Source: a virus
Lineage: Duplodnaviria > Caudoviricetes
Virus record (IMG/VR): IMGVR_UViG_3300048819_000142
Location: 52,844 to 116,843 of that record
Length of the DNA: 64,000 nt
Reading direction: 5' to 3' (one strand)
Shown: positions 1 through 64,000 of the stretch, piece by piece
How positions within the stretch are numbered: the stretch's first letter is position 1
Layout: each line of letters starts with the position of its first letter
Position numbers and translations under genes: made by a program
The notes under the pieces: generated by a model
Databases searched by the model: none
What the model was told of the DNA's origin: nothing
Seen by the model: only the letters and a program-made list of their open reading frames with translations

Positions 1-10
1 CCTTGTTGGC

Positions 11-397
11 GTGGCCGTCTCACTTTTCATGAAAATGCCACACGCGCTACAAGTTTTATTCTGGGTAATGATAGCGGACCTGATTTCGGGTATCATTGCC
101 AGTGGTATCAAGAAGCAGCTCTGCAGCGCACGCGGGTATGTTGGGGCTAAGAAGAAAACCCTGATGTGGATCATGCTTGGCGTGGCGCACTTGGCGAATC
201 AGACTATTAACTTCGGAGTCGATTTTGACTCAGCGCTGGCGATATACTTCATCATCAACGAGATCTTGTCTGTGGCTGAAAACTGCAATCGTGCAGGAGT
301 TAAGCTACCGGATTGGTTGGAGACGAGGCTTGTTGCTGCGAGGGATATGGATCCTGGTGCGGGTGAACACGGCAAAACAAAGTCGCAAAACGCTTAG
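11..397 (+). CDS. Phage holin (Phage_holin_4-like); true start may lie upstream of the window
   Basis: Hydrophobic segments plus D.ISG..A, G..KK and NE..S..EN...G..LP motifs typical of this holin family. Confidence 0.75.
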   Translation: MAVSLFMKMPHALQVLFWVMIADLISGIIASGIKKQLCSARGYVGAKKKTLMWIMLGVAHLANQTINFGVDFDSALAIYFIINEILSVAENCNRAGVKLPDWLETRLVAARDMDPGAGEHGKTKSQNA

Positions 398-425
398 TTA
401 ATTCGGACACACTCAACAGAGAATT

Positions 426-530
426 TTTGACCATAGGTCAATATCTCTTAGGTTCATTGGTTTCACAGACATTCATCTTCGTTGCGGAGGGGATGACCAA
501 AATGACATACTGCCATCACCTTGGTCATCC
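426..530. repeat. Dispersed TGACCA-N60-TGACCA element, copy 1
   Basis: TTTGACCATAGG...GTTGCGGAG-N3-ATGACCA; hexamers start at 428 and 494; followed by inverted repeat ggatgaccaa/ttggtcatcc (491-530). Confidence 0.8.
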
Positions 531-585
531 TTGAGTCCACTTGATATATCGCAGATATACACTACCGACTCAGTATTTATTTGCC

Positions 586-2085
586 CTAGATCCCTTCTCC
601 GATTAGCCAGCGCCAATTGGAGGAAACGATTTCATCGGTCAGTTTTTTCTTGTTCTTCAGTACACGGATGATCTTGTCGTCCACGGTGCCCCTGGTGCGT
701 AGATCAATGTACAACACAGAGGGATTCTCGCCCGGTGCATGTATTGCGCCCTTCTGCCCGATTCGATGCGCACGATCTTCAGACTGTTCCCTGGCCTCCA
801 GATTATAGCTGTTGGAGTAGTATATAACGGTTGTGGCTTGCGTCCATGTGTTGCCCCACTTACCTGTGTCGGGATTGGAGACCATGAATCGGACCGGGGA
901 CTCTGGATCCTGGAAAGCTTTTTTCGCGTACCGCCTATCGTCATCATCGGTATCACCATAATACTCGACGACCGACTGCTTGCCGAATTTTTCGTGAATA
1001 CCAGCGAGAATCTGCCGTATGTTGTAGCGATAGTTGGCCCAGATGATTACCTTGCCAGGGGCCTGGCCGAGGAGGTTCATCAGTGTCTCAAGCCTCTCGT
1101 TTGGCTCACCGAATGGGACCTCCTCCATGTGGTCCGGCTTCAAGAACCCGCAGGCAATCTGGTGAAGGCGAAGGAGCTGGGTAATGACCATTTGTGCGGT
1201 AACCTGAGACCCGTCCTCGAGCATCATGTAAGCGTCTTCCAACATCTTATTGTATGCTTCGGTCTGCCTTGGGCCCATGCCGATGTCAATGGACTGGTAG
1301 ACCTTCGGAGGAAGATCCAGGCAATCAGCCTTCTTGATAATGAACGAGAACTGGCGCATCAATCGCTTGAGCGCCTCCAGATCTCGGTAGCCAACCACCT
1401 TGTTGAATGATTGCTTGCCGAGTTTTTGCTCTTGCATGACTGCGAATCGGTTACGGTACGCAAAGTAATTCGCGAAGCCCATCTGGTTGCGCTTCAGGAA
1501 TTCGCTCTGACTGTACAGATCCAACGGGCCGTTGGGTATTGGATTACCGCTGCAGATTCGTCGGTACTTGGCATACTTCCCGACGTTGATCATGATCTTT
1601 GTGCGTTTCGCATTGGGATTCTTGATCGTAGTTGATTCGTCGACGGTCGTTATCGTCGGAAATTTCTGCATAAACTTGACGACCTCTTCGACCGCCTTCT
1701 CACTGTTCATCGCCTCGATGTTAACCACCAGTGTCCTCAGGAAGTTGCCCTCCTGGTAGAGTTTGCGAATAGCGTCCCGCTCATCCTTCCTGGCATAGGA
1801 CGACCAGTAGGCAACCTCATGCTTCACTGCGTCAGTCATGTGGGTTGGGAGCTCACTCTCTACCCAGTTCAAGTACACGCCCTTGGGGGCGACGATTACC
1901 TGCCCTTGCACTTTTCCTGACATGTGGAGGTATGCCGCGTTGTCGATGATGACCTTGCTCTTTCCAGTGCCCATCTCCATAAAGAGTGCATAGGATTCCC
2001 GATCCTTGCACAGGCGCCAGCAGTCTAGCTGGTGCTTGTAGGGGTCCTTCTTGAACGGAAATTCTGTGTACGTTATCTCACCCAT
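586..2085 (-). CDS. SNF2-family (SF2) helicase
   Basis: MEMGTGKS Walker A, DEST box, SGNP motif III, QSEDRAHRIGQ motif VI; likely start MGEITY at 2085. Confidence 0.9.
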   Translation of the reverse strand: MGEITYTEFPFKKDPYKHQLDCWRLCKDRESYALFMEMGTGKSKVIIDNAAYLHMSGKVQGQVIVAPKGVYLNWVESELPTHMTDAVKHEVAYWSSYARKDERDAIRKLYQEGNFLRTLVVNIEAMNSEKAVEEVVKFMQKFPTITTVDESTTIKNPNAKRTKIMINVGKYAKYRRICSGNPIPNGPLDLYSQSEFLKRNQMGFANYFAYRNRFAVMQEQKLGKQSFNKVVGYRDLEALKRLMRQFSFIIKKADCLDLPPKVYQSIDIGMGPRQTEAYNKMLEDAYMMLEDGSQVTAQMVITQLLRLHQIACGFLKPDHMEEVPFGEPNERLETLMNLLGQAPGKVIIWANYRYNIRQILAGIHEKFGKQSVVEYYGDTDDDDRRYAKKAFQDPESPVRFMVSNPDTGKWGNTWTQATTVIYYSNSYNLEAREQSEDRAHRIGQKGAIHAPGENPSVLYIDLRTRGTVDDKIIRVLKNKKKLTDEIVSSNWRWLIGEGI

Positions 2086-2298
2086 GTCTGTGCATCCCCG
2101 AAGATTAGCCTCTCCACGTTCTTCCTTGGCATAGAGGCTAAGTAAGAACTTTGTCTTTGGGCTCGGGCGACAGCTCGTCGCCGGCCCCATGCTCGAAAAA
2201 ACCGAACTGTTGCTGTGAACATAAAGGTTATAAGTTTAAGGTGGTGTTACCATTGTAACATACTTTTAGCTGTATGTTTCTATGTACCGCAGCGGACC

Positions 2299-2332
2299 TG
2301 ACCATATTTGGTCATCTGACCATATTTGGTCA
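2299..2332. repeat. Two tandem palindromes TGACCATATTTGGTCA next to an AT-rich tract (candidate origin or operator)
   Basis: Exact copies at 2299-2314 and 2317-2332; AT-rich 2215-2285. Confidence 0.8.
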
Positions 2333-2339
2333 CCTGTTT

Positions 2340-3854
2340 TCAAAAATCGAAGTTGAGGTTCGTCCTTGGCATGACGAGGTTTAAGGACTGCCTGCACCTT
2401 GTCGCCGCCACATACCACACTCGCACCTCATCGTCGTAATTGGTCTGCATGTTGTTGTGGCAGCGGTAAGACATGTCAGTGACGAGTAAGACGTGGTCAG
2501 CCTGACCGCCCTTTGACGCATGAATTGTGCTGATCTTAATTCGTGGTTCCTTGAGGAGCGATTCCTTGCGTCGTAGAGCCGCGCGGAAGAATTCTCGTTC
2601 CTTGTCCGAGATCTTAGCCAGCGCTGTGTACCACACATCCTGGGTCCTCAACCCCAGGCGCACGAGCTCTGGCATCGAGTACATACGGTCATTCTCGTCA
2701 GCCTTTAATTTCTTCATCAGCACGGTCGAGGTCCAGTGAGCTGGAATATACTTCAGTGTCTCTAAGACCCGTTCCGCAGATTCTTCATTACCTTTACGTA
2801 AATTCTCCCAGACTCGAACTGCCGATAGCGCAGGACTCTTCAGCGGGTCGCGGTTCACAGAGTTAAAGGAGAACCCCTGGCTCATGCACCAATCCTCTAG
2901 TTCATCGAGCATGTAACCGTTCCTGGCAAGGAGGAGCCATGTCCCCTTGGATAGGTCTACCTCTTCGATGTTGCCGAACCAGTTGACCGATCCTATCTCT
3001 AGTCGTGGCGCCCAGATCTTTGGGCGTCGTTGGGAAATGCGATTGGACACAGAATCAGCAAGCGTGTGGACGGTGCTAGGTATCCTGTAGCTTATATCCA
3101 GGACACGCGCCCTACCGGGGAGGTTTATGAATTTTGATACATCTGCTCCACTCCATTTATAGATGGCTTGGTCGTCGTCTCCTGCTACATATACTTCTTT
3201 CGCATTGGTCGAGATCAGCTCGACAGCGTCCCACTGAAGAAGACTCAGGTCCTGAGCTTCGTCAATAATTAGCACGTCTAGTTGAGGCAGTGTGCTTACT
3301 TGCGATAGGCAAAATCGCTCGAGTAGATCTGTGAAATCTGACAGGCTCCTGCTTCTCTTGAAGGACTCAAGGGCTTTTGCAAATCGGTCAAGTTCCCACC
3401 AGTCAATCTCGTCCTCGAACGCCTCGTTCCAAACGTCCTTCAACGGTCGCTTGATATTGCGCGCGAGACCTTCGAGGAACAGCATCCGGTCTGCTGAGTT
3501 CATGCCGTATACGTCGTCTTCCGCTATCTCGCCTCGGCCCTTGAAATCGATACCGAGCATTCTACCGAGTTCCCTAATGTGCGGCCACCCCACCATCTGG
3601 TCTCGACGCATTCCAAGGTACTTGAATGCCATCGAATGCAGGGTCCTGAAGTGTGGGAGATCTTCAGGAGCAATGCCAAACTTCTCAGATGCCCTTGACT
3701 TACCTTCTTCAGCAGCTTTCTTAGTGAAGCTGATGAACCCGATCTTGTTCGGTTTGATACCGCGTGCCAGGACGCCTTCCACGACTTCAAGCAGCGACGT
3801 GGTTTTCCCAGTTCCCGGCGGCCCAACAATAATGTTAGTGTTTTTGGAGTTCAT
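2340..3854 (-). CDS. UvrD/Rep-like SF1 helicase
   Basis: GPPGTGKT, FRTLHS, IIDEAQD, GDDDQAIY, STIHASKG, YVAATR. Confidence 0.93.
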   Translation of the reverse strand: MNSKNTNIIVGPPGTGKTTSLLEVVEGVLARGIKPNKIGFISFTKKAAEEGKSRASEKFGIAPEDLPHFRTLHSMAFKYLGMRRDQMVGWPHIRELGRMLGIDFKGRGEIAEDDVYGMNSADRMLFLEGLARNIKRPLKDVWNEAFEDEIDWWELDRFAKALESFKRSRSLSDFTDLLERFCLSQVSTLPQLDVLIIDEAQDLSLLQWDAVELISTNAKEVYVAGDDDQAIYKWSGADVSKFINLPGRARVLDISYRIPSTVHTLADSVSNRISQRRPKIWAPRLEIGSVNWFGNIEEVDLSKGTWLLLARNGYMLDELEDWCMSQGFSFNSVNRDPLKSPALSAVRVWENLRKGNEESAERVLETLKYIPAHWTSTVLMKKLKADENDRMYSMPELVRLGLRTQDVWYTALAKISDKEREFFRAALRRKESLLKEPRIKISTIHASKGGQADHVLLVTDMSYRCHNNMQTNYDDEVRVWYVAATRCRQSLNLVMPRTNLNFDF

Positions 3855-4018
3855 TTCTGTAAATCCAGGCCATACGTAATGATGACAACTATTCCTCTGT
3901 TTTTTAGGTCCGTGGCGATGTAGTCGGGCAACGGCTCCCTATCCCCAGATTTATGCTTGCCTCCATACGACGTTATATACTCAACAACGTGGTACAGGGT
4001 TTTAGAGTGCTTCTTCAT
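3851..4018 (-). CDS. Small hypothetical protein
   Basis: Fills the gap between primase and helicase with overlapping start/stop; start MKKHSK. Confidence 0.5.
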   Translation of the reverse strand: MKKHSKTLYHVVEYITSYGGKHKSGDREPLPDYIATDLKNRGIVVIITYGLDLQK

Positions 4019-5534
4019 TGTTCTGCGCCTCGTCAGGTATGGGGAATCCTTCTGTTTGCTTAGCAAACTCTGGGATCGACCAGTAGTTGACGCCACGACC
4101 CTTTATGTTGTTGAAGTGGTGCTCAGCACCTGCGTCCTTAAGCATGGACGCAATCTTCGTACTCTTGAATTCGAAAAACTTGTGGCGACTCAGGAATGCC
4201 AGCATATCGGCCATCCTAAAGAATGTCCTACCCTTCTCGGAGAAAGGCTTGCCAAGCACTATCTCCTCCAGGTTTAAGGCTTGCGCCCTACCCGTGCAGA
4301 ACTTCTCCATCATTTCCCAGAATTGTCCTTCTGGAGAAGCGTCAACTGGCGCTTCAATAACCGTCACAGTATCCATTGCGTGCTGGACAGCTGCTTGCCA
4401 AGCAGGTGCGCCTGGGACTTGAGGCATAACATTTAGGTAATCCATGCAGCGTCGTTGAAACGCCCTGGGGTCCTGGATATCGGCTGTTGATAGCTCCATG
4501 CGAACGCCGTCAACCGTCCAAAACCAAATAGGCGGCTTTGTGTTCAGCTTAGTCATTCCACCGAGCGCTGGGAATCTTCCGGTAGTTCCACTACCGACAC
4601 CAAATTTTCTTGTCCTACATAGGGCTGCGTTACAGTGCTGTGCTATCGGCTGCTTCGTACATCCGTACGAGAAGTCCTTCTTACGGAGCGACTTAATCAG
4701 CCCCTGTACCTCTGGCATGGTAAGGGGTGGTTGCATGAACTTGTGATTGGCTTCGTCTAAAGCCGTCTCCCAGTTATCCGGATCAGACCTCTTCAGGAAT
4801 ACGCCAATGTTGTACAGGCCGTCGTTACGCGTTCCTGCTGGATACCCAATTTGTGAAAGTGCTTGTAGACAGGGGGGTCCATCCTCGAACTCCTTCGCAA
4901 CGACCAAGAGTTCCCTGAACCACTTGGTCGGAGCAAGGTTATCGTATGCATACTCGAGGAACTGTTCGGGGGACATTGCATCTCCCTCAGTAGTTACACA
5001 GTACCTCATTCCTCGAATGCCGTTAAAGTACGGCATGTTGATCCACTGACCAACGTCGCCTTGATCAGCCAGTATCTGAGATTGCTTTGGGAAGATCTCA
5101 GAACCGCCAAAGCCAAGGAATGCGGCAACTTCGCCCAACTTGGACTTCATGGTTGAGGCGAGAACTGGTTCAAACGAAAAGCAGTAGATATGCGCGCCAC
5201 CGGACTTAGTTCTGCAGAGTACTAGCGGGAGACCTAGTCTCACGATCTTTGCAGCTATGGCCCGAAGATCCAGGTTGTAGATGTCGACGTCGATAGCCCC
5301 GAACGAGGCGTGATTATCGTCCTTGATCGGTATGATTCCCAAGCCTTGTTTGCCAGCAAGGTGGGCTTCCCACAAGTCTTCAACTACTGCGCCACGGATT
5401 GTTTTTGCGGCCCCTACTTTTTTACCATCGCCTTCTCTTACTGCGTTTATATCGTAAGTACCATAGGCCCGATCCATGCCCGCGAACAAGCGCATGAATC
5501 GCTCGGCCAAGGCAGCTGTTACTGGCCGATCCAT
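4002..5534 (-). CDS. Archaeo-eukaryotic primase (AEP) / primase-polymerase with PriCT-like domain
   Basis: IDVD, RTKSGGAHIY, INMPY catalytic motifs; PPC..., GTRND PriCT-like region. Confidence 0.8.
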   Translation of the reverse strand: MDRPVTAALAERFMRLFAGMDRAYGTYDINAVREGDGKKVGAAKTIRGAVVEDLWEAHLAGKQGLGIIPIKDDNHASFGAIDVDIYNLDLRAIAAKIVRLGLPLVLCRTKSGGAHIYCFSFEPVLASTMKSKLGEVAAFLGFGGSEIFPKQSQILADQGDVGQWINMPYFNGIRGMRYCVTTEGDAMSPEQFLEYAYDNLAPTKWFRELLVVAKEFEDGPPCLQALSQIGYPAGTRNDGLYNIGVFLKRSDPDNWETALDEANHKFMQPPLTMPEVQGLIKSLRKKDFSYGCTKQPIAQHCNAALCRTRKFGVGSGTTGRFPALGGMTKLNTKPPIWFWTVDGVRMELSTADIQDPRAFQRRCMDYLNVMPQVPGAPAWQAAVQHAMDTVTVIEAPVDASPEGQFWEMMEKFCTGRAQALNLEEIVLGKPFSEKGRTFFRMADMLAFLSRHKFFEFKSTKIASMLKDAGAEHHFNNIKGRGVNYWSIPEFAKQTEGFPIPDEAQNNEEAL

Positions 5535-5557
5535 TCGGTCGTTCCCCTAAAATAGTG

Positions 5558-5590
5558 GGCAGGATCCCTGGTCCGAACGGGGATCCTGCC
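5558..5590 (-). terminator. GC-rich hairpin downstream of the SSB-like gene
   Basis: ggcaggatccc...gggatcctgcc followed by a short T-rich tract on the minus strand. Confidence 0.5.
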
Positions 5591-5639
5591 TTGGTCTTCA
5601 AGCTCGGGAGCTTGTCGGAAAGAGACCTGTGGATCGCTC

Positions 5640-6545
5640 CTAGAAGGGTACTCCTTCGCCGGCGCCCGCATGACCTTCCGCGTCTCCGACTTCGCCGTCG
5701 AATTCCTGCGGAGGAGCAGAGACACGGACGTTTCCGGACTCGACCTGCTTCGCGAATTCCCTTGCCATCTTATAGATGCTGACATCCTTGACCTGACCTT
5801 CGGAGATGATATTCCATCCGAACCAGTCGTAGGTGTCCTTCGCCTCGCCAACTGTCGTCAGGCGATACACATGGCTGTAGGACGGCGGATTGAAGACCCG
5901 GTTCTGTGCGTCGCGGAACATGATCCGGCGCATCACTGTGTTCCATGTCCTTGACTTCTTCAACTGCGTCGACGCCATCGAGATGACGGCGAATTCAGGG
6001 AACCCAGACTCCTCGTGCAGGACGAGTCCGAAGTGGTACGCGGTATCGATGATGATGTCCTTGCTCTCCGGGTCCCAAAGTTGACCGCGGTCGTTTCGGG
6101 GGAATTTCTTCAACGCCGGATCATTCTCGAGGTAGTGGCAAACGAGACCGCCGCCCGAGTCTCGGTTCTTCCAGCGCACTGCCTGCTTCTGATAGCCGCA
6201 GGGAATGAACAGGATTCCACCCGGGTCGTCGTCGGTCGCTTCTCCCGGTACGCACTTGCCCGTCACTGTGTTCATGATCATGCCGGACTCCGCACCCTTG
6301 ATGTGCTTAGCATTTGCGCGGCTGACCTGGGGACTTCCCTTCTGGAGGATGGAGATAAACGGGATAGCAAAGTCGTTGGCGCCGAGATTCGCCAGACCAC
6401 CACCAGCATCTTCCTGGAACATGTCCATTGAGGGAGCGACCACGACCATCTCGGTGGCGTCCCCGATCTTCTCAACTGCCGTTTCCTGAACCACTTCTTC
6501 GACTGGCGCTGCCGTAGCAGGCGCTATACCTTTCTTAGTTGCCAT
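5640..6545 (-). CDS. Putative ssDNA-binding protein
   Basis: Position in the replication module; acidic C-terminal tail ending PF; phage SSB-like LQ..SPQV and M.STQLK.SR.WN. Confidence 0.6.
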   Translation of the reverse strand: MATKKGIAPATAAPVEEVVQETAVEKIGDATEMVVVAPSMDMFQEDAGGGLANLGANDFAIPFISILQKGSPQVSRANAKHIKGAESGMIMNTVTGKCVPGEATDDDPGGILFIPCGYQKQAVRWKNRDSGGGLVCHYLENDPALKKFPRNDRGQLWDPESKDIIIDTAYHFGLVLHEESGFPEFAVISMASTQLKKSRTWNTVMRRIMFRDAQNRVFNPPSYSHVYRLTTVGEAKDTYDWFGWNIISEGQVKDVSIYKMAREFAKQVESGNVRVSAPPQEFDGEVGDAEGHAGAGEGVPF

Positions 6546-6563
6546 TTGCTCTTTCTGTTCTCC

Positions 6564-7181
6564 TTACTTCTTGACTTTGATGGATGCGATCTTCTTGACG
6601 TGAATTGAGAACACGTCGGTGGGAATCGGTAACCCTTCTTCTAACTGCTTTCGGACAAAAGCTTTCAGGGTCGAGGGATGCACTGACCTTGAACTTGTGA
6701 AACTGTACCCCTGGGTAGACAAAATATCAGCGAGCCGTTTGGCCTCGGCGTCCTGACCTTTACCGAACGGGCACTTCACTTCGTTCTTGATGATGCCGTC
6801 GTTGCCGGTTGCCTCCAACCACTCAAAGGCATCTTCCCGATTTTCTTCGGTAATACCAGCGTATACGTCCTCCTTGATTGTGACGAGAGAACCATCGAGC
6901 AGCTTAAACTCCGACAAGCCAAACGCTTGCACAGCATTCGGTAAGTCGTACTCCTTGACCTTCGACAGTTCTTCTTTCTTCTTCTTGAGTAGAGCCTCGA
7001 GCTCGGGGACGCTGGGGTCCATGAGTTCGAGGTCTGCGATGACTGCTTCATCGAGGCGTGACTCAAGCTTAAGCTGCTTGTTAGCCAGGTCCCCGACTGA
7101 TCTCAGGTCGGCGTCAGAAGGCGGCCGGATCGCCTGCTGCTGTTCGATAGCGTCCTGCGCTATCAGCTCATCGATGTTCAT
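6564..7181 (-). CDS. Conserved phage replication-module protein
   Basis: AFEWL...G..GIIK and VHPSTLKAFV motifs recurrent next to phage SSB genes; start MNIDEL. Confidence 0.6.
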   Translation of the reverse strand: MNIDELIAQDAIEQQQAIRPPSDADLRSVGDLANKQLKLESRLDEAVIADLELMDPSVPELEALLKKKKEELSKVKEYDLPNAVQAFGLSEFKLLDGSLVTIKEDVYAGITEENREDAFEWLEATGNDGIIKNEVKCPFGKGQDAEAKRLADILSTQGYSFTSSRSVHPSTLKAFVRKQLEEGLPIPTDVFSIHVKKIASIKVKK

Positions 7182-7188
7182 GGCTTTG

Positions 7189-7383
7189 TTAGTCCTTAAA
7201 TAGCACGGCACGAACTGCGCAATCCTTAGCTTCAAGGAGTTTGCGGAACGCAGAAGTCTTTTCGGGGTTGGATGGGAGAGCTTTTTCTAGCTCCTTTGCA
7301 AGTTCTCCAAAAGGCTTACTAACCTCTTGAAGATGCGGTGGAAGATGGCTATATTCAAAAAACTGAAGCAACGAATTTTTCAC
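7189..7383 (-). CDS. Small helical protein, possibly Acb2/Tad1-like hairpin domain
   Basis: FFEYSHLP...LP..PEKT..RKLLEAKD.AVRA resembles the Acb2-like helical hairpin pattern. Confidence 0.45.
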   Translation of the reverse strand: MKNSLLQFFEYSHLPPHLQEVSKPFGELAKELEKALPSNPEKTSAFRKLLEAKDCAVRAVLFKD

Positions 7384-7441
7384 TTTTTATTGACTCCTTT
7401 CAATTATATAACGCGGGAACACTTGGAAGTCCCGATATGTC

Positions 7442-7876
7442 TCAGTGCGGTAGCCCAAAGACCGCTCGCTTAACGCCCTCCCATTTGAAGGGTTTATGGC
7501 ACTGGAACAGTGGTTCTGGTAGCTCGTCCTTGTGTATTGAGAATGACTTGCTGTCAGTGCCGGGAATGTGCGTGGACATCATGACGGCTCTACCTTCCCA
7601 CACAATCATGTCGTCGTCCTTGCGGGCCACGATGAGTACTCGCCCGCCAACCCCTGTCCTCTTCATAATCCAAGTTTTCTGGCTGTTGCGAAAATATAGC
7701 CGATTCCCGTGCATGACTTTCAACTCTAGCCATGCCTCGACGCCGCCATGACAAGCTGTCACGTCTGATATACCAGTTCCCGCCGTATTCTCTATTCGAG
7801 ATAGGTGGGTGTCATCAGACTCCAGTCCGGCTTTGACCTGTTGCCAGAAGTAGCTTTCCTTGACTTGTACGCTCAC
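7442..7876 (-). CDS. PD-(D/E)XK nuclease (VRR-NUC / Holliday-junction resolvase-like)
   Basis: E..F...V, GISD, WLELK, Q..W motifs. Confidence 0.75.
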   Translation of the reverse strand: MSVQVKESYFWQQVKAGLESDDTHLSRIENTAGTGISDVTACHGGVEAWLELKVMHGNRLYFRNSQKTWIMKRTGVGGRVLIVARKDDDMIVWEGRAVMMSTHIPGTDSKSFSIHKDELPEPLFQCHKPFKWEGVKRAVFGLPH

Positions 7877-8177
7877 GGCAATGTCTCCTCTTCTGCACCT
7901 GCGGAATACATCATGAGCTCTTCATCTTCTTCACCAGCCATCGCTGTATTGCCTCCTGCGCGCATTTTTCGTGGACCCACAAGACTCGCAACGTCGACCC
8001 AGCGACCGCACTCTCTGTACGAAAAAGGTCCAGCATCCATTCGTATTCTTTGATTGTCCGTGTGCATATTGCGCAGTCCCTTGGTATCTTATCTTGTCTG
8101 TATGCCATGTTGTTCGGGACCCAGACTCCAGTGTCCAGGGCCAGCGTACGCGCCATAAGCTCCCTGGCCCTCACAGA

Positions 8178-8456
8178 TCATATCAGATCTCGCTCCATCA
8201 AGTGTGCGTTCTTCGCGTCGTAGGCCTTCAGCAAAGCGTCTCCCCGTCCGGCTTGCTCAACACGGAGCCTGCGAAGTTTTTCCTCCAGTTCAGCTTCGGT
8301 CAATTCCTGCTCGACCTGTTCGATCTGATGGTGCAACTTCGCCTCCTTCCTGTTGCGAAACAACGGAAAGAGTGGTACTCGCCGAAATAGCGGAATGACC
8401 ACCTCCGTAACGATGAAGAAAGCCACCAAGATCTCGATGAGCGATCGTGCGAACAT
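8178..8456 (-). CDS. Small membrane-anchored coiled-coil protein
   Basis: N-terminal hydrophobic helix, AAGGAG RBS, upstream promoter motif. Confidence 0.6.
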   Translation of the reverse strand: MFARSLIEILVAFFIVTEVVIPLFRRVPLFPLFRNRKEAKLHHQIEQVEQELTEAELEEKLRRLRVEQAGRGDALLKAYDAKNAHLMERDLI

Positions 8457-8476
8457 TAGTATATCTCCTTAAGTTC

Positions 8477-8507
8477 ATTTTACAACAGAATAATGCGGGT
8501 TAAACGG
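8477..8507 (-). promoter_or_regulatory. Phage CCG-N22-(-10) promoter
   Basis: Minus strand CCGTTTAACCCGCATTATTCTGTTG-TAAAAT. Confidence 0.7.
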
Positions 8508-8511
8508 GAAT

Positions 8512-10593
8512 CTAAGCCGCCAGTAGCAGTACTTCTTCCTTGGACTCACCCCAGCTCGGTCCTACCTTTGCATCGCAGACGACTGGGATTTCTAGGAGTA
8601 CGCACTCTTGCATAACCCGTTTGATAGTTCTTGCTTGCTCCATGTCATCGACTGATCCGCCAAGTTCATCGTGCACTTGTAAAGCAGGCACATATCCGTA
8701 ATCGTAGTAAAGGACTCGCATCGCCTCTTTCGTTTGGTCCGCGGCAGACCCCTGGATTAGTGCGTTCAGCGCCTTGTGAACGCCGTACCGTTGTAGTCTG
8801 CGCCCAGGCCATCGCTGCTCAGCCAAGTGACGCGGCAGACCTTGAACCTTGAACTGTCGTTCTTCCTTGGATTCGGGGATAGGTTCCCACAGGTTAAACC
8901 GGCGCTTTCTTTTCAGGAGTGTCAATATGAATCCACGATCCTGTGCAGTCGACATCGCCTTAGAAGACAGGGCCTTGACGAATGGCAGTGATGAGTGGTA
9001 AGCATTGAGAATTTCCTGACCCTCCTGTATCGATACACCGAGCATCCGACACAACTTCTGGATGCCCATCGAATACATGATGCCGAGGTTTACGCCCTTG
9101 ATTTGCTTGCGCTTAAATTGTTTACCAGACTTCTCATTGACGATGTCAGTGGTAAGTTGGTGGTAGTCGACCAAGGGGTTCGCCCTGAAAGCCCGAACCG
9201 CAATATCAGCTCCTGCGAGTTTGCAGAGGCTCGCAAAGTGCACAAGTAGGCGAGGTTCTTGCTGGGAATAATCTCCCTTGAAGTACTTCTTCCTCTCGCT
9301 TCCATACGGGTTGATCTTATCTGCGACGAAGAGTTTCCTGATTTCTTCTGCCCAGATGGGGCTATCCTTACCCCATAACTCGTCATCATGTCGGTTAGGG
9401 ACTTGCTGAAGGTTGGGATTCCTTGACGCCATGCGTCCGGATCTTGTTCCAGAATCATCTGCGCGAAGCTGCTGAAACTGGCAATGTAGTCTACCATTCG
9501 TGGACTCCTTGATGATGTCCCCGATGACGAAATCGTCCCGGAGCGTCATGAGCTTCTTCTTTTTCAGGACCATCCGAGAGAGTGGGTCCCTTTGCGCTCC
9601 GTACCACTCTGCTGTAAATGAAGCTTGCCCTCCAGGATGTTTCTCAGATGGCGCCGTATACTTGAAGTTGTTCGCAATGTTCAATTCCGGCATCTTGAAG
9701 TTCAGGACGTTGTACGCCTTGAGCATGTCCTTGCCAGAATCGACGTTGGGGTCGAACCCAACTAGTCGTTTGATCTCCATTGACAGCTTGTCAATTTCGA
9801 TCGTTAACTTCTCTACAAGCCCGTGCGCCTTATCGAGGTCTACGGCCACGCCGTTTATCCTCATCTTCAAGAGGATCGGTATTAGCGATGTCTCAAGCTT
9901 GAAGATGTCCCACAGGTTCTCCTTGTCAATGATCTTCGACTGGTGGTCTCGGAAAATTCGAAGTGGCCTGTCGACGTCGCCCTCACCGTAAGCACCCACA
10001 TATTCGGGTGGCATCATCCAAAGGTCTGACTTCGGGTCAAAGACGATTGGTCGCCTTGCCCTCTTGTCCTTATATCCCTTGGTATACCTGCCTGCTGCTT
10101 CCCTCAGTAACTCTTCGTCCTTACCGACGCCAAGATACTTGTTGGATAGCACCTCAACGGAGTAGCCGTCCGCTGTTTCCTCGTCGATGATTGGCTCTGC
10201 AATTTGGATATCGAAGCGTGTAACGTCGTCGTGAAACTTGACGTCTTCGAACCACAGTGCCTCCTCATCGTAGAGGAGGTTACCACCATACAGCTCTCCT
10301 CTAAAATGTTTGACTTGATCTTGTAACCAGGGAAAGACCACATTGGGCGCAAGGTTACACCCTTGTGCATGGCGCACTGGATAATACCCACGAAAACCCT
10401 CGGTAGCGATAGCTATCCCTACAACATAAGCGTCTCCACTAATGTATCCAGGACCTCGAGATGTAAGATGCGGATCCCTGGCTTCAATGTCTATCGACCA
10501 CCACTTCTCTCGAGAGATTTCAGGGAAAGAATCAGGTGGGCGCCATTCCGAGTTAGGAAGGAATTCGGGGAACGGTAGCTGTATGTTCGGCAA
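8512..10593 (-). CDS. Family A DNA polymerase with 3'-5' exonuclease
   Basis: DIE exonuclease motif; TRSGRMAS..PNLQQ, DYSQQEPR (motif A), K..NLGIMYSMG (motif B), QGSAAD, VHDEL (motif C). Confidence 0.95.
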   Translation of the reverse strand: MPNIQLPFPEFLPNSEWRPPDSFPEISREKWWSIDIEARDPHLTSRGPGYISGDAYVVGIAIATEGFRGYYPVRHAQGCNLAPNVVFPWLQDQVKHFRGELYGGNLLYDEEALWFEDVKFHDDVTRFDIQIAEPIIDEETADGYSVEVLSNKYLGVGKDEELLREAAGRYTKGYKDKRARRPIVFDPKSDLWMMPPEYVGAYGEGDVDRPLRIFRDHQSKIIDKENLWDIFKLETSLIPILLKMRINGVAVDLDKAHGLVEKLTIEIDKLSMEIKRLVGFDPNVDSGKDMLKAYNVLNFKMPELNIANNFKYTAPSEKHPGGQASFTAEWYGAQRDPLSRMVLKKKKLMTLRDDFVIGDIIKESTNGRLHCQFQQLRADDSGTRSGRMASRNPNLQQVPNRHDDELWGKDSPIWAEEIRKLFVADKINPYGSERKKYFKGDYSQQEPRLLVHFASLCKLAGADIAVRAFRANPLVDYHQLTTDIVNEKSGKQFKRKQIKGVNLGIMYSMGIQKLCRMLGVSIQEGQEILNAYHSSLPFVKALSSKAMSTAQDRGFILTLLKRKRRFNLWEPIPESKEERQFKVQGLPRHLAEQRWPGRRLQRYGVHKALNALIQGSAADQTKEAMRVLYYDYGYVPALQVHDELGGSVDDMEQARTIKRVMQECVLLEIPVVCDAKVGPSWGESKEEVLLLAA

Positions 10594-10747
10594 TCTCCCT
10601 CCTACTTTCGTTGTATAACTCGTCTCCCACGAACATCTCAGACCCTACACAACGAAGCCCACTACTCGCGTAGTGGGCCACGATGCTCTTGTTCTTCCTA
10701 ATGAAGACTGGCGCGCTGCAATAAGGGCAGGCGGCGGTTCGTACATG

Positions 10748-11290
10748 TTACCTTACTCCACTCGAAGCTAAGACGATGGTCTTCCAAGCGGGAACTTGGT
10801 CGATGCTAATGTCCTGCACCTGCTCCCAAGTCCTGTGGTCAGCTATCATTCCCGATCTCGTCGGGAGTAGCAACGACGTCTTCGTCCATAGCAGCTTAGC
10901 TTCCGGTTGCGAGTACTCCTCGAGGAACACTATACGACAGCAGGAGGTATGCAACAACTCCTTGACACAGGTGACGCAACAGCTTGTCGTTGTGTAACAC
11001 GTGTGGATTCTCATCCTGTCGGTACAGTGCGCCAAGGCGTTCTGCTCCGCGTGGTTTGCCCAGCAAGAATCGAGGCTCGTCCCAGACGGCGCATTAGCAC
11101 CAGGACACTTGGCGTTCTCATTATCCCTGCAATGATCCCACTTCGGTGGGACCCCGTTAAATCCAGTGGAGAGGATGTTTTTCCTCTCGTCCACCAATAC
11201 GCAGCCTACCTGCCTTCTTGAGCAGGTACCCATGGTTGCGCACTCCTTTGCAATGTTCAGGAAATGTTGATCCCAGCTAGGTCTCGCCAT
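10748..11290 (-). CDS. dCMP deaminase
   Basis: RPSWD..F, C.RRQVG, HAEQNA, C..C Zn site. Confidence 0.9.
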   Translation of the reverse strand: MARPSWDQHFLNIAKECATMGTCSRRQVGCVLVDERKNILSTGFNGVPPKWDHCRDNENAKCPGANAPSGTSLDSCWANHAEQNALAHCTDRMRIHTCYTTTSCCVTCVKELLHTSCCRIVFLEEYSQPEAKLLWTKTSLLLPTRSGMIADHRTWEQVQDISIDQVPAWKTIVLASSGVR

Positions 11291-11293
11291 ACG

Positions 11294-12244
11294 TCAGTCC
11301 TCCTTCAAGACGAATAGTGGGCCGCCGATTTCTCGAACCCACTCCGTCATCCCGTTTTCGTCAAGACCCTTCTTAGCCGCGCGATCGCACATCATGCCCC
11401 GCGCGTCCATCATATCAATCAGGTGAAAGATAACAGCTTCCTTCATAAGCGGCACTTTCGGGCTGCCGTATTCAAGCAGCCCATGGTGCGACGCAATCAT
11501 GTGAAGTATTGCGATCTTCATTTTCTGAGGGAAGCCTTCAATGCTGTCCATCTTCCGCGAGACCAGCTCCATGCCTATGGTTATGTGACCGAGGAGACTT
11601 CCCTCAAGGCTATAACCAATACCGATAGGGTATGTTAGTTCGAAGATCTTACCGAAATCGTGCAGCACGCAAGCTGCAATCATAATCTCACGGCTGACCT
11701 CGTAGTGGTCTGCTATAGGTATTGCTACCTGTGCCATGGAAAGCACGTGTTCCAGCAAACCGCCAAGGTACGCGTGGTGAATTGATTTTGCCGCAGGAGC
11801 CTGGCAGAACTTTTCCCGGTGCTCCTCAAGCAAGGAGAATAACAAGGTCCTGGTTGGCCCATCTCGCATGTTTATCGCTATCAGGTCATATAGCACGCCA
11901 AACATCTCCTGGGGATCCCGTTCAGACCTCTCAAAGAAATCGCCCAGGTCGATAGCATCATCATCTTTGACAAGCCTTATCACCTCGATCGACAGTTGCA
12001 CGACGTCGTTCCACTCACCGACGTTCGCCTTGATCTTGACGAATGAGCCCTTCTTGATGGTGGTCGGGTCAAATCCTTTCGGATAATCCCACACACGGCC
12101 ATCGATGATGCCGGTCTTGTCCTGCAGCTTAAGGCAAAGGTAGGGCTTGTCCTTCTTGGACTTGCGCTCCTGGGGAGTTTCCGACACAAAGAAAAACGTC
12201 GTCGTATTTTCGTTCACGACGAGTTCTGATGCCATTGGCTTCAT
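11294..12244 (-). CDS. yhaM: OB-fold + HD-domain 3'-5' exoribonuclease (YhaM/Cbf1-like)
   Basis: LQDKTG.I...W OB fold; PAA.SIHH...GGLLEH, LHDFGK, GHI, SHHG..EYGSP. Confidence 0.85.
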   Translation of the reverse strand: MKPMASELVVNENTTTFFFVSETPQERKSKKDKPYLCLKLQDKTGIIDGRVWDYPKGFDPTTIKKGSFVKIKANVGEWNDVVQLSIEVIRLVKDDDAIDLGDFFERSERDPQEMFGVLYDLIAINMRDGPTRTLLFSLLEEHREKFCQAPAAKSIHHAYLGGLLEHVLSMAQVAIPIADHYEVSREIMIAACVLHDFGKIFELTYPIGIGYSLEGSLLGHITIGMELVSRKMDSIEGFPQKMKIAILHMIASHHGLLEYGSPKVPLMKEAVIFHLIDMMDARGMMCDRAAKKGLDENGMTEWVREIGGPLFVLKED

Positions 12245-13170
12245 ACCCTGCGAGCCCCCTGGAACTCTGACAAAAAGCCAGTAAGCCGTCCCTCACCGTC
12301 CTTGCAATACGAAAGATGTAGCAGCAAGTCGCTCGCCTTTTCGTATTCGTCGAGATTGACCGGGGAGTACGAGGCAGGCTTGTGGGTGTCTCCTGCCAAC
12401 GCGTTAGCCACGTCATCGAGTGAGTAAGGAATGTTGGTTGCGCCGTCCTGCTTGGGGTGGACGTACAAGTGTTGACTTGCGGCTGTTAGGTGGAGTGAGC
12501 CAAGCCTCAGATTTTCGAGCGGTCTAACCAGCTCGTATGCGGCGTGATCTTTGTTGCGAGCTCGCACTCGATCCCTTAACATGAGTGCCACGTACGCGCT
12601 GAGCATGCTGAAATTGAATACGTCATACGGCCACCCAAGCCACGTGTCTGAGCTACGCATGGTGTCAAAACAATGCAGCCTAAACGTTTCCAAGCCAGCT
12701 CCATCCACATGTCGACGAACCATCCACTGAACAGACACGGTACAGGGGATGTCCTTCGACGGCCTTGGGTTGGGTCGCCAGATCTCCAGTACTGCTTGTC
12801 GTGATTCCCAATCGCCCTCGAGCGTGTCGACAATGAAGCGAAGCTGATCAATGATCCTTGGCCCGTATGCCCCATCGAACCTAACACCATCATTTGAGAA
12901 GGATGCGATATGGGGGCTGTACGGCTTGATGGACTCGACATCATTTCGCCCAGTAAGTATCCACCAAGCCTCTGCTGTGAGGAACTTGTAGCCTAGCTTG
13001 GGTCGGGCCGTCACGATCGGATGGTTCATGTCGACAACAGAGGTATTGGCCAGTATCTCTCGACAGGTTAAACCACGAGGTTTCACCTCGGCGCCCCAGT
13101 CGTATACGTCCCGAAGCAGCCCCAGCCATGCAGCATTAGCTGTTGGTCCAGTGTGTCCTTGTTTAAGCAC
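12241..13170 (-). CDS. Thymidylate-synthase homologue, probable dCMP hydroxymethylase/methylase
   Basis: AYGPR, SRQAV, DIPCT (catalytic Cys), MRSSD.WLG.PYD (Asp at the dUMP/dCMP specificity position), HLY; probable GTG start at 13170. Confidence 0.75.
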   Translation of the reverse strand: MLKQGHTGPTANAAWLGLLRDVYDWGAEVKPRGLTCREILANTSVVDMNHPIVTARPKLGYKFLTAEAWWILTGRNDVESIKPYSPHIASFSNDGVRFDGAYGPRIIDQLRFIVDTLEGDWESRQAVLEIWRPNPRPSKDIPCTVSVQWMVRRHVDGAGLETFRLHCFDTMRSSDTWLGWPYDVFNFSMLSAYVALMLRDRVRARNKDHAAYELVRPLENLRLGSLHLTAASQHLYVHPKQDGATNIPYSLDDVANALAGDTHKPASYSPVNLDEYEKASDLLLHLSYCKDGEGRLTGFLSEFQGARRV

Positions 13171-13816
13171 GTGAGTCTCCTGGCAGCTTCCCGGTCCTTG
13201 CAAGAGCGTAGTAGATCGCCTGTTCTACTTGCGACCAAATTTGGTCAGGCGTCTTCCCGTCAATGTTGATGGGATGCCATTCAGGATTCCCAGCAAACTG
13301 GTCAACGTAGGCGTTCTGGATTTTCTCGAGAATCTGCTGATCATTCCAAGCCTTGGCAGACTGGTGCGTTTCGCTCTCCCTTGCCCTCGCTCGACCAAGC
13401 ACGACCTCTGCACTGCCGTATAGGAAGATCAAGAGGTCACAATTGCGACCGTGAGCTTGCATGTAGGCATTTGCAATTGGCTCAGGAACTTGCCTTTGCG
13501 TCATGTAAGCGGCTTGGCTATACCACCAACGGTCACTCACCACAACTTTTCCTGCGTCAAGCGCAGGCTTGACCACTGTCTGCCAATTCTGTAGGTGGGA
13601 CGCAAGGAAGATGAGGTCAACTACTCCAGGCATCATCTCGGTCGTTGGCACTTCTTCGTACATCACTCGTCGCAGAGCGAGTCCGAGTTTCGTTCCGCCA
13701 GGATCCTTGCTTTGGACGACAACATCCTTGCCCAGCAAGTTCTCGAGGTACTCAATCGCCCGTGTTATCTGGGTTCCTTTCCCTGTGCCGTCAATTCCTT
13801 CGAAGACGATGAACAT
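13163..13816 (-). CDS. tmk: Thymidylate (dNMP) kinase
   Basis: FIVFEGIDGTGKGTQ, DPGGT.LG, VVSDRW..S..AY. Confidence 0.88.
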   Translation of the reverse strand: MFIVFEGIDGTGKGTQITRAIEYLENLLGKDVVVQSKDPGGTKLGLALRRVMYEEVPTTEMMPGVVDLIFLASHLQNWQTVVKPALDAGKVVVSDRWWYSQAAYMTQRQVPEPIANAYMQAHGRNCDLLIFLYGSAEVVLGRARARESETHQSAKAWNDQQILEKIQNAYVDQFAGNPEWHPINIDGKTPDQIWSQVEQAIYYALARTGKLPGDSRA

Positions 13817-13818
13817 TG

Positions 13819-14016
13819 TTAGATCAGTACCTCCCCCGCAAATACCAGGTTCACCCTGAAGATGCTCAGTGGGCCGTGCTCCCGCTGAAGTTCCTGCCTG
13901 ACAGTAACCGCCTTATCAAACTCCTCGAACATCATGATGGCTCCATCGTCGTTACCGACGGGTTTGCCGGGGGTTCCGTCAGGTAGTTTCTGCGCGATGA
14001 AAAATCCTTGGTTCAC
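13819..14016 (-). CDS. Small hypothetical protein
   Basis: Tightly packed ORF with GAGG RBS. Confidence 0.55.
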   Translation of the reverse strand: MNQGFFIAQKLPDGTPGKPVGNDDGAIMMFEEFDKAVTVRQELQREHGPLSIFRVNLVFAGEVLI

Positions 14017-14079
14017 TTCGATTACCTCGATTCAGACTCGGGCCCCATGCCTCAAAAATGAGCCATTTCTCCCTTATCC

Positions 14080-14111
14080 ATTGTATCACAGAATTTGTGT
14101 TGGGTGTTCGG
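14080..14111 (-). promoter_or_regulatory. Phage CCG-(-10) promoter (1-bp longer spacer)
   Basis: CCGAACACCCAACACAAATTCTGTGA-TACAAT. Confidence 0.6.
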
Positions 14112-14117
14112 GAAAGA

Positions 14118-14909
14118 TTAAATCTTGCTATATCTCGGTTTCCACTGGTTGATGCCGTCGACCATCTCCTTTGAGAAGTCCTGGAAGACGTACGGGTGAC
14201 GGGGGATGAGCAGTTCGCAAAGCATGTCGATTGCGAGCCTGAGCTCAACCTCGGCAACTCCCTCGGTCCTCTTCTCGAAGATGTGTCGAAGTGCTCGCGT
14301 ATTGAATGTTGCCACAATACCGGTGGCAAGACCTTCGGGAGCGATGCGTCGAAATGCTGATGTGAGTTTTTTCTTCTCCGAGAAGTCACCTTCCAAAGCT
14401 TCATGGAAAATGCTTTCCAGCTTATGCTGGCAGTTCTCGAGATACTCAACTGCCTCACGGAACAAGGCATTCGCTTCCTCGTTCGAAGCAATCTCAGGAG
14501 GAGTCCAGAACCCAAGCTCCGTCAGTCGGACATATCGCAAAGATTCCTGGCTGTATGCCGCACCAGCACGGTGTCGCACAAGTTCGTGCGTGAACACTCG
14601 GCTGACGAACTCAAAGGCCACAGTAAAGTTGGCATGTTCCGTAACGGATCCATGCGCAACCTTCAGGATGTTCTCGTGGTACTGCCCACTGTGCTCGCGG
14701 ATCCTGGTGACGTTCGGGTTGAGGCCAACTTCAAAGCTCTTGTAGCATCTCCTTGCAGCGAGCTCGACAACCTTCTCTGCGTCTGAACCAGTCATGCGGC
14801 CCATGACCTTCATTGGATCGGCGCCATTCGCCCGAAGCCAGGACCAAACTCCTTCTTCGTTCAGCTTGGGCTCAGCGAGGATGAACACTTGCGGCTTTAC
14901 ATCAATCAT
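14118..14909 (-). CDS. thyX: Flavin-dependent thymidylate synthase
   Basis: H.SV.EH, SR...HELVRHR...YSQESLRY signature. Confidence 0.93.
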   Translation of the reverse strand: MIDVKPQVFILAEPKLNEEGVWSWLRANGADPMKVMGRMTGSDAEKVVELAARRCYKSFEVGLNPNVTRIREHSGQYHENILKVAHGSVTEHANFTVAFEFVSRVFTHELVRHRAGAAYSQESLRYVRLTELGFWTPPEIASNEEANALFREAVEYLENCQHKLESIFHEALEGDFSEKKKLTSAFRRIAPEGLATGIVATFNTRALRHIFEKRTEGVAEVELRLAIDMLCELLIPRHPYVFQDFSKEMVDGINQWKPRYSKI

Positions 14910-15318
14910 TGCTTTTCTCCAGTTGTTTCTTAACTTCCCTTGCGGCTGCTTCCTCGATTGCGAGCTTCAAGTTCGTGCTCTTGCCGACAGCCTCGTTAGA
15001 CGGATCATCAAGATTTCCGTGGCCCACGTGCCATATCTTTGATCGCCCACGAACGACGGGCTTTACAGAAAACCCATGAGAGATAAGCAAGTCCTCGACT
15101 CGTCGCTTCTTCAGTTTGAATGGCTTCTGCAGCTGTCTTAACGAGACAGCCTTGGTAAGCAGTATTACTTCATCAGGGTGGTACCTGTTTGCCACTGCGA
15201 TAGCATCGCGTATAGCCGCAACCATCTTGAGGTAACGTGGCTTCGTGATGTCGAACTGGTTAAATATCGCGTTGTTGATTTCGCGAAGATCATCGACGTC
15301 GAGGAAATGCTTATCCAT
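14902..15318 (-). CDS. Hypothetical protein
   Basis: Packed ORF in operon context. Confidence 0.55.
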   Translation of the reverse strand: MDKHFLDVDDLREINNAIFNQFDITKPRYLKMVAAIRDAIAVANRYHPDEVILLTKAVSLRQLQKPFKLKKRRVEDLLISHGFSVKPVVRGRSKIWHVGHGNLDDPSNEAVGKSTNLKLAIEEAAAREVKKQLEKSND

Positions 15319-15575
15319 TGGTTATTCCTTTCCAGCGATCACCATGCGGACATCATCGAAGCTGGTAAACCCTAGCCTCCTGATTGCCCACGTGAGCATA
15401 TAACCAGCGACCGAAAATTGGTTCTGGGTGGCAGTGCACCCTCCTAACATCCCGCCGTCCGTGCCCTCGCAGATGACGAGGAGGGAGATGATTTCTCCCT
15501 CCTCTACCCGACGTTTGAAGTCGTCGAGTAGCTGAATCGCCTGGTCGTATTCCTTTACGTTAAGGTCCTTAAGCG

Positions 15576-16052
15576 TCATGCTCGTGCGAATAACGCGGCC
15601 TCGTCCGCGCGCCTCTTGATGAGGCCAGCCATGACTTTGCCGCCGCTCTTGTTCCATTTTCCGAATTCAGAGTGCGCCTGAACAAAGTTTCCAGCGTTCA
15701 CGCATTTGAGCAGGGTGCTGCCGATGAAATTAGCGAGCCCTACGTTATACGTGAAGCAGCACAACGCGTCGAACTGGTTCTGGTTCAAACTGATCTCAGA
15801 GCTGACGTGGTCGGAAACAGCCTTCTCGGCCCACATCACGTCGTGATCGAGCAGCGTCACAGCTTGCTCCTTGGTGATGACCATGCCCGGTACGACGTTC
15901 GGCCCCGTATGCCCATACCCGATCGTTATCTTTCCGATGCAAGTCCCGCCGACCTCGACAGACTCCCCTGTCGCGTCGTCATATGCCTTCAATCGAAGGC
16001 CCTCGTCTGTTTCGAGTAGGGAGAGTCCTATGTCGCTGATTTCTGTGATCAT
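15576..16052 (-). CDS. Phage lysozyme (GH24 muramidase)
   Basis: EGLRLKAY.D...TIGYGH, NQNQFDAL..F.YNVG, GL.KRR..E..LF. Confidence 0.92.
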   Translation of the reverse strand: MITEISDIGLSLLETDEGLRLKAYDDATGESVEVGGTCIGKITIGYGHTGPNVVPGMVITKEQAVTLLDHDVMWAEKAVSDHVSSEISLNQNQFDALCCFTYNVGLANFIGSTLLKCVNAGNFVQAHSEFGKWNKSGGKVMAGLIKRRADEAALFARA

Positions 16053-16360
16053 GATTCCCTTTGCACGTAGTGTTCACCGAGCTTAGCTCTCATGCGCTTC
16101 GCGCCTTCTGCATTGCTCGAATGTATTGCGACGCCCTTAGCGGGCCACTTGTTGTTCTCCTCCATCCAGAGGATAACACCCATACCAGTTCGACGATTTT
16201 CCCAGTCGTCTGACGTTACTCCCGGGTCCCAGTGCACATCGTAATCGAGGGAGGCAAACTCACAATCGTTAGCCTCCAAGATCTTGATCGCTTGTCCGAC
16301 GGTCTTGGCTGAGCAAAAACCGGTAGGAGCACTGCGCATGTCGTCGAGCCAGAGCTTCAC
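16049..16360 (-). CDS. Cyclic-phosphate-processing receiver-like domain protein
   Basis: KLWLDD.R..P, SLDYD, TG..V..W, IHSSN..G..RM. Confidence 0.7.
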   Translation of the reverse strand: MKLWLDDMRSAPTGFCSAKTVGQAIKILEANDCEFASLDYDVHWDPGVTSDDWENRRTGMGVILWMEENNKWPAKGVAIHSSNAEGAKRMRAKLGEHYVQRES

Positions 16361-16554
16361 TTTACTTTCTCCGTGTAGATCCTTTCAAGGATCTCTTCCT
16401 GCTTCTCAGACAGCCCACGCACACTCTCGAACTGGTCTGTGATTGACTCCATGAAGTGGAGTTCCCAGTCGGTTAGTCCACGACCACCCTTGTTCACGTC
16501 CTTAATCCACTGCTGGATGACCTCACGCGTCGGGCGCTTTGTCTTCTCCGCCAC
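16357..16554 (-). CDS. Small hypothetical protein (LTDWE..F..S...LSEKQ..IL.RIY)
   Basis: GAGGAGG RBS 6 nt before GTG at 16554. Confidence 0.6.
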   Translation of the reverse strand: MAEKTKRPTREVIQQWIKDVNKGGRGLTDWELHFMESITDQFESVRGLSEKQEEILERIYTEKVK

Positions 16555-17287
16555 TGGGCGCCTCCTCGATGAGGCCACCACAGATTTCGCAGTAGCTCTT
16601 GTCCGCGTGCCGAATAATCTTCTTGTACGGCCCTCCAGGTTCCTGGCATCCGCAAGGATTTCCGTCTGGCCCAAGGAGGTCGGCCAAGACCGGGGGTTTC
16701 CACCCAGCAGGCTTGACAATGTCTGCAGAGTGCTTGCGAGTTGACCTCGAGTCATCTGCTCCCGTGGCACGCTCCTTTGCCATGTTGGCTTCCTGCACGC
16801 GGTCCCAACCCTTGTTGAATGGAAAGCGATGCAGGAAAGCTGTGCCGAGCGCCACATAGACGAGGTCGATCAAACCGTCAAATGCCTTCTCAGAATCGAA
16901 TTCGTCCTCGGTCGACATCGTCGTGTGGCCGCTTTCATCGAGGTAAATTATCGGTTGACCAACCGCCCTCGCGTATTCCTGTAACTCCTCGATCATGAAC
17001 TTGATGCGGAATTGCAGGAGATCCTTTGGCAGGCGATGCCCGGGGTCGCTGCTTGGTTCGAGGCCGAACTTGCCGTGGAAACGACCGATGTCGCGAAACA
17101 GCTGGCCTGGGACAGCCTCGATCATTCCGAATAGCATGTGCCTGACCTGCTGCTGTACTTGATTCGACGCATCAGCATTCATCTGCTGAATGACCTTTGC
17201 CTCGACTGAGTTGGGGTTCTTCGCCCTCTGCATGAATTGATCAAAGGCAGGAGTTCCTGCCCTGGGCATTATCAGCGGTGAATCCAT
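16523..17287 (-). CDS. All-alpha NTP pyrophosphatase (MazG/PRA-PH-like)
   Basis: EELQEY, DGLIDLVYVALG, V.EANMAK, KP.GW.PP. Confidence 0.8.
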   Translation of the reverse strand: MDSPLIMPRAGTPAFDQFMQRAKNPNSVEAKVIQQMNADASNQVQQQVRHMLFGMIEAVPGQLFRDIGRFHGKFGLEPSSDPGHRLPKDLLQFRIKFMIEELQEYARAVGQPIIYLDESGHTTMSTEDEFDSEKAFDGLIDLVYVALGTAFLHRFPFNKGWDRVQEANMAKERATGADDSRSTRKHSADIVKPAGWKPPVLADLLGPDGNPCGCQEPGGPYKKIIRHADKSYCEICGGLIEEAPSGGEDKAPDA

Positions 17288-17288
17288 G

Positions 17289-17822
17289 TTACCGGTTATC
17301 TCCTTCTCCACGCATCTTCCCGCGTTCACGACGGGAGTTAAGTTTTGCGACATTCGCTTCGGATGCTTTCATCAGCGATGTGTCGCAGGAATTCGCGAAA
17401 TTTCCGAGCCACACAAGCGCCCAGAACAAACGATCGTTAATGCTCGTGAGCATGAACATGACTGAGTCGGTGTCACTCGCGGCGAGCAAACCAACCTTTC
17501 CGCAAAGCTCCAGCGTCGTGTAACTCAGCTTGAGCTTGTGGTCCTGGATGTGGTCGCTCACTTGCTTCCAGTCGATTGTGTAGTCGATGACGTGGGAAAG
17601 CTTAATGAGGTAGTAGAGTACGTCACCGATCTCATTGGAGATCTCCTCCGTATTGAGCGTGAACTTGGTATCGCCGCGAAAGTATTTCTTTATCTTCTCG
17701 GCGATCTCGCCAGTCTCCCCGAAAATTGCCAAGGTCACGTATTCGGCCTCAGGCATGTCGGCGTGCTCGCTGGGATCGTAGAACCAGAACTCATCTACAA
17801 ATTTTTCATAAGCTTTAAGCAT
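17289..17822 (-). CDS. MazG-like nucleotide pyrophosphohydrolase
   Basis: GETGEIAEKIKK, EIGDVLYY, N..KL..R..RG...G.GDNR. Confidence 0.85.
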   Translation of the reverse strand: MLKAYEKFVDEFWFYDPSEHADMPEAEYVTLAIFGETGEIAEKIKKYFRGDTKFTLNTEEISNEIGDVLYYLIKLSHVIDYTIDWKQVSDHIQDHKLKLSYTTLELCGKVGLLAASDTDSVMFMLTSINDRLFWALVWLGNFANSCDTSLMKASEANVAKLNSRRERGKMRGEGDNR

Positions 17823-18327
17823 CTTCTCCCTCCAGCATGTTCCCGACTTTTCTCTGGGACTGAAGCCACGGGATCAGGCCTCCAGTTCCGAGGGTCCACC
17901 TGACCGTGGACGTCCAGAAGAAGACGTTTGGTCGGCCGCCAACTGCGACGATGTTAGTTTTGCCGGCGCCGAGGAAGCAGCCGAGTTCAACGTGGTATCC
18001 ACCGGATGTGGAGGGTTTGTCGCAGAGGATAACGAGGGTGTCTGCGGCCCTGACATCTTCCAGATCCATCTCTCCCCATTTTTCCTCAAAGGCTTTCCAG
18101 GACTCCCACTCGCCCGGACTGGGTTTCTGTGCGAAATTCGTCTTGATCCAGCGGCTTGTCACGATGAAACCAGCGTCCTGTAGAGCCATCGCGAATATTA
18201 GCGCCTCTAGCTGGGAGGTGAGCGGCGCCGCTAGGTAGACCTTGTGCGGCGCTGATTCGAACGGCCACAACCGATCGTCGATCTGAGACAAACCCCTGTT
18301 ACTGAGCGACTGCGACGGGCTGGCCAT
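17815..18327 (-). CDS. Nucleoside 2-deoxyribosyltransferase-like protein
   Basis: VYLAAP, DLEDV..AD.LV, G..VELG. Confidence 0.7.
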   Translation of the reverse strand: MASPSQSLSNRGLSQIDDRLWPFESAPHKVYLAAPLTSQLEALIFAMALQDAGFIVTSRWIKTNFAQKPSPGEWESWKAFEEKWGEMDLEDVRAADTLVILCDKPSTSGGYHVELGCFLGAGKTNIVAVGGRPNVFFWTSTVRWTLGTGGLIPWLQSQRKVGNMLEGEDA

Positions 18328-19276
18328 TCAGCTCCCTCCAGTCTGGACTTTGGGACCAGGGGGTTGGGGCCGCTTCGAGGGCAGAGAAGAGGCGCGCTTG
18401 CGCAGCTGCATCTCCAGACTTTTTGCTGAGATGCCATAAGGCATTGCGTGACTTATCCGGGAAGAGTGGGGCAAAAATCGTGGAGAGCGCGTTCGTGTCG
18501 TAGTAGTTACGAAGCGCGGAAAAAATGTTGCGAAGATCGACAGGAGGGAGTGCGCTTCCTGTAACTCTGTCGTAAGTTGAGACTGCGGAGAGTTCTGACT
18601 CGTAGTCGGAGATGCTGGCGAACGTTCCATAGACTCCTTCGATGTTGAATCCGAGGTCCTCGATGAGGGCGCCAAGCGCGGCGAACGTCATCTCGTTGAT
18701 GTGGTTTTCAGCAGCTGATCCGTTCCAGCATGGCGTGCTGATAAAGAAGTGGCAGTCGGGAGATGTGAGCTTTTGGAAGTGCTGGAGCATCCGACGACAA
18801 TGCTCAGGAGTCACGTGCTCCAGCACTTCGAACGAGGTCAGGATGTTCGGCAGCGCGTAACCGTTGCTGCTAGGCAAACCAACATCTTCCTCATCCAGTG
18901 CGCAAAAGTCGGTCTTCGTCCAGATCTTGATGGGGATCTTCTTTCCCTCAAGCATCGCGGGAACGTCGAACTCGTTCACGTCAACGCCGACGTAGTGAAA
19001 CGGCGTCATCTTGTTAACGTACAAGGTCTTGGCCAGCGGCATCTCCTTACCACAGCCGACGTCGAGTACCCTCGCGTCCTTGTACCTGTGCTGCTGATTC
19101 AGGAACTTGACCACGTGCGACCAGCGAAAACAGTGCGCGATGTAGTCACGGTGAATCAGCCCGCGTTCCTCTGCTAAGTCGAGCGACAAGAATGTCTTGT
19201 CGATCACGCGATTTTGGTTTCTTGCCATTATTCCTAAGACCTCGTCCATCGTTCCAATTTTGTACGGCAACTTCAC
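18299..19276 (-). CDS. Class I SAM-dependent methyltransferase
   Basis: VLDVGCG, FEVLEHV, ISTP. Confidence 0.8.
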   Translation of the reverse strand: MKLPYKIGTMDEVLGIMARNQNRVIDKTFLSLDLAEERGLIHRDYIAHCFRWSHVVKFLNQQHRYKDARVLDVGCGKEMPLAKTLYVNKMTPFHYVGVDVNEFDVPAMLEGKKIPIKIWTKTDFCALDEEDVGLPSSNGYALPNILTSFEVLEHVTPEHCRRMLQHFQKLTSPDCHFFISTPCWNGSAAENHINEMTFAALGALIEDLGFNIEGVYGTFASISDYESELSAVSTYDRVTGSALPPVDLRNIFSALRNYYDTNALSTIFAPLFPDKSRNALWHLSKKSGDAAAQARLFSALEAAPTPWSQSPDWRELNGQPVAVAQ

Positions 19277-19282
19277 TCTTTC

Positions 19283-19313
19283 ATAATATCACGGGTTTGC
19301 GCCCGAAATTCAG
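19283..19313 (-). promoter_or_regulatory. Phage C(C/T)G-N22-(-10) promoter
   Basis: CTGAATTTCGGGCGCAAACCCGTGA-TATTAT; -10 lies 7 nt from the GTG start. Confidence 0.6.
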
Positions 19314-19777
19314 GAATTTTTTGCAAGCAGTTCGACAAAGAACTTTCGAACAGCGTCACGATTTTCTGGCCTGTTCCAGTACCTGTTGACACCGCTCGGG
19401 TGCGGTATCACCGCCATGAAGGGGACAACTATATCAGACGGGTGCTCTGGATCCCTTATCTCGTAGTACTGCCCGTACGCGAAATTCTTCGCTCCAAAAG
19501 CCCTTGCGACGTTTGCACCGAGCAGTATGACTGGTTTGTTCCTCAGTGAGGGGAGCATCTTCTTCGCGGCAATTTTTGCGTCGACCATGGGAAACTTATC
19601 GCCGCCAATTCCCTTGCCAGGCCACTTTTGGAGTACGTTTAGCATCTCATGCTGCGCAAGCATTTCATCCTGTGTGATGCCCATAAGCATCGCAAGGAAT
19701 ACCCCGCACTTTCCCGTGAACGGTGGCTGCCCGTCAGTTTCCCGACTTGGCGCTTGACCAATCATTGTTAGCTTCAT
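19310..19777 (-). CDS. Uracil-DNA glycosylase superfamily protein
   Basis: IGQAPS...G.PF.G..G..L, ILLG..A, PHPSG. Confidence 0.75.
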   Translation of the reverse strand: MKLTMIGQAPSRETDGQPPFTGKCGVFLAMLMGITQDEMLAQHEMLNVLQKWPGKGIGGDKFPMVDAKIAAKKMLPSLRNKPVILLGANVARAFGAKNFAYGQYYEIRDPEHPSDIVVPFMAVIPHPSGVNRYWNRPENRDAVRKFFVELLAKNS

Positions 19778-20087
19778 AGCAAGAAATATCTCACTTGATT
19801 CCCACCTCCCTAATCGGAATGTCTGTGACCTCGTCTTCGTAAAACAGTCGCTTATGGACGGAATTGTCGATCGCATACTCGATCTCGTAAGTCTTGAGTC
19901 CTCCCGGCTGAAGTCCGCAGCCAAGAACACGGCCTGGAACATTCAGTTTGTAAGCAACAACGAGGACGAAGTCAAGGGGCGAGAACTTGTACGTTATGTT
20001 GGATTCCAAACTACCCTCCTAAACAAGTCCGGTCCACCCTCGCCATGGGCGAAAGTGGACCGGGAGGTTGCTTCGTACGGGCGCTGA

Positions 20088-20570
20088 TTAGGCGGCCTTG
20101 GCTTCTTTCGCTGCGCCCTTGGAACCCTTTTCCTTGGAACCCGCGGCCGGCGCCGCAGGCGCCGCAGGCGCCGCAGGCGCCGCAGCAACTCCGGCCGGTG
20201 CCGAACCGTCGGCCGCAGCAGCCGGAGTCTTGGGCTCCTTCGCGGGCTTGTCCGGAACTTCCACGTCGATTTCCTGGGAATCGGTGACTTCCTTGAGGAC
20301 GCCCATCTCGCCCAGGCGAGGCTTGTAGAACCCCAGGATCCGCTCTGCGGTCTGTTTGGTCGTCAGTCCACCCTGCTCAACGGGCTTTTTCAGCGCAGCC
20401 AGAAGATCTTCGCGCGTCATCTTGCCGCCGGCTGCCTTGATCGTATCCACAATCAGCTTTGCCTGAGGTGGGCACTTGTCATTCGCGCCGACTTCCTTAA
20501 CAACTTCGTAGCTCTTCGTCTTGATCGTCTTTTTTACAGTCGCCATATTTTGTGTTTGGGCAACCTCCAT
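20088..20570 (-). CDS. Winged-helix-like paralogue family member 1, Ala/Pro-rich tail
   Basis: PPQAKLIV...TKQTAERILGFYKPRL...G; 9-bp GGCGCCGCA repeats encode APA; start adjusted to lie downstream of the -10 at 20578-83. Confidence 0.65.
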   Translation of the reverse strand: MEVAQTQNMATVKKTIKTKSYEVVKEVGANDKCPPQAKLIVDTIKAAGGKMTREDLLAALKKPVEQGGLTTKQTAERILGFYKPRLGEMGVLKEVTDSQEIDVEVPDKPAKEPKTPAAAADGSAPAGVAAAPAAPAAPAAPAAGSKEKGSKGAAKEAKAA

Positions 20571-20577
20571 GTAGTCC

Positions 20578-20608
20578 ATCTTAGCACGACTATTTGAGCC
20601 TGAATCGG
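20578..20608 (-). promoter_or_regulatory. Phage CCG-N22-(-10) promoter
   Basis: CCGATTCAGGCTCAAATAGTCGTGC-TAAGAT. Confidence 0.55.
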
Positions 20609-20683
20609 ATTAAATAGTGTCTAACACACAAATCCGAATTTCGGATTTTACTATGTTTTTATGTGAAAGACTAACCATACCCG

Positions 20684-20780
20684 GGATGGCCAAGGCACTC
20701 ACTATGGTCATCATCTCCGCAACGGAGGTGTTCATAGGGAATACCAGTCAAACTAAAGAGTACTATCCTATGGTCAAATT
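20684..20780. repeat. Dispersed TGACCA-N60-TGACCA element, copy 2 (inverted)
   Basis: TGGTCA at 20705 and 20771 (66 bp apart), with CTCCGCAAC and CCTATGGTCAAA. Confidence 0.8.
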
Positions 20781-20937
20781 TTGAAAGATGGGTTGGTCCG
20801 AATCAATGAGGTGGGAAAGAATTAGCAGGGAATACAGAAACGCCCGGGAGTGTCCGAATCTCCCGGGCGATGCGCAAGCAGCAAGCGTGGTTCGCGCTAT
20901 AACTATTGTACCACGCAGTCAATCCGATGTTTCGGAT

Positions 20938-21411
20938 TTAACCAACGAGTGCGTCTTTTTCAACGCCTCGACGACTCCGTTCTTCACGGACATCGGAACC
21001 AGCGTCAACCAACCCCTGTTTCTCGTCGTCCGAAAGAATTGCCGGAACTCGTACAAAGTATCTGCGTAGTTCGTTGTCCTCGAACAAGCAGACCTGGTTG
21101 CGTGGAACTCCGGTCTCATTCTGGTACTGAACCCAGAGTCTGGCGCGAACCGTCTTTAGCGACCCACATCGGCGGAGCACTTTCTTCAATGATCGAAGAC
21201 GACCCTCGATCCTGGAAAATGGATCTTCGGGGGAACAGATCGCCGTCTCCATCGCAATGAAGTCGGGACGTGTATCTCCCATACGAATGACTGAACAAAC
21301 CGTTACTGCCTTGATGGGCAAGCGAGAGCCGAGTTCGGCGTGCTTGCCTTGCTTCGTGATGTGGCGAAATTCGACGATGTACGTCTTGCCATCAACCGAT
21401 AGCTTAACCAT
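20938..21411 (-). CDS. Hypothetical protein
   Basis: AAAGGAG RBS; CS..D.F....GR..L motif. Confidence 0.6.
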   Translation of the reverse strand: MVKLSVDGKTYIVEFRHITKQGKHAELGSRLPIKAVTVCSVIRMGDTRPDFIAMETAICSPEDPFSRIEGRLRSLKKVLRRCGSLKTVRARLWVQYQNETGVPRNQVCLFEDNELRRYFVRVPAILSDDEKQGLVDAGSDVREERSRRGVEKDALVG

Positions 21412-21423
21412 GTTGCGTCTCCT

Positions 21424-22542
21424 TTACTTCGTCGAGATGACCTCGGCGAGCTGAACCGCCCTCTTGAGGGCAGAAGTCTTGGTTGCTGCTTTCGGACCAA
21501 ACCACGCGCTGTATATGGCGTTGTCGCGGTCGCGACCGGCGAGGTGGTCCGCATAATACGTTGTCGCGTTGAAGGCTCCCCAAAGAGTCCCCCTGGCCGA
21601 TTCCATCTCAGCACCGGGCTGGCGCTCGATTGCCTTGAACACGTCGTAAGCCGTCCGCTTGAATTGGTCGGGATTTATGCGGGGCGATGTGGGATCGACG
21701 ATGAGCTTGGCTTGGTCCGCCTCACTCTTCTTCGCATAACCTTTTCCGAATGCCTCAATCATCATTTCCGGTTGAAACACGTCTGCTACGTACCGGATGA
21801 CAACGTCATCGTCGATGACAGTCTTTGCCAGCTTGTTTGCCGTTGACTCGAATCCCTCGAAAAGCTCGCTCGCGATACCGAGGGATATCTGTGCCTGCTG
21901 AGCAGTTTCTCCGTCAAACGCCCGAATGTGCGGCATGCGAAAGCCCTTACCGTGCGAGGATTCGTTCATCGCCATCGTGAATGTGTTCATGCACACAACG
22001 CGAATGGTGACGAACTTAATGACGAACGACTTTCCCCAAATATGCGGAGAGCTCAACAACAGATAGCCATGCACTTCGTCCCCGCCGGGGAGGACGAACG
22101 ACTTCTTGAGCTTTGCGAGAACCCATACCTGTTTCCCATCCTGGAGCGACCCAGCTGTCTCCATGCGCATGTGTCCTGCGTCGGTGAATTTCTTGAAGAA
22201 GTTGAAGGCTTGCGCGTTCTGTATAGGAATGTAGTCCTTACCAGCAGGACCAAGTATCTTGTTGTCCGAGTCGCGAACAAGCGCGAAATAATCCGACACA
22301 GACAGGGAGGTTCCTCCCATATCAAGGTAACCCTTGAAGTCTTTCGCGTCGAAGCCTTCGATCGAGAGGGACGAGGTTGCGGGGGTGAACAGGGGGCGTT
22401 TGCTGACGGTCCAATTAAGTTCCGCTGCAACAAGCATTTCTTCGGGAGTGGCGTCGTGGTCGATGGGATTTCCCAGTCCGTGCCAGGGGACGCTTGCTTG
22501 TCCCTCGTGGCGGTACGCCATTGTTTCGACTTCATGCGGCAT
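21424..22542 (-). CDS. DUF932 family phage/plasmid protein
   Basis: M.HEVETMAY, PWHGLG, Y.P.QN..AF.F, ETAGSL..G..VW, IRVVC.NT, GTLWGAFNA.T.Y.DH. Confidence 0.88.
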   Translation of the reverse strand: MPHEVETMAYRHEGQASVPWHGLGNPIDHDATPEEMLVAAELNWTVSKRPLFTPATSSLSIEGFDAKDFKGYLDMGGTSLSVSDYFALVRDSDNKILGPAGKDYIPIQNAQAFNFFKKFTDAGHMRMETAGSLQDGKQVWVLAKLKKSFVLPGGDEVHGYLLLSSPHIWGKSFVIKFVTIRVVCMNTFTMAMNESSHGKGFRMPHIRAFDGETAQQAQISLGIASELFEGFESTANKLAKTVIDDDVVIRYVADVFQPEMMIEAFGKGYAKKSEADQAKLIVDPTSPRINPDQFKRTAYDVFKAIERQPGAEMESARGTLWGAFNATTYYADHLAGRDRDNAIYSAWFGPKAATKTSALKRAVQLAEVISTK

Positions 22543-22599
22543 TACTGTAGTCTCCTTAGTAGGGGGAGGGATTCCGTTGCATCCCTCCCCACTAAGTCC

Positions 22600-22630
22600 A
22601 TTTTAACACAGGGTTAAACCACGTGATCGG
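22600..22630 (-). promoter_or_regulatory. Phage CCG-N22-(-10) promoter followed by a leader hairpin (22555-22596)
   Basis: CCGATCACGTGGTTTAACCCTGTGT-TAAAAT. Confidence 0.7.
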
Positions 22631-22665
22631 ATCAATTTTGGTCTGGAGCCGAATAGACCCCCAGA

Positions 22666-22962
22666 CTACTTGAGGGTCTCTTCCAGCTCGGCGATCTCGC
22701 GATCCAGGTCCTGGCGCTTCTCTTCCGTCGTCTTCAGGGAGCTCCTGCGAGCTTTTGCTTCGGACAGCCGACGAGCCCGCTCATCGCGAACGCGAGCAGC
22801 GATCTCTCGATCCAGATCATTCACTGCGTTATTCAGCCAGTCGGGCTTATCGAGCTTCTGAGCTTCGTACTCGGCAAAAATAGCCCGAGCATTGGCTCTC
22901 AATTCGATTAGCTCCTCCACGCTGAACTTCGCCACGGTGAGTGTTTTGAGTTTCTCGATCAT
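22666..22962 (-). CDS. Small coiled-coil protein downstream of the Ro60/TROVE gene
   Basis: AAAGGAG RBS before MIEKLK; heptad-like charged C-terminus. Confidence 0.65.
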   Translation of the reverse strand: MIEKLKTLTVAKFSVEELIELRANARAIFAEYEAQKLDKPDWLNNAVNDLDREIAARVRDERARRLSEAKARRSSLKTTEEKRQDLDREIAELEETLK

Positions 22963-23035
22963 GTTCTTTCTCCTTTCCGTGGTGCGTTCCACCACATATT
23001 TCCCTTCAGGCGTCCTTCGCGTTGCACGCTTAGTT

Positions 23036-24514
23036 TCAGGCATGGGCGAGGTCCCTTGTTTCAAGCTTAAGGACGTCGGCCAAGGACAGCAGAGGCTGCT
23101 CCATGATCTCGTCCACGAGGCTGTACCGATTGGTCCTCATGGTCTCAACCATGTTGGGCAGCGAGTAGTAGTCAGCGGCGCTGGTGATCGGGAATTCATG
23201 CAGTTCCAGTCCCTCGCCGCTGCAATTGCTTGTGAGCACGTTCCGATCTCCGGGAACGTGGTAGAAGTACACAGGAACCTGACGATCAAGCATCTTCGTC
23301 AATTCCTTGTATGCTGTTGCGAATGCCGGCGGGTGGTTCTCGCCCCCGTCAGAAACGATTGCGATACCGTCCACCGCGAACTTTCGCTCAACAATGTATC
23401 GGCACCCGACACCGATAGACGTGCTGCCATTCGCCACCATTCTTGCTGTGATCTTCTGCACATCTTCAAGGGTCTTCCCAGTAACGTCAAAGTATGTGGG
23501 TGACGTATTGAAGAATACCAGGTGAACCCTTCCTTTTGCTACTCGGGCAAGCAGCGCAGAGAGCGACTTCGCTACTTCCATGGAAACTTGCATGGAGGAC
23601 GAAGCATCAGCCAGGACCAACCAGTCACCTTCAAGGGAGGTCTTGTCGAGCTTCTTTTCCTGCACAGCTCGAACCTTCTCCTTGAACTCGTCGTCGTCCA
23701 AAGCGTCTGCTGCCTGCGACAGTTTCATCACGTTCGATGTCCCAGTCGCGACTCGGCCAAGCGCTTTTTCGAGAGCGCCTCGAAGTGTTGGATCCTTGCG
23801 AATCCCAAGCTTCTCGAGCATCTTCATGTGTGAGGTAAGCTCAGCGGGAGTCATGCGGTCGATCATAGCTGCCAGGATGTTCTTGTCCTGGAGCTTTTTC
23901 CCAAGTGCGGGGGCAGCAATGAGGAACGGAATCTTCTTTGTGAGGACCGCTCCAGCTGCTTCAAGCCCGTCCATGATACTCAAGTTGGCAATGGTGTCGA
24001 ACACCGACCCTTTCGGTCGCCCTCCCTCGAATAAGACAGACTTGTTGAATTCGGCCGGCTTCACGCGGCAGAATGCATACAGTTCGTGCATGGTTCGCCT
24101 GTGCTGCACGATGGTCCTTGTCCACTTGCCTGGATTTGCCTCCATCGAGTGCAGGTATGCCTTTACCAGCTTAGGAACAGCTTGGCGACGACCTGCCATT
24201 GATTGGGTCTTGGCGAACCGGACTCCACGCAACAGGTCCCTCGGGGAGAGCAATGCCAGGTGCGCCTTGGCATTGTCCATCAAGACAGGATCGCCGTGTT
24301 CGCGGGAGATCATGCTCTCGAGGGAGATCAACGGTAGAGCAACCTTGGCGTCCCTGATCTGGCCCTTGCGTGCATTCCAAGCTACAAGGTGTGCGAAGAA
24401 TTCGGGATCTTCCCGAGCGGCTTGCCGACCGAGCGGCAAATATTCCTCAAGTTTACCGTGCGGCGATTTTGCCAGTTCTGCAAACACACTCTGCCTCGTC
24501 AGTCCCTGTTCCAT
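23036..24514 (-). CDS. Ro60/Rsr-like TROVE + vWA domain RNA-binding protein
   Basis: DPEFFAHL..W....IRD TROVE-like N-terminus, helical middle region, vWA MIDAS DASSSM...T...SDGGEN; GAGAGG RBS 6 nt before MEQGL. Confidence 0.8.
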   Translation of the reverse strand: MEQGLTRQSVFAELAKSPHGKLEEYLPLGRQAAREDPEFFAHLVAWNARKGQIRDAKVALPLISLESMISREHGDPVLMDNAKAHLALLSPRDLLRGVRFAKTQSMAGRRQAVPKLVKAYLHSMEANPGKWTRTIVQHRRTMHELYAFCRVKPAEFNKSVLFEGGRPKGSVFDTIANLSIMDGLEAAGAVLTKKIPFLIAAPALGKKLQDKNILAAMIDRMTPAELTSHMKMLEKLGIRKDPTLRGALEKALGRVATGTSNVMKLSQAADALDDDEFKEKVRAVQEKKLDKTSLEGDWLVLADASSSMQVSMEVAKSLSALLARVAKGRVHLVFFNTSPTYFDVTGKTLEDVQKITARMVANGSTSIGVGCRYIVERKFAVDGIAIVSDGGENHPPAFATAYKELTKMLDRQVPVYFYHVPGDRNVLTSNCSGEGLELHEFPITSAADYYSLPNMVETMRTNRYSLVDEIMEQPLLSLADVLKLETRDLAHA

Positions 24515-24539
24515 GATCATCCTCTCTCGTAAAATAGCA

Positions 24540-24561
24540 GCGGCCTCCGTGTGGAGGCCGC
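24540..24561 (-). terminator. Hairpin between the RNA array and the Ro60 gene
   Basis: GCGGCCTCC-ACAC-GGAGGCCGC followed by TGCTATTTT on the minus strand. Confidence 0.55.
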
Positions 24562-24570
24562 AGAAGCAAA

Positions 24571-24632
24571 TCGCGAAGTGTCGGTTAGTGCTTTCATGCA
24601 CCCAAAGCGTGTACACTAGCCAGTGTCCGCGA
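24571..24632 (-). ncRNA. Y-RNA-like unit 1 (short hairpin cargo)
   Basis: Scaffold CGG-ACAC-TGG-N6-TACAC...N6-CCG-ACACTT-CG. Confidence 0.7.
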
Positions 24633-24650
24633 AAACGCAGAAAAAATGAA

Positions 24651-24812
24651 ACGGCCCGATGTGTCGAAGTTCTAAAATTAGCTGAGCTAATCCCCCACAG
24701 ACCTCGCAAGGTCTCCCTCACGAAATCTGTGGGGGATCTTGGATTCGAACCAAGGACCATCAGCGGTGAAGCTGAGGCTCTATCCGTGTAAGAACGCCAG
24801 TAACCGGGCCGT
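24651..24812 (-). ncRNA. Y-RNA-like unit 2 carrying a tRNA circularly permuted at the D-loop
   Basis: Scaffold + GGATAGAGC, TCAGC/GCTGA arm, CTTGG-TTCGAAT-CCAAG T-arm, ATCCCCC...GGGGGAT acceptor stem, TAGCTCAG. Confidence 0.8.
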
Positions 24813-24820
24813 AAAATCAA

Positions 24821-24951
24821 CGAGCGATGTGTCGGCATACGTCACCAAACGGCCCCCGATAAGTTTGAATGGCGGGGGGCCCGGGTATGAGCCGGACTCC
24901 GGGTATCACTACCCGAATGTTTCTACGTGTATGTATTCCAGTAACCGCTCG
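24821..24951 (-). ncRNA. Y-RNA-like unit 3 carrying a degenerate permuted tRNA-like domain with internal CCA
   Basis: Scaffold + AAAC/GTTT D-stem, GNRA-capped arm, CCGG-CTCATAC-CCGG T-like arm, CCCCCC-G-CCA...GGGGG. Confidence 0.7.
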
Positions 24952-25037
24952 AACTTAAAAAGGGAGCTGGGCCGCCTCGTTGGCCGTGAGTTTGTTGCCT
25001 GAGCTCCCCGCATCGACAAATCTGTCGACGAAAACTT

Positions 25038-25161
25038 GTCCCCGAAATGTCTGCAAGCTGTTTCGCCTTACGGCGACGGCGGATTTGACCCGCAACCTTC
25101 TGATTAAGAGTCAGACGCTCTACAAGTGAGCTACGTGTAAGCTTACAAGTGTCCGGGGGAC
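25038..25161 (-). ncRNA. Y-RNA-like unit 4 carrying tRNA-Lys(CTT) D, anticodon and T arms
   Basis: Scaffold + TAGCTC-ACTTGTA-GAGC, TCTGA-CTCTTAA-TCAGA, AGGTT, GCGG-GTCAAAT-CCGC; no acceptor stem or CCA. Confidence 0.8.
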
Positions 25162-25174
25162 ACCATAATAACTT

Positions 25175-25249
25175 GATCCCGAAGAGTCGGTGTGCTATTT
25201 TTGTGCTGATAGATGGGATATCATGTAAGCACGCCAGTGTCCGGGAATC
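25175..25249 (-). ncRNA. Y-RNA-like unit 5 (short cargo)
   Basis: Scaffold CGG-ACAC-TGG-CGTGCT-TACAT...AGCACA-CCG-ACTCTT-CG. Confidence 0.7.
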
Positions 25250-25336
25250 GGAAACTTTTTCGCCGGGGGTTGCTATTGCCCGACAGCATTTCGATGTCTT
25301 GCTGAGTTGTTAAGCTCAGTTAGCTAACATATAATC

Positions 25337-25367
25337 ATTGTACAACAAGGATTGTCGGGTGTAACGG
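25337..25367 (-). promoter_or_regulatory. Phage CCG-N22-(-10) promoter upstream of the RNA array and Ro60 gene
   Basis: CCGTTACACCCGACAATCCTTGTTG-TACAAT. Confidence 0.7.
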
Positions 25368-25593
25368 ACAATTTTTCGGACAAAATCAATTCACTGTCTC
25401 GTAGCCCGGTAGACCCGGAAGACCTGCATCCCTCAAACTTGCATGCACGTTCGCCCTAACGTATGCCAAGACCTTACGTCGTTCTACCGAATCCTCAGAA
25501 GATAAAAGCAGTATGAATTCGGGAGCGCTCATGTGTAGCTCAATAACAAGGTCATCGAGCGTAGGAAGTTCAGTTGAGATATCCACCACCTTA

Positions 25594-26154
25594 TCAGAAG
25601 TCATACCGTTTCAGCATCTCCCTTTCGATGTCCTCCCAACTGTCGCAAAACCCCCTGACATACAGGGGGGTGTCTTCCTTTCGAGCCTGAACATGCCATT
25701 GCCTTCGTCGAGGTTGCCACTGGTCTGTGTTGGCTGAATGAAACAGCCCTTCTTCAGCAGCAAGCATTGCTACTGGCTTGACTATGGAGCCTTCCCAAAC
25801 TGCCCGACCGCCTACCTCAACAAACAAGTCAGCGGCTTCTGACCACTGGTGCCATGATTGGCCCGGTAAATGTTCCGTTGCGGGAGGACCAAGTCCCGCA
25901 TATTCCGGCTTAAACAAGGTGGCGAGGACGGGAGCCGTAGGCTTAAGTATCCGTCGCCGCTTGTCGACTTCTTCCTCAGACCTCGATCTGCACCATAGGC
26001 GAGCCTGAGACTCAGGTCCTCGAACTGTGGGTCCTACCCTAAGCTCGATTCCTCGAGGTTTTGCCCGCTCGAGCAGCCGGATCAGTTTTTGCTGGAACGC
26101 TGATTCCAACAGATCCAGACTTTTCGATTCCAACGACTTGTCCAGCAGCATCAT
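25594..26154 (-). CDS. Peptidase M15-like (L-Ala-D-Glu peptidase / endolysin-like)
   Basis: R....Q..L, SWHQW..AAD, WHVQ Zn-binding pattern. Confidence 0.65.
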   Translation of the reverse strand: MMLLDKSLESKSLDLLESAFQQKLIRLLERAKPRGIELRVGPTVRGPESQARLWCRSRSEEEVDKRRRILKPTAPVLATLFKPEYAGLGPPATEHLPGQSWHQWSEAADLFVEVGGRAVWEGSIVKPVAMLAAEEGLFHSANTDQWQPRRRQWHVQARKEDTPLYVRGFCDSWEDIEREMLKRYDF

Positions 26155-26398
26155 CAAGCAGCAGCCTTTGGCTTTTTGCAAAGCCTTTAAGGATGTCCTC
26201 CACCTTCGGCGAGATCTCATCCCATTCGAACATCTGTCCCTTCGTAATAAGGAGAAGATACGGCATGACGTGCACTTGAGTCACGCCGCGAATCTCCAGC
26301 ATAAGTAATCCGAATTCTCCCAATTCGTACCGAGTGTGGTAGGCCTTGACGTTGGGATCCTGAGTCGGTTGTACCGATATTTCTGCTACAGTGGGCAC
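26039..26398 (-). CDS. Nfu/NifU N-terminal scaffold-like domain protein
   Basis: QPT.DPN...Y, I.GV..V......ITK....W.EI...V. Confidence 0.55.
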   Translation of the reverse strand: MPTVAEISVQPTQDPNVKAYHTRYELGEFGLLMLEIRGVTQVHVMPYLLLITKGQMFEWDEISPKVEDILKGFAKSQRLLLDDAAGQVVGIEKSGSVGISVPAKTDPAARAGKTSRNRA

Positions 26399-26416
26399 AC
26401 AGTCCCTCCTAAGACT

Positions 26417-26447
26417 ATAATACTACAGATTTTTAATGTCCACTCGG
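26417..26447 (-). promoter_or_regulatory. Phage CCG-N22-(-10) promoter
   Basis: CCGAGTGGACATTAAAAATCTGTAG-TATTAT. Confidence 0.65.
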
Positions 26448-26658
26448 CAAAATTACTTCCAAGTTTCGGAGTATTTGGACAAGGCGTCAACTCGAGCAAT
26501 CACTCTCTCTGACGCCTTGTGCATTTCTTCTGCCAAGGAGGCCATTCGCGATTCATCTCTCGTCATTCTCGCGATACCCATGGTGTGGTTCAACCCGTCA
26601 AAATGGTTGAGTTCCTGGTTAATGTCGCTGATGAGGCCACGAATTGAGGAGGAGTTGA

Positions 26659-27255
26659 TCAGAAAGGCATGACGCCCGGGGGAACCTGTTTCCTCACCAC
26701 GAATTCGATCGCGCATTCGGCATCTCCCAGAGTCTGATCCTGCCCTGCCTTGGTCTTATCCCACCCCTCGGTAAGGAGGGTTATGTGCTCGACGTCAACT
26801 GGATGTTTCCAGAGCATCGCTGGAACATTGATGCTGCCTGGAATAATTGGCATCGCCCGCATGGTGAAGCTCACTTTGTGATCCGGGTTCCAGCGGGACG
26901 GCCACCTGCCATACTCGTACAGGAGTTCCTCAGGAATGGTGCAGATAATAAAGCCGCCAGGCTTCAAGATTCTTAGCCAATTGGTGAGGGATGACCTGGT
27001 GTTGTGCAGGTGCTCCAGACAGTGCGAGCTGTGGATGAAGTCGAACTCGCCGTCCTTGATGTCCGGAAGGTATTGGCCGTCCGCGCTCGAGCTTAACTCC
27101 TTGTCGTATGGCACGACCTCGGTAATGAGGGGCCAATCTTCCTTCTTGAGGGGATCAGGCCCACAACCGATATCGATTCCTCGACCCACAAACCAGCGGT
27201 TTGTGAACCGCCAATCATTCTTTCGTCGCCTTGCGGCTTTGCTGGCTTCTTCCAT
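26659..27255 (-). CDS. SAM-dependent methyltransferase (type 11-like)
   Basis: GIDIGCG, FDFIHSSHCLEH, W.RILKPGG. Confidence 0.85.
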   Translation of the reverse strand: MEEASKAARRRKNDWRFTNRWFVGRGIDIGCGPDPLKKEDWPLITEVVPYDKELSSSADGQYLPDIKDGEFDFIHSSHCLEHLHNTRSSLTNWLRILKPGGFIICTIPEELLYEYGRWPSRWNPDHKVSFTMRAMPIIPGSINVPAMLWKHPVDVEHITLLTEGWDKTKAGQDQTLGDAECAIEFVVRKQVPPGVMPF

Positions 27256-27601
27256 TTTCCACCTTCCTTGAATCTTCTTTCCTATACACATCCTCGTCAT
27301 GATGTGTAGTTGATGCCTCAATGACTCGCGATGTCGCGGTCAAGGACATAAAACGATGGTAGATTCCGGGCCGGATGGTGAACGAATCCCCAGCCCTCAT
27401 CAGCAGTGCCCTGCTTCCTACCTGTAGCGAAACCATGCCTTGCTGTATCAGGAAGGTCTCGCGCTTGATCTTGTGCATGTGGAGCGACGACATGTAACCG
27501 CTCTTAAGTATGAGCGTCTTCATGCAGTAGTGCTCCGAGTTGTGATGCCAGATTTCCCTGCCCCAGAGCTTTCTCACCTTCTTGCATTGGTTCACTGTCA
27601 C
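27215..27601 (-). CDS. Cupin (sugar-isomerase-like)
   Basis: K.WG.E.W, SLH.H..K.ETF, G..HRF, EAST.H...D.YR. Confidence 0.8.
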   Translation of the reverse strand: MTVNQCKKVRKLWGREIWHHNSEHYCMKTLILKSGYMSSLHMHKIKRETFLIQQGMVSLQVGSRALLMRAGDSFTIRPGIYHRFMSLTATSRVIEASTTHHDEDVYRKEDSRKVENGRSQQSRKATKE

Positions 27602-28398
27602 TTGATTATTCCCCCAATGATTGGTGCTGCAGCTTTGGCCGCTTCAATTAGCTGTTGCAGCAGCCATTTGACTTGTCCAGCCTTCTTGCGAAGATCCCTT
27701 GTTGCAAGGTCAATGGTCTTAACGGTCTCAGCTGCATGTTCTGTTCCCATCTTAACTGAAGCAGACGTGTCGTCCAAATTCGACAATATGTCAGTTATCT
27801 GTTTGCTGGATATCAGGGCCTGCATGGCCTGAAGAGTTTTAGTTATTTCGGGGGATTGCTCCTTGATCTGTTGGTCGAGCGTATTCTCGAGCGCTGTCAA
27901 CTCCTCCAACGCGAGACCTGCCTTCTTAACGGTGTCGTTCGACGACTTGACCATCTCATCGGCATCCTTACCAACATCCTTGACGACCTTGTCGAGGTCT
28001 TTGATCGTCGTGTCAAGGTCGTTGATGGCGGTTTTTGCTGTTGTTAAGAGATCAGTCGCAGCCTTAGCTGCGAGAACCGTGTTGTTTGACGCGTCAACGC
28101 TCGACTTGGACGCAGCAACCAATGCCTTGCTTACCTCAGGAGCAGCCTGTGCCACAGCCCCCATTGAGGCTTTGGTTGAACCTGCGACAGCGAGTATTGT
28201 CGAAGGAAGACAGGAAGGATTGCCCTTCACCTTACCGTCGACTGTGACCGTGCAGTCAAACAGTTGAGCAGAAGCCAAGTCAAGTCGTTTCTCCATTGGT
28301 AGCGATCTAACTACCCCAATGCCAACAGCAACAGTCACGCCGATTATGCAGACACCTTCGACGCACTTTATCCACCAGTATGCTTTTCTTGGGTTCAT
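27598..28398 (-). CDS. Membrane-anchored coiled-coil protein
   Basis: N-terminal TM helix, long Ala/Thr/Lys heptad region. Confidence 0.6.
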   Translation of the reverse strand: MNPRKAYWWIKCVEGVCIIGVTVAVGIGVVRSLPMEKRLDLASAQLFDCTVTVDGKVKGNPSCLPSTILAVAGSTKASMGAVAQAAPEVSKALVAASKSSVDASNNTVLAAKAATDLLTTAKTAINDLDTTIKDLDKVVKDVGKDADEMVKSSNDTVKKAGLALEELTALENTLDQQIKEQSPEITKTLQAMQALISSKQITDILSNLDDTSASVKMGTEHAAETVKTIDLATRDLRKKAGQVKWLLQQLIEAAKAAAPIIGGIIK

Positions 28399-29093
28399 GT
28401 TTTCCTCGCAACAGTAAAGCCCCTCGGGCCCTCAAGGTGCACAGCCATCTCTTCGTCCTTCATGCAGGCACGAAGCCATTGTTCAGCAAACGTATCATGC
28501 ACAACGAACGTTGCCCCAGACTTGACCTTTTTCACTTCCTCGACGCGGGACGCGCACGCGAAGCCAGGGGACGTTCTGGACGACTGATAGCTCGAGTCTA
28601 TGTACACCAGGTCCGCTTCCTCTAATTCAGGGACCTTAAGCGCTGGTGACCAGAGAACTTCCACTGGTAGCCCCTCGCAGACTTTCTCCGCGTAATCAGT
28701 CATCCTATGGTCAGTATCACACGTTACTACTCGGCCGAAACCATTCACCCAGCAGGCTGCACCTAGTGCCCTTGACAAGAGGCCGACGTTTGTACCTGAC
28801 TCGAACACAAGCTTGGGCTTAAGCTGAACAACGAGACCAAACATGAACACCAGCATTTCAAGTTCAGACTGAATGATGTGGCGAGGATCAAGATAACCAG
28901 CAGAACCCAGCGTGCCAACATGCCATGGGTTAGGAAAGTCTGCCGTAACAGGCATTCCCCAATACTTTTCGTCGATGCTCCTCGAATCGTGGAAAGACTC
29001 GCATGGCGCGACGTCAGTAACTCCTATCGCGAGGGCAAAACCTGCATGCAGTCGTCTCAAGTAATCCAAGCTCATTTCGGAAACCACCTCCAA
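28395..29093 (-). CDS. Class I SAM-dependent methyltransferase
   Basis: FESGTNVG.S, DLVYIDS, VVHDT. Confidence 0.7.
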   Translation of the reverse strand: MEVVSEMSLDYLRRLHAGFALAIGVTDVAPCESFHDSRSIDEKYWGMPVTADFPNPWHVGTLGSAGYLDPRHIIQSELEMLVFMFGLVVQLKPKLVFESGTNVGLLSRALGAACWVNGFGRVVTCDTDHRMTDYAEKVCEGLPVEVLWSPALKVPELEEADLVYIDSSYQSSRTSPGFACASRVEEVKKVKSGATFVVHDTFAEQWLRACMKDEEMAVHLEGPRGFTVARKT

Positions 29094-29926
29094 TATTCTG
29101 ACGCCATCCAGTCGTCGATCTTCATCAGTTCTTCATGTGGCAATTTTCCAACCACCCGGAATCCACCAGCATACGTTCCGTCGCTGATGATCAGATCTTT
29201 CTGCGTCTTCGCAAAGGAGGCTGGAGTCTCGTGCATGCCAATCTCCCCAATGTTCTGACACCGCGATACTACAGGGTGCAGGGATTTCTTCCTCGCCAAT
29301 CGCATGTTGTACGAGAGTGAAAAATCCCACCCGTTAGGACCCAGGAACTTCGTGCACCACGTGGCTTTGACGAACGGCCACTGGTGCTTGGACAGCGCCC
29401 AAGCAAACGGCGCCGTGATAAATGGCGACTCTACGACGAAGGACGGATCATCGGGTATTTCGCCGGGATTTTGACCGTGGCCGAAACCCCTGTGATTGCA
29501 CAACGAGGCGAGGACGTAGTCCGACAGGGGTCCGCCGTGTCGCTCTTGAAACCAGTTAGCGAAATGAAGCGAATCCAGCGTGAGTTTAGCATCGTCCTCT
29601 ATGAGGACGTTGAAGTCTGACTCGTGCTCTTCAAATGCCCTCGAGAGTGCTGCGTGGTGGTTGCCTCCGACTCCCTCGCGTGACTGGTTAACATAGATGA
29701 AACACTCTGCCAGTCCCTCATTTGAAATGATCTCCGCAGCCTTCTCGCAAAGCTTCTCAGTGCCGGGTTCAACATTTCCGAAGCTATCAACGTCGATAGA
29801 CATGATCAGCTTGTCGAATCCCCGACGCCCCGATTCTGCCAGAGTAAGCAACGCGAGCGTTAGTCCAGACAGTGCCTCAGCTGTGTAAACAGGACGGCTC
29901 GATGCTACAAGTGAGATGGTCCTCAT
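29072..29926 (-). CDS. GT-A fold glycosyltransferase (paralogue A)
   Basis: SRP.Y, LIEDDA, W..S, SRCQNIG. Confidence 0.7.
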   Translation of the reverse strand: MRTISLVASSRPVYTAEALSGLTLALLTLAESGRRGFDKLIMSIDVDSFGNVEPGTEKLCEKAAEIISNEGLAECFIYVNQSREGVGGNHHAALSRAFEEHESDFNVLIEDDAKLTLDSLHFANWFQERHGGPLSDYVLASLCNHRGFGHGQNPGEIPDDPSFVVESPFITAPFAWALSKHQWPFVKATWCTKFLGPNGWDFSLSYNMRLARKKSLHPVVSRCQNIGEIGMHETPASFAKTQKDLIISDGTYAGGFRVVGKLPHEELMKIDDWMASEYWRWFPK

Positions 29927-30783
29927 TCGTCGAGCTCCTTCGGTCTTCCAAAGCCAAGCCAACCGTCGTACAGCTTGGCTGGGGTTTGGTCTATTTCGTC
30001 CCGCATCCAGTCGTCGATCTTCCTCGTCTCGTCGTCACTGATCGTCCTGATGATACGGTAGTCACCAGTGTACGTGCCGTCGCTGAACTTCATTCCTCTC
30101 TGTGTAGCGTCCCAGGTTTCTGGTGTCTCATTCGTCCCAGCCTCACGCCCGATGTTCTCACACCTTGAAAGCCAGGGCGCCATGAACTTGAAGCCATGCA
30201 GTCTGGCAGCATACGTCATTGACCAAGACCACCCGCATGGGTGGTAGTTTTTGTTGCACCAGATTTTCTTTAAGAATTCCCAGTGTCGCTTGTTAACTAC
30301 ATAGCCGAACGGGCACGTGATGAGGTTATACTCAGAGATTGAGGCGGGGTATTCGTCTTGCCTCACTCCGCCTTTATCACCGTGAGCAGCCAGGCTGAAC
30401 GCAAGAACATCGTTGGCCTCGAGCGAACAAAACCATTCTGCCAGTAATAAGGCGTCAGGTTTAAGCACTGCGTCATCCTCGAGCATTAGTACGTTCTCGG
30501 CACCAAGGTCGAAAGCTCGCTTCATGGCAAGAACAGTATTCCCAACAATACCGCGCTTATGCGGTTGACCGTCGACAACTACCTCAAGTATACCTCGCCG
30601 TGACTTTTCCCAACGCTTGAGGTGGTGGTAACACCTTGTGCCCTGTCCTGGCGCGTCATCGACCGAGCACACCACTCGATCAACTATCTGCTGGAATCCC
30701 CGACAATTCTCAAGGGCGGTAAGGGCTTCTTTGAGGTAACTCGGTCTGTTGTAGGCGATCAACGCCACAGTTATTTTTTGCAC
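29923..30783 (-). CDS. GT-A fold glycosyltransferase (paralogue B)
   Basis: YNRP.YL, MLEDDA, SRCENIG; clearly paralogous to 29072-29926. Confidence 0.75.
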   Translation of the reverse strand: MQKITVALIAYNRPSYLKEALTALENCRGFQQIVDRVVCSVDDAPGQGTRCYHHLKRWEKSRRGILEVVVDGQPHKRGIVGNTVLAMKRAFDLGAENVLMLEDDAVLKPDALLLAEWFCSLEANDVLAFSLAAHGDKGGVRQDEYPASISEYNLITCPFGYVVNKRHWEFLKKIWCNKNYHPCGWSWSMTYAARLHGFKFMAPWLSRCENIGREAGTNETPETWDATQRGMKFSDGTYTGDYRIIRTISDDETRKIDDWMRDEIDQTPAKLYDGWLGFGRPKELDE

Positions 30784-31349
30784 GTGACCTCCGCGACACG
30801 CCTGATGGCTTCTTCGCCCATCTTGATATGATCTGTTTGCTTGTACAGCCTGTCATCGCCGGTTGCCCACGGAAGATTCCTAAACGGGATGGCCACAACC
30901 TTTACCACGTCTGTATTCATCGCAGTAAAGATCCTGCCAGGCTCCCTCCAGGTGACCATGTCAATCGGGAACTGTTTCCAGTACTTCTCGAACGTCGACT
31001 TTATCATGCGTCGCTCGAATACCGAGCCAAACCCCATGAGTTTGTCAGTCCTGTTAGCGTAATTAGCTGCGTGCCCATCAGTTCCCAGGTTGCAGACGAT
31101 CTTGCCAGGCTCCCACTCCGCCACTATATCAGTTGGCGATGTGACGCAGTCATCGTCCTGAAAATAAACAAGGGACGATTTGGCAAGGTAGCAAGCAGCA
31201 AGGAACTGACCGAATGGTCCCATGTTCGGACCAAGCGAGTTATCCCAAACCACTACCTCCTTGAATCTCTTCAAGGTGTTCCTGATCGGTTGGATATCGA
31301 CATTTCCGCGAGTAACGATCACCGCGCTAGTTTCAAGCGTTGCCTGCAT
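30771..31349 (-). CDS. GT-A-like glycosyltransferase
   Basis: VVVWDN, YFQDDD DxD motif. Confidence 0.6.
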   Translation of the reverse strand: MQATLETSAVIVTRGNVDIQPIRNTLKRFKEVVVWDNSLGPNMGPFGQFLAACYLAKSSLVYFQDDDCVTSPTDIVAEWEPGKIVCNLGTDGHAANYANRTDKLMGFGSVFERRMIKSTFEKYWKQFPIDMVTWREPGRIFTAMNTDVVKVVAIPFRNLPWATGDDRLYKQTDHIKMGEEAIRRVAEVTCKK

Positions 31350-31905
31350 TGTTCCTCGCTATTACGACCCCATGCGGGCCGAATTCTTTCTTCTCGAATG
31401 ACACACCAAGGTTGGAATATAGCCTCAGATAATCGTGGTGAAAGCAGTGTTTTGCCACGCGTTGTCCGGAAAACCAGGCTGTGTCATAATCATGCACGAG
31501 AATCGGTGCAGCCTCAAGTAACTTAGACACGACCTGCCTGACTCTTACCTTTGGGATGTGGAGCAAAACTTCACATGCTACAACAACATCCGCTTTTGGG
31601 AGGGATTCATGGGAGAACAGGTTGTGTTGAAAGAATTCTGCGGGATGTCCCTCGCAGTACTGCCTCGCATTCTCCACCTGGTCCTTACTGATATCGACGC
31701 CAATGAACCTCTTACCGCAATTGTAGATGGACAACTGTCTCGTGAGCCTACCAAAGCCACACCCTACCTCCAGCACAGTAACTGGTCGCACTGATCGGAC
31801 CGCAGCGCACAGGATTTCTTCCTGATCTCTGTAGAACTCATCATTGAGTCGAGCTTCTTCGATGTAGGTCTTACCACGATCTTTCCAATACTTCGCCGTG
31901 TTCAA
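31333..31905 (-). CDS. SAM-dependent methyltransferase
   Basis: VLEVGCGFGR, GVDIS, EVLLHI. Confidence 0.8.
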   Translation of the reverse strand: MNTAKYWKDRGKTYIEEARLNDEFYRDQEEILCAAVRSVRPVTVLEVGCGFGRLTRQLSIYNCGKRFIGVDISKDQVENARQYCEGHPAEFFQHNLFSHESLPKADVVVACEVLLHIPKVRVRQVVSKLLEAAPILVHDYDTAWFSGQRVAKHCFHHDYLRLYSNLGVSFEKKEFGPHGVVIARNNAGNA

Positions 31906-31907
31906 AG

Positions 31908-32654
31908 TCAGACCCTCGCTGCCAATAGCTTTTCTGCCTGGTGCCTCTTCCAGAGGCTTGAGTCCAAGCTCACGTCTCCAGGAATGCGAAACTCCCGAAA
32001 CTCCTCTCGAAACATGGCGCCGGTAACTGGAGACTGGAGCACTGCTAGGTCGAGGACGCTCTTCCTCGGACCGCCAATGTGCAGAATCCCACGCAAACCC
32101 CTGTCAAGGGCAGCTTCTCGAATGTCGATTGCTACTTCAGGAATAAATCTTGCACTGACGAATTGATCAACGAATGCCCTGGGATATTTCCACGGTCCGT
32201 TGTACCTAAACGGTGCCCGAAGCACAAGTGCGTCTGTGTCACGGTTCACGAGGACTACGGCCTCGCCCACAGCCTTAGTTAGCCCGTAATAATTCACTGG
32301 GTCAGGGGGCTCACTCTCACTGTAGTTTCCGCGGTCTCCACTGAAAACATAATCTGTGGAGATGTGGACTACACGAATACCAGTGACCCGACACGCGAGC
32401 GCGACGTTCGCTGCGCCATTAACATTCGTGTCCCATGCCAGCTTGTGGTCTCGCTCAGACTCCAGACTCAAGACGCCAGCACAGTTGATGACGATGTCCG
32501 GCTTGTTGATGTTGAGCGCCGTTGACACCTTGACAACGTCTCGCACGTCAAGTTGACTCTTGCCGAAGGCAACCACCTCATGCCCTGCCTTACGTATAGT
32601 GGACCTGAGTTCAGCAGCGAGTTTTCCCTGCCCGCCTGTTAAAAGAAATCTCAC
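31908..32654 (-). CDS. rmlD: dTDP-4-dehydrorhamnose reductase-like SDR
   Basis: LTGG.G.L, VINCAG, HISTDYVF.G, P.NYYGLTK..GE. Confidence 0.85.
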   Translation of the reverse strand: MRFLLTGGQGKLAAELRSTIRKAGHEVVAFGKSQLDVRDVVKVSTALNINKPDIVINCAGVLSLESERDHKLAWDTNVNGAANVALACRVTGIRVVHISTDYVFSGDRGNYSESEPPDPVNYYGLTKAVGEAVVLVNRDTDALVLRAPFRYNGPWKYPRAFVDQFVSARFIPEVAIDIREAALDRGLRGILHIGGPRKSVLDLAVLQSPVTGAMFREEFREFRIPGDVSLDSSLWKRHQAEKLLAARV

Positions 32655-32748
32655 CGTCTCCTCCCGAGTTGGCCAAGTATAAGGTAGAGCGCAACTGCCA
32701 AGCCAACGGCTTCCGTTGGCCGAGCGGCTATTGCATCGAGTACGTCTT

Positions 32749-33453
32749 TCAGCATACTGTTACTGGCCATCTCCTCGTTTGGTTAAAGTGAAACATCATG
32801 GCTTCCTTGCCAGCCACTATGTCGAGCAAGGAGCCGTCCGACCTGATCTTGATGTACGGGAGCTCAGACTCCTGGTGACGGCGGTGCAAGCGACTAACGT
32901 GGTCATGCGTCTGAAAGAATCCTGATCCCATGACGATGCGTCCGTCCAACACACGATCCTGCACAGCCAGGTTAAAATCTCGCTCATCCCAGCCCAGGAA
33001 GTCTGGAGTCCGGACGTTGCGCCTCCACGTCGGGACCTGCTCATACAGCTTGTTGATCCTTTCGGTGTTCTTGTAGACTGTGAAGGGTCCGCATATGGCG
33101 CCCGGATCATTTGCGAAGATGTCAAGGTTCTCGAGGAAGGAGTCTGGGATCCAGCGGTCGAGCCTGCCATACACGGCGTCGAGATTGTAGTGCCCCCAGT
33201 AGTCGAACCCCTTGATCTGGTCCTCAAATACTTTTCCTATGAACGGGTCAAAGTCCCCAGCCTTCCTCGTGTTCTCGTAGATGGCTGGGCGCATGCCAAC
33301 CTTCTCCTCGAACTGTTTGCGATAGTAATCGATGTTTGTCACGAGTAAGAAGTGCCACCCGTATTCTTCGAGGAAAGTCACGTGGTTCACGAACTGCTGT
33401 GTCCATGGCGGTAGGTCACCGAACCATGTCCTGATCATCAGCTTCTTAAGCAC
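32749..33453 (-). CDS. DUF6625-like protein (glycan-locus associated)
   Basis: WFG.LP.W, DF.PF.G.VF, YWGH..LD.VYG. Confidence 0.65.
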   Translation of the reverse strand: MLKKLMIRTWFGDLPPWTQQFVNHVTFLEEYGWHFLLVTNIDYYRKQFEEKVGMRPAIYENTRKAGDFDPFIGKVFEDQIKGFDYWGHYNLDAVYGRLDRWIPDSFLENLDIFANDPGAICGPFTVYKNTERINKLYEQVPTWRRNVRTPDFLGWDERDFNLAVQDRVLDGRIVMGSGFFQTHDHVSRLHRRHQESELPYIKIRSDGSLLDIVAGKEAMMFHFNQTRRWPVTVC

Positions 33454-34000
33454 GGAATTCCTCCTGACTACGCATGAAGTGTGGTACGCAGTCTGGAACC
33501 ATAAACTGCGACCTGTAGCAGAGCAACGCGGCGAACTTCATCCTCACGTCGACCCCGTGCCTTGGGTGTACCTGGTTGCCGGACGTGGACTTTCCAGCCG
33601 ACGTATAGGTTAAGTATCGAGTGACGTTGTCGAACGCATTGCGAGTCACAGCGTATGCAACAGCATTATGGTGCTTGTTACCGTCTATCTCGTACAAAGG
33701 CGCGTAAATCTGGTACTGTCGCCAGGGCTCGAGCAAGGGAGTAATGTCCTGGTGTCTGCAGGGATCGTCGTCGCGCATGCCAAGAAACGTCACCTGCTTC
33801 CCTGAGACTCCCATTAAGGCGAGGGCCGCGAGGGTCTCGTTCCTCCTGACTGTTGCTGTGCTTGCCTCATGCCCGCGAGATACCTGGACGAACGAATCGT
33901 ACACCACGACTACCTCGATGTCCTGGTAGTTTTGCATGATGGTAAAGGCGCCGAATAGAGTTTCGTCGTCGTTGTGGGGCGACAAGAATACTTTTTTCAC
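33446..34000 (-). CDS. PIG-L family deacetylase
   Basis: SPHNDDE.L, RRNE...A, H..H. Confidence 0.8.
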   Translation of the reverse strand: MKKVFLSPHNDDETLFGAFTIMQNYQDIEVVVVYDSFVQVSRGHEASTATVRRNETLAALALMGVSGKQVTFLGMRDDDPCRHQDITPLLEPWRQYQIYAPLYEIDGNKHHNAVAYAVTRNAFDNVTRYLTYTSAGKSTSGNQVHPRHGVDVRMKFAALLCYRSQFMVPDCVPHFMRSQEEFRA

Positions 34001-34824
34001 TGGTTCAAATCCTCCAAGAGCATTCGATATGTACGCTCATTGTTCGGAAACATATCTACTGCCTCGTCGACTGTTGGCGCGTGTGTGTAAGGGTTGGCCA
34101 CCGCGACCGCTGCCATTTCCATGGCGAAATTAGCTGCATCAAGCTCCAGTCCCTTGGTAGCCTTGTGCTCGTTCATTGACTTGATGTAGCAATACATCAA
34201 GCAAAATGATGCGATAACAGTATCGCCAGCTCCTGACACGTTCGACACGTGCCTGGCATACGACCTGAAGACTTCTCCACGAAGACCTCCGCGAAAGAAT
34301 TGCGCGCCATGACTTCCCTGCTTGATGAGCGTAAGTGGAGAATCCTTGTAGTCGAATGCGTGCTTCGTGAACTCAAGTGCGTTTGGAAACATGCAAGCCG
34401 AGGCAGCTGCCCACGGATAGGGGGTGGCTTTGGTGTCCACAAAAATCGGACACCCGTATTCCCGCACCCTCTTTACGTGCACCGGGAGAACAGATCCTTT
34501 TGCGTAATCCGACACTATTACAGCGTCGAACTTCTCATCCGGAAAATCGGACACAGGCATCAGTTCATCGCCTATGTCGAATCTGCAGATAACACCATCG
34601 TCGTCCAGGATCCTGTTTTTTGTGATCTGGCCCTTACCGCATAGTAGCACAACGTCCACACCCCACACCTCGAGGTTCTTTGCAACGTTTGCAGCACCGC
34701 CTGGGAACTGAAGTTCCTGCTGGACATGCACGAGTGGGGCAGAGTGCTTTTCGGGATTAAGCCTGTTCACCGAACCCTTCCAGTAAACGTCCGTCATCGC
34801 ATCGCCAAAAACCAGCACCTTCAT
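33997..34824 (-). CDS. HldE/RfaE domain I heptose-7-phosphate kinase (PfkB family)
   Basis: GD.M.D.Y..G.V.R..PE, GGAANVA.NL, SDYAKG, VDTK, GAGDT. Confidence 0.85.
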   Translation of the reverse strand: MKVLVFGDAMTDVYWKGSVNRLNPEKHSAPLVHVQQELQFPGGAANVAKNLEVWGVDVVLLCGKGQITKNRILDDDGVICRFDIGDELMPVSDFPDEKFDAVIVSDYAKGSVLPVHVKRVREYGCPIFVDTKATPYPWAAASACMFPNALEFTKHAFDYKDSPLTLIKQGSHGAQFFRGGLRGEVFRSYARHVSNVSGAGDTVIASFCLMYCYIKSMNEHKATKGLELDAANFAMEMAAVAVANPYTHAPTVDEAVDMFPNNERTYRMLLEDLNQ

Positions 34825-34989
34825 GCAGTTCCCTCCCTCTTGTATTCGATTGTCCCTCGATGATCGGGGTGCTTCAATTTCCTATGCCTACCGGCCCACG
34901 ACGTGAACTGTCTTGGGTTGAGGTACTTGTGCCTGACCTTACATAGTTGGCAGACGTGGTATTGAACCTCGCGCACGGAGTCTGGGGTC

Positions 34990-35535
34990 CTATGTGAGGC
35001 AGTCATTGAGGATGGCCTCCGCTGCGCAACCGAAGTGGTCGAACGTGCCAGAGGATAGCGGCGTTTCCTCCGTCCTATCAGACTTCACCATGTAACCCTT
35101 GCGAAGCTTAGCCGCGGCGCCTGCTTGGATATCCCTGGGATCATCACCTACCATGTAGGATTTCGACGGGTCGATACCGAATTCTTTCGCTGCGTCGAGG
35201 ATCATTTTCGGGTGAGGTTTGCGGCACAAACACTTCGCTTGCAACGTGTGCGGACAAAAGTAGTACGCATCGATGAACGGGCCTCCCGCCTCCTTGATAA
35301 GGAAATCAAGCTGGTCGTGCATCTTCGATAGCGTATCCATCGTCATGTACCCAAGCCCAACTCCTCCCTGGTTTGTCACAACGATCAGCATGAAGCCTGC
35401 GTCCTTGAGTCGGCGAAGCCCAGTGGAAACCCCTTGTAGAAGTTCCACTTCCTCAGGATTGTTCGCTGGTCGACCTGGGTACGTCCTAATGAGGGTACCG
35501 TCCCTATCGATAAATACCGCGCGACGATCAATCAT
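34990..35535 (-). CDS. gmhB: D,D-heptose 1,7-bisphosphate phosphatase (HAD)
   Basis: FIDRDGTL, VTNQGG, CPH...C.CRKP.P.M, MVGD...DIQAG. Confidence 0.88.
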   Translation of the reverse strand: MIDRRAVFIDRDGTLIRTYPGRPANNPEEVELLQGVSTGLRRLKDAGFMLIVVTNQGGVGLGYMTMDTLSKMHDQLDFLIKEAGGPFIDAYYFCPHTLQAKCLCRKPHPKMILDAAKEFGIDPSKSYMVGDDPRDIQAGAAAKLRKGYMVKSDRTEETPLSSGTFDHFGCAAEAILNDCLT

Positions 35536-35788
35536 CGTCATCTTCGTCCTCTTCGTCATCGTCGAGGTCCTCGTCATCATCTTCTGATGAGAGTTCGGCT
35601 ACTCGGCCCTCCCACTCGTAGTCGATTCCGTTCTGGGCAAGGAGGTCGTCTATCCCAGAAGTTGGACCCGTCACGACTATAGCATCGTCGTTGTCAGCGT
35701 GATTTTTAACTGGGTACCCCGCCTCAGCGAGGAGTGCCAATACGTCGTCCCTCGAACTTTCGTCTTCGAGAATAATCTGTGCTGCCAT
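35528..35788 (-). CDS. Small acidic protein
   Basis: Poly-D/E C-terminus; packed ORF. Confidence 0.55.
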   Translation of the reverse strand: MAAQIILEDESSRDDVLALLAEAGYPVKNHADNDDAIVVTGPTSGIDDLLAQNGIDYEWEGRVAELSSEDDDEDLDDDEEDEDDDD

Positions 35789-35793
35789 TGTCT

Positions 35794-37224
35794 TTACTCC
35801 TTTACAAAAATTTGCAGATCCCTTATGACCGCCTCAATAACCTGATCCCACTTGCGCGGTTGAGCCTGCCGATAAATCCTAGTTTGCTTATACCACGGCG
35901 TTGTCGCGACATCAGTACCCCAGCGCCACTCGGGTGGGTTGGGCACGAGCACCCAGCATGGTACGCCCATGCACCCAGCCAGGTGCGCGACAGAGGTGTC
36001 GCACGTGATGACGAGGTCCAGCATCTTCATTGCAGATGCCGTGTCATCAAAATGCCTGAAGTCAGTTCCAAGATCGATGATGGGGTGCTCCGTGACGTCC
36101 GACAATTGCTGTATTACGTCGCCGACTTGGAAAGAGAACAACTGAAGGCCAGGAACTTGTGCGAACCGCGCAAACTGGTTCAGGGGGAGGGATCTGGCAT
36201 GGTCATTGCCGTGGCGCGGATCACCGGCCCAGACAATCCCGATTTTTTTGCAAGGAGAATCGTGGAGTACGCTAATTCTTGCAGCCCACACCGCATCGAG
36301 CTGCGCGTCTGTAATGATGTGGGGACGCCGCCAACAGTTTTCGGGAGAAATCTTGAGCACCCGCATGATGCCAAGTAGTGAGGAGTAGGAGTCGTGGTCA
36401 ATCTTGGTAGCTTCACCGAAGCCAACTACCTCGTCAACTCCGTCGACCCTCGAGACGAGGTCTTTAAGATCTGGTTGGACGAGGTAGACGAGCTTACCGA
36501 ACTTTCCGAGTGCCTTGGCCTCAGCGAGGTACCTAGAGAATTGTATTGCGTCTCCTGATCCTTGGTCTGAGATGACGATGAGTGTCTTCCCTTCCATTTC
36601 CTGACCGGACCATGCCTCGGACATGCTGAGGTTCTTCATCTTCTCATTCTTCTGATAGGACAAGCACCACTCGTACATGCTCCAGCTGTCAACCCACTGC
36701 CCATACGTCATCTGTATGAGCGCCCTATTAAGGAGCATGTGGATGTCACCCGGCTTCTTCTCGAGTGCCCGATCATTCCACGACATCGCCGTGGCAAGAT
36801 TTCCAAGGTCGTACTCGAGCATTGCGATGGCAGACAACACCATGTAGTTTTCGCTATCCTTGTCGTACACGAGCGCGAGTAGCTCCCTTGATTCCTGTAG
36901 GTTGCCCTTCTTCCTCGTGACTTCAGCAAGCGCTATCTTCGCGACCATGTCCTGGGAGTTCATGCGAACAGCTTCATGAAACATTCGCAAAGCTCCGTCA
37001 TTGTTGCCGGTGATGTTGTACAGCGCACCGAGGTTGTAGACTGCCGGCTGATTCTTCTCGTTGAGGTCGACCGAATACTTGAAACAGTCGAACGCGCCAT
37101 TCGCATTCTTCACATTTATGAACTGGTTGCCCAGTTGAAAAAGGAAGTTGGAAATCTCCTCCAGCTTATCCCTCTCCATCCTCACATATTTGGATCTGTC
37201 ATCCGGTGTATGACTTTTGCTCAC
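35794..37224 (-). CDS. TPR-repeat + GT9 (heptosyltransferase-like) glycosyltransferase
   Basis: N-terminal TPRs; W.G......L....QG.GD.IQF.RY, IGIVWAG.P.H.ND..RS, DLVITCDTSVAHLAG..G.P.W, WRW. Confidence 0.85.
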   Translation of the reverse strand: MSKSHTPDDRSKYVRMERDKLEEISNFLFQLGNQFINVKNANGAFDCFKYSVDLNEKNQPAVYNLGALYNITGNNDGALRMFHEAVRMNSQDMVAKIALAEVTRKKGNLQESRELLALVYDKDSENYMVLSAIAMLEYDLGNLATAMSWNDRALEKKPGDIHMLLNRALIQMTYGQWVDSWSMYEWCLSYQKNEKMKNLSMSEAWSGQEMEGKTLIVISDQGSGDAIQFSRYLAEAKALGKFGKLVYLVQPDLKDLVSRVDGVDEVVGFGEATKIDHDSYSSLLGIMRVLKISPENCWRRPHIITDAQLDAVWAARISVLHDSPCKKIGIVWAGDPRHGNDHARSLPLNQFARFAQVPGLQLFSFQVGDVIQQLSDVTEHPIIDLGTDFRHFDDTASAMKMLDLVITCDTSVAHLAGCMGVPCWVLVPNPPEWRWGTDVATTPWYKQTRIYRQAQPRKWDQVIEAVIRDLQIFVKE

Positions 37225-37271
37225 TAAATCATAGTATCACGCGGGTTGATGCCCGAAGTCCGAAAAATTCA

Positions 37272-38186
37272 CTAAAGTTTTGGGAGGGCATCTTGAGCAG
37301 CTTGGGGAAGCTTCATCGATATGTATTTCCCGGCCTTTGTCTGCTTACGAACTACTACTGTGCCAGTCTGCTCAAAGGAGTTGATGGGAGGTTTTTTGCG
37401 TTCTCGCTGGGAACGAAACCAGTTATAGGAGTTGCGAACCTCGATAGGCATATGCTTCACGGCATCCCAGAAATTACCACCACCGAGCCACGGATCCATC
37501 CACCGTGTGGACCTAATTGAGGGATGAAACTTGATATTCCGGGGACCACTTGCTACTGCGAAATAGTCGCCGAGCGGAAAGAAGTGCATGGAGTATAGGT
37601 GTCTCCCAAGGTTAAGCTCTACCCTGTAGACAGACTGAAAGAACCAGTCACGGCCAAATTCCCTTCCTTCCATCTTCTCAAGAATAGGAAGGCATTCTTT
37701 CCAGTCCAGGTGTTCGATGAAGTGATACTTAAAGATTGCCTGCTCAATTCTAGTTCTGCAGGCTTTCATGCAGACCCCGTAGAAGTCAGCACGATATTCG
37801 ATTGACGGGAGTGACGCTGACAGGGAGTCGTATATGACTCCCACACGGAGGTGTGGAGTCGCAACGTCGCAAGCGTAGTAGTGTCGGTAGCAGGACCTGA
37901 ACACGCCCTTCCAAACGCAGGCGCAGATGACCTTCCTATAGAGTCCGTAACCCCTGCAATAAGAACACTGCTCGTTCGCAACAATGATTAAGTTTCCAGG
38001 GATGTTTGCTTGCGCAGCGTATACCTGGGAGTCGAGGCCCTCCTTAGCTGCTTGCTTCCTCAGTGCAGCCATTCGCTGCTCATAGTCGGTGCCCTTGCTC
38101 TTGCGGCCGTCGAATCCCTTACGGTACTTGCTTTGAAAGCTCTGTAGCTTCTTTTCGTACACCGATGGTTCTGCTGGTTCTGGCAT
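37272..38186 (-). CDS. Hypothetical protein with Zn-finger-like CxxC...CxC
   Basis: CSYCRG...ICAC; own -10 (TATAAT at 38195-38200). Confidence 0.55.
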   Translation of the reverse strand: MPEPAEPSVYEKKLQSFQSKYRKGFDGRKSKGTDYEQRMAALRKQAAKEGLDSQVYAAQANIPGNLIIVANEQCSYCRGYGLYRKVICACVWKGVFRSCYRHYYACDVATPHLRVGVIYDSLSASLPSIEYRADFYGVCMKACRTRIEQAIFKYHFIEHLDWKECLPILEKMEGREFGRDWFFQSVYRVELNLGRHLYSMHFFPLGDYFAVASGPRNIKFHPSIRSTRWMDPWLGGGNFWDAVKHMPIEVRNSYNWFRSQRERKKPPINSFEQTGTVVVRKQTKAGKYISMKLPQAAQDALPKL

Positions 38187-38623
38187 CCAGTACCATTATA
38201 CAACGAGTGGGATTATATCGGAAACATCGATGTTGCGCTTGTGGTACAATTGGATAGTGCGTGGCTTGTGCATCGTCGAGCATCCCTACCTTATTCCGTT
38301 TTTCCTTCCTGATTGTTTTTCCCAAGGTCCTATCGACAGTGTTGTTCACCTATTGTCGGGCTGTAGAGCTGACGTAGTGCTGATTGGCATTTGAATTCAA
38401 CAACATCCGTAACGACATGAGCGTGGTTATTGTCTCTACTAACTTCGAGCCGTCAGGATTTTTTTTAAATGCGACGAGTAGAAGCATGTAGAGTCAACAT
38501 CCAATAAACTCACCCAATAACCTCAACAAAACAAAGAACATAAGCTCTCTACCCTCCGTAATAGGGAGACAATACTCCCAACATAGCTACACCCTCGGGG
38601 GTGGGACTCATTCTTCCTGATTC

Positions 38624-39247
38624 CTAATCTTCCTTAATTTCTAAGACAACGCCCTCAAATTCAGGGCGAGAGATGAATTCTGCAAATGACACGCGTCGCA
38701 ATATTTTCTTAGCGAACAGCGTTGACTTGTAGTACGTGAAGACGACAAGCGCCCCCTGCTTACCTTCGACCTCGGAAGCCCTAGCAAGCACAATGCTGTT
38801 GGCGTCTTCATTGGTCCAGATACTGCGCCCGTCGTCCACAAGCATCTGCACTATTTGCTTAGCTTGCTTCGCGAGCTTCCTGTAGAACAAGTTGACCATG
38901 TCGTCGTTGCTAGGGATGCAGAGTTGGATCAGTTCGATCTTGGAAACGTCAGCGATCTTGTTATTGCCGAAACCGTCCTTCCTACGCTGCCACTTGTTCG
39001 CGTCATAGCCCCCTGGCGCTCCAAGGGTGAGCACATACCAGAGTCGTCGAGCAGCTTCTTCTCTGTTGGAAGAGAAACCAACCCTTGCCCCAAGGAGCTG
39101 CTCCCTCATTTTATCGAGGGATTGTAAGGGCGCAGCTCGAGCTAACTCTTCGGGTGAAGAAAAAGCAATGGCGCCCTCGGGCACGTCAGATAAGCGTGAG
39201 AACACCTTGCAGGTGCTTTGATCGATAAAGGCAACAACCAGCGACAT
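38624..39247 (-). CDS. Winged-helix-like paralogue family member 2
   Basis: LAKQAKQIV...KQ.ALVVF.YYK..L. Confidence 0.6.
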   Translation of the reverse strand: MSLVVAFIDQSTCKVFSRLSDVPEGAIAFSSPEELARAAPLQSLDKMREQLLGARVGFSSNREEAARRLWYVLTLGAPGGYDANKWQRRKDGFGNNKIADVSKIELIQLCIPSNDDMVNLFYRKLAKQAKQIVQMLVDDGRSIWTNEDANSIVLARASEVEGKQGALVVFTYYKSTLFAKKILRRVSFAEFISRPEFEGVVLEIKED

Positions 39248-39716
39248 TAAGCGACTCTCTTCCTTTTATTCTTAATTGCAATCTTCACAGAGATCCTCCA
39301 TGTGGCGAGGGCAGCTCGATCCCGAGGGGGATCGCTGAGGAGCTCTTTGCTGACTGAGAAATCGTACCCAACGATGACTTCATTGGCCATCAGCTTGACG
39401 CGTGTGACCATGGACGAAGCCCTGGTCTTGGTGGTGCGTGCCTCAAACTGGATTACGTGGTGTGTGTCTGTCCTGGACGACGACACCTCACCACAAAAGT
39501 TGTAGGTCTGTGTCCAGTGACCGATCTTATCTGCTAACTCTTTCGAGCTCATTACTTTTCCTTTCGCTTGGGCGGAGGAAATTTCCCCGTAGTTTCAAGA
39601 GTCAGGCACCGCGTGCACCTGCAATCCCAGGGATGGTCTCCGTTTCCTAAGCAGGCACACTCCTCTAACTGCTTACTGCAACGAAAGCAAACACGCTTCG
39701 CAGACTTCTCCATGTT

Positions 39717-40298
39717 TTACATCACCTCCTGTAAGTTAGCATCCGATACGGCCCTCGTCTTTGGGGCGAGGTCCACGACTTCCGCGAGCAGGCCCTGATT
39801 AACTAGGTGCCTGCGATGAATGTTCAAGAACTGGAAGCCATCCATCTTGGTGGGACGGAGGCTAAATCTTTCGAAGTGTTCGTTGAAGAGCTGGTTCAGC
39901 TCCACTAACGTATACTCCTTTTTCCCGAACGCGAACAATAGCCTCAATACTGACGCTGCCTGTGGCTGGACTACACCAGCCAGGTCAACTTTGCCATCCC
40001 ACAGCAGCCTGTAGGCGACGACACGTTTATTGCTTCTTGGGGCGAGGAACTTGGTTATGTCCTCGATCGAAGGATTCGGCTCCTTAGGAAATAGCACCGG
40101 GGTCCCGGCTCCCAGACTATAGATGCCGGAGTCTGGAGACTGGTCCTCCACTGAGATTACCACATACGGGGACTGTGAATACACGCGAGTTACGCGGTAG
40201 AGTGTGTCCCTCGACATCTGCCTCTTATTCAAGCTCGGCTGCTGCGGGTGGGCCGGCCGAAACTTATCTCCAACGCCCAATATTCTTAAGAACTTCAT
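39717..40298 (-). CDS. Winged-helix-like paralogue family member 3
   Basis: QPQAASVL...TKMD..QFL..HRR.L...GLL. Confidence 0.55.
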   Translation of the reverse strand: MKFLRILGVGDKFRPAHPQQPSLNKRQMSRDTLYRVTRVYSQSPYVVISVEDQSPDSGIYSLGAGTPVLFPKEPNPSIEDITKFLAPRSNKRVVAYRLLWDGKVDLAGVVQPQAASVLRLLFAFGKKEYTLVELNQLFNEHFERFSLRPTKMDGFQFLNIHRRHLVNQGLLAEVVDLAPKTRAVSDANLQEVM

Positions 40299-40466
40299 TT
40301 CAGCATCAGCCTCTTCATGCTTCGCTGCTTATCGCGCAGTGCCCTCCACGTGGGAAAGATGTTCTTGTCCGCGGACATGCGAATGAGGTCAACATTGCCT
40401 CCCCAGTCACGGTAGTAGTCCTCGATTTTCTTCAGGGCAACTTCCACCTGATCAATGGTCAGTGCG

Positions 40467-40910
40467 TCAACAGTCACGGGACCTCTCAAGTATCATTCGC
40501 GCAAGGTCTGCGTCCCTGCGAGTCAATGCCACCATAGGGTCTACAAGGACAAGGAGGTTTTGCCCAGCAAAAGTCAGTAATCCTGGTAGCGTATCGTCAA
40601 TGACTACGAAGGATTCAACGTCCTCCCTGCTATCAAGCCAGGCAAATATCTCATCGCCGCGCTGCCCGAGGACGGGTGTTTTGTCAATTACCTCTAGTTC
40701 ACAGCCCCAGTCTTTAAGGCACTTCGCCAACTTCTCGATGGGAACCTTTTCCCTCCAGTCTGAGGTCACTACAATCTTGGCTTCCGTCTCGCTACCGAGC
40801 AGATTAAGCATAGACATCGCTCGAGGGCTCACCTTCGCAGGTCTCCGCTTTTTGTCAGGCGCGGAGAATGGGACCAGCGGTCCATCGAAATCAAGGAAGA
40901 TGATCTTCAA
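40467..40910 (-). CDS. HAD phosphatase, Swiss-Army-Knife RNA-repair type
   Basis: IIFLDFDGPL, IVVTSDWR, RGDEI..WL, FVVIDD. Confidence 0.8.
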   Translation of the reverse strand: MKIIFLDFDGPLVPFSAPDKKRRPAKVSPRAMSMLNLLGSETEAKIVVTSDWREKVPIEKLAKCLKDWGCELEVIDKTPVLGQRGDEIFAWLDSREDVESFVVIDDTLPGLLTFAGQNLLVLVDPMVALTRRDADLARMILERSRDC

Positions 40911-41260
40911 AGTAGTTTCCTCGCCTCTTCTTGGGTGTCAAACCGAAGCCCAGTATCCTTAAACTTATCATCTGACCCAATGGTTACTATGCACCATTGT
41001 TTGCTGCCCTTGTCCTCAGTAACAAGGAAGATGTTGCCGGCAGACCGCCACCGGAACAGGGGGTCTTCCGTCGGCATGTCGAGGAGTTCCTCGGCGGCAC
41101 GACCAGCCGCAGAGATGTCGGGCCAATTCCCGCCGGCTACTAATTTTCCGTCAGGCTGCTCCAATTCTACTGCGAATTCAGAACCACGCCGGTAAAAGAA
41201 CCCCCTGGCCACGGCGCCACGTGTGACGTAGACCTGCACATGGTATGGGATCCCCGTCAT
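40907..41260 (-). CDS. Hypothetical protein
   Basis: Packed ORF with overlapping start/stop. Confidence 0.55.
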   Translation of the reverse strand: MTGIPYHVQVYVTRGAVARGFFYRRGSEFAVELEQPDGKLVAGGNWPDISAAGRAAEELLDMPTEDPLFRWRSAGNIFLVTEDKGSKQWCIVTIGSDDKFKDTGLRFDTQEEARKLL

Positions 41261-41650
41261 ACGAAGATCTCCATGGGCAGGAGCCTTGGCTCATCTTTTG
41301 GGTTAGACACGCAACTTGCCCCGACCGAGATATTCATCAGCAATTCAGTGCCACACCCGCCGCACTTGAAGTCAGTGTAGCCCATCATTTTCGGGTAAAT
41401 TAAGTACTGGGTACCGAGCTTGATGTCTTCGTTGAGGAGCGTGAAACCGCACTCGCATATCGAGAGCTTTTTAAGTCGCATCAGTAGGAGAATGTTGTTC
41501 ATTCGACCTCCACGGCTTCGAGGTTAATCACCAAATCCCCGAGTGCTTCCTCCGCTTCTCGAATGGCATCTGCTGATGTCAGCGCGTCAGATGTCCCGAG
41601 TAGTTTTTGCTCGCCGGGCTTTGACCTGAACTCCCCGTACACATTAAAGC

Positions 41651-42313
41651 TCATTCGTCTACCTCTTCCAGATGGCCCTCATCGATCATGCGACGGCGGT
41701 AGAAAGCGAAGATCTTCAACGGTTCTTGCTTGGTCTTGAGCTCATCCTTGTGCTCCGTCAAGATCAGCTCGATGGAGGCTTCAGTGAAGTTCTCTCGACC
41801 AGTGTCATTCATCAGGTCAAGGATAACCTTGGCCTGGCGAGGCAGTTCATCGTAAGACGCTATGAGCTCAGCTCCTTCATGGTAGTGGAGGATATAGCCC
41901 TTCTCCTGCGCGCGCCTCGAGACTGAGTGCCCAGTTACGTTAGCAAACTCGGCGGTGTCCACGAAGTCGAGTACTTCTTTTTCTGTGGCGAGTCGGTATT
42001 CCGACCTCACCCTCATTCCGAGAACCTGACCGTTTGGCACAAGCGACAATTCATCGTCGCGATTAGTTGCGCCTCGATTGATGAACGATTTCCCGGCCAG
42101 CAGGTGAGCCTTTATCTGCTCCTGCAGCCAGGGTTTCATGAATCCTGAGACACACAACGCTTCCGCAGTCTTGTCGAGCCCAAGCATAATCAGGGACGGG
42201 CCAACGACAGGCCCCTGTATCCCAGGCCACCGTTGAACTCTTACCTTGCTCGACATCTTGTCGCCTGGGGTAACCGGCGTCAGCTGATCATCATCCGATT
42301 GATTGTCCATCAT
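41651..42313 (-). CDS. Winged-helix-like paralogue family member 4
   Basis: LPRQAKVIL...KTKQEPLKIFAFYRRRM..EG.L. Confidence 0.65.
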   Translation of the reverse strand: MMDNQSDDDQLTPVTPGDKMSSKVRVQRWPGIQGPVVGPSLIMLGLDKTAEALCVSGFMKPWLQEQIKAHLLAGKSFINRGATNRDDELSLVPNGQVLGMRVRSEYRLATEKEVLDFVDTAEFANVTGHSVSRRAQEKGYILHYHEGAELIASYDELPRQAKVILDLMNDTGRENFTEASIELILTEHKDELKTKQEPLKIFAFYRRRMIDEGHLEEVDE

Positions 42314-42327
42314 CTCCCCTAAGTTTT

Positions 42328-42358
42328 ATTGTACAACAGTAAACTGCCGCGTGTTCGG
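42328..42358 (-). promoter_or_regulatory. Phage CCG-N22-(-10) promoter
   Basis: CCGAACACGCGGCAGTTTACTGTTG-TACAAT. Confidence 0.7.
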
Positions 42359-42382
42359 CTTTGTTCCCAAGTTGTTTCAGAC

Positions 42383-42730
42383 TCAGGCTCCGACAGTGTC
42401 GCGCTCGGAAATCTTGGGAACTTCCACTTCGCCAAGGATAAACTCAACGTCGATGACCTGACCAGGGCGAAGCTTGTCGAAGTTCTTGGAAATGTAGATG
42501 TGCGCAGTCTGGTACGTCCTGTCTCCCCACGAATAGGGATCTGCACTCGCCTTATAGTTGCAGTCAATAATCCTGACAAGGAGCACATGTTCCTTTTGAC
42601 TAGCATCGTCCCTGCTGAACCCTGCTCGCCAGAACAACCATCGTTCCTGAGCGTTTTCGGAGCCAAATTGTGTTGCGAGCACGGGAATGCATGTTGCACG
42701 ATCCCTTACTTCGAATACCTTTGATACCAT
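42383..42730 (-). CDS. Conserved phage hypothetical protein
   Basis: EVRDRAT.IPV.A, DPY.W..RT...AH.YI...FD.L..G.V.DVEFILGE; AAAGGA RBS. Confidence 0.65.
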   Translation of the reverse strand: MVSKVFEVRDRATCIPVLATQFGSENAQERWLFWRAGFSRDDASQKEHVLLVRIIDCNYKASADPYSWGDRTYQTAHIYISKNFDKLRPGQVIDVEFILGEVEVPKISERDTVGA

Positions 42731-42766
42731 CGGTGTGTTCCTTTCGAATTTAGACTAACAGAAGAA

Positions 42767-42849
42767 ATTTGACCATAGGAAATACCATCCTAATACAATC
42801 GGTTTACCTATGTGACCACTCAGTTGCGGAGAGTATGACCAAAAGTCAT
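42767..42849. repeat. Dispersed TGACCA-N60-TGACCA element, copy 3
   Basis: TGACCA at 42770 and 42836 (66 bp apart), GTTGCGGAG at the same offset as in the other copies. Confidence 0.8.
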
Positions 42850-43313
42850 TAAAAGAGACTATATTGGCCCCTCTTGTCAGCCACAGGTTCTTTCGGTTTG
42901 GGCGGCCCATCCTTTATCGGTGGACCAAGAACAATCCGTGCGTCCGTGAGGCACATTGTCGTTAACTCACACAACATTTGGGGAGTTAATTCCCCGTGCG
43001 GCGGCCAGATTATCGGCTCCGTAGGAGGCCCCGCCGGAGGCGGGACAATTTTGGGACTTTGTTCTAGTCCACGGTCTCCGACCCAACTGGAATCCCACTT
43101 GTCAGCCCAATGGTGCTGTATCGGGCTGAGTCGATAACCTTTGCTTCTTTGATCAAACCAGTGCTTTGCGAGTTGGTCATAGCACTCGCCAGGCTTATGC
43201 CCCATGCGGCGAACTACAGCTGGGTCTCGGAGAGCATCTTCCCAGGATTCCTTGGTAAACTCCGAGTGCTCAATTGAGCCATCTTCGTAATGCCTACACA
43301 GCACTAGTGCCAT
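42849..43313 (-). CDS. Hypothetical protein
   Basis: Long ORF, Pro-rich C-terminus. Confidence 0.5.
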   Translation of the reverse strand: MALVLCRHYEDGSIEHSEFTKESWEDALRDPAVVRRMGHKPGECYDQLAKHWFDQRSKGYRLSPIQHHWADKWDSSWVGDRGLEQSPKIVPPPAGPPTEPIIWPPHGELTPQMLCELTTMCLTDARIVLGPPIKDGPPKPKEPVADKRGQYSLF

Positions 43314-43357
43314 ACATTACACTCGCGACATTCGTCGTCTGCCAAAGGTCAACTCTC

Positions 43358-43388
43358 CCGTTATGTCAGAACCCAGGCATGATACTAT
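43358..43388 (+). promoter_or_regulatory. Phage CCG-N22-(-10) promoter on the plus strand
   Basis: CCGTTATGTCAGAACCCAGGCATGA-TACTAT, upstream of an AGGAG RBS and the isolated plus-strand gene. Confidence 0.65.
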
Positions 43389-43409
43389 AGACTTAGGAGT
43401 CATAGACCT

Positions 43410-43640
43410 ATGACGAAACTCTATAAATACACGGACGGAACGCACAACATCGCTGATCTTCCTCCTCAGGCCGCAGCAATCGTTGAGGAGATCAAGAATA
43501 GTGGTGTCGTCAAGCGAGACGACCTGCTTAAGACGCTCGAAGGGCGATTTCGCGATTATAACCAAACACCAAAACATGTCTTGGCGTTTTATCGCGGGCG
43601 CCTCATTCGAGAGGGTTTTATGATGGAAATCACCGTTTGA
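43410..43640 (+). CDS. Winged-helix-like paralogue family member 5 (stand-alone domain)
   Basis: LPPQAAAIV...RDDL...QTPKHVLAFYRGRLIREG; AGGAG RBS. Confidence 0.7.
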   Translation: MTKLYKYTDGTHNIADLPPQAAAIVEEIKNSGVVKRDDLLKTLEGRFRDYNQTPKHVLAFYRGRLIREGFMMEITV

Positions 43641-44099
43641 CGCATTACCACTGCTTCGGCGGCTTCTCCTTTTGCTCAGGCTCAAGGCGAAGTTGTCGAA
43701 GCACGCCCAAAGCCTCCTTCGAATCAAGGAAGATGGAGGTAACTTCGCCCTTCCCGTCAAGGGAGTAGCCAATCTTGAGTTGGACAATGTACTCCTTTCC
43801 CGGTATGGTTCCGGCACCGTTTGGCAGCTCGGTTGGCTTCGTGCGTTTTTTCAGCTTCCGGACAAAAGCGATGATATCCTCGTCAAACAGGTCATCGCCT
43901 ATTGCGATCTTCTTTGCCATGTCATTCCCCGTAGAGTTGCAGCTCTTTGCAGGTCCTGCTGTTGCTTAGTGAATCGAGCTTCTTTGCCATGTCCTCGAGG
44001 TGCTTCTTCCTTTTCGGGGCCTTGTCTTCAGAAGCCTGGACAGCACAGTAACCTGCGAGCATCCTGAGGTGCTTGTAAATACTTTCTCCCTCAAGGGGT

Positions 44100-44528
44100 T
44101 TAAGTCGGTAATTCGCCATCTTTCCTCCACATGATTTCGATCGGCATATTTCTTTTGCGGGCAAGCCTTATGCAGTGCCACGTCCCGCTCCGGAGCTCCT
44201 CATGGAGGAGTTTTGGGAAAGCTAGCAATTGATCGCGGCCGGTCTTGAGGATTGTCTCATTCCTAGCGAGCGGTGGAGCCGGCTCAGCCAAGTAGTTACA
44301 ATCCAGGACAGCCCTTGACAGAGTAGATGCGGTTGATGGAAACGCTGCGATATAGACCTTCCGACCCAACACCCTCACAACTGAGTTATGAAACTGGATA
44401 TCTGATCCCTCGCAATAACCGTGGGCAACGAGTGAGATTATGCCGCGACGCTGGTCGAGCCAGCTTTCGAGCTGCTCAATTTGTGTTCGGCTTCCGCCCT
44501 CCCTTGTGCCTGTGAAAGCAACTCGCAT
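44100..44528 (-). CDS. SLOG/YspA-like nucleotide-binding protein
   Basis: VAFTGTR.G, HG.C.G.D, L.RN..I, SGTW..IR.AR. Confidence 0.65.
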   Translation of the reverse strand: MRVAFTGTREGGSRTQIEQLESWLDQRRGIISLVAHGYCEGSDIQFHNSVVRVLGRKVYIAAFPSTASTLSRAVLDCNYLAEPAPPLARNETILKTGRDQLLAFPKLLHEELRSGTWHCIRLARKRNMPIEIMWRKDGELPT

Positions 44529-45325
44529 TCGAACTGCACCTCCCTTTCAAGGAGAACCGCAAGGCGAGTCGCGCCCATGGCCTGTTCTTCCTTGTGCTTC
44601 CAACCATTTGCAAATCCGTGCGGACCTCCGCAGTTTGGGCAGGCAACGACACCGAAAGTCGCCCCCTGTTCATTGAGGGCGTGGAGGAATTCGGGGTCAG
44701 TCAAATGACCGCGATCCTCAATCACTACGGCTTGGTACTGGTACGTTTTCAGCGTCATTGCTCCTCACGTTGTGGGCAGGATTACCCACATCTTTCTTAC
44801 AAAAAGCGCACAAGTCTTCGGACACTTCAGGCAGGAACGGGTGAGCCTCATCCAAGAACATGAACGGAAAAGCGCACTTCGGATATCCCGATATCGGTGG
44901 CCAGTACTCATGGTACTGTTCTTGCCCGGTAAGCCCGGGCAGCATCTTTAACCCTTGATCGCAAAAGTAGCAGGGCACCTACGACAGCCTCAGCAACTTC
45001 TTTAACCGTAAAACTAAGTGGCGAAAGTCGTTGCAACGATCCGTCTTTGGCGGAACTTCTTTCCAGACGCCGTCAACCTGAATGACTTGGTTTTTAGTAG
45101 ATGATTGCGCAAGCATCGACCAATCAACATCCTCCGTATACAGCCAGAGAACATATTCTACAATCGCCCTATTCTCCTCACTGCCATCGATACGATTACC
45201 ATCGATCCAGGCTGAGCAGTGAGGTATCCAATCGTAAAGGTTCTCCCACTTATCTATGTACGGCTGATCGGGTATAAGCGAAGCCTCCAAGTTATGGAGC
45301 CAGATCGGCCTTGATTCTGGTGGCG

Positions 45326-45763
45326 TCATACTTCCCCGTTTAATATCTTCTCCGCAGCAAACACGTCGTGCAGCCGCAACCCTTTATCAGGAGCAGGAGA
45401 TACCATCTGCCTTGCAAACTCCTCAAGGTCAGTTCGATCATCGTCGATCAGGACGAACGACTCAACAGTGTTCAAGCTGAGCCAGACGCGGACGTCCTTA
45501 CCCCGATCCTCATCTCCGCCAACCCACTGGAGTTTGTCCAGCACCGACCACTTGTATCCCCACATCTTGAGGATGCCTTCCAGCTCCTCGACTGATCTGC
45601 CCTCCCTCCATGAGGAGGACACGACAACCTCAGCCTGTGTCAGGTTGACCAGCAGGTTCAGGTTGTTGATTGCCTCGACACTTGGCCTCAGGTTGGGCTC
45701 GAATTTGCCTCCTTGTGGCAATGGCAGGATCACGCCGTCAAAATCAAGAAAGATTACCTTCAC
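45326..45763 (-). CDS. HAD phosphatase, Swiss-Army-Knife RNA-repair type (second copy)
   Basis: VIFLDFDGVI, VVVSSSWR, RG..V..WL, FVLIDD; GTG start at 45763. Confidence 0.8.
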   Translation of the reverse strand: MKVIFLDFDGVILPLPQGGKFEPNLRPSVEAINNLNLLVNLTQAEVVVSSSWREGRSVEELEGILKMWGYKWSVLDKLQWVGGDEDRGKDVRVWLSLNTVESFVLIDDDRTDLEEFARQMVSPAPDKGLRLHDVFAAEKILNGEV

Positions 45764-46686
45764 TTCTTCACCTCGGAGTCTGGAATCTGGACCGCGTAAC
45801 CGTGGTCGATTTTTCCGAATTTCTCGTCGCCAATGGCTGTCTGCGGGCGCCAAAACATACCAGAGTACTTACCGAATAACTTGCCACGCCCGAATTGCTC
45901 TCCGTATCGGGCGTAACTCCCTCGGCGTATTTGCAACGCAACCCCTGTCCCATCGCCATCGACCGTTCGCCTTTGCTGCGAATAGCTCTTACCGAAGGGG
46001 TGCACGTTCACAATCGAATAAGCAGCCATCGGCCGCTTGCCTCGTTCAACTCTTCGCTTATTAAGCTTTACGCTCGGCTTGACGTCCACAATCTCGATAT
46101 TCTTGCAATTTGCAAAACTGAACGCCATGAATACCGGGTGGAAGATGTACAAGTTTGAGGCGACGTCTTCATCCGTAGCCCCATTTTTTCCAGGGACAGC
46201 ATAGGAGTTCGAGAGGTTTCCTTGCTCGTCGATGTCGAAGCGAATTTCGAGTCGGCTGTGAAACGAGATGGCCTTGTCGTTGCTCTTGTCGACTATCCAG
46301 ATGCCGCCCCATATTCCCCACTCGCCAACCGTTCCGGGGCGTTTAGGGGACACGATCGTAACACCCTTGACGCCAAGGTCGCTCGTCTTGTCTGAGTCAG
46401 TGAACTCGACCTTATTTGAGACGAAGCAACCAACGTAGGCACGAAACTCCTCACCGCCATCAAGCCGTATCAATCCAGCTTCCTTGGAGTATGTTTCCTT
46501 GGGGTAGCGGTACTCAACCCACATTGAGTCGAATGGCGGCCGGCACAGGGGGAAGTCTTCGCCAATCTTCCAATATTCCTTGTCATGGTGGTAGTAATAG
46601 TCGGCGACGTTAGTTACGTCCATCCGGGGTCCAGCACCCGAAACTACCAACCTCTGCGGCTCTCCCATGGCGTCGTACAGTAGCAT
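45760..46686 (-). CDS. Conserved phage hypothetical protein
   Basis: PPFD..W.E and C-terminal RRG.......G...G..G.FW.P...G motifs; start MLLYDA. Confidence 0.55.
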   Translation of the reverse strand: MLLYDAMGEPQRLVVSGAGPRMDVTNVADYYYHHDKEYWKIGEDFPLCRPPFDSMWVEYRYPKETYSKEAGLIRLDGGEEFRAYVGCFVSNKVEFTDSDKTSDLGVKGVTIVSPKRPGTVGEWGIWGGIWIVDKSNDKAISFHSRLEIRFDIDEQGNLSNSYAVPGKNGATDEDVASNLYIFHPVFMAFSFANCKNIEIVDVKPSVKLNKRRVERGKRPMAAYSIVNVHPFGKSYSQQRRTVDGDGTGVALQIRRGSYARYGEQFGRGKLFGKYSGMFWRPQTAIGDEKFGKIDHGYAVQIPDSEVKK

Positions 46687-47117
46687 TAACTGGGCCTCCG
46701 TATGTTCTTCCTGGATATTGAGTAACCGAGGTGGTCTGTTTCTTCGACCGACATTATTGCCCCAGGCATGACCCACCAGTCATGACCAGCATCCTTGTGC
46801 TGGAAGCCTTCTTCCCGGAGACGGCTTACGAGGACCATCTTCGCCTCATGTGTTTGCATCCTGCAATATCCCGTTTTCACGACCTCGTGGCCAGGGCCAC
46901 TGAGCGTCGTCAACATAAGGTAGCGAATGACAAACGTCTTGATCGGCATCTCTTCGACGTCGTCTAGGTACACGACTAGCTCAGTGCCTTCGTCATCGAG
47001 GCGGCAACCTGCGACATCAACGTCGCCAGACTTGAGTGGCTCCAGGCCTTTTACAACCACCACGTGGCCCTTGTTCGGGCCTGCTTTAATCAGTACTTGA
47101 TCGCCCTTGCTTATCAC
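46686..47117 (-). CDS. Hypothetical protein with N-terminal KOW-like motif
   Basis: GDQV.IKAGP.KG..V.V. Confidence 0.5.
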   Translation of the reverse strand: MISKGDQVLIKAGPNKGHVVVVKGLEPLKSGDVDVAGCRLDDEGTELVVYLDDVEEMPIKTFVIRYLMLTTLSGPGHEVVKTGYCRMQTHEAKMVLVSRLREEGFQHKDAGHDWWVMPGAIMSVEETDHLGYSISRKNIRRPS

Positions 47118-47271
47118 AGACCCTCCAGTCTTTTATCGGTTTATCCGTCACCGTAAAGGCCGATATTCTCGTGACTCGGACCTACGCTGAATCTTTATGG
47201 GAGTGACTCACATGTCGTAAGCCCCTGGCCAGAGGACGACATCGGATGCATAAACCCAGGAGACGCAGAAA

Positions 47272-47765
47272 ACTCCCCAGCCTTTCTGTTGCCAGGACTC
47301 GCCTGTCGGCGAGTGGCCGGGATACCCCGCTGTCCGCTGCTTATTAGGCTGCGGCTGCCATGGCGAAGGCCGGAGCCTGCGCCCTGACGGGCATGACTAC
47401 AAGATTGCTCTTGGCGTCTTTTGTTCACGCTGTTTGGGCCTCGAAGTCGAGCTATATCTCGCAAGCGAGCACGAACTCAACAACACTCAGCCTCGGTAGT
47501 CGTCTACCGCTTGTCTCCACAGTCATTTTCAGCCCCGTCGAAACCGTTCGCCCCCATAAGAAAAGTTATGGTGGAGGCGCCGGCATCCGAGAGCCGGGTC
47601 CGCAACTGATATTTTCTGCTTCAACGACAAGATCAATCTTTTTCTTCGCTCGATAGTCCTGCATAAGACTTGAGTGCGCTGTTCCCTGGACCACTACCCA
47701 GGGATATGAAGGTTCGGAGTTGTCTTTTGCAGACTTGCACTGTTCCGAACCACCCGCCGGGGAAC
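47272..47765 (-). ncRNA. ssrA: Circularly permuted (two-piece) tmRNA; tag (A)AKSNLVVMPVRAQAPAFAMAAAA
   Basis: Acceptor piece ends ...GCCGGCGCCTCCACCA at 47569; 13-nt spacer; coding piece starts GGGGGCGAACGGTTTCGAC at 47555; G3-U70 pair; P2 pairing GACAAG/CTTGTC; tag ORF 47415-47341 ends AAAA then TAA TAA; outer ends approximate. Confidence 0.9.
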
Positions 47766-47787
47766 TGCCAAGTAACCCGACAAACTT

Positions 47788-47864
47788 TGGTTGTCCCGGC
47801 CAGACTCGAACTGGCGACCTCTTGCTTAGGAGGCGAGCGCTCTATCCAGCTGAGCTACGGGACA
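47788..47864 (-). tRNA. tRNA-Arg (CCT)
   Basis: TGTCCCG/CGGGACA acceptor stem, GCTC/GAGC D-arm, CTCCTAA anticodon loop, TTCGAGT T-loop, encoded CCA. Confidence 0.92.
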
Positions 47865-47869
47865 AGAAA

Positions 47870-48169
47870 TCAGGAAGGAATGTCGGAATCGAGCGCCGAG
47901 TCGCGGACCATCTCGAGCCGTTGCAGTGGCCCGGCTTCCAGAAACTGGACCAGGGTCTCTACGGATGAAAAGCGGAAGAGGTTGTTGGTCCTCGACTCCT
48001 CGCCGGCGTTGCTGGTGATCAGGTAACCAGAGCCCTCAGCTTCCAGAACGAGATCGATGTGATTGCCGCTCCCAGGAACGACCATGTCCTCGTTGAACTT
48101 TTTGAGAAGGCGAAGAACTTTCTGATTCGCGTTCTCGGCGTACGACCTCTTGGGTGCTACCGTTGCCAT
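47870..48169 (-). CDS. Hypothetical protein
   Basis: AAGGAG RBS before MATVAP. Confidence 0.6.
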   Translation of the reverse strand: MATVAPKRSYAENANQKVLRLLKKFNEDMVVPGSGNHIDLVLEAEGSGYLITSNAGEESRTNNLFRFSSVETLVQFLEAGPLQRLEMVRDSALDSDIPS

Positions 48170-48210
48170 ATGTTTCTCCTTAAATTAGAGGGACCCCGTA
48201 ATCTCTTCCT

Positions 48211-48380
48211 GACTCCAGGACCTGGGCTCAGCACTTCAACTACAGAAACTAACACCAGACGAACCTTATACCCTGCCACATGCCTTGGTTCGTATAACGC
48301 AGGTGCTGGCCGTTCACGGAGACTCATCGCCTCCCAACGACTTTTCCTAGTTCAAGTGCTTGAGCCCAGGACCTATAGTC
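48211..48380. ncRNA. Candidate structured RNA (long closing stem, internal crossing helices)
   Basis: CCTGGGCTCAGCACTTCAACTA pairs with TAGTTCAAGTGCTTGAGCCCAGG; intergenic. Confidence 0.5.
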
Positions 48381-48836
48381 TGGATTTCAAGAAGTTGCAG
48401 TGGGGTAGTCTCTGGGCTCTTCCCGCTGGTTAACGGGCTGCTACGGCCTGCTCGCTATGCCGCTGTCGCTAGTGCTTACGTACTTGGCTCGGCTTGCTCC
48501 GGTTTCACTACCATATCGCTCCCCACCAAACGCCGCCAGGACCATGCACGGTCCTTTAGCTACAGAACGGGTCACCAACCCGAGTTGTGGCGGCCAAAGC
48601 TTGAAACACGGGGTCCAGTGCCCCGAGGATGCCAACCCTGACGTATCCCGCCGACAATTCCGACAATGATCATCAGGGCTGGCAACCAGTAGTCGCTGAT
48701 CCACTCCCACGGATGCTTGAGGAAGTCCAACCAACAACCGATAGCAAACGCGAAGCCAACCACTGAGAATACAAAGACAGCGTGGATGAGCCCCGCGAAC
48801 ACCCCAGTTCTCGCCGCATGGTGTCCATGCATGGAC

Positions 48837-49487
48837 TTACGAGGTCTTGATCAGACCGGCGCCAATGAGACGCCCCTTGTAGTACTGAAGAATGCGGAGC
48901 GGATCCTGCTTCGTCCGCAAACGCGCGGAGACTTCGGGGATTTTCAACTTCGCGTTCAGGTCGGCGCCGCTGAATTTCGTGTCCTTCTTCTCGGCGGCCA
49001 GTTCAGTCATGATGAGCACCAACTCACGAGCCTGGGGCGCCAGTCCCTGCAGGACTTTCGCAGTCTCGGGAGGAGAGAGGAGCTCGAACATTTCGTCGGA
49101 CTTGCGAGCAAATTTCTCGCCCGTGCCCTTCGAAGCTTTTGCCTCGCCCTTGCCAGCCACTACGGGCTCGGCCTTGGGAGCACTGGGATCGAAGATGGGC
49201 ATCTTCCCAACCTGGTATGTCAGGCTGTCCAGCGCAATCTTCGCCGATTTGAAGTTCTTGGGGCTGACTCCGGCGACAAATGAGTAAATCTCGCCAAGCT
49301 GTTCCTTGGTCATCGCGGAAGCTGACGCCAGCGTGATGGCGGCCTCAGCGTCTGCTGGGACTTCCTCCACGGTCTGGAATCGGAGGAATTTTCCTCCCAG
49401 TTTGGCGACGACGAAGTCCGTGATTTGGACCACGTTGCTGCTTCCTTTGCTGCTTGTTGATGCTGCGTCTTTTGTGCCTGTGCTCAT
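48837..49487 (-). CDS. Winged-helix-like paralogue family member 6
   Basis: LAPQARELV...RTKQDPLRILQYYKGRLIGAGLI. Confidence 0.65.
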   Translation of the reverse strand: MSTGTKDAASTSSKGSSNVVQITDFVVAKLGGKFLRFQTVEEVPADAEAAITLASASAMTKEQLGEIYSFVAGVSPKNFKSAKIALDSLTYQVGKMPIFDPSAPKAEPVVAGKGEAKASKGTGEKFARKSDEMFELLSPPETAKVLQGLAPQARELVLIMTELAAEKKDTKFSGADLNAKLKIPEVSARLRTKQDPLRILQYYKGRLIGAGLIKTS

Positions 49488-49589
49488 TCAAGCTTCACCT
49501 TTCCCCTCTGAGTTCACCAGCTTGAGCTGGGTTTTGCGGACTTAGGACACGCCAATGGTCTCATTCTTTTTACTGACTCACACATATTC

Positions 49590-49620
49590 ATTGTACTACA
49601 GTATTGTTCGCAGATATCGG
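49590..49620 (-). promoter_or_regulatory. Phage CCG-N22-(-10) promoter
   Basis: CCGATATCTGCGAACAATACTGTAG-TACAAT. Confidence 0.7.
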
Positions 49621-50847
49621 AAAATGAGTCGGAGTCAGTCTACGACTGTTCCACAATTTTTCGATTCCACCAGTTAACGAATTTCATCCACTTCTCGTCG
49701 AACCAGCCAATTCGCATAATGAAGACGCGATTGGTGTCAAAGACCTGGATGATCTTGTACGGTCTCCCGTTAGCATACACCAGCTCACCGAGCGCCATCC
49801 CATGGTTCGGGACAGTGAGCTCAGCGGTCTCGCGAAGCCCCTGTACAGGGGGTTGCCATGAACCGTCGTGTTTCAGGCTCTCAACGTCGCAGTTGGGAAT
49901 GTTAGCAAGGTAGCATCTACCGCATTTCGGTTTTCCGCCATCATCGAGCATCATGCTCGCGAAAGGAAATTCGACCTTGCAATCAGCGCAAGTGAACTTC
50001 AGCTCAGTTTCCGTGTTCGATTTGCCTATCGCCTGCATCCAACACCTCCCATCCACCAGAATTGATTATGGTCTCAGGACCGAAAGCTTGAATCAGCTCC
50101 TCGATCACGAATTCCTTGACGAGTTCGGCCTCTTCACTAGGCGAGAGAGGTTCTTCACTCCTCGCAATGACCCTCGTGACCCGAATACCCATCGAAAGGG
50201 CAACCTTGTGCGGTGCCCCGACCTCGTCGGCAGGGTCTGCTGACTGGTCGATATCGACCGAGTCCATCACGAACTCGGGATGCTTATCCAGGTAATCCTG
50301 GGCCTTCTTGGGGCTAACGAATCCCGTCTGGAGCATCCCTTCCTTGTTAAGAATGATCAGCACTCTCATGGTTTCTCCTCCTTCCAGTCGTCGAGGTTCC
50401 CACGTATCAGGAAGTGAACAAAGCTCCTGACAACACACCACGCGACCGAGATTTTACGGCGCCAGGGAAGATTAGGCTCGCCTGAGTTGCGAGCGGCGTC
50501 ACATAGCTTCTGCCAACAACGCTGTTTTCGTGCAGCCATATTAGCTTTCCCTTCGCATCGAGCCAGCGCCCCTTAATCTGGACCCTCAAAACTTTTGCCT
50601 GAAAGCGACCTGAGCCAGTTGACACGGTCTCAGCTTCCAGGACTTTGAAGTTTCCCACCCCGTCCAGGAAGGCTGGGTACTTGAGCGACACTATTGCATT
50701 TTGCTTCACAGTCATTAGTCTTCCTTTCCACGTATTTAAAGCACGATTTGCGAATTGAACGGTGGCTGCATTTCTATCAGAATCTCGCACTCGCGTTCGA
50801 GAAGTGAAGCTACTTTATAGAGCTGCTTCTCGCACCTTTTGGCGGAT

Positions 50848-51498
50848 TTAAGGGTTTCTACCACGTGTGTCAGAACTTCGACCACGGTCACTTGATCGGT
50901 CAGGCTCTTCACACCTAGTCTTCCTTTCCACGTACTTGAAGCACGCTGGGTTGGTGCAGCCTTTCGAGCTGTTGTGCGTGATCGCGTCGCACGCCCACCT
51001 GCCAGAATCAAGGTGGTGCTTAACGATCTCGTAGCCAGGATAACCAGGCCACATTTTCTGATAACTTGCATAGTATAGCTTAAGGTTGCTGCCAACAAAT
51101 GCTAGTTCCCTAGAACAGAACTTGGTGCTACTTTTCCATGGCTGCTCTGCCCCAAAGCAGAACAATAGCGCGCCAATCGACATCGATTTTTCAAGTAAGT
51201 CTCCATTTCCTTCTGAAAAGAAGTAATCAACAGAAGGAGGCATCGGCCCTCCAGGAATTTTGCTTACTCCCAAGATGTTTAGCGCTACTACTATTCGTAC
51301 GCCAGGCACTATGGCGCTGATAGCATTTCCCTTTTCTGGGCGGGTAGTCATGTCAAACGAGTCTTGTACGGCTGCTAGCAGGGGTTCCACGAATTCATCA
51401 AGGTTCAAGCGAAACAGCTCGTTTGCTACAGCCGTAATCACAAAGTCGTCAACGTTTGCTTCCCCTCCATGGTAACCGATAACCACGACCTTGGTCAT
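50848..51498 (-). CDS. Hypothetical protein
   Basis: Long packed ORF. Confidence 0.5.
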   Translation of the reverse strand: MTKVVVIGYHGGEANVDDFVITAVANELFRLNLDEFVEPLLAAVQDSFDMTTRPEKGNAISAIVPGVRIVVALNILGVSKIPGGPMPPSVDYFFSEGNGDLLEKSMSIGALLFCFGAEQPWKSSTKFCSRELAFVGSNLKLYYASYQKMWPGYPGYEIVKHHLDSGRWACDAITHNSSKGCTNPACFKYVERKTRCEEPDRSSDRGRSSDTRGRNP

Positions 51499-51695
51499 TT
51501 TTTCCTCGATTCTATAGCGTTAAAGAGCCTCCTGACAGTGTAATGTCGGATCGCGCTGGAGATCGTAAAGACCAGGATAAAACCCACAGCCTGCTTGTTG
51601 CTGAGATTGACATGAAATAGGAAGGGAATCACGTATCGGTAGATTGCCCAAGTCATGACATAACTCACAACGAGGGATTCCCATTTCTTTTGCAC
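51495..51695 (-). CDS. Small two-TM membrane protein
   Basis: Two hydrophobic helices; FT..S..R.Y.VRRLFN motif. Confidence 0.6.
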   Translation of the reverse strand: MQKKWESLVVSYVMTWAIYRYVIPFLFHVNLSNKQAVGFILVFTISSAIRHYTVRRLFNAIESRKK

Positions 51696-52881
51696 GTTTA
51701 GCCCTCCACAGGTTCTACCGAGACCTTGTACAGCTTCTTCATATCATGGAAGTCGGGGTCGTAACCCCTCCTTGCCTTGTCCACGTCGACATACTCGGTA
51801 TCAGCCGAGTTGCCAAGAATTTCGAGGGCGTTGTCGGAATCCGTCGCCCAGACGTACAACACTTGACCAGTGTCGGTCGGTCCGTTGATAAATGGCATGT
51901 GTTACCTTAAAGGCCGGAACGGCTGTTTTCTAAGGTGGTCCGCAACAGCTTCCACGATGACTTCAACAGCCAAAGCCTTTTGCGACTGCGACATCCCACC
52001 AAAAGGATTTGCCTCCGTGTTTATCGCGATCGTCACTTGCGGTGGCTTCCACCCGAGCTGTTCCAACAGTTCGAGGATCGGGTTTGTCCAGTTGATTAAC
52101 CCGTTCCACTTCAGGTAGTAGTCGAAGAACTCTCTCGGTGTTAACTCACTGAGATCTTGCATAGGGCCAACACTAGTCTTCGACCTTACGTCATTATCCT
52201 CAACGTATGATTCAACGTCGGACTGAAATGTCTGATCGATCTTATAAAGCCCTTCAAAACCGATCGGTTCCATCGATGTACCTCCATTGGGTAGCTCAAG
52301 CCGAGGACGGGTCCGGTGGCACCTGGCCCGTCAAGCTGGAGGGCCTTGGCTCGCGACTTGAGCTACCTAATCGAGGTCCCAGCCCTTGCGGGCTGGGCTC
52401 GATGCCTGACTTACTGAACGATGGGCTCGATGCCTGACTTACCTCCTGCGTAGTGCTCGACCAGGCGGGACGCCGTGTCGGGATCCGCCGGCTTGAGCTG
52501 GATGATGGTGTCCAGGCGACTTGGCCCTCCATGTTCGAATTTTACTGCAACAACTTACTGCCACCGGGCATTGCCGACAGCAGCATAGAAAGAACTGCCG
52601 CCACCTTTGCTCTGCTCGCCGATGTCGAGACAGGAGGACGTCGCTGGCCACAGTGCGGACACCGTGGGAACGCTTCCTTCTCCTCGCCACCGAGACTTTG
52701 TATGACCCCTCGAACAATGCTTTGCCCAATCTTTTCGTCGTTTCCTCCGAAATTCATGAACTGCTTGCCCAAGGGAATCAGCGCCACTGCGGGGACGTTA
52801 TAGTACCGCTGTCGATTGAACGCCCTGCCAGCAGACGAAAGTAATGCGTGGGATTCCTTTTGCATGGAACCTCCTTCCTAC

Positions 52882-53265
52882 TCAGCCCTTAACGGGCTGA
52901 ATCTTGGCGTTCAGTTCGTCAGCCTTGGACGGGTCACTGTAGCTAAAGCTACCTTTCGCCATGCGAGTGATCGCATCCATGGTTCCGACGTATTCGACGG
53001 TAAGCGCGTTACCGACCTCAGCCACGATCTTGTGCCGAATATCAGCGCCGTTCAAGAAACCCTGAAAATAGGTTTCATCGAGTTCAGCCGTATCCAGCGT
53101 GATAGAGTAGAGTGCCTCTGCTGTTGCCACCGCGGGCACTTCCGCCAATTCGGGCGGATCCTCGATCTTTGACACAAGCTCATCCAGCTGAGCGTCAGTC
53201 ATGCTTCCGACGAGACTGAGTAACTTGTCAGACAGCTGTTCCCGATCATACTCGAATTCTGCCAT
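52882..53265 (-). CDS. Hypothetical protein
   Basis: AAAGGTGG RBS; upstream promoter motif. Confidence 0.6.
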   Translation of the reverse strand: MAEFEYDREQLSDKLLSLVGSMTDAQLDELVSKIEDPPELAEVPAVATAEALYSITLDTAELDETYFQGFLNGADIRHKIVAEVGNALTVEYVGTMDAITRMAKGSFSYSDPSKADELNAKIQPVKG

Positions 53266-53314
53266 TCGTTGCCACCTTTGGTAAAATTATGAGGTATGAA
53301 ACCCCACAAGCACC

Positions 53315-53345
53315 ATTATAATGCAGAATAATGCGGGCTAATCAG
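53315..53345 (-). promoter_or_regulatory. Phage C(C/T)G-N22-(-10) promoter
   Basis: CTGATTAGCCCGCATTATTCTGCAT-TATAAT; shares CCCGCATTATTCTG with the 8477 promoter. Confidence 0.7.
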
Positions 53346-54010
53346 GATAACTGCGGATCAGAAGAACTTAAACATCCCAACGACCTCGGCGTCGGGCGGG
53401 AGTTTTCTGAGTTCGGCGATGAGGGAGCTTACGGTCACAGCATTCCCTGCGACCGACAATAGTCCATCCATGCATTCAGAACGTCCGATGCCAAGTCACG
53501 ATCCGACTGCTTCAACAGGTCGGCTTTATCGTAAGTGCCTTCACCAGCCCAGTCCGCTTCGTTGGCACACCATTCCCGCTGTTTGGCAGTCATTGGACCG
53601 TTCAACCAAGTCCGCGCCTTAATGTTGCGGAGAGCACGCTCTGTTATCGGGCAGGCGCAACCGTCACAGTCAGGATTGCACACGCACTGCGAGTCAGGGA
53701 AAATAGATTCCCTATCGAGCTTCATTCGGCGGTTTCCCTCGATAAATTCAGCCATGTTACTCTCCTAAGGTGTCTACGTCGACGAACTCGACTTGGTTGA
53801 GGCGTTGCGCTACTTGACCGACAGCAAAGTCGTTTCGGTGCGCATCCCAGAACCCACGACACACAGCATCCTCGCTGTGGTGGCAGATACGATATGTCCT
53901 GAAGTGCCCACGCATGTGCGGGTCCCTTACTTGGTCGAGGAGCTTCTTTAGATCCAGCGGCGACCTGCCATATATGCAGGTCTCGCACTTCTTTTCCTGG
54001 ACCTTGAGGC

Positions 54011-54220
54011 TCATTTCTTCTTATCCCTGAGAAGTATGGGGAGATATTCCAGATCCTGCCCAAGAAGGGTCTGCAAATCATGAAATTGCTTGGCTGGGAT
54101 GATCGCCGCGAGTGGCTCGGTATTTCTGCCGCTCACGATCCACGTCGGCTCTGAGAACTTCTCAGTGACGTAACGGGCCGACATGTAGGACCGCAACTTC
54201 GAGACAGATATTCCCTTCAT
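54011..54220 (-). CDS. Small protein, possibly Phd/YefM-like DNA-binding domain
   Basis: I.VSKLR...EP..I..R..P.AAIIP..F pattern. Confidence 0.4.
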   Translation of the reverse strand: MKGISVSKLRSYMSARYVTEKFSEPTWIVSGRNTEPLAAIIPAKQFHDLQTLLGQDLEYLPILLRDKKK

Positions 54221-54822
54221 CGGCCCCTCACTTTCCCTCGAACAGATTCGAGGTAAGGAAGCTGATCAACCTTGGCCATGTTCAGCCGAGTGATGGCTGA
54301 TGGCAGCTCCTTGGATACCCGCATATACTCAACAGATGTAATCCACTTTTCGTAGGGCATGCTCCCACGTAACTTGTTGCATCGGCGACAAGCTGTGATG
54401 AGGTTCTCCTCAACGCTCTGTCCACCGACCTCCCAAAGGTCGACGTGGTCGACGGTCAGGGGGACGTCGTCGCGGCCACAGTAGCGGCACGTGTAGCTGT
54501 CACGCCTGTAAACGTTCCACGAAATGCTCTGGTCAATCTGACGTTGACTTTTGCGGAGAACAGTCTTGTCCGGACCCTGGACGTCGAGGACGTCGGTCTG
54601 ACGGAAGAAAGTGTTCAGCTCATCGGCGCTCAGGCGCAGGAGCATAGCCTGCTTACCAGCAAATATCATGTCGGAGTGGACATCGCGCAAGTCCTGGGGA
54701 TCCTCATCAGGCATGGGGATGACGTACAGTCTTCCCTTGTCGCTGTAGACGGCACCGTACAGCTGTATGTCGTGACCTACCTTAAGTATGTCAATGTCCT
54801 TGATTCCGATTTCACGAAGCAT
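54217..54822 (-). CDS. HNH endonuclease
   Basis: RRD.YTCRYCG, LTVDHV, GG....NL.TAC..CN..RG; start MLREIG. Confidence 0.85.
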   Translation of the reverse strand: MLREIGIKDIDILKVGHDIQLYGAVYSDKGRLYVIPMPDEDPQDLRDVHSDMIFAGKQAMLLRLSADELNTFFRQTDVLDVQGPDKTVLRKSQRQIDQSISWNVYRRDSYTCRYCGRDDVPLTVDHVDLWEVGGQSVEENLITACRRCNKLRGSMPYEKWITSVEYMRVSKELPSAITRLNMAKVDQLPYLESVRGKVRGR

Positions 54823-57173
54823 TTGTTCCTCTCCAGGCCCACATTCCTCGGCGATCTCGCTTCGCGAGCATTCGCCTTGATTTCCAGATGAAGCAAAACG
54901 GTGCGGTGAGATCCTTGCCAATCAGCCAGGTTCGCCACTCGTCAAGGTCTGTAAAAGCCTTCATCGTAAACTCCCATCACAAGCTAGGTACTTCCACGCA
55001 AGACCGAGGCAGTAGCCACGGTCAAGCTTTAACTTGATGTCTCGTTCGAGAGCTTCCCATCCCTCTCTTTCGGCCCTAAACCGAGCATAGGGGGAAGTAC
55101 CCGACATCCAACGAGTCTTGGTAGCGCCAGATTGGCGCGCAAACACAAGTGCTCCTGGGTTGTTTAACCGCCGAGCGAGGGCTCCTACTTTGTAGAACCC
55201 CTCCTTCACGGCAATTCGTGACGCAATCTCGTGGACCCTACCTACCTGGGCCCACGATGGTACTACTAACAGTAAAAACGCCGCGACCTTGCGCGCTGCG
55301 CTCAAAACTTCACCACGTGGTCTGGGTAGATTCTTTCGAAGTCCGACCAGTTTTCGCCATTCGTTCCGATAAACGAAATGAGGGGTTTGTTGTCGCGCCC
55401 GATCCTTGCGAACATGCACATACCATACTTATCCAGTAGTGCCTGCATTTCGGGAATCATCAAGTCCATCTTGCTTGGCGGAGGATCTGCATTCGTTTGA
55501 ACCTTTATGCCAGGAGCAACAGCGAGGAGCCAAGCTTCGCACTCGTCCCTGCGTCCCTGAGCAATGTCGAGGATATACCGGCCATTGCCGTCATCAGCAT
55601 ACGTTGATGCTCGCCATGTCTCCGGCTCGACTTCCTCAAGCTGGGCAGCTACTGGGTTGCTTTTTGCCACCTAGTCATCCTCCCGAGCAGTCATCACCTC
55701 GGCCAAAGCCTCGGCAAATCTCGGATAACCCAACAGTTCCTTTTTGACCATGTCATATGTCAACTCGGTTTCCCTGGGTTCCCTCAGAGCCCATTCCGAT
55801 GACTCTCCGAGACCCAAAGACACTAAGTCCATGACACGATTGGTCAGGAAGTCGACCACTAAGTCATAGTCCTCTGCGTTCCGACCTCGAAGGATGCCGG
55901 CCGAGATAGTCCGAGCCATCTCCTTTGTAGTATCCTCACGCATGCCTTCGGCAAGGGCAAAGTCCCACGACCAGGCGAGGTACTCAAACACAAGTTTACT
56001 GAAGGAACTCCCCGTGCCGAAGTATACGTTCATGGACTCATCGACGATGTCGTCATCCATGTTCTTCACAAGCTCGATTGCTGCCTCATTCGACGTGGCT
56101 TCAACGTCAAATCCCTTTATCGTTACGCGCTGAACCCTGATAATATTACTCACCGAGTGTGTCCTCCTTCGGCCAGATGTATTCCCCAGGATCTCCCTGC
56201 AGTGTCAGTTCAAGGATCCCTGCGACGTCGTTATTGTCATCGACGTCGTCGAGTTCAGGGTCATGCTCCCACTTGTCGCGAACAGCGACAACTGCGTCTA
56301 AGATGTCCTCGCCCGTAGTCCCGTCAGGCACTTCGGCGAAGTAGGTCTTCGTCACTACCTGGTTGACTTCAATCGCTACCATCATGAGGTTCTCCTTATT
56401 CTTCTGGAAACTGGAGACCGAAGTCCTCGGCTACCTTCTCCATGTCCCACCTCGCAGTGCGCTCAGTTGGTACTGGCCCACCCTCTGATAGTACCACGTC
56501 ATTCTCCACCAGTTTCCAGAAATAGCCCTGGTAGGGGACAAAGTCGACGAGGTACCAGATACCGTTAAGCCTCTTCTTCATCTGGAGGCCCATCATTCGC
56601 GGCGTCGTAGTGTGGCGCGCAGACGAACACGCCCTGCACGATTACGCCATCTTCGCGGTAAAACTCGCCGTCGCAAACTTCGCAAACGTAGATCGTTCGG
56701 GCACTCATTCTTCTTCACCGTATGCAGCAAAATTCTCCCAGGCCCTGGTGAACATGGCCACGATTTTCGCCACCATCACCTCCTGGTCAGAGGATTCTGA
56801 CTCAGTCGTCGTGATCCTGACTACTTCGCCAGATACGGCATCCTCGATTTGAAGCTCGAGTGTGCACCCCGGATCGACAGCTTTGATTATAAGGAGTGGG
56901 TGATGCTTCTCCTTTGTGGGATCGAATTCTTTCATATTCAACTGCGCGACGAGTTCACTCACGGTAGACTGTTCCTTTCAGCGATGGCATCCTCCACCTC
57001 CAGCCAGAGGTAGCCGCACCTGCGGCAGCGAACAACCTTGAATCCGACGTCGAGTAGTTCGCGATGCCCGAGCACCATGTCCTTGACGTAGTCAAACACG
57101 TCACAGACGATGGCGTGCCTCACATGTTTCCAGAAACCATTACCCGACTTCGGGCTGTTCTTGTGCAGGAAGC

Positions 57174-57581
57174 TCAGCATAGACCTCCTCGGTCAACCCA
57201 GTCGAAATTAGCCACGATTGGATGCTCCCAAGGAAAGTTGCCTTCGGCCAAGCTGACAAAAGATTCTGGAGTCAGACCTTTGCCATACTCAGAGGCTTGA
57301 TACTCGGTGTTGGCGCAAAAGTCTCGCGCTAATGGCGTAAGATCACTTTCGCAGCAGATCATATCCACAGCTTCAACCCATTTCTCAAATACGAGACGAA
57401 TGTTCTTAACTTCGCCGTACTCATCCAGGTACTCGTCAGCCAGCTCACGGCACAGCCGAAGAAGGCTTTCGCGGGCGGATGATTCTTCTTTGCTGAGCTC
57501 CTTGCCATCTTCGAGCGCCATTTGGCAGTCGCGCATATCGCTCAGCGTATTCTGAAACCTGCAGTAAGACATGTTAGCCAT
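57174..57581 (-). CDS. Conserved phage hypothetical protein
   Basis: M.NMSYCRFQNT..D..DC N-terminal motif. Confidence 0.6.
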   Translation of the reverse strand: MANMSYCRFQNTLSDMRDCQMALEDGKELSKEESSARESLLRLCRELADEYLDEYGEVKNIRLVFEKWVEAVDMICCESDLTPLARDFCANTEYQASEYGKGLTPESFVSLAEGNFPWEHPIVANFDWVDRGGLC

Positions 57582-57744
57582 ATTCGTTTAAATCCTTGAC
57601 CGCCTGAGAGAATCCATGAATCCATTCAGGAGACTTGCCAACGCTAGATGTCCACGGTGAACACCGAGAAGGCCTGCTTGGACGCCGCACCTGCCTCTTC
57701 CTCGGTGCCGGCGTTTGCAGCCAGCGCCAGAAGGTCCCGTCAAC

Positions 57745-58263
57745 TCACAATGGCTTGTTGCAGAGCGAGCAGTCGTCCCCTGGGACGTGTACTTCTTCGA
57801 TTTGGTCATACTCCGGACGTCGCACGTCGAAGCGTTTCTGCGTCGCGTACATGGGATCGTATCCCTCATCGCCCGGATACCTCCTCGATTTGTCCGGCCA
57901 CAGGAGTTGGACAGCGTCCAAGTCCTCGCCGTGATACTCCGCTGCCTGACCGAGCCAGTCGTTGAAGTTGCTCGTGTCCACGGCAATCGACTTGACCTGG
58001 TAGTCCTTGACAACCTGATCGTGCAATTCGTTGGGAACCTGGAAACTGTGACCTTCCACGAGTCGCCGAACTGCCTCGCGCAATATGTGGTCTGCCTTTA
58101 TCGGTGGGAGTCCGTGGATCATCAGTTCCGGGTGACCGAACTTGTCAAGCATGCCAACGGTGTATATGGCCCCGCCAGGGACTCCCGTGATGATCCAGCC
58201 ATACTTGTCAATGGACTCATTGAGCTGCGGAATGGGGAACCGCTTCTTCTGTGCTATGCTCAC
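57745..58263 (-). CDS. DUF4262 family protein
   Basis: YTVG....GHPEL...GLP, AVQL.WPD..RYP. Confidence 0.75.
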   Translation of the reverse strand: MSIAQKKRFPIPQLNESIDKYGWIITGVPGGAIYTVGMLDKFGHPELMIHGLPPIKADHILREAVRRLVEGHSFQVPNELHDQVVKDYQVKSIAVDTSNFNDWLGQAAEYHGEDLDAVQLLWPDKSRRYPGDEGYDPMYATQKRFDVRRPEYDQIEEVHVPGDDCSLCNKPL

Positions 58264-58657
58264 TTTGTCTTCTTCTCCTTCCTGACCTTCTCGATCTCTG
58301 CATCTCCCTTGTGCGTGCGAACTTCCTCAACCAAGGTTTCCGCGTCTCGCTTGTAGTGGATCTTGCGAGGAAAGAAGCCCTCGCGAAATATCCCCGGACT
58401 AGGGGGTTTTGTCAGCGTTACCTGCCACATCGTTGTTGCCCTCCAGGGCTGCTTTTTTCATTATCCAGCCTAGGTGTTGGGGGCTCGATAGAGTAGTCCC
58501 AGTATCTCAAACTCGTTTTACCGGCGATCGCAACCAACCCAGTTTTCCTAGTATGCATCACTTCTCCGATGCCATCAACGAATGCGCAGTAGTCGCCATC
58601 GAATGGGAATTGCTTGAGTTCGTCGACGTTTTTGAACGCGATCATTTTAAATCGTTG

Positions 58658-59249
58658 CTCCCAACTCCAGGCTCAAACACTCGTCATCAAATATACCTGA
58701 CCTCGTGCAACCGGTTGCAGGAAGGCCGCCAATGCTTGAGCCTGGAGTTCAGAGTCCCCGCCTCTTGAAGCGAGACTTCACGCGCGCGGCGGGGAAAGAC
58801 GTGCGTGGTCCTGAGAGCTATATCGGAGTCCCGAACTAGCGACATCTCAATCATTCGGGCCGTGTTTAATCATCGCATAAGGTTTTCCTCCCAACTCCAG
58901 GTTCAAGCTTTTACTGACCCCCGCCACCTGCTAAATCCCGGTGGAATAGAGTAAATCCGCTTGAGCCTGGAGTTCGGAGTCTGTTCAATTCGGGAACAGT
59001 CCGATGGCCCAGGTCAATTCCTCGATCCCAGCTTTTACTATAGCTTGGTCCATGCGGGTGTCGACTCCTCGAACATCCTGCAACTTTGTCAACTTCTCCT
59101 CCAGGAAGTCTAGCCTCGCCACCAACAATTCCTTCATCTTCGCCATTTGAATTTCCTCCCAACTCCAGGTTCAAGACCCGCACCCGATCCCAACCAGGCG
59201 CGCCTGGACTGCAGGGATACATTAGCTGCTTGAACCTGGAGTTTGGAGT
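58658..59249. repeat. Three inverted-repeat units CTCCCAACTCCAGG(C/T)TCAA-N55-60-TTGA(G/A)CCTGGAGTT
   Basis: Units at 58658-58754, 58888-58979 and 59156-59249; the minus-strand 3' arm contains a GGGAG(G) Shine-Dalgarno. Confidence 0.8.
58986..59147 (-). CDS. Unannotated 53-aa ORF (MAKMKELLVARLDFLEEKL...)
   Basis: GGGAGG RBS from the hairpin arm 8 nt before ATG; below the ORF-track length cutoff. Confidence 0.55.
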
Positions 59250-59901
59250 CCCTGCCCGAGCAGTTGCCTCGAGCAGGGGACTACTACTTGTGGTCGTGAA
59301 TCTTTTCCCGAGTTGCGGTACTCACGCAACCTCCTTCTTCGCGCTCTTCACCGCGAAAAAGTTGCCGTCATCGTCGAGCCGGTAAGGCGTGTTGGGCTCA
59401 AGTTCGCCATCGCCATCGCCATCCTTTATGTGCGCAATCCTCGTCTGGTTGAACCATGCCGCGGTAAGTACCTCTCCGCAACGCCACGTTTGCGAGGATC
59501 CTGGGCTCGCGGCAGGCGCTACCTTGTCGCGAACCCAGGACCTAATTGACCAGCTCTGGCGGTTTCTCAACCCACCGCGACGGGCCATCCTTCGAGGGCA
59601 GCAGTGCTACCCTCGAGAATATCGGTTCAGGAGTCTGGAGGATGGAGCCCACGGCGCCCAGCTGTGTGATCCCCATCGTGTGCGCCGCTTTCTCGTCCTC
59701 GGGTCTTGCTCGGACGAGCAACTCCTTCAACTTATGCTCCCGCACAAGCGGGTAACATTCGTGACACGCTGCCCATGCGCCAGCCTCGAACCGCACCCCC
59801 TGTGCCCCATCCTTCGGAGGGGGGACACGGAGGACGATGAACTCACGAGTAGGAAAGAACCAGAGTCCCTCGTGCTCCTCGTTGCAGAAGTCACAGGTCA
59901 C

Positions 59902-60963
59902 TTAGCTCACCACCACGTAGTCAGCAGCAACCTCTGCCGTTTCGGCGCCGCGTGTAAGCACCATCCCAGACGGCACATACTCAAGCCCATCGCCAGTTGC
60001 GCCGGCAATTGCTGGCGCAGCGTCACGGCCAGTAATCTTCACGTAACCTTTGCCGATCCAGGGGGCGTGGTGAGTCCTGCCGTACCTCTCAGGTATCGTG
60101 CGATAGTAGATACGGCGACCAGTGCGGCCAAACGGCGTGGTCACGAACGCCAGCGTGATGTAGTCGTTCCATGCAGCGCCACGTCCGGTTGCTCCCAGTT
60201 GGTAGCGGGCGAGGCTGCGACCGAAGTATCGCGCTGCCATCGCTAAGTTTTCACTGTAAGACTGCTGTGGGTAGAACCGCTCATACGTCTTCATGTAATA
60301 CCCGAGGTGCTCCTCGCTGATTGTGCCAGTCCAGGAGGGAAGCATATCCTTGAACAGCTTGGGACGAAGGTCCTCGGGACGATGAAGGATTACCTCGATG
60401 GTTGAGGCATTTTCCTCAGCTTGTTTTAGGAATGTCGCTCGATCAGTCACGTCCAGTTCGGACGAAAACTTTGCGCCAGTGTCGATGATGTTCGACAGCA
60501 CGGGCAGACTGCTCGCGTAAGATGAACCAGTCGCTCTCCCGTACAGCGACGACTCCGTGAAGACCTCGAGGCGAACTCGCAGGTCGAGCCCGGGCTTGTA
60601 GTGTTCCTTCACTCGGCGATTTAGGCAGCGAAGCTGCTTGAATGCCATGAGGTCCGCAACGTCGAGGATGTTCCCCGATTGCTTAGAACCTCCCCACGGC
60701 ACGAATACTGGTACGGGAAGGTCGTGCTCCATCGCGTCGCGAACAACCTTACGGATAGCTACGAGCGACTCGGGATCGGGAGTCGGACCGTACCTATGCT
60801 GCTTGGTACCGACCAGTTCCGTTGCGACCGCGTCAAGCGTAGCCTGTCCCTTGGGCATTGCCCCCGGGAACTCCATCTCGGCCATTGCCTCGAGCGAGTG
60901 TATGTACGGGTCATCGTCCGTACCTCTTATTCGTATCTGCATGCTGCCCTCCACGTTGTTCAC
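59902..60963 (-). CDS. Putative PvcA/Dit1-like isonitrile synthase family protein
   Basis: PVFVPW...K....D.AD....KQL..L...V...Y.PG..L...E and C-terminal APW resemble the PvcA/Dit1 pattern. Confidence 0.45.
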   Translation of the reverse strand: MNNVEGSMQIRIRGTDDDPYIHSLEAMAEMEFPGAMPKGQATLDAVATELVGTKQHRYGPTPDPESLVAIRKVVRDAMEHDLPVPVFVPWGGSKQSGNILDVADLMAFKQLRCLNRRVKEHYKPGLDLRVRLEVFTESSLYGRATGSSYASSLPVLSNIIDTGAKFSSELDVTDRATFLKQAEENASTIEVILHRPEDLRPKLFKDMLPSWTGTISEEHLGYYMKTYERFYPQQSYSENLAMAARYFGRSLARYQLGATGRGAAWNDYITLAFVTTPFGRTGRRIYYRTIPERYGRTHHAPWIGKGYVKITGRDAAPAIAGATGDGLEYVPSGMVLTRGAETAEVAADYVVVS

Positions 60964-61761
60964 GTTGTCTGCTTCCTTCCAGTCGGCGTGCCAGCCGGCC
61001 GGCTAATTGGCGTTAGCAGTCGGTGGAGCAAGTTTGAGCTCGACCTTCCGTTGCACCGAAACCTTCTTCTTGGCAGGCATTACTTCTTCTCGCCTACCTT
61101 CTTCTGGCAGTCCGGACAGATGTGTGTCGAGAGCTGCACGAGTATCGCGGGATCTAGTGTCGGAAAAGCAAGACGGAGGGGGACTCCCTTGCGTCTCGCA
61201 TCAAGACCAGCCTTCGGAACTTCGAAGTTATACACGATCTTGCAATCCGGGCACTTAGATTCCACTGGGACCATTTCTTCTGTTGCCATAACCATTCCTT
61301 CCGAACAAAGCCTATATGTCCCGTTTGACCATAGCTTGGGTCGCTATGCCGGGCTCAGACACGTGCGGAGAAAAGCTTACCCCGCCAGTCGGCTCCCAGC
61401 CGTCAGCCATCTTGGCCTTGACCTTCGCCACGAGTTCTGCGAACGTCGATTCTGCAATAATGACGTAATCAGTCAATGTCGATCTCCTCTTCTGACGTCT
61501 CTCCGTCCACGACCAGAGCCGCATAGCTCGGGTATTCGAAGTCGCAGTCCTTCACGACCTCAGGTAAGTCTGCGCGCAGTAACTTCTGGACGTAATCCCG
61601 AATCTCCTGTTCGTCCACGATGTTTTCCGGAACGTCTACTTCGATGTACTTCGAAGCGCAGAAGTATACCACGACGGGTACGATCTTCTTATTGACTTCA
61701 GCAGCAGTCTCATACATGCTCGTTCTCCTCCATGAGTTCCCATGGCAGTGTCCATAACTAC

Positions 61762-61792
61762 ATTGTACAGCGGAAATGCTCGGGCACAACGG
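61762..61792 (-). promoter_or_regulatory. Phage CCG-N22-(-10) promoter
   Basis: CCGTTGTGCCCGAGCATTTCCGCTG-TACAAT. Confidence 0.65.
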
Positions 61793-62185
61793 GTTAGTTA
61801 CCGTCGATTATGCTTCCTGCCCTTGCCTACAAACTTGGGAGATCTCGGAAACCGTTGCTTTTCTCGAGGTTCCGGAATGTCGGACTTTATGTCGATGCGC
61901 GGCAGCCCAGGCTCCGGACTCCGGTCCCGCTCCACTCACAGCTCAATTTCCTTACCGTCGAGTGGGGAACCTGGAGTCTGGAGCTTCGTGGCAAGTTTGT
62001 CCCTCACAAGTCCTCTTTTCGGGCAACCTCTTCCACGCCACCGTCGTTCACGACCTCGATAAGCTGGTCCTCGTCAACGGTATTCTCGCAGAAGCACCCC
62101 ATGATTTTGCACGTGTTGCAGGTTACCGACCCGCAGCATTCCGCTGGCTTGTTGTCCGTTGGCTGCCCGCACAGGTCGCACTTGC

Positions 62186-62830
62186 TCACAGCTCCTCCTG
62201 ATGATCACGGCCACGATTGCGCCTCGCGTGCGCGGCCTCGGAGGTTCGGCGATCTTCAACCGCACCCGGCAAGGAATCGTACCCCCTGTCGGTCGCCTCA
62301 TCCGCTAAGCTCTGTAGCTTAGCGAATATTGCCAGTGACTGCTCCTGCGAGAAGTTGATCCCAGCCAGCTTCAGCTGGGACGTCGCGAACGCAAAACTCT
62401 GCAACGTGACGGGTTGGTCCTCGTCGAAACACGGCGGATACTTCCCGTCTCCCTCGAAGCGAATGGTGCCGTCCTCGCCAACATCGGGAGGAAGTAGGTC
62501 CACTTCCGTAGGGGCGTGGTCCACGACACCAGCCAAGGCATTCGCCAGGACCGTGTCTGCGGTCTGCAGGTCGAAGTGCCCGCGACGGGTGAACGCATTG
62601 ATCCCCTCCTTGCAGAGGCGAACCTTTTCACGGTCCACGATGATCTGGCTCTTCAGGACGTCGACGAGGAAAGCTTCCATATCGTCCCAGTCCATGCTGA
62701 TGGTTTTCTTCTCCCAGACCACATCGATCGCGGAAAGAAACCAGTCCAAACCAAATCGCGGGGGCGAGCCGAAGTCCTTCGTCGACAGCCAGAACCGCCG
62801 GTAAACTTGATCTTGCTTCATCGTCCTCAT
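62186..62830 (-). CDS. Hypothetical protein
   Basis: Long ORF on the coding strand. Confidence 0.5.
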   Translation of the reverse strand: MRTMKQDQVYRRFWLSTKDFGSPPRFGLDWFLSAIDVVWEKKTISMDWDDMEAFLVDVLKSQIIVDREKVRLCKEGINAFTRRGHFDLQTADTVLANALAGVVDHAPTEVDLLPPDVGEDGTIRFEGDGKYPPCFDEDQPVTLQSFAFATSQLKLAGINFSQEQSLAIFAKLQSLADEATDRGYDSLPGAVEDRRTSEAAHARRNRGRDHQEEL

Positions 62831-63187
62831 TCGAGTTCAACCCCCATGCCTTGATTCCTCACACCGTCACCATCGCGCCGCGGGAAACAACGAACGACCG
62901 TCGCCGCAGTTCCTGCAGTGCCTTAAAGTTCCCATCACGCCGTGACTCGAAGTGAAACGCCGAACGTCCGGTGTCAGCTTCGTCCAGACCGAATGTGACC
63001 GACTGGTACGTGTTGCCCGTAGTCATGTTCTTTGCCACGCCGACGGCGCGCATGTCCCGGTTAATCCGGTAGCCAAGGCTTTCAACTTCAGCCTTGAGCG
63101 CGGCCATCGTCAACTGCTTGCCGCCAGACCTCAGCGACTCTGTAACTTCAAGTTCCAAGTTCATGCCAGGGGAGATCTTTCTCCCTT

Positions 63188-63778
63188 TCATGCTGTCTCC
63201 TTCGGCCTGTTCTCCTCGATCCACTGCCTCACCAGGGCGATGGCCCTGGCGTACGGCTCCCACGGAAGGCACTCAGGGTGTTCGGCCAGCTCGGCCGGAG
63301 CCTGGAGCCAGTATTCGAGCTCGTGTGTAATGCAACCCACCCCAATACTCTGGAATGAGTGTGGATACACGATGTATGGGTGACACTGCACCTGACAGGG
63401 GGTAGTTTCATACTTCACCCCGTCGCCGAGCTTCACCCCGTCGCCGAGCTTCACCCAGTCGCCGAGCGTCACCCCGTCGCCGAGCGTCACCCGGTTGCCG
63501 AGCGTCACGTCATTGCCGAGCGTCACGTCATTGCCGAGCGTCACGTCATTGCCGAGCGTCACGTCATTGCCGAGCGTCACGTCATTGCCGAGCTTCACCC
63601 AGTTGCCGAGCGTCACCCAGTTGCCGAGCGTCACCCGGTTGCCGAGCTTCACCCCGTCGCGGAGCGTCACGTCGTTGCCGAGCGTCACCCGGTTGCCGAG
63701 CGTCACGTCGTTGCCGAGCTTCACGTCGTCTGGAATTGTGCAATTTGCAAATTTTGACCGTGCGTTTGCTGCCGCCAT
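63188..63778 (-). CDS. Hexapeptide-repeat (left-handed beta-helix) protein
   Basis: About 18 (N/D)xV(T/K)LG hexads encoded by 18-bp tandem repeats (~63410-63730); C-terminal IGVGC..H...W; AGGAGG RBS. Confidence 0.8.
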   Translation of the reverse strand: MAAANARSKFANCTIPDDVKLGNDVTLGNRVTLGNDVTLRDGVKLGNRVTLGNWVTLGNWVKLGNDVTLGNDVTLGNDVTLGNDVTLGNDVTLGNRVTLGDGVTLGDWVKLGDGVKLGDGVKYETTPCQVQCHPYIVYPHSFQSIGVGCITHELEYWLQAPAELAEHPECLPWEPYARAIALVRQWIEENRPKETA

Positions 63779-64000
63779 CTTGCCTCCTTACTTGACCTCT
63801 GGGACGTATAAGACCATACCGTCAGCAAAGCTGATGGCATTACCACGCGCCGTGTTCGATTGCGCCCAACACGTCCTCGACCTCGGCCATACCCTCGGCG
63901 CTGGTGATGAGCGAGAGAGGCGTCCGATTATCTAGGGAAGGTACTTCAGTTTCCAGCCACCGCATTGCCTTCTCGCGGGAGCCAAACACTTCGGTCGCCC

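What the first reader, a model, noticed from the sequence alone, without database searches (positions are those of the whole stretch)
23036..25367. Ro60/TROVE gene downstream of an array of five modular Y-like RNAs sharing one scaffold but carrying different tRNA-derived cargo
Seen: on the minus strand a promoter (25337-25367) is followed by five self-closing units (25175-25249, 25038-25161, 24821-24951, 24651-24812, 24571-24632), a hairpin (24540-24561) and a TROVE+vWA gene. Every unit reads [outer stem]-CGG-(A/U)(C/U)AC-U(G/U)G-N6-UACA(C/U)-[cargo]-N5-6-(C/U)(C/A)G-AC-N3-U-CG-[outer stem]. The outer stems and N6 helices differ in sequence yet pair (UAAGCU/AGCUUG, GUUCU/AGAAC, UAGUG/CACUA, GUGCU/AGCAC). 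The U-G wobble only works on the minus strand. Cargo: two short hairpins and three tRNA bodies. Established: Ro60/Rsr binds Y RNAs, and bacterial YrlA is a tRNA mimic in which the Ro-binding stem takes the place of the anticodon arm. Inference: this is a plug-and-play Ro RNP system with a constant docking stem and interchangeable tRNA-mimic effectors. Unlike YrlA the anticodon arm is kept and the tRNA is opened at the D-loop or acceptor stem, and the internal-loop motif does not match the classic Y-RNA bulged-C helix. Possible roles are decoying host anticodon nucleases or steering RNA repair/decay enzymes.
Basis: partly seen in the sequence, partly recalled or inferred. Interest (0 to 1): 0.95.

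Follow-up and report, generated by a model that had tools for sequence, protein, structure and literature searches.

The report
Phage Ro60 gene with Y-RNA array
A 117-kb soil phage encodes a very divergent Ro60 ring protein preceded by five small RNAs that share one docking stem but carry different tRNA-like or hairpin heads; this is a large, previously unrecognised phage branch of the known Ro60-Y RNA system, not a new kind of machine.

Summary
Five self-closing units lie on the minus strand at the stated coordinates, between a promoter-like site and a terminator-like hairpin, upstream of a 492-aa gene. Pfam TROVE misses the protein, but its model matches Ro60 over its full length (Z 20 to human Ro60, 19.5 to Deinococcus Rsr). 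The shared scaffold recurs 3-7 times upstream of the homologous gene in most of 55 non-redundant IMG/VR phage loci. It is strictly strand-specific (167 versus 2 motif hits) and shows strong covariation (87% of cells paired versus 54% shuffled). Rfam's YrlA model aligns full-length, but below threshold (30-57 bits; cut-off 69), to permuted-tRNA units in related loci. So the scaffold is a diverged YrlA-type Ro60-binding stem that lacks the canonical GNCGAA motif.

Cargo falls into recurrent classes:
- Unit 4 is a YrlA-like permuted tRNA.
- Unit 2 is a normal-order tRNA body with an anticodon arm, as in Deinococcus Yrn1.
- Unit 3 is an acceptor/CCA minihelix.
- Units 1 and 5 are short hairpins.

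Ro60 genes with upstream modular Y RNAs, including in phages, are already published. I class this as a new variant of a known kind. Binding and function are untested.

The parts
25337..25365 (-). sigma-70-like promoter candidate for the RNA array (GTTACA-17-TACAAT)
   Evidence: consensus match only, 9 of 12 positions
25175..25249 (-). Unit 1: scaffold plus a short hairpin cargo. It looks like a deletion remnant of the tRNA-Gly-like cargo of the matching unit in L001.
   Evidence: z -3.3; model R1 63.6 bits, E 1e-17, though this unit was in the training set; compared with L001 3428-3547
25038..25161 (-). Unit 2: scaffold plus a normal-order tRNA body (D arm, anticodon arm with loop CUCUUAA, degenerate T arm), a 3-bp acceptor remnant and a GUAA-capped hairpin. 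There is no 7-bp acceptor stem and no CCA.
   Evidence: Rfam tRNA 43.3 bits at 25076-25136, model positions 5-66 of 71; ARAGORN calls no tRNA here; fold z -3.5; 17 matching units in other loci
24957..25030 (-). Spacer between units 2 and 3: an 8-bp hairpin (25030-25011), then an 8-bp stem (25009-24961) followed by a U run. This may be an internal terminator or processing site.
   Evidence: z -2.3; inference only
24821..24951 (-). Unit 3: scaffold, GNRA-capped 8-bp hairpin, T-like arm, acceptor-like 6-7-bp stem whose first strand is followed by G-CCA; no D arm
   Evidence: z -2.2; read by eye. The same acceptor/ACCA-between-hairpins class is seen in L011, L040, L024, L026, L045 and L004. No covariance-model support.
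24651..24812 (-). Unit 4: scaffold plus a YrlA-type permuted tRNA (hairpin with 6-nt loop, canonical T arm GGUUCGAAUCC, 22-bp acceptor-like hairpin, UA, truncated D arm)
   Evidence: family model R2 33.9 bits, E 2e-6, full length 24653-24810; Rfam tRNA 14.6 bits on the T-arm part; fold z -7.9
24571..24632 (-). Unit 5: scaffold plus a short hairpin (YrlB-like minimal unit)
   Evidence: model R1 54.8 bits, though this unit was in the training set; matching unit in L001 at 3857-3925; fold z -1.9
24531..24561 (-). GC-rich 9-bp hairpin plus U-rich tail: terminator-like end of the RNA array. An equivalent hairpin is present in L001.
   Evidence: (z -4.1)
23036..24514 (-). Ro60-like gene (492 aa, P0001): HEAT-repeat ring plus vWA domain with intact MIDAS residues
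   Evidence: AF2 pLDDT 87; Foldseek top 12 hits all Ro60, E 1e-9 to 1e-7; VIA Z 20.0/19.5/18.5 over 408-437 residues; D303, S305, S307, T365 and D389 invariant in 50 homologues; Pfam TROVE not matched
22666..23043 (-). Conserved small helical, basic protein (P0122, about 100-125 aa). Its ATG overlaps the Ro60 stop codon, so it may be a partner protein.
   Evidence: homologue directly downstream in 59 of 65 loci; no Pfam, PHROG or Atlas lead

Best explanation
This is a phage-encoded Ro60-Y RNA ribonucleoprotein system of a diverged, previously unrecognised clade. The array is transcribed from its own promoter and ends at a hairpin terminator before the Ro60 gene. It is probably cut in the A/U-rich linkers into five small RNAs. 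Each RNA closes with the same module. That module is a 6-7-bp outer stem, an internal loop (5' N-A-C, 3' A-C-U/A-N), and a 9-bp helix that begins with an almost invariant U.G wobble. It ends in a single-stranded UACA(U/C)G junction. This module is the diverged counterpart of the YrlA Ro60-binding stem and is the docking site for the ring protein encoded just downstream. The variable heads are effector modules. They include a Yrn1-like tRNA body that shows an anticodon arm (unit 2), a YrlA-like permuted tRNA (unit 4) and an acceptor/CCA minihelix (unit 3). Two minimal hairpins (units 1 and 5) complete the set. By analogy with Y RNAs that tether Ro60 to PNPase, the heads would tether or gate the Ro60 ring and link it to enzymes that recognise tRNA shapes during infection. 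What is shown: fold, RNA structure, conservation, gene linkage and homology to YrlA. What is inferred: binding, processing and the downstream function.
For: Protein. The model matches Ro60 over its full length (Z 20.0 to human Ro60, 19.5 to D. radiodurans Rsr, 18.5 to Thermus phage phiLo Ro60). The MIDAS residues are invariant. Ten of 50 homologues hit Pfam vWA_Ro60. RNA. In 26 short-cargo units 86.8% of cells pair against 53.6% in shuffles, the covariation score is 0.81 against 0.19, and 15 of 16 pairs show compensatory changes. Slid controls give 30-46% paired, and the U.G wobble is present in 25 of 26. In a motif-only test, the 3' partner chosen by the outer stem alone gives at least 7 of 8 inner-helix pairs in 85 of 135 units, against about 13 of 135 with swapped partners. 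Linkage. There are 167 5'-motifs upstream on the gene strand against 2 antisense, and 2 and 3 downstream, in 55 non-redundant loci. An RNA-first scan of IMG/VR gave 11 real units, all on contigs that carry the gene. For the eight loci that included the gene region this was confirmed by tblastn; the other three are contigs already found. The remaining 3 hits were unpaired matches that look like coding sequence. Homology. Rfam YrlA aligns over positions 1-114 to units in L053 (57.3 bits), L024, L045, L016 and L005. Family model R2 finds 137 matches at E<=0.001, all on the gene strand, including window unit 4. Precedent. YrlA and YrlB are cut from one precursor upstream of rsr, and YrlA-like RNAs occur in phages (PMC4201824). 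Phage phiLo Ro60 binds two upstream Yrl RNAs and PNPase (PMC12135203).
Against: No transcription, processing or binding data exist for this clade. The sequence motif that known Ro60 proteins contact (GGUCCGA or GNCGAAN0-1G on the 5' strand) is absent. Pfam TROVE does not match any of 50 homologues. Window units get no Rfam YrlA hit at E<=10. A conserved small protein downstream could be the RNA binder, or a co-binder. This phage has only two tRNAs and no RtcB or RNA-ligase Pfam match, so the RNA-repair context known from Salmonella is not seen here.
Confidence: 0.8

Rival explanations
1. Decoy reading, a rival at the level of function. The tRNA-like heads, held and stabilised by Ro60, act mainly as decoys or sensors for host nucleases and toxins that attack tRNAs. 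They would not serve as tethers to an exoribonuclease.
For: Unit 2 and 17 matching units keep a perfect 5-bp anticodon stem and a 7-nt loop. The arm sequence varies (about 50% identity) whereas the D arm is 99% identical. Loops include several A34 anticodons (AAU, AAA, AUA), which from general knowledge are unusual for decoding tRNAs. In about 20 of 48 loci the gene sits inside a large phage tRNA array. Such arrays are widely thought to offset host attack on tRNAs (general knowledge).
Against: There is no direct evidence. Anticodon-arm variation could equally be neutral drift under a purely structural constraint. The most conserved heads (YrlA type) have no anticodon loop. No known counter-defence gene is linked.
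Confidence: 0.15
2. The scaffold is a processing cassette for tRNAs and tRNA-like RNAs. Leader and trailer would pair and be recognised by an RNase, and the closeness to the Ro60-like gene would be incidental.
For: Some units in relatives embed complete tRNAs with a 7-bp acceptor stem and an encoded CCA. Examples are L053 3443-3515 (Rfam tRNA 64 bits, positions 1-71), L010 2400 and L031 2128. M. smegmatis YrlA is cut by RNase P (PMC4201824).
Against: Ordinary tRNAs in the adjoining arrays lack the scaffold (2 and 3 motif hits in 184 kb downstream). More than a quarter of units carry only a short hairpin (27 of 93). The conserved unpaired nucleotides and the U.G wobble point to protein recognition. 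All real units found by the RNA-first scan sit next to the gene.
Confidence: 0.05
3. The array is a cis-acting leader (attenuator or riboregulator) that controls expression of the Ro60-like gene, not a set of trans-acting RNAs.
For: It lies directly upstream on the same strand and ends in a terminator-like hairpin 26 nt before the start codon.
Against: There are five independent, self-closing modules, and unit number varies from 1 to 7 between relatives. In some loci other genes, such as an HNH-type ORF, lie between array and gene. The units are homologous to the trans-acting YrlA.
Confidence: 0.03
4. The units are decaying tRNA pseudogenes or repeat debris with no function.
For: Unit 1 looks like a deletion derivative of a tRNA-bearing unit in L001. 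Unit 3 and the D arm of unit 4 are degenerate.
Against: Compensatory changes keep both scaffold helices across phages whose proteins are only 40-60% identical. The units are strictly strand-specific. The T arm and 7-bp acceptor stem covary in the YrlA-type units (26 of 29 pairs compensatory).
Confidence: 0.02

Closest known systems
YrlA (Rfam RF02553), Y RNA-like A of Salmonella, Mycobacterium smegmatis and mycobacteriophages
   Same: Encoded just upstream of Ro60 on the same strand. The 5' and 3' ends form a 6-bp outer stem, an internal loop and a 7-9-bp helix, followed by a YUAY junction. The head is a permuted tRNA (hairpin, T arm, acceptor stem-loop, UA, D arm). Relatives have a 7-bp acceptor stem as in M. 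smegmatis, several with an encoded ACCA. The Rfam model aligns full-length to sister units.
   Different: Scores stay below the gathering threshold (30-57 against 69 bits), and the window units get no hit. The GNCGAAN0-1G motif is replaced by N-AC-UG...UACAYG on the 5' strand and CG-ACU on the 3' strand. Window unit 4 has a 22-bp acceptor hairpin and a truncated D arm. The partner protein is not recognised by Pfam TROVE.
Deinococcus radiodurans Yrn1
   Same: As described in PMC4201824, the Ro60-binding stem occupies the acceptor position and a potential anticodon arm lies between D-like and T elements. Unit 2 and its 17 counterparts show this orientation.
   Different: Unit 2 has a full canonical D arm and a 7-nt anticodon loop (Yrn1 has 6 nt and only partial D features), plus an extra GNRA-capped hairpin. 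It shares its binding stem with YrlA-type units in the same array, whereas the paper argued that Yrn1 and YrlA evolved separately.
Thermus phage phiLo Ro60 with Yrl1/Yrl2 (PDB 9KOP, 9L5Y; PMC12135203)
   Same: A phage-encoded Ro60 with Y-like RNAs directly upstream. The structures are among the best matches (Z 18.5 and 16.7).
   Different: phiLo has two RNAs defined by a CGAA motif and a stem-bulge-stem shape. Here there are five (up to seven in relatives), without CGAA, most with tRNA-derived heads. Protein identity is 15-16%.
YrlB / Yrn2 (short hairpin Y RNAs)
   Same: Units 1 and 5 are minimal stem-plus-hairpin RNAs that accompany a tRNA-like Y RNA in one transcript.
   Different: This is a resemblance in architecture only. 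No sequence or model comparison was possible.

Membership tests
Ro60 / TROVE protein family | Match to the Pfam TROVE domain (PF05731) | tested here: not met
   No TROVE hit for P0001 at E<=0.1, for any of 50 homologues, or in the whole phage genome.
Ro60 / TROVE protein family | HEAT-repeat ring followed by a vWA domain (Ro60 fold) | tested here: met
   AF2 pLDDT 87. Z 20.0 (rmsd 3.9, 433 residues aligned) to human Ro60 and 19.5 to Rsr. All top-10 entries are Ro60; vWA-only hits follow at Z below 15.
Ro60 / TROVE protein family | MIDAS motif DxSxS...T...D in the vWA domain | tested here: met
   D303, S305, S307, T365 and D389 are invariant in 50 homologues.
Ro60 / TROVE protein family | Ro60-specific vWA profile (Pfam PF25045) | tested here: inconclusive
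   10 of 50 homologues match (best E 4.5e-5), but the window protein does not.
Ro60 / TROVE protein family | Binds Y RNAs through a conserved stem | not testable with these tools
   Needs EMSA or pull-down. Only gene-RNA linkage is shown.
YrlA (Rfam RF02553) | Score at or above the gathering threshold (69 bits) | tested here: not met
   No hit on the window units at E<=10. Sister units in seven related loci score 30-57 bits.
YrlA (Rfam RF02553) | Terminal stem, internal loop, helix, YUAY architecture, encoded next to Ro60 | tested here: met
   Full-length alignment of the Rfam model to L053 3575-3702 places each element. The same scaffold is in all five window units.
YrlA (Rfam RF02553) | GNCGAAN0-1G motif near the 5' end (PMC4201824) | tested here: not met
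   No GNCGAAN0-1G or GGUCCGA anywhere in 24515-25400(-). CGAA occurs only outside the scaffold strands.
YrlA (Rfam RF02553) | tRNA-like head in the order T arm, acceptor stem-loop, D arm | tested here: inconclusive
   Unit 4 has the T arm and acceptor hairpin aligned by model R2 (33.9 bits), but the D arm is truncated. The order is fully met in 16 sister units, where 26 of 29 pairs are compensatory.
Functional tRNA gene | 7-bp acceptor stem with discriminator/CCA end and a full cloverleaf | tested here: not met
   ARAGORN calls nothing in the array. The Rfam tRNA hit on unit 2 covers positions 5-66 only. Some units in relatives do meet this feature.

The most novel reading that the evidence does not exclude
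The array is a phage counter-defence 'rack' of tRNA look-alikes. One Ro60 ring protein holds several tRNA-shaped baits: an anticodon-arm bait whose sequence turns over quickly, a permuted tRNA, and an acceptor/CCA minihelix. These baits would capture, misdirect or report on host enzymes that cut or modify tRNAs during infection. That would give Ro60-Y RNA particles a defined role in virus-host conflict.
Probability: 0.15. Interest if true: 0.85.

Novelty: new variant of a known kind. Interest (0 to 1): 0.6.

Why it matters
Ro60 and Y RNAs are conserved from bacteria to humans, yet what the RNA heads do is still largely open. This clade includes at least 834 related proteins at E<=0.001 and more than 55 non-redundant phage loci. 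It is almost absent from cellular genomes: only 6 MAG contigs among 185,579 species. It is also absent from cultured phages. Pfam TROVE and the Rfam YrlA threshold both miss it, so earlier surveys anchored on TROVE would not have seen it. The clade shows Y-RNA modularity in an extreme and natural form. One binding stem carries four recurrent head types, and both the 'YrlA' and 'Yrn1' tRNA topologies sit side by side. It often lies inside phage tRNA arrays. That offers ready-made swap experiments on what each head recruits. It also suggests that the two tRNA-like Y RNA designs can arise on a single scaffold.

Tried and rejected
Context came from the search for related loci instead.
- Model R1, built from short-cargo units, finds only units 1 and 5 in the window. 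Large cargo insertions defeat it. Long units were therefore handled with motif-anchored scripts and with model R2.
- Rfam gave no Y_RNA or YrlA hit on the window.
- Sequence searches of P0001 against PDB gave only E about 0.03, to the phiLo TROVE protein.
- NCBIfam gave nothing. PHROG 850 'RNA-binding protein' matched only the vWA part.
- RtcB and RNA-ligase Pfam families are absent from the phage, so an RNA-repair operon context is not supported here.
- P0122 got no lead from Pfam, PHROGs, the Atlas or the homologue search.
- The only GenBank phage hit is a 595-kb uncultured phage at 26% identity. It has tRNAs upstream but no convincing scaffold unit.
- Two review articles (PMC10870794, PMC6047535) are not held.
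- Bulge-helix-bulge, kink-turn, CRISPR repeat and mobile-repeat readings of the scaffold were considered and dropped by inspecting the sequence and folds. The loops are opposed rather than staggered, there are no tandem G.A pairs, and the helices covary.
Full report
**What is in the window**

On the minus strand, 25365-24531 holds a promoter-like site (GTTACA-17-TACAAT). After an 87-nt leader come five units at 25249-25175, 25161-25038, 24951-24821, 24812-24651 and 24632-24571. A GC-rich hairpin with a U-rich tail follows at 24561-24531. A 492-aa gene starts at 24514.

The pattern ACTK-N7-TACAYG occurs five times in 64 kb, only here and only on this strand, against 0.3 expected. Unconstrained folding closes every unit the same way. 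There is an outer stem, then a 3x4 internal loop. A 3-bp helix starting with U.G, a 1x1 mismatch and a 5-bp helix follow, and then the cargo. The z-scores run from -1.9 to -7.9.

**The protein**

Pfam sees only a vWA domain (VWA_CoxE, E 5e-6). There is no TROVE match for this protein, for any of 50 homologues, or anywhere in the phage genome. An AlphaFold2 model built on 50 homologues (pLDDT 87, pTM 0.72) nevertheless matches Ro60 structures along its whole length.
- The top 12 Foldseek hits are all Ro60, with E from 1e-9 to 1e-7.
- VIA-align gives Z 20.0 to human Ro60 (433 residues, rmsd 3.9), 19.5 to D. radiodurans Rsr and 18.5 to Thermus phage phiLo Ro60.
- vWA-only hits follow below Z 15.
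- The MIDAS residues D303, S305, S307, T365 and D389 are invariant.
- Ten of 50 homologues touch Pfam vWA_Ro60.

It is a Ro60-fold protein of a clade that sequence profiles miss.

**The family**

The window is the 3' part of a 116,843-bp IMG/VR virus record rated 100% complete. Homologues number at least 834.
- Sixty-five IMG/VR loci were fetched.
- Only six contigs among 185,579 prokaryote species genomes carry the gene. All are MAGs and four are Acidobacteriota.
- No cultured phage carries it. The single GenBank phage hit is a 595-kb uncultured phage at 26% identity.

In about 20 of 48 loci the gene sits inside a large same-strand tRNA array. This phage itself has only two tRNAs and a permuted tmRNA.

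**The RNA scaffold is a conserved, structured family**

Upstream regions are enriched for UACAUG and for tRNA D- and T-arm words. The consensus is [outer stem]-N-AC-UG-N-[5 bp]-UACA(U/C)G ... [5 bp]-N-CG-ACU-N-[outer stem].
- The strict 5' motif ACUG-N7-UACAYG occurs 125 times on the gene strand and never on the other strand in 563 kb.
- With a relaxed motif there are 167 hits upstream on the gene strand and 2 antisense, against 2 and 3 downstream, in 55 non-redundant loci. Loci carry 1-7 units.

A test free of circularity supports the pairing. When the 3' partner is chosen by outer-stem pairing alone, the inner helices pair at 7 or more of 8 positions in 85 of 135 units. With swapped partners the figure is about 13 of 135.

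On an alignment of 26 short-cargo units, 86.8% of cells pair against 53.6% in shuffles. The covariation score is 0.81 against 0.19, slid controls give 30-46%, and 15 of 16 pairs show compensatory changes. The U.G wobble is present in 25 of 26.

**Linkage tested from the RNA side**

A scan of all IMG/VR for a 21-base split pattern of the scaffold returned 14 stretches. Eleven are real units, and all lie on contigs that carry the Ro60-like gene. tblastn confirmed the gene in the eight loci that reached it, including one contig not seen before. The other three are contigs already listed. The remaining three stretches lack outer-stem pairing and look like coding sequence.

**Relation to known Y RNAs**

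Rfam has a YrlA model (RF02553, gathering score 69 bits). It gives no hit on the window units even at E<=10. It does align over its whole length to units in related loci:
- L053 3575-3702 at 57.3 bits (E 2e-12 when searched alone);
- L024 at 49 bits, L045 at 42.7, L016 at 40.9 and L005 at 40.9;
- partial hits in L026 and L041.

The alignment places our outer stem on the YrlA outer stem and our AC-UG...helix on the YrlA 7-bp helix. Our UUAC falls on the conserved YUAY, and our 3' ACU on the model's 'AcU'.

The motif that Chen et al. 2014 tie to Ro60 recognition, GNCGAAN0-1G (vertebrate GGUCCGA), is absent from the array (PMC4201824). So the scaffold is a diverged homologue of the YrlA Ro60-binding module, and both partners have drifted.

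An alignment of 16 YrlA-type units gives an RNAalifold structure with scaffold, T arm, 7-bp acceptor stem and D arm, in which 26 of 29 pairs are compensatory. The model built from it (R2) finds 137 matches at E<=0.001 in 59 loci, all on the gene strand. Thirty-four loci have a match above 70 bits. R2 also matches window unit 4 at 33.9 bits, E 2e-6, full length.

**Cargo classes**

Among 93 cleanly paired units there are 27 short hairpins, 19 tRNA bodies in normal D-to-T order, 14 clear permuted T-to-D units, 20 with a T arm only (many of them permuted units with a degenerate D arm) and 13 others.

- **Window unit 2** belongs to the normal-order class. It has a D arm, a 5-bp anticodon stem with the 7-nt loop CUCUUAA, a degenerate T arm, a 3-bp acceptor remnant and a GNRA-type hairpin (Rfam tRNA 43.3 bits, positions 5-66). 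Across 18 such units the D arm is 99% identical and the T arm 71%. The anticodon stem and loop are only 50-56% identical, yet the stems stay paired. Loops include A34 'anticodons' and suppressor-like ones. Some relatives embed complete tRNAs with an encoded CCA. With the Ro stem at the acceptor position, this layout is what Chen et al. describe for Deinococcus Yrn1.
- **Unit 4** has the YrlA order, with a 22-bp acceptor hairpin and a truncated D arm.
- **Unit 3** matches a recurrent class in which an acceptor-like stem followed by N-CCA sits between capped hairpins. This rests on inspection only.
- **Unit 1** looks like a deletion remnant of the tRNA-Gly-like unit of L001.
- **Unit 5** is a minimal hairpin.

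**Mechanism**

The best-supported reading is a Ro60-Y RNA particle system. The ring protein docks on the shared stem and the heads act as effector modules.
- Shown here: the fold, the RNA structure, the conservation, the linkage and the homology to YrlA.
- From the literature: Y RNAs tether Ro60 to PNPase; YrlA and YrlB are cut from one precursor upstream of rsr; M. smegmatis YrlA, with its 7-bp acceptor stem, is cut by RNase P and receives CCA (PMC4201824); phage phiLo Ro60 binds two upstream Yrl RNAs and host PNPase (PMC12135203).
- Inferred: binding in this clade, cutting in the A/U-rich linkers, and the partners of each head.

The decoy idea remains possible, but only indirect evidence supports it (variable anticodon arms, tRNA-array context). 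This phage has no RtcB or RNA-ligase Pfam match.

**Verdict**

It is a new, large phage branch of a known system rather than a new category. The new elements are:
- the divergence of both protein and docking motif;
- arrays of up to seven units;
- YrlA-type, Yrn1-type and minihelix heads together on one scaffold;
- a conserved small partner gene.

Noticed in passing
window 22666-23043 (-): A small basic, helical ORF (P0122) has an ATG that overlaps the Ro60 stop codon (ATGCCTGA). It is conserved directly downstream in 59 of 65 loci and has no known family. It may be a partner in the particle. Gene callers often start it at the later Met (22962), which has a GGAG site upstream.
   Followed up: partly
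window 24957-25030 (-): The spacer between units 2 and 3 holds an 8-bp hairpin and then an 8-bp stem followed by a U run. The array may be two transcription or processing blocks (units 1-2 and units 3-5).
   Followed up: partly
window 47344-47864 (-): A phage-encoded permuted (two-piece) tmRNA (Rfam RF04321, 72 bits) lies next to tRNA-Arg(CCU). Related locus L040 also has a permuted tmRNA near its Ro60 locus (ARAGORN, 31-443).
   Followed up: no
L010 2400-2496, L030 2702-2775, L045 1825-1917, L022 8996-9071, L018 358-432: Relatives carry tRNA-like genes with stop-codon-reading anticodons (UCA, UUA, CUA). Some of them (L010, L030, L045) are embedded in the Ro-binding scaffold. They may be suppressor tRNAs or mimics.
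   Followed up: no
L011 2710-2849, L040 3260-3397, L024 3207-3329, L026 3743-3860: A recurrent unit class in which an acceptor-type stem followed by ACCA, with its loop, sits between two GNRA-capped hairpins. It is a minihelix with an internal CCA that could be a substrate for RNase P or the CCA-adding enzyme.
   Followed up: partly
window 21424-22542 (-): A DUF932 protein (Pfam E 2e-37; PHROG 1221) lies two genes downstream of the Ro60-like gene. It is not conserved next to the gene in the other loci (1 of 65).
   Followed up: no
L087 (LR756511.1 281762-291216): A 595-kb uncultured phage encodes a 26%-identical relative of the Ro60-like protein with four tRNA hits upstream on the same strand. 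No convincing scaffold unit was found there.
   Followed up: partly
L041 3700-3960, L024 2302-2440: HNH-type endonuclease ORFs lie between or beside the Y-RNA arrays and the Ro60-like gene in some relatives. This fits the locus being part of a mobile-prone tRNA-array region.
   Followed up: no

What the first reader, a model, noticed from the sequence alone, without database searches (positions are those of the whole stretch)
24651..24812. A near-complete tRNA circularly permuted at the D-loop inside array unit 2
Seen (minus strand, 5'->3'): GGATA-GAGC (3' half of D arm), TCAGC-TTCACC-GCTGA (anticodon-like arm, 6-nt loop, UCA or CAC reading ambiguous), TGGTC, CTTGG-TTCGAAT-CCAAG (perfect T arm), ATCCCCC-A (acceptor 3' strand), a ~30-nt linker that extends the stem (ACAGA/TCTGT plus a GACCT/AGGTC hairpin), then GGGGGAT-TA-GCTC-AG (acceptor 5' strand and 5' half of D arm). 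Established: permuted tRNA genes are known from some algae and archaea. Inference: either a non-chargeable tRNA mimic, or a precursor that RNase P and a 3' nuclease could open into a two-piece, chargeable tRNA tethered to Ro.
Basis: partly seen in the sequence, partly recalled or inferred. Interest (0 to 1): 0.8.

Follow-up and report, generated by a model that had tools for sequence, protein, structure and literature searches.

The report
D-loop-split tRNA mimic on phage Y RNA
Upstream of a phage Ro60 gene lies a small RNA carrying a whole tRNA body wired back to front and opened in its D loop; this wiring of the known bacterial "Y RNA" tRNA mimics recurs in other phages and four bacterial phyla and was not described in the papers I could read.

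Summary
On the minus strand, 24785-24730 reads as tRNA nucleotides 18-73 and 24696-24680 as nucleotides 1-17. They are joined through a closed acceptor helix, and nothing is lost or duplicated at the 17/18 break. The two outer ends run into a long helix with the same layout as four neighbouring units, 137 nt upstream of a gene whose predicted fold is Ro60.

It is best read as a YrlA-class Y RNA, a Ro60-bound tRNA mimic. Published YrlA is also a permuted tRNA with a closed acceptor, but it opens at the anticodon stem and keeps a closed D arm. Here the D arm is split and the anticodon-like arm is closed.

I found 22 further D-split units in phages and in Alpha- and Betaproteobacteria, Acidobacteriota and Planctomycetota, often in tandem with canonical YrlA beside Ro60 or RtcB genes. 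Across 23 sequences, 98.8% of cloverleaf pair cells are paired. Rfam's YrlA model scores them below threshold.

The closest relative has lost both D halves. Most members have only 4-6 bp closed acceptors, so a chargeable two-piece tRNA is not a family trait. Peat metatranscriptome contigs cover the unit.

This scan has reported other rewired YrlA variants on other DNA, none shown with this break.

The parts
24803..24812 (-). Outer Y helix, 5' strand (ACGGCCCGGU)
   Evidence: Pairs with 24660-24651 in the minimum-energy fold. The equivalent helix covaries in relatives: CCCGG/UCGGG here against GGCGG/CCGCC in L182, L177 and L001 (alignment A4).
24786..24802 (-). Internal loop, inner Y helix 5' strand (GUUCU) and conserved CUUACAC motif
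   Evidence: Direct-repeat family shared by the five array units. GUUCU pairs with AGAAC at 24673-24669. By layout, CUUACAC appears to correspond to the conserved CUAc/YUAY of Rfam YrlA and Chen 2014.
24781..24785 (-). D-loop 3' part, GGAUA (tRNA nt 18-21)
   Evidence: Sequence. GG(A/U)UA is kept in 22 of the 23 aligned D-split units; L122 reads GGUA.
24777..24780 (-). D-stem 3' strand, GAGC (nt 22-25), followed by C26 at 24776
   Evidence: Complementary to GCUC at 24687-24684. This stem is 100% paired in 23 sequences, with one compensatory A-U in L122.
24760..24775 (-). Closed anticodon-like arm, 5 bp with 6-nt loop UUCACC
   Evidence: The stem covaries: 4 of 5 pairs show changes on both sides. 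L182 has the same loop and L001 has UUUGCC.
24755..24759 (-). Variable region UGGUC (nt 44-48)
   Evidence: Sequence. The final C could form the G15:C48 Levitt pair. This C is kept in the five sequences of alignment A7.
24738..24754 (-). T arm CUUGG-UUCGAAU-CCAAG
   Evidence: The stem covaries in relatives.
24730..24737 (-). Acceptor 3' strand AUCCCCC plus A73
   Evidence: Pairs with 24696-24690.
24697..24729 (-). Linker that continues the acceptor helix to 22 bp, capped by GAGA
   Evidence: The helix is kept with compensatory changes in the L001 orthologue.
24690..24696 (-). Acceptor 5' strand GGGGGAU (nt 1-7)
24680..24689 (-). U8 A9, D-stem 5' strand GCUC, and D-loop 5' part AGCU (nt 8-17)
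   Evidence: UAGCUCAG follows the closed acceptor in 22 of the 23 D-split units; L122 has UAGCUUAG, the compensatory form.
24661..24679 (-). Linker AAUUUU, inner Y helix 3' strand AGAAC, and conserved CGACACAU-type motif
   Evidence: repeat family D4, CGAYGTGTCG on the plus strand.
24651..24660 (-). Outer Y helix, 3' strand (AUCGGGCCGU)
24641..24651 (-). U-rich tract UUUCAUUUUUU after the closing helix
   Evidence: Sequence. RNA contigs of two metatranscriptome runs both stop at 24656 while a DNA contig continues. This is only a weak hint of a 3' end.
23036..24514 (-). Divergent Ro60 (TROVE + vWA) gene, 492 aa
   Evidence: AlphaFold2 model, pLDDT 84. The top 12 Foldseek PDB hits are all Ro60/TROVE, including D. 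radiodurans Rsr (TM 0.65) and Thermus phage phiLo Ro60. A 22-sequence profile hits a TROVE chain at E = 0.008. Pfam finds only a weak vWA match.
24571..25249 (-). The whole array of five Y-like units (context)
   Evidence: Repeat families, Rfam tRNA hit inside the unit at 25076-25136, and RNA contigs over 24656-25415.

Best explanation
This is a phage Y RNA of the YrlA kind: a small non-coding RNA whose paired ends form the docking helix for the phage's own Ro60 protein, and whose middle folds like a tRNA.

The tRNA body is complete: acceptor, D stem, anticodon-like arm, 5-nt variable region and T arm. It is circularly permuted. The natural tRNA ends are sealed by a hairpin, and the chain is opened between D-loop nucleotides 17 and 18. 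The Ro60-docking helix leaves from that opening through 5-6 nt linkers.

Shown here:
- the sequence anatomy;
- the near-isoenergetic cloverleaf;
- conservation and covariation of this wiring in 23 sequences;
- the Ro60 fold of the neighbouring gene;
- presence of the unit in RNA libraries.

Inferred:
- Ro60 binds the outer helix;
- G18/G19 still dock on the T loop to give an L shape;
- the module recruits or distracts a tRNA-binding host factor, by analogy with YrlA, Yrn1 and the phage phiLo Ro60-Yrl-PNPase complex;
- it stays closed and is not aminoacylated.
For: Anatomy and exact 17/18 break.

Fold: z = -7.7 against shuffles, and the D-stem fold lies within 1.3 kcal/mol of the minimum.

Neighbouring ORF has the Ro60 fold.

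The unit shares helix and motif layout with four neighbouring units.

The same wiring was found without requiring the 3'-lying D half.
- Viral contigs L177 and L182. L182 has a Ro60-like gene on the same strand about 3.9 kb downstream, E = 4e-191.
- 20 bacterial loci with the published GNCGAANG-type (or GAUGAAUG variant) Y motif, all carrying UAGCUCAG after a closed mini-acceptor.
- L122, reached only through the Ro60 protein, has a compensatory D stem, GCUU/AAGC.

Covariation:
- 5-sequence core: 98.9% paired, 11 of 19 pairs changed on both sides, 0 of 500 shuffles as high.
- 23 sequences: 98.8% paired.

The bacterial units sit in tandem with canonical YrlA (Rfam 55-76 bits), beside RtcB or TROVE genes.

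RNA libraries: identical 760-nt contigs at 24656-25415 in two peat metatranscriptomes, at 26.5 and 6.9 depth, against 4.5 and 0 on the Ro60 gene.

Literature:
- YrlA as a permuted tRNA mimic with closed acceptor: PMC4201824; 10.1101/312249.
- Phage Ro60 with upstream Y-like RNAs and host PNPase: PMC12135203.
Against: - The closest orthologue (L001, Ro60 62% identical) keeps the T arm, the long acceptor helix and the 6-nt-loop hairpin, but has lost both GAGC and AGCUCAG. The D stem is therefore dispensable in at least one lineage.
- In the nearest-neighbour ensemble the D stem has only about 5% probability; a local UAGC/GCUA hairpin competes with it.
- The D stem is almost invariant, so covariation for that helix rests on a single sequence. 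The 5'-lying half was fixed by my search pattern in 20-odd of the relatives.
- Rfam's YrlA model does not hit this unit even at E <= 10, and the published GNCGAAN0-1G Ro motif is absent from the phage units.
- No binding, end-mapping or modification data exist. The RNA evidence is assembled contigs, which cannot show ends, strand or processing.
Confidence: 0.7

Rival explanations
1. The unit is a precursor of a two-piece tRNA. The sealed acceptor helix is opened (RNase III in the 22-bp helix and/or RNase P before G1 at 24696, then 3' trimming to A73 and CCA addition). This leaves a nicked, possibly aminoacylated tRNA still held on Ro60 by the Y helix.
For: - This unit has a full 7-bp acceptor plus A73.
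- The 22-bp extension is conserved with compensatory changes in L001. It is about the length that RNase III accepts; that is general knowledge and was not tested.
- M. smegmatis YrlA, with a 7-bp acceptor, is cut by RNase P in vitro, and in vivo is cleaved and receives CCA (PMC4201824).
Against: - The anticodon loop has 6 nt, here and in L182 and L001.
- 18 or more family members have 4-6 bp acceptors closed by tetraloops or GUAAU and cannot yield a 7-bp acceptor.
- A73 is paired with the -1 nucleotide in an unbroken helix.
- RNA contigs in two runs cross the linker, and no joints were reported. Contigs would, however, miss a processed minority.
Confidence: 0.12
2. The unit is an evolutionary relic. 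Two tandem tRNA copies were trapped between Y-helix arms, and the D halves are left-over sequence with no role of their own. Only the T arm, the acceptor hairpin and the Y helix would matter.
For: - The nearest relative has lost both D halves while keeping everything else.
- Tandem duplication followed by loss of the outer parts is the accepted origin model for permuted RNA genes (PMC3978253).
- The neighbouring unit at 24820-24952 looks like a decayed copy: R1 34.5 bits, fold z only -1.8.
Against: - Both halves are kept letter for letter in units whose other three stems have diverged and covary, across phages and four bacterial phyla.
- The break is exact, with no loss and no overlap.
- The tertiary-contact nucleotides U8, A14, G15, G18, G19, A21 and C48 are all in place.
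Confidence: 0.08
3. The RNA does not form a split D stem at all. It adopts the computed minimum-energy fold: a four-way junction with a small UAGC-UCA-GCUA hairpin after the acceptor and an unpaired GGAUAGAGC. That would make it a looser YrlA-like RNA without a D arm.
For: The minimum-energy and centroid structures choose this fold. D-stem pair probability is about 0.05.
Against: - The energy gap is 1.3 kcal/mol, within the error of the model, which ignores tertiary contacts.
- The competing hairpin depends on CUAA after AG. That sequence is not conserved: relatives read AGUG, AGUA, AGCG or AGAA.
- GAGC and GCUC are conserved.
Confidence: 0.06
4. The module acts without Ro60. It could be a free decoy for host tRNA-targeting enzymes (anticodon nucleases, modification enzymes), or a processing or termination signal for the array transcript. 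Ro60 adjacency would then be incidental.
For: - The closed anticodon-like arm and the acceptor helix point away from the Y helix in this wiring (inference from topology).
- A U tract follows the closing helix, and RNA contigs stop there.
- Notes from this scan report YrlA-like mimics with other partner proteins on other DNA; I did not check them.
Against: - The unit shares its outer helix and motifs with all the other units of Ro60-linked arrays in about 25 related loci.
- Bacterial counterparts carry the published Ro60-contact motif.
- Anticodon-like loops vary freely in size and sequence, 4-9 nt. That argues against mimicry of one particular tRNA.
Confidence: 0.04

Closest known systems
YrlA (Y RNA-like A; Rfam RF02553; Chen et al. 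2014, PMC4201824; structure in Wang et al. 2018, bioRxiv 10.1101/312249)
   Same: - A Ro60-linked small RNA encoded next to the Ro60 gene on the same strand.
- Paired 5'/3' ends, followed by a conserved YUAY-type motif.
- A tRNA-like core with a T arm and an acceptor stem sealed by a loop.
- The same D-arm letters: UAGCUCA...GGUAGAGC in the Rfam consensus.
- YrlA is already described as resembling a circularly permuted tRNA.
- Bacterial D-split units share the GGCGAAUGC...CUAC module with canonical YrlA copies in the same array.
   Different: - Canonical YrlA opens at the anticodon stem, which leads to the Ro60 module. It has no anticodon loop and keeps a closed D stem-loop 3' of the acceptor.
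- Here the D arm is the split element: its 3' half lies at the 5' side of the RNA and its 5' half at the 3' side. The anticodon-like arm is a closed hairpin.
- The Rfam model gives 33-44 bits for bacterial D-split units, below its threshold of 69, and nothing for the window unit.
- The phage units lack the GNCGAAN0-1G motif.
Deinococcus radiodurans Yrn1 as modelled by Chen et al. 2014 (Fig. 2E, described in text)
   Same: - Text description: D-loop features, then a 5-bp 'anticodon arm' with a 6-nt loop, then the T arm.
- This is the orientation opposite to YrlA.
- It is the same order and the same odd loop size as here.
   Different: - Yrn1 is said to lack a full D arm and a variable arm.
- No sealed acceptor stem between T and D elements is described in the text I could read.
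- I could not see the figure, so the comparison rests on text only.
Circularly permuted tRNA genes of Cyanidioschyzon merolae and some archaea (Soma 2014, PMC3978253)
   Same: - The 3' part of the tRNA is encoded upstream of the 5' part, with the acceptor ends joined by a linker.
- One algal class has its junction in the D loop, at 20/21.
   Different: - Those genes give ordinary decoding tRNAs, after a bulge-helix-bulge cut by the splicing endonuclease, circularisation, and RNase P/Z processing.
- Here the setting is a bacteriophage.
- The open ends form a Ro60-type helix rather than an intron-like junction.
- The anticodon loop has 6 nt.
Thermus phage phiLo Ro60 with Yrl1/Yrl2 (PMC12135203)
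   Same: - A phage Ro60 gene with Y-like RNAs encoded directly upstream.
- The phiLo Ro60 structure is among the top structural matches to the window protein.
   Different: - Yrl1 and Yrl2 are described as stem-bulge-stem RNAs with a CGAA motif.
- No tRNA-like module is reported for them.

Membership tests
YrlA (Chen 2014 / Rfam RF02553) | Encoded within about 4 kb of a Ro60 (TROVE) gene on the same strand | tested here: met
   The unit ends at 24651 and the ORF starts at 24514 on the same strand. The ORF's predicted fold matches Ro60.
YrlA (Chen 2014 / Rfam RF02553) | GNCGAAN0-1G motif near the 5' end | tested here: not met
   The window unit reads CGGUUACUGGCG at that place. The motif, or a GAUGAAUG variant, is present in the 20 bacterial D-split units.
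YrlA (Chen 2014 / Rfam RF02553) | tRNA-like T stem-loop | tested here: met
   CUUGG-UUCGAAU-CCAAG at 24754-24738; covaries in relatives.
YrlA (Chen 2014 / Rfam RF02553) | Acceptor-like stem closed by a loop, directly 3' of the T arm | tested here: met
   22-bp closed helix at 24737-24690. It is 4-8 bp in relatives.
YrlA (Chen 2014 / Rfam RF02553) | Closed D stem-loop 3' of the acceptor stem, with the anticodon stem open towards the Ro60 module | tested here: not met
   After UA-GCUC-AGCU comes the linker to the Y helix. The matching GAGC lies about 90 nt upstream, and the anticodon-like arm is closed. Compare the Rfam consensus.
YrlA (Chen 2014 / Rfam RF02553) | Rfam gathering score (69 bits) | tested here: not met
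   No YrlA match in 24000-26500 at E <= 10. Bacterial D-split units score 33.8-44.2 bits.
YrlA (Chen 2014 / Rfam RF02553) | Bound by Ro60/Rsr; modified by TruB and DusA | not testable with these tools
   Needs immunoprecipitation and modification mapping.
Circularly permuted tRNA genes (algae, archaea) | 3' part upstream of 5' part, with acceptor ends joined by an intervening sequence | tested here: met
   Nucleotides 18-73 at 24785-24730, nucleotides 1-17 at 24696-24680, linker at 24729-24697.
Circularly permuted tRNA genes (algae, archaea) | Bulge-helix-bulge motif at the junction, processed by a splicing endonuclease | not tested
   I ran no bulge-helix-bulge scan. By eye, the open ends form a long interrupted helix shared with the non-tRNA units of the array.
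Circularly permuted tRNA genes (algae, archaea) | The product is a decoding tRNA with a 7-nt anticodon loop | tested here: not met
   The loop is 6 nt, UUCACC. Loops of 4-9 nt occur in relatives.
tRNA (Rfam RF00005 / ARAGORN) | Recognised as a tRNA in native order | tested here: not met
   No ARAGORN or Rfam tRNA call at this unit. The re-permuted form is called by ARAGORN, but that call is unspecific for the D arm. It is 78-81% identical to many different real tRNAs, with no preferred identity.
Yrn1-type Y RNA (D. radiodurans) | D-loop features, then a 5-bp arm with a 6-nt loop, then the T arm, in that order | tested here: met
   GGAUA / UCAGC-UUCACC-GCUGA / T arm.
Yrn1-type Y RNA (D. radiodurans) | Metazoan-like Ro60-binding helix conserved on both strands; tethers PNPase | not tested
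   No Yrn1 sequence was at hand to compare, and binding is not testable here.

The most novel reading that the evidence does not exclude
D-loop-split Y RNAs are a separate functional class and not just a rewired YrlA.

Attaching Ro60 at the tRNA elbow turns the anticodon-like arm and the acceptor helix outward. The Ro60 particle would then present a different face of the tRNA than canonical YrlA does.

In this phage, with its 7-bp acceptor, A73 and 22-bp processing-competent helix, the RNA could be opened to a CCA-tailed two-piece tRNA riding on Ro60. Alternatively, it could serve as bait for host anticodon- or acceptor-directed defence nucleases.

Phage arrays would then be panels of tRNA mimics displayed in several orientations.
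Probability: 0.15. Interest if true: 0.85.

Novelty: new variant of a known kind. Interest (0 to 1): 0.6.

Why it matters
Y RNAs are the obligate partners of Ro60, from bacteria to humans. The bacterial YrlA type is the best-studied tRNA mimic among them, yet the factor that reads its tRNA-like domain is still unknown.

A second, conserved way of wiring the same tRNA body to the Ro60 helix often sits in the same operon as the canonical form. It gives a natural experiment.

- Both wirings keep the D/T elbow letters.
- They free different ends: the anticodon arm is free here and blocked in YrlA.
- That difference constrains which surface the unknown partner needs.

The finding also exposes an annotation gap. 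Current Rfam thresholds miss these units in Sphingomonas, Collimonas, Massilia, Acidobacteriota and Planctomycetota genomes, and in a clade of phages whose Ro60 escapes Pfam.

Finally, it gives a bacterial-world example of a D-loop permutation of a tRNA. In the papers I read, that was reported only for an algal permuted tRNA gene.

Tried and rejected
- **ARAGORN on the re-permuted sequence as proof of the D arm.** Rejected. Random D nucleotides are still called tRNA in 34-71% of trials.
- **"tRNA-Val-like" identity.** This was my recollection of E. coli tRNA-Val. It was not borne out. The re-permuted 73-mer is 78-81% identical to Asp, Phe, Met, Asn and other tRNAs alike.
- **BLAST of the array against GenBank phages.** No match.
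- **nhmmer with the window-plus-L001 pair.** It found no further full-length relatives among the Ro60-linked loci.
- **Pattern CTTGGTTCGANTCCAAGANCCCC in viral contigs.** Only ordinary phage tRNAs besides L001.
- **First loose pattern, TTACACGGA...GGTTCGA.** I did not inspect them and took nothing from them except the L001 contig.
- **Pattern requiring both D halves.** Mostly tandem tRNA genes. Only L286 was new, and it is biased by construction.
- **Sequence-level recognition of the Ro60 gene.** Pfam TROVE, NCBIfam and phmmer against PDB all failed. Only a 22-sequence profile (E = 0.008) and the fold search worked.
The fold is weak (z = -1.8) and the alignment to this unit is poor, so I do not count it.
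- **L117 and L168 units with 3-bp GCA/UGC closing helices.** These are too short, and they overlap the conserved ACAUGC motif, so they are not counted as support.
- **RNA cover.** Nothing was laid on 24464-24639 (unit E and the Ro60 5' end) in the RNA runs.
- **Literature I could not read.** Two reviews were not held (PMC10870794, PMC6047535). The supplement of Chen 2014 is not held either. I cannot exclude that a D-split example is drawn in one of these.
Full report
**1. What is in the sequence**

Read on the minus strand, the stretch 24812-24651 has the following parts.

- Outer helix strand: ACGGCCCGGU.
- Interrupted inner helix, then the motif CUUACAC.
- GGAUA-GAGC-C.
- A 5-bp hairpin with loop UUCACC.
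- UGGUC.
- A perfect T arm: CUUGG-UUCGAAU-CCAAG.
- AUCCCCC-A.
- A 33-nt linker.
- GGGGGAU-UA-GCUC-AGCU.
- Linker AAUUUU, then the returning strands of the two helices, then a U-rich tract.

In tRNA numbering the upstream block is nucleotides 18-73 and the downstream block is nucleotides 1-17. Rejoined, they give a complete D arm, GCUC-AGCUGGAUA-GAGC, with no nucleotide lost or repeated. The break therefore lies exactly between 17 and 18.

- U8, A14, G15, G18, G19, A21 and C48 are all in place.
- Acceptor plus linker form one unbroken 22-bp helix capped by GAGA.
- The 176-nt region folds at -82.4 kcal/mol, z = -7.7.
- The fold with the split D stem enforced is only 1.3 kcal/mol above the unconstrained minimum, although its ensemble probability is about 5%.
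- ARAGORN and Rfam see no tRNA in the native order.

**2. A control that failed, and what replaced it**

ARAGORN calls the re-permuted sequence a tRNA with a 6-nt anticodon loop. It does the same for 34-71% of versions whose 15 D-arm nucleotides were shuffled or randomised. That call is carried by the T arm, the acceptor and the hairpin, and says nothing about the D halves.

The re-permuted 73-mer is 78-81% identical to real tRNAs of many identities. It is a generic elongator-like body. My recollected likeness to tRNA-Val was not supported.

**3. Context**

The window belongs to a 116.8-kb IMG/VR virus record.

The unit is the fourth of five tandem units that share a 5' repeat (GGAYACUGG..CUUACAY) and a 3' repeat (CGACAYNUCG). 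One of the other units contains an unpermuted tRNA body that Rfam scores at 43 bits.

The array ends 137 nt upstream of a 492-aa ORF. Pfam sees only a weak vWA domain in it. Its AlphaFold2 model (pLDDT 84) has Ro60 structures as its 12 best PDB matches. These include Xenopus and human Ro60, D. radiodurans Rsr (TM 0.65) and the Ro60 of Thermus phage phiLo. A 22-sequence profile reaches a TROVE chain at E = 0.008. The neighbour is therefore a divergent Ro60.

**4. What is already known**

Chen et al. 2014 (PMC4201824) defined YrlA RNAs.

- They lie next to Ro60 genes in more than 250 bacteria and phages.
- Near the 5' end they carry a GNCGAAN0-1G motif.
- Their layout is V region, closed T stem-loop, closed acceptor-like stem-loop, closed D stem-loop.
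- The paired ends take the place of the anticodon stem.

Wang et al. 2018 (10.1101/312249) solved the domain. [quoted passage not shown]

M. smegmatis YrlA has a 7-bp acceptor. It is cut by RNase P in vitro, and in vivo it is cleaved and receives CCA.

D. radiodurans Yrn1 is modelled in the other orientation: D-loop features, then a 5-bp arm with a 6-nt loop, then the T arm.

Permutation, a sealed acceptor, Ro60 linkage and even RNase P opening are therefore all known for this family. In the text I could read, the place of the opening seen here is not described.

**5. Relatives: the nearest one disagrees**

Ro60-based searches gave about 50 related loci. Arrays of two to six tRNA-like units upstream of Ro60 are the rule there, with several different wirings.

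The only clear orthologue of this unit is in L001 (Ro60 62% identical). It keeps four things:
- the T arm;
- the 7-bp acceptor;
- the long extension, with compensatory changes;
- a hairpin with a 6-nt loop (UUUGCC) on a fully different, covarying stem.

It lacks both GAGC and AGCUCAG.

**6. Relatives: the wider family agrees**

I scanned for a pattern that required only the UACAYG motif, the 5'-lying half (GGNUAGAGC) and GGUUC.

- In viral contigs it found two Y-context hits, L177 and L182. Both have UAGCUCAG directly after a sealed 5-6 bp acceptor. L182 has the identical UUCACC loop on a covarying stem, and a Ro60-like gene on the same strand about 3.9 kb downstream, E = 4e-191.
- In bacterial genomes the same pattern found 105 places. 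Twenty carry a Y motif about 20 nt upstream, either the published GNCGAANG type (GGCGAAUG) or a GAUGAAUG variant. All 20 have UAGCUCAG after a sealed 4-8 bp mini-acceptor.
- Their records name Sphingomonas, Sphingomonadales, Allosphingosinicella, Methylopila, Collimonas, Massilia, Oxalobacteraceae, Blastocatellia/Pyrinomonadaceae, Thermoguttaceae and Phycisphaeraceae.
- L122 was reached only through its Ro60 protein. It has the same wiring with D stem GCUU/AAGC, a compensatory change.
- L286 came from a pattern that fixed both halves, so it is not independent evidence.

**7. Pair counts**

On a 5-sequence core alignment made by MAFFT (A7):
- 98.9% of pair cells are standard pairs;
- 11 of 19 pairs show changes on both sides;
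- none of 500 shuffles reaches the observed covariation;
- sliding the partners drops pairing to 30-48%.

On 23 sequences aligned to covariance model R1, 98.8% of cells pair. That alignment is fitted to the model's structure and so leans towards it. The anticodon-like, T and acceptor stems vary freely. The D stem is G-C/A-U/G-C/C-G in 22 sequences and has one A-U in L122.

The D stem's near-invariance parallels canonical YrlA, where D and T stem sequences are "nearly invariant". It means direct covariation for that helix rests on one sequence. The stronger argument is the co-occurrence of the two halves when only one was required.

**8. Relation to canonical YrlA in the same operons**

In Sphingomonas sp. 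Leaf407 (L327), five YrlA-like units lie in tandem directly upstream of RtcB.

- Canonical copies score 59.5 and 73.1 bits on Rfam YrlA, whose threshold is 69.
- The D-split copy carries the same GGCGAAUGC...GGGACUAC module but scores 33.8 bits, because the model's T and D elements cannot be placed.
- Other D-split units score 34-44 bits.

TROVE genes lie 1-2.3 kb from the units in three of five bacterial genomes tested.

The Rfam consensus D arm, GCUCAauuuGGUAGAGC, uses the same letters that are split here. By layout, the phage motif CUUACAY appears to correspond to the conserved CUAc/YUAY.

**9. Expression**

Two peat metatranscriptome runs filed under different studies each hold an identical 760-nt contig covering 24656-25415. 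Their depths are 26.5 and 6.9. The Ro60 gene is at 4.5 in one run and absent in the other. A third run covers 24843-25336. A DNA run spans everything.

The contigs cross the acceptor linker and show no joints. They stop at 24656, five nucleotides inside the closing helix's 3' strand (24660-24651), which runs into the U tract at 24651-24641.

Contigs cannot show ends, strand or minor processed forms. This is evidence of presence in RNA libraries, and a weak hint of a 3' end.

**10. Mechanism**

Most likely (0.7): a Ro60-bound, closed, non-chargeable tRNA mimic of the YrlA kind, in which the Ro60 helix leaves from D-loop positions 17/18.

Those positions belong to the variable, solvent-exposed part of the D loop in tRNA structures. 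That is general knowledge and was not tested here. With 5-6 nt linkers on each side, the elbow contacts G18-U55 and G19-C56 could still form.

Compared with YrlA, this wiring frees the anticodon-like arm and places Ro60 beside the elbow.

What the module recruits is unknown, as it is for YrlA itself. PNPase is the precedent (Yrn1; phage phiLo Yrl RNAs, PMC12135203).

The two-piece-tRNA idea (0.12) fits this particular unit's 7-bp acceptor, A73 and conserved long helix, and has the M. smegmatis precedent. It is contradicted by the 6-nt loop and by the short sealed acceptors of most family members.

**11. Novelty and limits**

I file this as a new variant of a known kind. It fails three YrlA membership features: the closed D arm, the Rfam score and, for the phage units, the 5' motif. 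It works like a YrlA.

I found no description of a D-loop opening in the papers I could read.
- I could not open two reviews or the supplement of Chen 2014.

Earlier notes of this scan report the same array on this genome, and other rewired YrlA variants on other DNA. None of the entries shown has this break.

Noticed in passing
window 47344-47632 (-) and 47788-47864 (-): The same phage carries a two-piece (circularly permuted) tmRNA gene (Rfam RF04321, 72.4 bits, above its threshold of 47), next to a tRNA-Arg(CCU). This is a second permuted tRNA-like RNA in one virus. The whole 116.8-kb record has only two ordinary tRNAs, Met and Arg.
   Followed up: no
window 25038-25161 (-), core 25076-25136: A neighbouring array unit holds an unpermuted tRNA body (Rfam tRNA 43.3 bits, model positions 5-66; loop CUCUUAA). 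Its acceptor end runs into the shared Y helix, which is a third way of attaching the helix.
   Followed up: partly
window 25175-25249 (-) versus L001 2426-2552: The first unit of the window's array is a short RNA with no tRNA part. The equivalent unit in the related phage L001 encloses a full tRNA (Rfam 57.2 bits, model 1-71). The cargo inside a constant helix has been swapped or deleted between relatives.
   Followed up: no
L115 2021-2160, L125 2229-2340, L129 2127-2260, L166 300-420, L168 2340-2450: Related Ro60 arrays contain yet another wiring: Y helix, T arm, sealed acceptor, closed D arm, closed anticodon arm with a 7-nt loop (often CAU), Y helix. These units are opened between the anticodon arm and the variable region.
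   Followed up: partly
window 24540-24561 (-): A strong terminator-like hairpin (9 pairs, 8 of them G-C, followed by a U-rich tail) lies between the last array unit and the Ro60 start codon. It suggests that Ro60 expression depends on read-through or regulation.
   Followed up: no
window 24820-24952 (-): The unit just upstream shares the GGUUACUGG variant of the 5' repeat with the studied unit. It may be a decayed duplicate: T-like arm with loop CUCAUAC, sealed G/C acceptor, possible AAAC/GUUU closing helix. Its fold is weak, z = -1.8.
   Followed up: partly
L327 726-1769 (Sphingomonas sp. Leaf407), L404 5298-5799, L391 701-1290: Bacterial chromosomes carry tandem arrays of three to five YrlA-like RNAs of mixed wiring. 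Only some of them pass Rfam's threshold. The L327 array abuts RtcB.
   Followed up: partly
window 23036-24514 (-) and about 25 related loci: This Ro60 clade is invisible to Pfam TROVE, NCBIfam and single-sequence PDB searches. It is recognisable only by profile or by fold, so Ro60-linked RNAs in such phages will be missed by surveys keyed on TROVE annotation.
   Followed up: yes

What the first reader, a model, noticed from the sequence alone, without database searches (positions are those of the whole stretch)
25038..25161. tRNA-Lys(CUU) body whose acceptor stem is replaced by the shared scaffold: candidate anticodon-nuclease decoy
Seen: intact D arm (GCTC/GAGC), a canonical Lys anticodon arm TCTGA-CTCTTAA-TCAGA, variable loop AGGTT and a T-like arm GCGG-GTCAAAT-CCGC, but only ~3 bp of acceptor stem and no CCA. 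A TCGCC-GTAA-GGCGA hairpin and the scaffold follow instead. Established: tRNA-Lys species are targets of anti-phage anticodon nucleases such as PrrC and PARIS AriB. Inference: an uncharged RNA displaying a Lys anticodon loop could titrate such nucleases or engage LysRS/modification enzymes.
Basis: partly seen in the sequence, partly recalled or inferred. Interest (0 to 1): 0.75.

Follow-up and report, generated by a model that had tools for sequence, protein, structure and literature searches.

The report
tRNA-shaped cargo on phage Y RNA
This is a small phage RNA that carries an almost complete tRNA body with a free anticodon arm on a stem shared by five neighbouring RNAs beside a very divergent Ro60 gene; the Lys triplet is not conserved in related phages.

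Summary
On the minus strand at 25161-25036 lies a tRNA body. Rfam tRNA scores it 43.3 bits over model positions 5-66. It has D, anticodon and T arms, a CUCUUAA loop, a 3-bp acceptor stub and no CCA, followed directly by a GNRA-capped hairpin. All of this is enclosed by a two-part stem that all five units of the array share.

The gene downstream has no Pfam TROVE match, but its predicted fold is Ro60. The locus is therefore a phage Ro60/Y-RNA system of a divergent, uncultured clade.

Forty-six non-redundant orthologous units from related phages keep the same design. In the 40 with 7-nt loops, U33, R37 and A38 and the 5-bp stem are kept. The triplet is not: there are 20 different triplets, CUU occurs in 4, and a quarter have A34. 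The closest relative has AUA.

A Lys-specific decoy is therefore unlikely. A generic tRNA-shape mimic on a Ro60-binding scaffold is the best reading.

It differs from YrlA. It is not permuted through the anticodon stem, it keeps the anticodon loop, and it fails the YrlA model. It is a new variant of a known kind. The scan had already noted this array and this unit on the same genome. Peat metatranscriptome contigs cover the array.

The parts
25337..25365 (-). Promoter-like site upstream of the RNA array (GTTACA, 17 nt, TACAAT)
   Evidence: Consensus scan, 9 of 12 matches. The closest relative has TTGACC-17-TACAAT at the same place. RNA-library contigs extend about 50 nt further upstream, to 25415, so the true start is not fixed.
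25175..25249 (-). Array unit 1: the shared scaffold with a small non-tRNA cargo
   Evidence: Scaffold repeat family. Fold gives the same outer stem, internal loop and inner stem, z = -3.37.
25036..25161 (-). Array unit 2, the finding: scaffold plus a non-permuted tRNA-like cargo with a free anticodon arm
   Evidence: Rfam tRNA 43.3 bits. Fold z = -3.63. RNAalifold on 14 orthologous units finds 24 of 32 pairs with compensatory changes.
25076..25136 (-). tRNA body: 3-bp acceptor stub, D arm, anticodon arm (CUU at 25108-25106), variable loop and T-like arm
   Evidence: Alignment to the Rfam tRNA model, positions 5-66. My own model R1 scores it 70.4 bits, but it was one of the seed sequences.
25064..25075 (-). 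GNRA-capped hairpin (CGCC-GUAA-GGCG) directly abutting the acceptor stub. Stub plus hairpin give 7 bp, a closed acceptor-arm mimic; this reading is an inference.
   Evidence: Sequence. A GNRA hairpin follows the stub in 31 of 46 non-redundant orthologous units. In 15 of these there is no spacer, and stub plus hairpin then sum mostly to 7 or 9 bp. All four hairpin pairs are mostly kept; three show compensatory changes and one is invariant.
25140..25162 (-). Scaffold 5' strands of unit 2: outer stem, ACA-type internal loop and inner stem. The conserved UACACG linker (25139-25134) follows directly.
   Evidence: Direct-repeat families D1 and D2 are shared by all five units. MFE fold. Covariation in the outer and inner stems.
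25037..25059 (-). Scaffold 3' strands of unit 2: inner stem, a GACAU-type internal loop related to the CGACU motif of other units, and outer stem
24820..24951 (-). Array unit 3: the same scaffold with an aberrant tRNA-like cargo
   Evidence: Scaffold repeats. Fold z = -1.87. Not analysed further here.
24651..24812 (-). Array unit 4: the same scaffold with a permuted, YrlA-style cargo (T arm, long closed hairpin, D-like arm)
   Evidence: Fold z = -8.30. Weak Rfam tRNA partial match at 14.6 bits. Homologous units occur in L001 and L008.
24568..24633 (-). Array unit 5: the same scaffold with a small cargo
   Evidence: An orthologous unit occurs in L001.
24530..24561 (-). Terminator-like hairpin with a U-rich tail between the array and the protein gene
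   Evidence: 9-bp stem with 8 G-C pairs, then UGCUAUUUUA. The equivalent hairpin occurs in L001.
23036..24517 (-). 493-aa divergent Ro60-like protein: helical-repeat ring plus a vWA domain with a MIDAS motif
   Evidence: Pfam finds only VWA_CoxE and no TROVE. The AF2 model has pLDDT 85.8. The top 13 Foldseek PDB hits are all Ro60/TROVE structures over the full length, E 3e-10 to 1e-7, TM about 0.6. DxSxS, T and D are invariant. 387 representative clusters match at E <= 1e-30.
22666..22962 (-). About 98-aa charged helical protein immediately after the Ro60-like gene, conserved in position. Its membership of the system is inferred from synteny only.
   Evidence: tblastn finds it directly downstream of the Ro-like gene in 58 related loci. 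It has no Pfam or PHROG family.

Best explanation
The unit is a Y-RNA-like non-coding RNA of a phage Ro60 system. It is one of five RNAs made from one array.

Each RNA closes on itself through the same two-part stem with a conserved internal loop. This stem is the presumed binding site of the divergent Ro60-like ring protein encoded just downstream.

The cargo of this unit is a tRNA mimic with a wiring that differs from YrlA:
- The D arm, anticodon arm and T arm are in normal tRNA order.
- The acceptor arm is reduced to a 3-bp stub that stacks on a GNRA-capped hairpin. Together they give a closed 7-bp arm that cannot be aminoacylated.
- The chain enters and leaves through the 5' strand of that arm.
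- The anticodon arm therefore stays free.

The RNP presents a generic L-shaped tRNA surface to a host factor that reads tRNA shape. That surface is the elbow plus an anticodon loop with a canonical U33/R37/A38 frame. The factor is thereby tethered to, or held at, Ro60. The triplet itself (CUU here) is not what is read.

Shown: the anatomy, the family-wide conservation pattern, the Ro60 fold and the synteny. Inferred: Ro60 binding to the scaffold, coaxial stacking of stub and hairpin, and the existence and nature of the tRNA-shape-reading partner.
For: - Body: Rfam tRNA 43.3 bits over positions 5-66. The same truncated tRNA match (positions 5-66, 6-65 or 7-64; 45-54 bits) occurs at the orthologous units of six related phages with an independent model.
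- Scaffold: it is shared by all five units.
- Covariation: RNAalifold on 14 whole units recovers the outer and inner scaffold stems, the D, anticodon and T arms and the GNRA hairpin. 24 of 32 pairs show compensatory changes.
- Protein: it has a Ro60 fold with an intact MIDAS motif.
- Synteny: model R1 finds units of this type upstream of the gene, on the same strand, in 47 of the related IMG/VR loci. A motif scan of all IMG/VR gave 18 scaffolded matches. Seventeen had the Ro-like gene downstream within the DNA held or on a contig already known to carry it. The other matches were ordinary tRNAs.
- Loop frame versus triplet, in 40 non-redundant units with 7-nt loops: U33 in 37, purine 37 in 39, A38 in 36, and anticodon stem paired in 197 of 200 cells. 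There are 20 different triplets.
- Rates: among units at least 85% identical in the D/T body, triplet sites differ at 64%, stem sites at 41% (pairing kept) and other sites at 11%.
- GNRA hairpin: it abuts the stub in 31 of 46 units.
- Expression: RNA-library contigs from three peat metatranscriptomes cover the unit at 100% identity.
- Literature: tRNA-mimicking Y RNAs encoded next to Ro60 in bacteria and phages are established (PMC4201824; bioRxiv 10.1101/312249; PMC12135203).
Against: - No binding between this protein and this scaffold has been shown.
- The scaffold lacks the GNCGAA(N)G motif proposed for Rsr recognition.
- The protein fails the TROVE HMM.
- This copy has the least canonical elbow of the family: one G in the D loop, G in place of U54 and a 4-bp T stem. 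This weakens a function that depends on the elbow.
- Contigs from RNA libraries cannot prove transcription, give ends or exclude DNA carry-over.
- The conserved U33/R37/A38 frame could partly reflect how the units were collected, since they were found with a tRNA-like model.
- No partner protein is identified.
Confidence: 0.55

Rival explanations
1. Lys-specific decoy. The uncharged RNA displays a tRNA-Lys(CUU) anticodon loop to titrate or be cut by a Lys-directed anticodon nuclease, or to engage LysRS or Lys-tRNA modification enzymes.
For: - The loop CUCUUAA on a 5-bp stem is a canonical Lys(CUU) arm.
- The capped acceptor arm excludes charging.
- CUU is the second commonest triplet in the family, 4 of 40.
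- The contig carries no tRNA-Lys of its own.
Against: - The triplet is not conserved. There are 20 triplets in 40 orthologous units, and the positional orthologue in the closest relative reads AUA.
- 10 of 40 have A34 and only one of those is ACG. Many units therefore imitate no natural bacterial tRNA.
- The body's nearest relatives carry other triplets.
- E. coli has only the UUU Lys isoacceptor, so the Lys-directed nucleases described there act on UUU (own knowledge).
- Salmonella YrlA was not cut by the anticodon nuclease studied (PMC7790460).
Confidence: 0.08
2. Exchangeable decoy. The family displays whole anticodon arms as inhibitors or baits for host tRNA-directed defence nucleases. Each phage carries the triplet that matches its own host's threat, and units are swapped between phages.
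For: - The loop frame is conserved while the triplet is saturated with change.
- Two phages whose Ro-like genes differ at 2 of about 3,000 positions carry unit regions that differ at about 32% of positions. This is a cassette exchange.
- The free anticodon arm is the feature that sets this wiring apart from YrlA.
- The family is almost restricted to phage contigs.
Against: - In the pair L008/L009, change in the anticodon arm (4 of 17 positions) is about what the 16% background divergence predicts. No excess over neutral is shown.
- A34 triplets match no natural target.
- The cassette exchange is a single case and replaces the whole unit, not the arm.
- No nuclease, repair gene or RtcB lies in the phage.
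Confidence: 0.2
3. Relic. This copy is a decaying member of the array that is still transcribed but no longer functional.
For: It is the only unit of 46 that clearly lacks the D-loop GG, and one of two that lack GUUCRA in the T loop. Its R1 and Rfam scores are below those of most orthologues.
Against: - All stems are intact: scaffold, D, anticodon, 4-bp T and hairpin.
- The loop frame is canonical.
- No variant positions were reported within the unit in the four peat runs laid, one DNA and three RNA.
- The two elbow changes could compensate for each other.
Confidence: 0.1
4. Precursor of a working tRNA-Lys that is cut out of the scaffold by RNase P and RNase Z and given CCA.
For: M. smegmatis YrlA, which has a 7-bp acceptor stem, is cut by RNase P and receives CCA (PMC4201824). 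Some orthologous units have 6-10 bp acceptor stems, and one in L008 even encodes ACCA.
Against: - Here the acceptor stem is 3 bp and its 3' strand runs straight into a GNRA hairpin.
- ARAGORN does not call it.
- There is no discriminator or CCA.
- Units 1 and 5 use the same scaffold without any tRNA body.
Confidence: 0.02

Closest known systems
YrlA (Y RNA-like A; Rfam RF02553; Chen et al. 2014, PMC4201824; structure in bioRxiv 10.1101/312249)
   Same: A non-coding RNA encoded within a few hundred bases of a Ro60-type gene on the same strand, in phages as well as bacteria. The 5' and 3' ends pair into a stem. The cargo mimics tRNA with D and T arms. The acceptor arm is closed and has no free CCA.
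   Different: - YrlA is joined to the Ro-binding stem through the anticodon stem and 'lacks the anticodon loop'. Here the junction is in the acceptor arm and the whole anticodon arm is present.
- The arm order is D-AC-T, not T-AS-D.
- No RF02553 match at E <= 10, nor at gathering score in seven related loci.
- No GNCGAA(N)G motif.
- The partner protein fails the TROVE HMM.
Deinococcus radiodurans Yrn1 (Chen et al. 2014, PMC4201824)
   Same: The stem-loop between the D-like and T arms takes the place of the anticodon arm, which is the same orientation as here. The RNA is bound by a Ro60 orthologue and acts as a tether to PNPase.
   Different: As described in the paper, Yrn1 has a 6-nt 'anticodon loop', no variable arm and only partial D-loop features. 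Here there is a full cloverleaf body that passes the Rfam tRNA threshold, with a 7-nt loop and a U33/R37 frame. Sequence relatedness to Yrn1 was not tested.
Thermus phage phiLo Ro60 with Yrl1 and Yrl2 (PMC12135203; PDB 9KOP, 9L5Y)
   Same: A phage-encoded Ro60 of low sequence identity to cellular ones, with Y-like RNAs encoded upstream. Its structures are the best and third-best fold matches of the protein here.
   Different: The phiLo RNAs were picked by a CGAA motif in a stem-bulge-stem and are not described as tRNA bodies. Here there are five units, a different scaffold motif and tRNA-type cargoes. Protein identity is about 16%.
Canonical tRNA-Lys(CUU) (Rfam RF00005)
   Same: D arm, 5-bp anticodon stem, 7-nt loop CUCUUAA, 5-nt variable loop and a T-like arm. 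The score is above the family's gathering threshold.
   Different: There are 3 bp instead of 7 in the acceptor stem, no discriminator or CCA, and the ends are buried in a scaffold. There is one G in the D loop and G in place of U54. Orthologues carry other triplets.

Membership tests
tRNA (RF00005) | Cloverleaf body (D, anticodon and T arms) scoring above the curated threshold | tested here: met
   43.3 bits against a gathering score of 29, model positions 5-66.
tRNA (RF00005) | 7-bp acceptor stem with free ends, a discriminator base and CCA or a site for its addition | tested here: not met
   3-bp stub. The 3' strand continues into a GNRA hairpin and the scaffold. ARAGORN makes no call.
tRNA (RF00005) | Anticodon kept among orthologues, as expected of a decoding tRNA | tested here: not met
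   20 triplets among 40 orthologous units, and A34 in 10.
YrlA (RF02553) | Match to the family covariance model | tested here: not met
   No hit in the array at E <= 10. No hit at gathering score in seven related loci.
YrlA (RF02553) | Encoded within about 4 kb of a Ro60 orthologue on the same strand | tested here: met
   The unit lies about 520 nt upstream of the Ro60-fold gene on the same strand. The same arrangement holds in 47 related loci.
YrlA (RF02553) | Permuted order T arm, closed acceptor stem-loop, D arm, joined to the Ro-binding stem through the anticodon stem, with no anticodon loop | tested here: not met
   The order is D, anticodon arm, T. The anticodon loop is present and the junction is in the acceptor arm. 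Unit 4 of the same array has the YrlA-type order.
YrlA (RF02553) | GNCGAA(N0-1)G motif near the 5' end | tested here: not met
   The motif is absent from all five units. The conserved motifs here are ACUG-type on the 5' strand, the UACAYG linker and CGACU-type on the 3' strand.
Y RNA (functional class) | Bound by a Ro60 protein | not testable with these tools
   Only synteny and a shared scaffold support it.
Y RNA (functional class) | 5' and 3' ends pair into a stem that carries a conserved internal loop or bulge, with a variable module beyond it | tested here: met
   Folds of all five units. Covariation in both scaffold stems.
Ro60 / TROVE (partner protein) | Match to Pfam TROVE (PF05731) | tested here: not met
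   No match at E <= 10 on the protein or at E <= 1 in six frames of the contig. No PDB sequence match.
Ro60 / TROVE (partner protein) | Ring of helical repeats followed by a vWA domain with a MIDAS motif | tested here: met
   The top 13 Foldseek PDB hits are Ro60/TROVE structures aligned over the full length, E 3e-10 to 1e-7. DASSS, T366 and D390 are invariant.
Anticodon-nuclease decoy (proposed function) | Anticodon loop that imitates the nuclease's natural tRNA target, kept where the function is kept | tested here: inconclusive
   The loop frame is kept and the triplet is not. A quarter of triplets are non-natural. No nuclease is known for these hosts.

The most novel reading that the evidence does not exclude
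A large clade of uncultured soil and peat phages uses a divergent Ro60 ring as a platform. The platform displays whole anticodon arms that are uncharged and acceptor-capped. Their triplets are exchanged between phages as cassettes. The arms act as tunable baits or inhibitors for host defence nucleases that cut tRNA anticodon loops. This would be an RNA-based counter-defence in which Ro60 either protects the bait or hands the captured nuclease or cut RNA to decay.
Probability: 0.12. Interest if true: 0.85.

Novelty: new variant of a known kind. Interest (0 to 1): 0.55.

Why it matters
Bacterial and phage Y RNAs are known to mimic tRNA, but the partner that reads the mimic has not been found. 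The described mimics lack an anticodon loop.

Here a large family that no protein or RNA family model recognises shows a second way of wiring a tRNA body onto a Ro60 scaffold, one that leaves the anticodon arm free. The family has 387 representative protein clusters at E <= 1e-30 and is almost wholly confined to phage contigs.

The conservation pattern gives a concrete specification for the unknown partner. The elbow and the U33/R37/A38 loop frame are kept, and the triplet is free.

It also shows that Ro60/Y-RNA systems in phages are much more common than TROVE annotation suggests.

Tried and rejected
- Simple regular expressions for the window's scaffold motifs found units only in the closest relative. 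I replaced them with a covariance model.
- Sequence searches of the protein against PDB, as a single sequence and as a profile, gave nothing relevant. Only the fold search identified it.
- PHROGs matched only the vWA part, to an 'RNA-binding protein' family.
- There is no RtcB in the contig.
- GenBank phages hold one distant relative, at 26% identity, in an uncultured 595-kb phage and none in a cultured phage.
- Species genomes hold 7 relatives, all on MAG contigs, four of them binned as Acidobacteria. This is too weak to name a host.
- The complex prediction of the Ro-like protein with the conserved 98-aa neighbour gave no verdict, with scores 0.00, 0.39 and 0.00.
- Two reviews on bacterial Y RNAs (PMC10870794, PMC6047535) are not held. 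My statement that this wiring is undescribed therefore rests on the papers I could read and on two literature searches.
- I considered positive selection on the triplet. In L008/L009 the arm changes at about the background rate. In L062/L066 the whole unit was exchanged. I therefore make no claim of selection.
- RNA-library contig depths were not used to rank expression.

Full report
**What is there.** The window is part of a single 116.8-kb virus record. It encodes phage replication genes: DNA polymerase, helicases, primase and thymidylate synthase. On the minus strand between 25365 and 24530 there is no long conserved ORF. Instead there is a promoter-like site, five RNA units and a terminator-like hairpin. 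A 493-aa gene follows at 24517-23036.

All five units begin with a copy of one repeat (CGGACACUGG or CGGUUACUGG, a few variable bases, then UACAYG) and end with a CGACA/CGACU-type motif. Each folds on its own into the same frame: an outer stem, a small internal loop and an inner stem, with a different cargo inside.

**The observation.** The finding is unit 2 (25161-25036).
- Rfam's tRNA model matches 25136-25076 at 43.3 bits against a gathering score of 29. The E-value is 6.8e-06 for the whole window and all families.
- Only model positions 5-66 match, which means the body without the outer acceptor stem.
- ARAGORN does not call it.
- The 130-nt unit folds at -47.8 kcal/mol, z = -3.63. The fold shows the D arm, the anticodon arm with a 7-nt loop, a T-type arm, the hairpin and the scaffold.

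The 3' strand of the T stem, the 3-nt acceptor strand (CGU) and the 5' strand of the CGCC-GUAA-GGCG hairpin are contiguous. The 3-bp stub and the 4-bp hairpin can therefore stack into a closed 7-bp arm. That stacking is my inference.

**The neighbouring protein.** Pfam does not: only VWA_CoxE matches. TROVE finds nothing on the protein at E <= 10 or in six frames of the contig at E <= 1. PDB sequence searches are also empty.

An AlphaFold model built on 36 homologues has pLDDT 85.8 and pTM 0.70. Its thirteen best Foldseek hits in the PDB are all Ro60/TROVE structures aligned over the full length. They include Thermus phage phiLo Ro60, Xenopus and human Ro60 and D. radiodurans Rsr, with E from 3e-10 to 1e-7 and TM about 0.6. 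The vWA MIDAS residues (DASSS, T366, D390) are invariant. So it is a Ro60 by fold, at 12-17% identity.

The family is large. It has 387 representative clusters at E <= 1e-30 and 1,285 at E <= 0.001. It is almost confined to phage-sized metagenome contigs. There are 7 hits in 185,579 species genomes, all on MAG contigs. One distant hit exists in GenBank phages, from an uncultured phage.

**Relatives of the unit.** The closest relative (62% protein identity, L001/L004) has the same layout: promoter, four units on the same scaffold, terminator, gene. I built a covariance model from six units and searched 69 IMG/VR loci plus the window.
- Forty-six non-redundant hits begin with the UACAYG scaffold linker. 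They lie in 47 loci and the window, all but one upstream of the Ro-like gene, and all on its strand.
- Rfam's own tRNA model, which is independent of mine, gives the same truncated matches at the orthologous units of six of these phages.
- RNAalifold on 14 whole units recovers both scaffold stems, the D, anticodon and T arms and the hairpin. 24 of 32 pairs keep pairing through changes on both sides.
- A GNRA-capped hairpin follows the acceptor stub in 31 of 46 units (GCAA 18, GAAA 10, GAGA 2, GUAA 1). In 15 of these there is no spacer, and stub plus hairpin then sum mostly to 7 or 9 bp. Units without the hairpin tend to have longer acceptor stems.
- A scan of all IMG/VR for the linker-plus-D-arm motif returned 28 places. 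Of the 18 scaffolded ones, 17 had the Ro-like gene downstream within the DNA held or on a contig already known to carry it. The other ten were ordinary tRNAs whose acceptor stem happens to read UACACG.

**The anticodon.** It was run on the 40 non-redundant units with 7-nt loops.

| Feature | Count |
|---|---|
| Position 32 pyrimidine | 35 of 40 |
| Position 33 U | 37 of 40 |
| Position 37 purine | 39 of 40 |
| Position 38 A | 36 of 40 |
| Anticodon stem cells paired | 197 of 200 |
| Different triplets at 34-36 | 20 |
| A34 | 10 of 40 (only one is ACG) |
| G34 | 2 of 40 |

The commonest triplets are UGA (5), CUU (4), and UGU, AAU, UCC and UUG (3 each). For comparison with U33, only 48 of 120 letters at positions 34-36 are U.

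The positional orthologue in the closest relative reads AUA. The nearest relatives of the window's body carry AUA and UGA.

Among pairs of units at least 85% identical in the D/T body, triplet sites differ at 64%, anticodon-stem sites at 41% with pairing kept, and the remaining sites at 11%. These pairs are not independent.

The elbow is therefore strongly constrained, the anticodon arm is constrained in shape only, and the triplet is free.

I do not claim positive selection.
- L008 and L009 differ by 16% overall, and their arms differ at 4 of 17 positions.
- In L062 and L066 the Ro-like genes differ at 2 of about 3,000 positions, but the whole unit region differs at about a third of its positions. 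The DNA upstream is rearranged. This is an exchange of the unit, not point mutation.

**Peculiarity of this copy.** The window's unit is the only one of 46 that clearly lacks the D-loop GG, reading ACUUGUA. It is one of two without GUUCRA in the T loop, reading GUCAAAU on a 4-bp stem. These are the positions that make the tRNA elbow, so this copy may have a weakened or re-fitted elbow. All its stems are intact. No differences within the unit were listed in the one DNA run and three RNA runs laid.

**Expression.** Three peat metatranscriptome runs hold contigs identical to the array. A 760-nt contig at 24656-25415 occurs in two runs, and a 494-nt contig at 24843-25336 in a third. The DNA run covers the whole region evenly. 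Contigs cannot give strand, ends or levels, and DNA carry-over cannot be excluded, so this is weak support for transcription. The contigs run about 50 nt upstream of the predicted -35 element.

**How it compares with what is known.** tRNA-mimicking Y RNAs next to Ro60 genes are established in more than 250 bacteria and 22 phages (PMC4201824). A phage Ro60 with two upstream Y-like RNAs has been characterised structurally (PMC12135203).

YrlA is described as a circularly permuted mimic. It has a closed acceptor stem-loop, it joins the Ro-binding stem through the anticodon stem, and it 'lacks the anticodon loop' (bioRxiv 10.1101/312249). Unit 4 of this array has that order. Unit 2 does not.

D. 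radiodurans Yrn1 has the same orientation as unit 2 but only a degenerate version, with a 6-nt loop, no variable arm and a partial D loop (PMC4201824).

The Rfam YrlA model finds nothing in the array. The GNCGAA(N)G motif is absent.

The idea that a tRNA-like Y RNA domain could act as a competitive inhibitor of an anticodon nuclease has been raised for Salmonella YrlA (PMC7790460). The decoy idea itself is therefore not new.

I found no description of this wiring, or of this protein clade, in the papers held. Two reviews could not be read.

**Verdict.** The unit is a Y-RNA-like tRNA mimic of a new wiring, in a large and unannotated phage Ro60 clade. The Lys reading is not supported as a conserved function: the family keeps the shape and the loop frame, not the triplet.

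The most likely mechanism is a Ro60-bound RNA that presents a generic tRNA surface to a host factor that reads tRNA shape (confidence 0.55). A decoy with exchangeable triplets stays possible (0.2). A Lys-specific decoy is unlikely (0.08).

Earlier notes of this scan on the same genome had already described the five-unit array and this unit. I checked the array layout and the YrlA lead myself.

Noticed in passing
window 22666-22962 (-): A charged helical protein of about 98 aa starts inside the end of the Ro60-like gene. tblastn finds it directly downstream of that gene in 58 related loci. It has no Pfam or PHROG family and may be a third component of the system.
   Followed up: partly
L062:1745-1860 and L066:1742-1860: Two phages whose Ro-like genes differ at 2 of about 3,000 positions carry tRNA-like units that differ at about a third of their positions, with unrelated DNA upstream. 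The RNA unit has been exchanged as a cassette.
   Followed up: partly
L008:1866-1990: A scaffolded unit whose tRNA-like cargo has a 7-bp acceptor stem (one mismatch) followed by an encoded ACCA and then a GCAA hairpin. The anticodon loop is irregular. It could be processed like M. smegmatis YrlA.
   Followed up: no
L012:1430-1970, L019:1405-1985, L027:1328-1885: In some relatives an ORF of about 185 aa with cysteine pairs (HNH-like by eye; not searched against any library) sits between the RNA array and the Ro-like gene.
   Followed up: no
L032:4730-5443, L031:5068-5294, L067:4174-4988, L048:3906-4906: Several related phages carry clusters of ordinary tRNA genes (ARAGORN calls with full acceptor stems) within 1-2 kb downstream of the Ro-like gene.
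   Followed up: no
window 47344-47632 (-) and 47788-47864 (-): A permuted (two-piece) tmRNA (Rfam RF04321, 72.4 bits) lies next to a tRNA-Arg(CCU). The whole contig has only one other tRNA (Met).
   Followed up: no
family-wide (alignment A4): Position 34 of the scaffolded units is G in only 2 of 40, against 13 of 70 in the other tRNA-type hits in the same loci, most of which ARAGORN calls as ordinary tRNAs. A34 is found in 10 of 40 against 7 of 70.
   Followed up: partly
L076:2730-2900: A scaffolded tRNA-like unit, with the end of a preceding unit upstream of it, on a 102-kb viral contig. No Ro-like gene was found by tblastn in the 11 kb held downstream.
   Followed up: no
G000:C1:1-60 (outside the window): The contig begins with tandem copies of an 18-nt unit (CGTCACGTCATTGCCGAG). 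No direct terminal repeat of 20-399 bases was found.
   Followed up: no
window 21424-22542 (-): A DUF932 / phrog_1221 protein follows the small helical ORF. It is shared only with the closest relative, so it is not part of the conserved module.
   Followed up: partly
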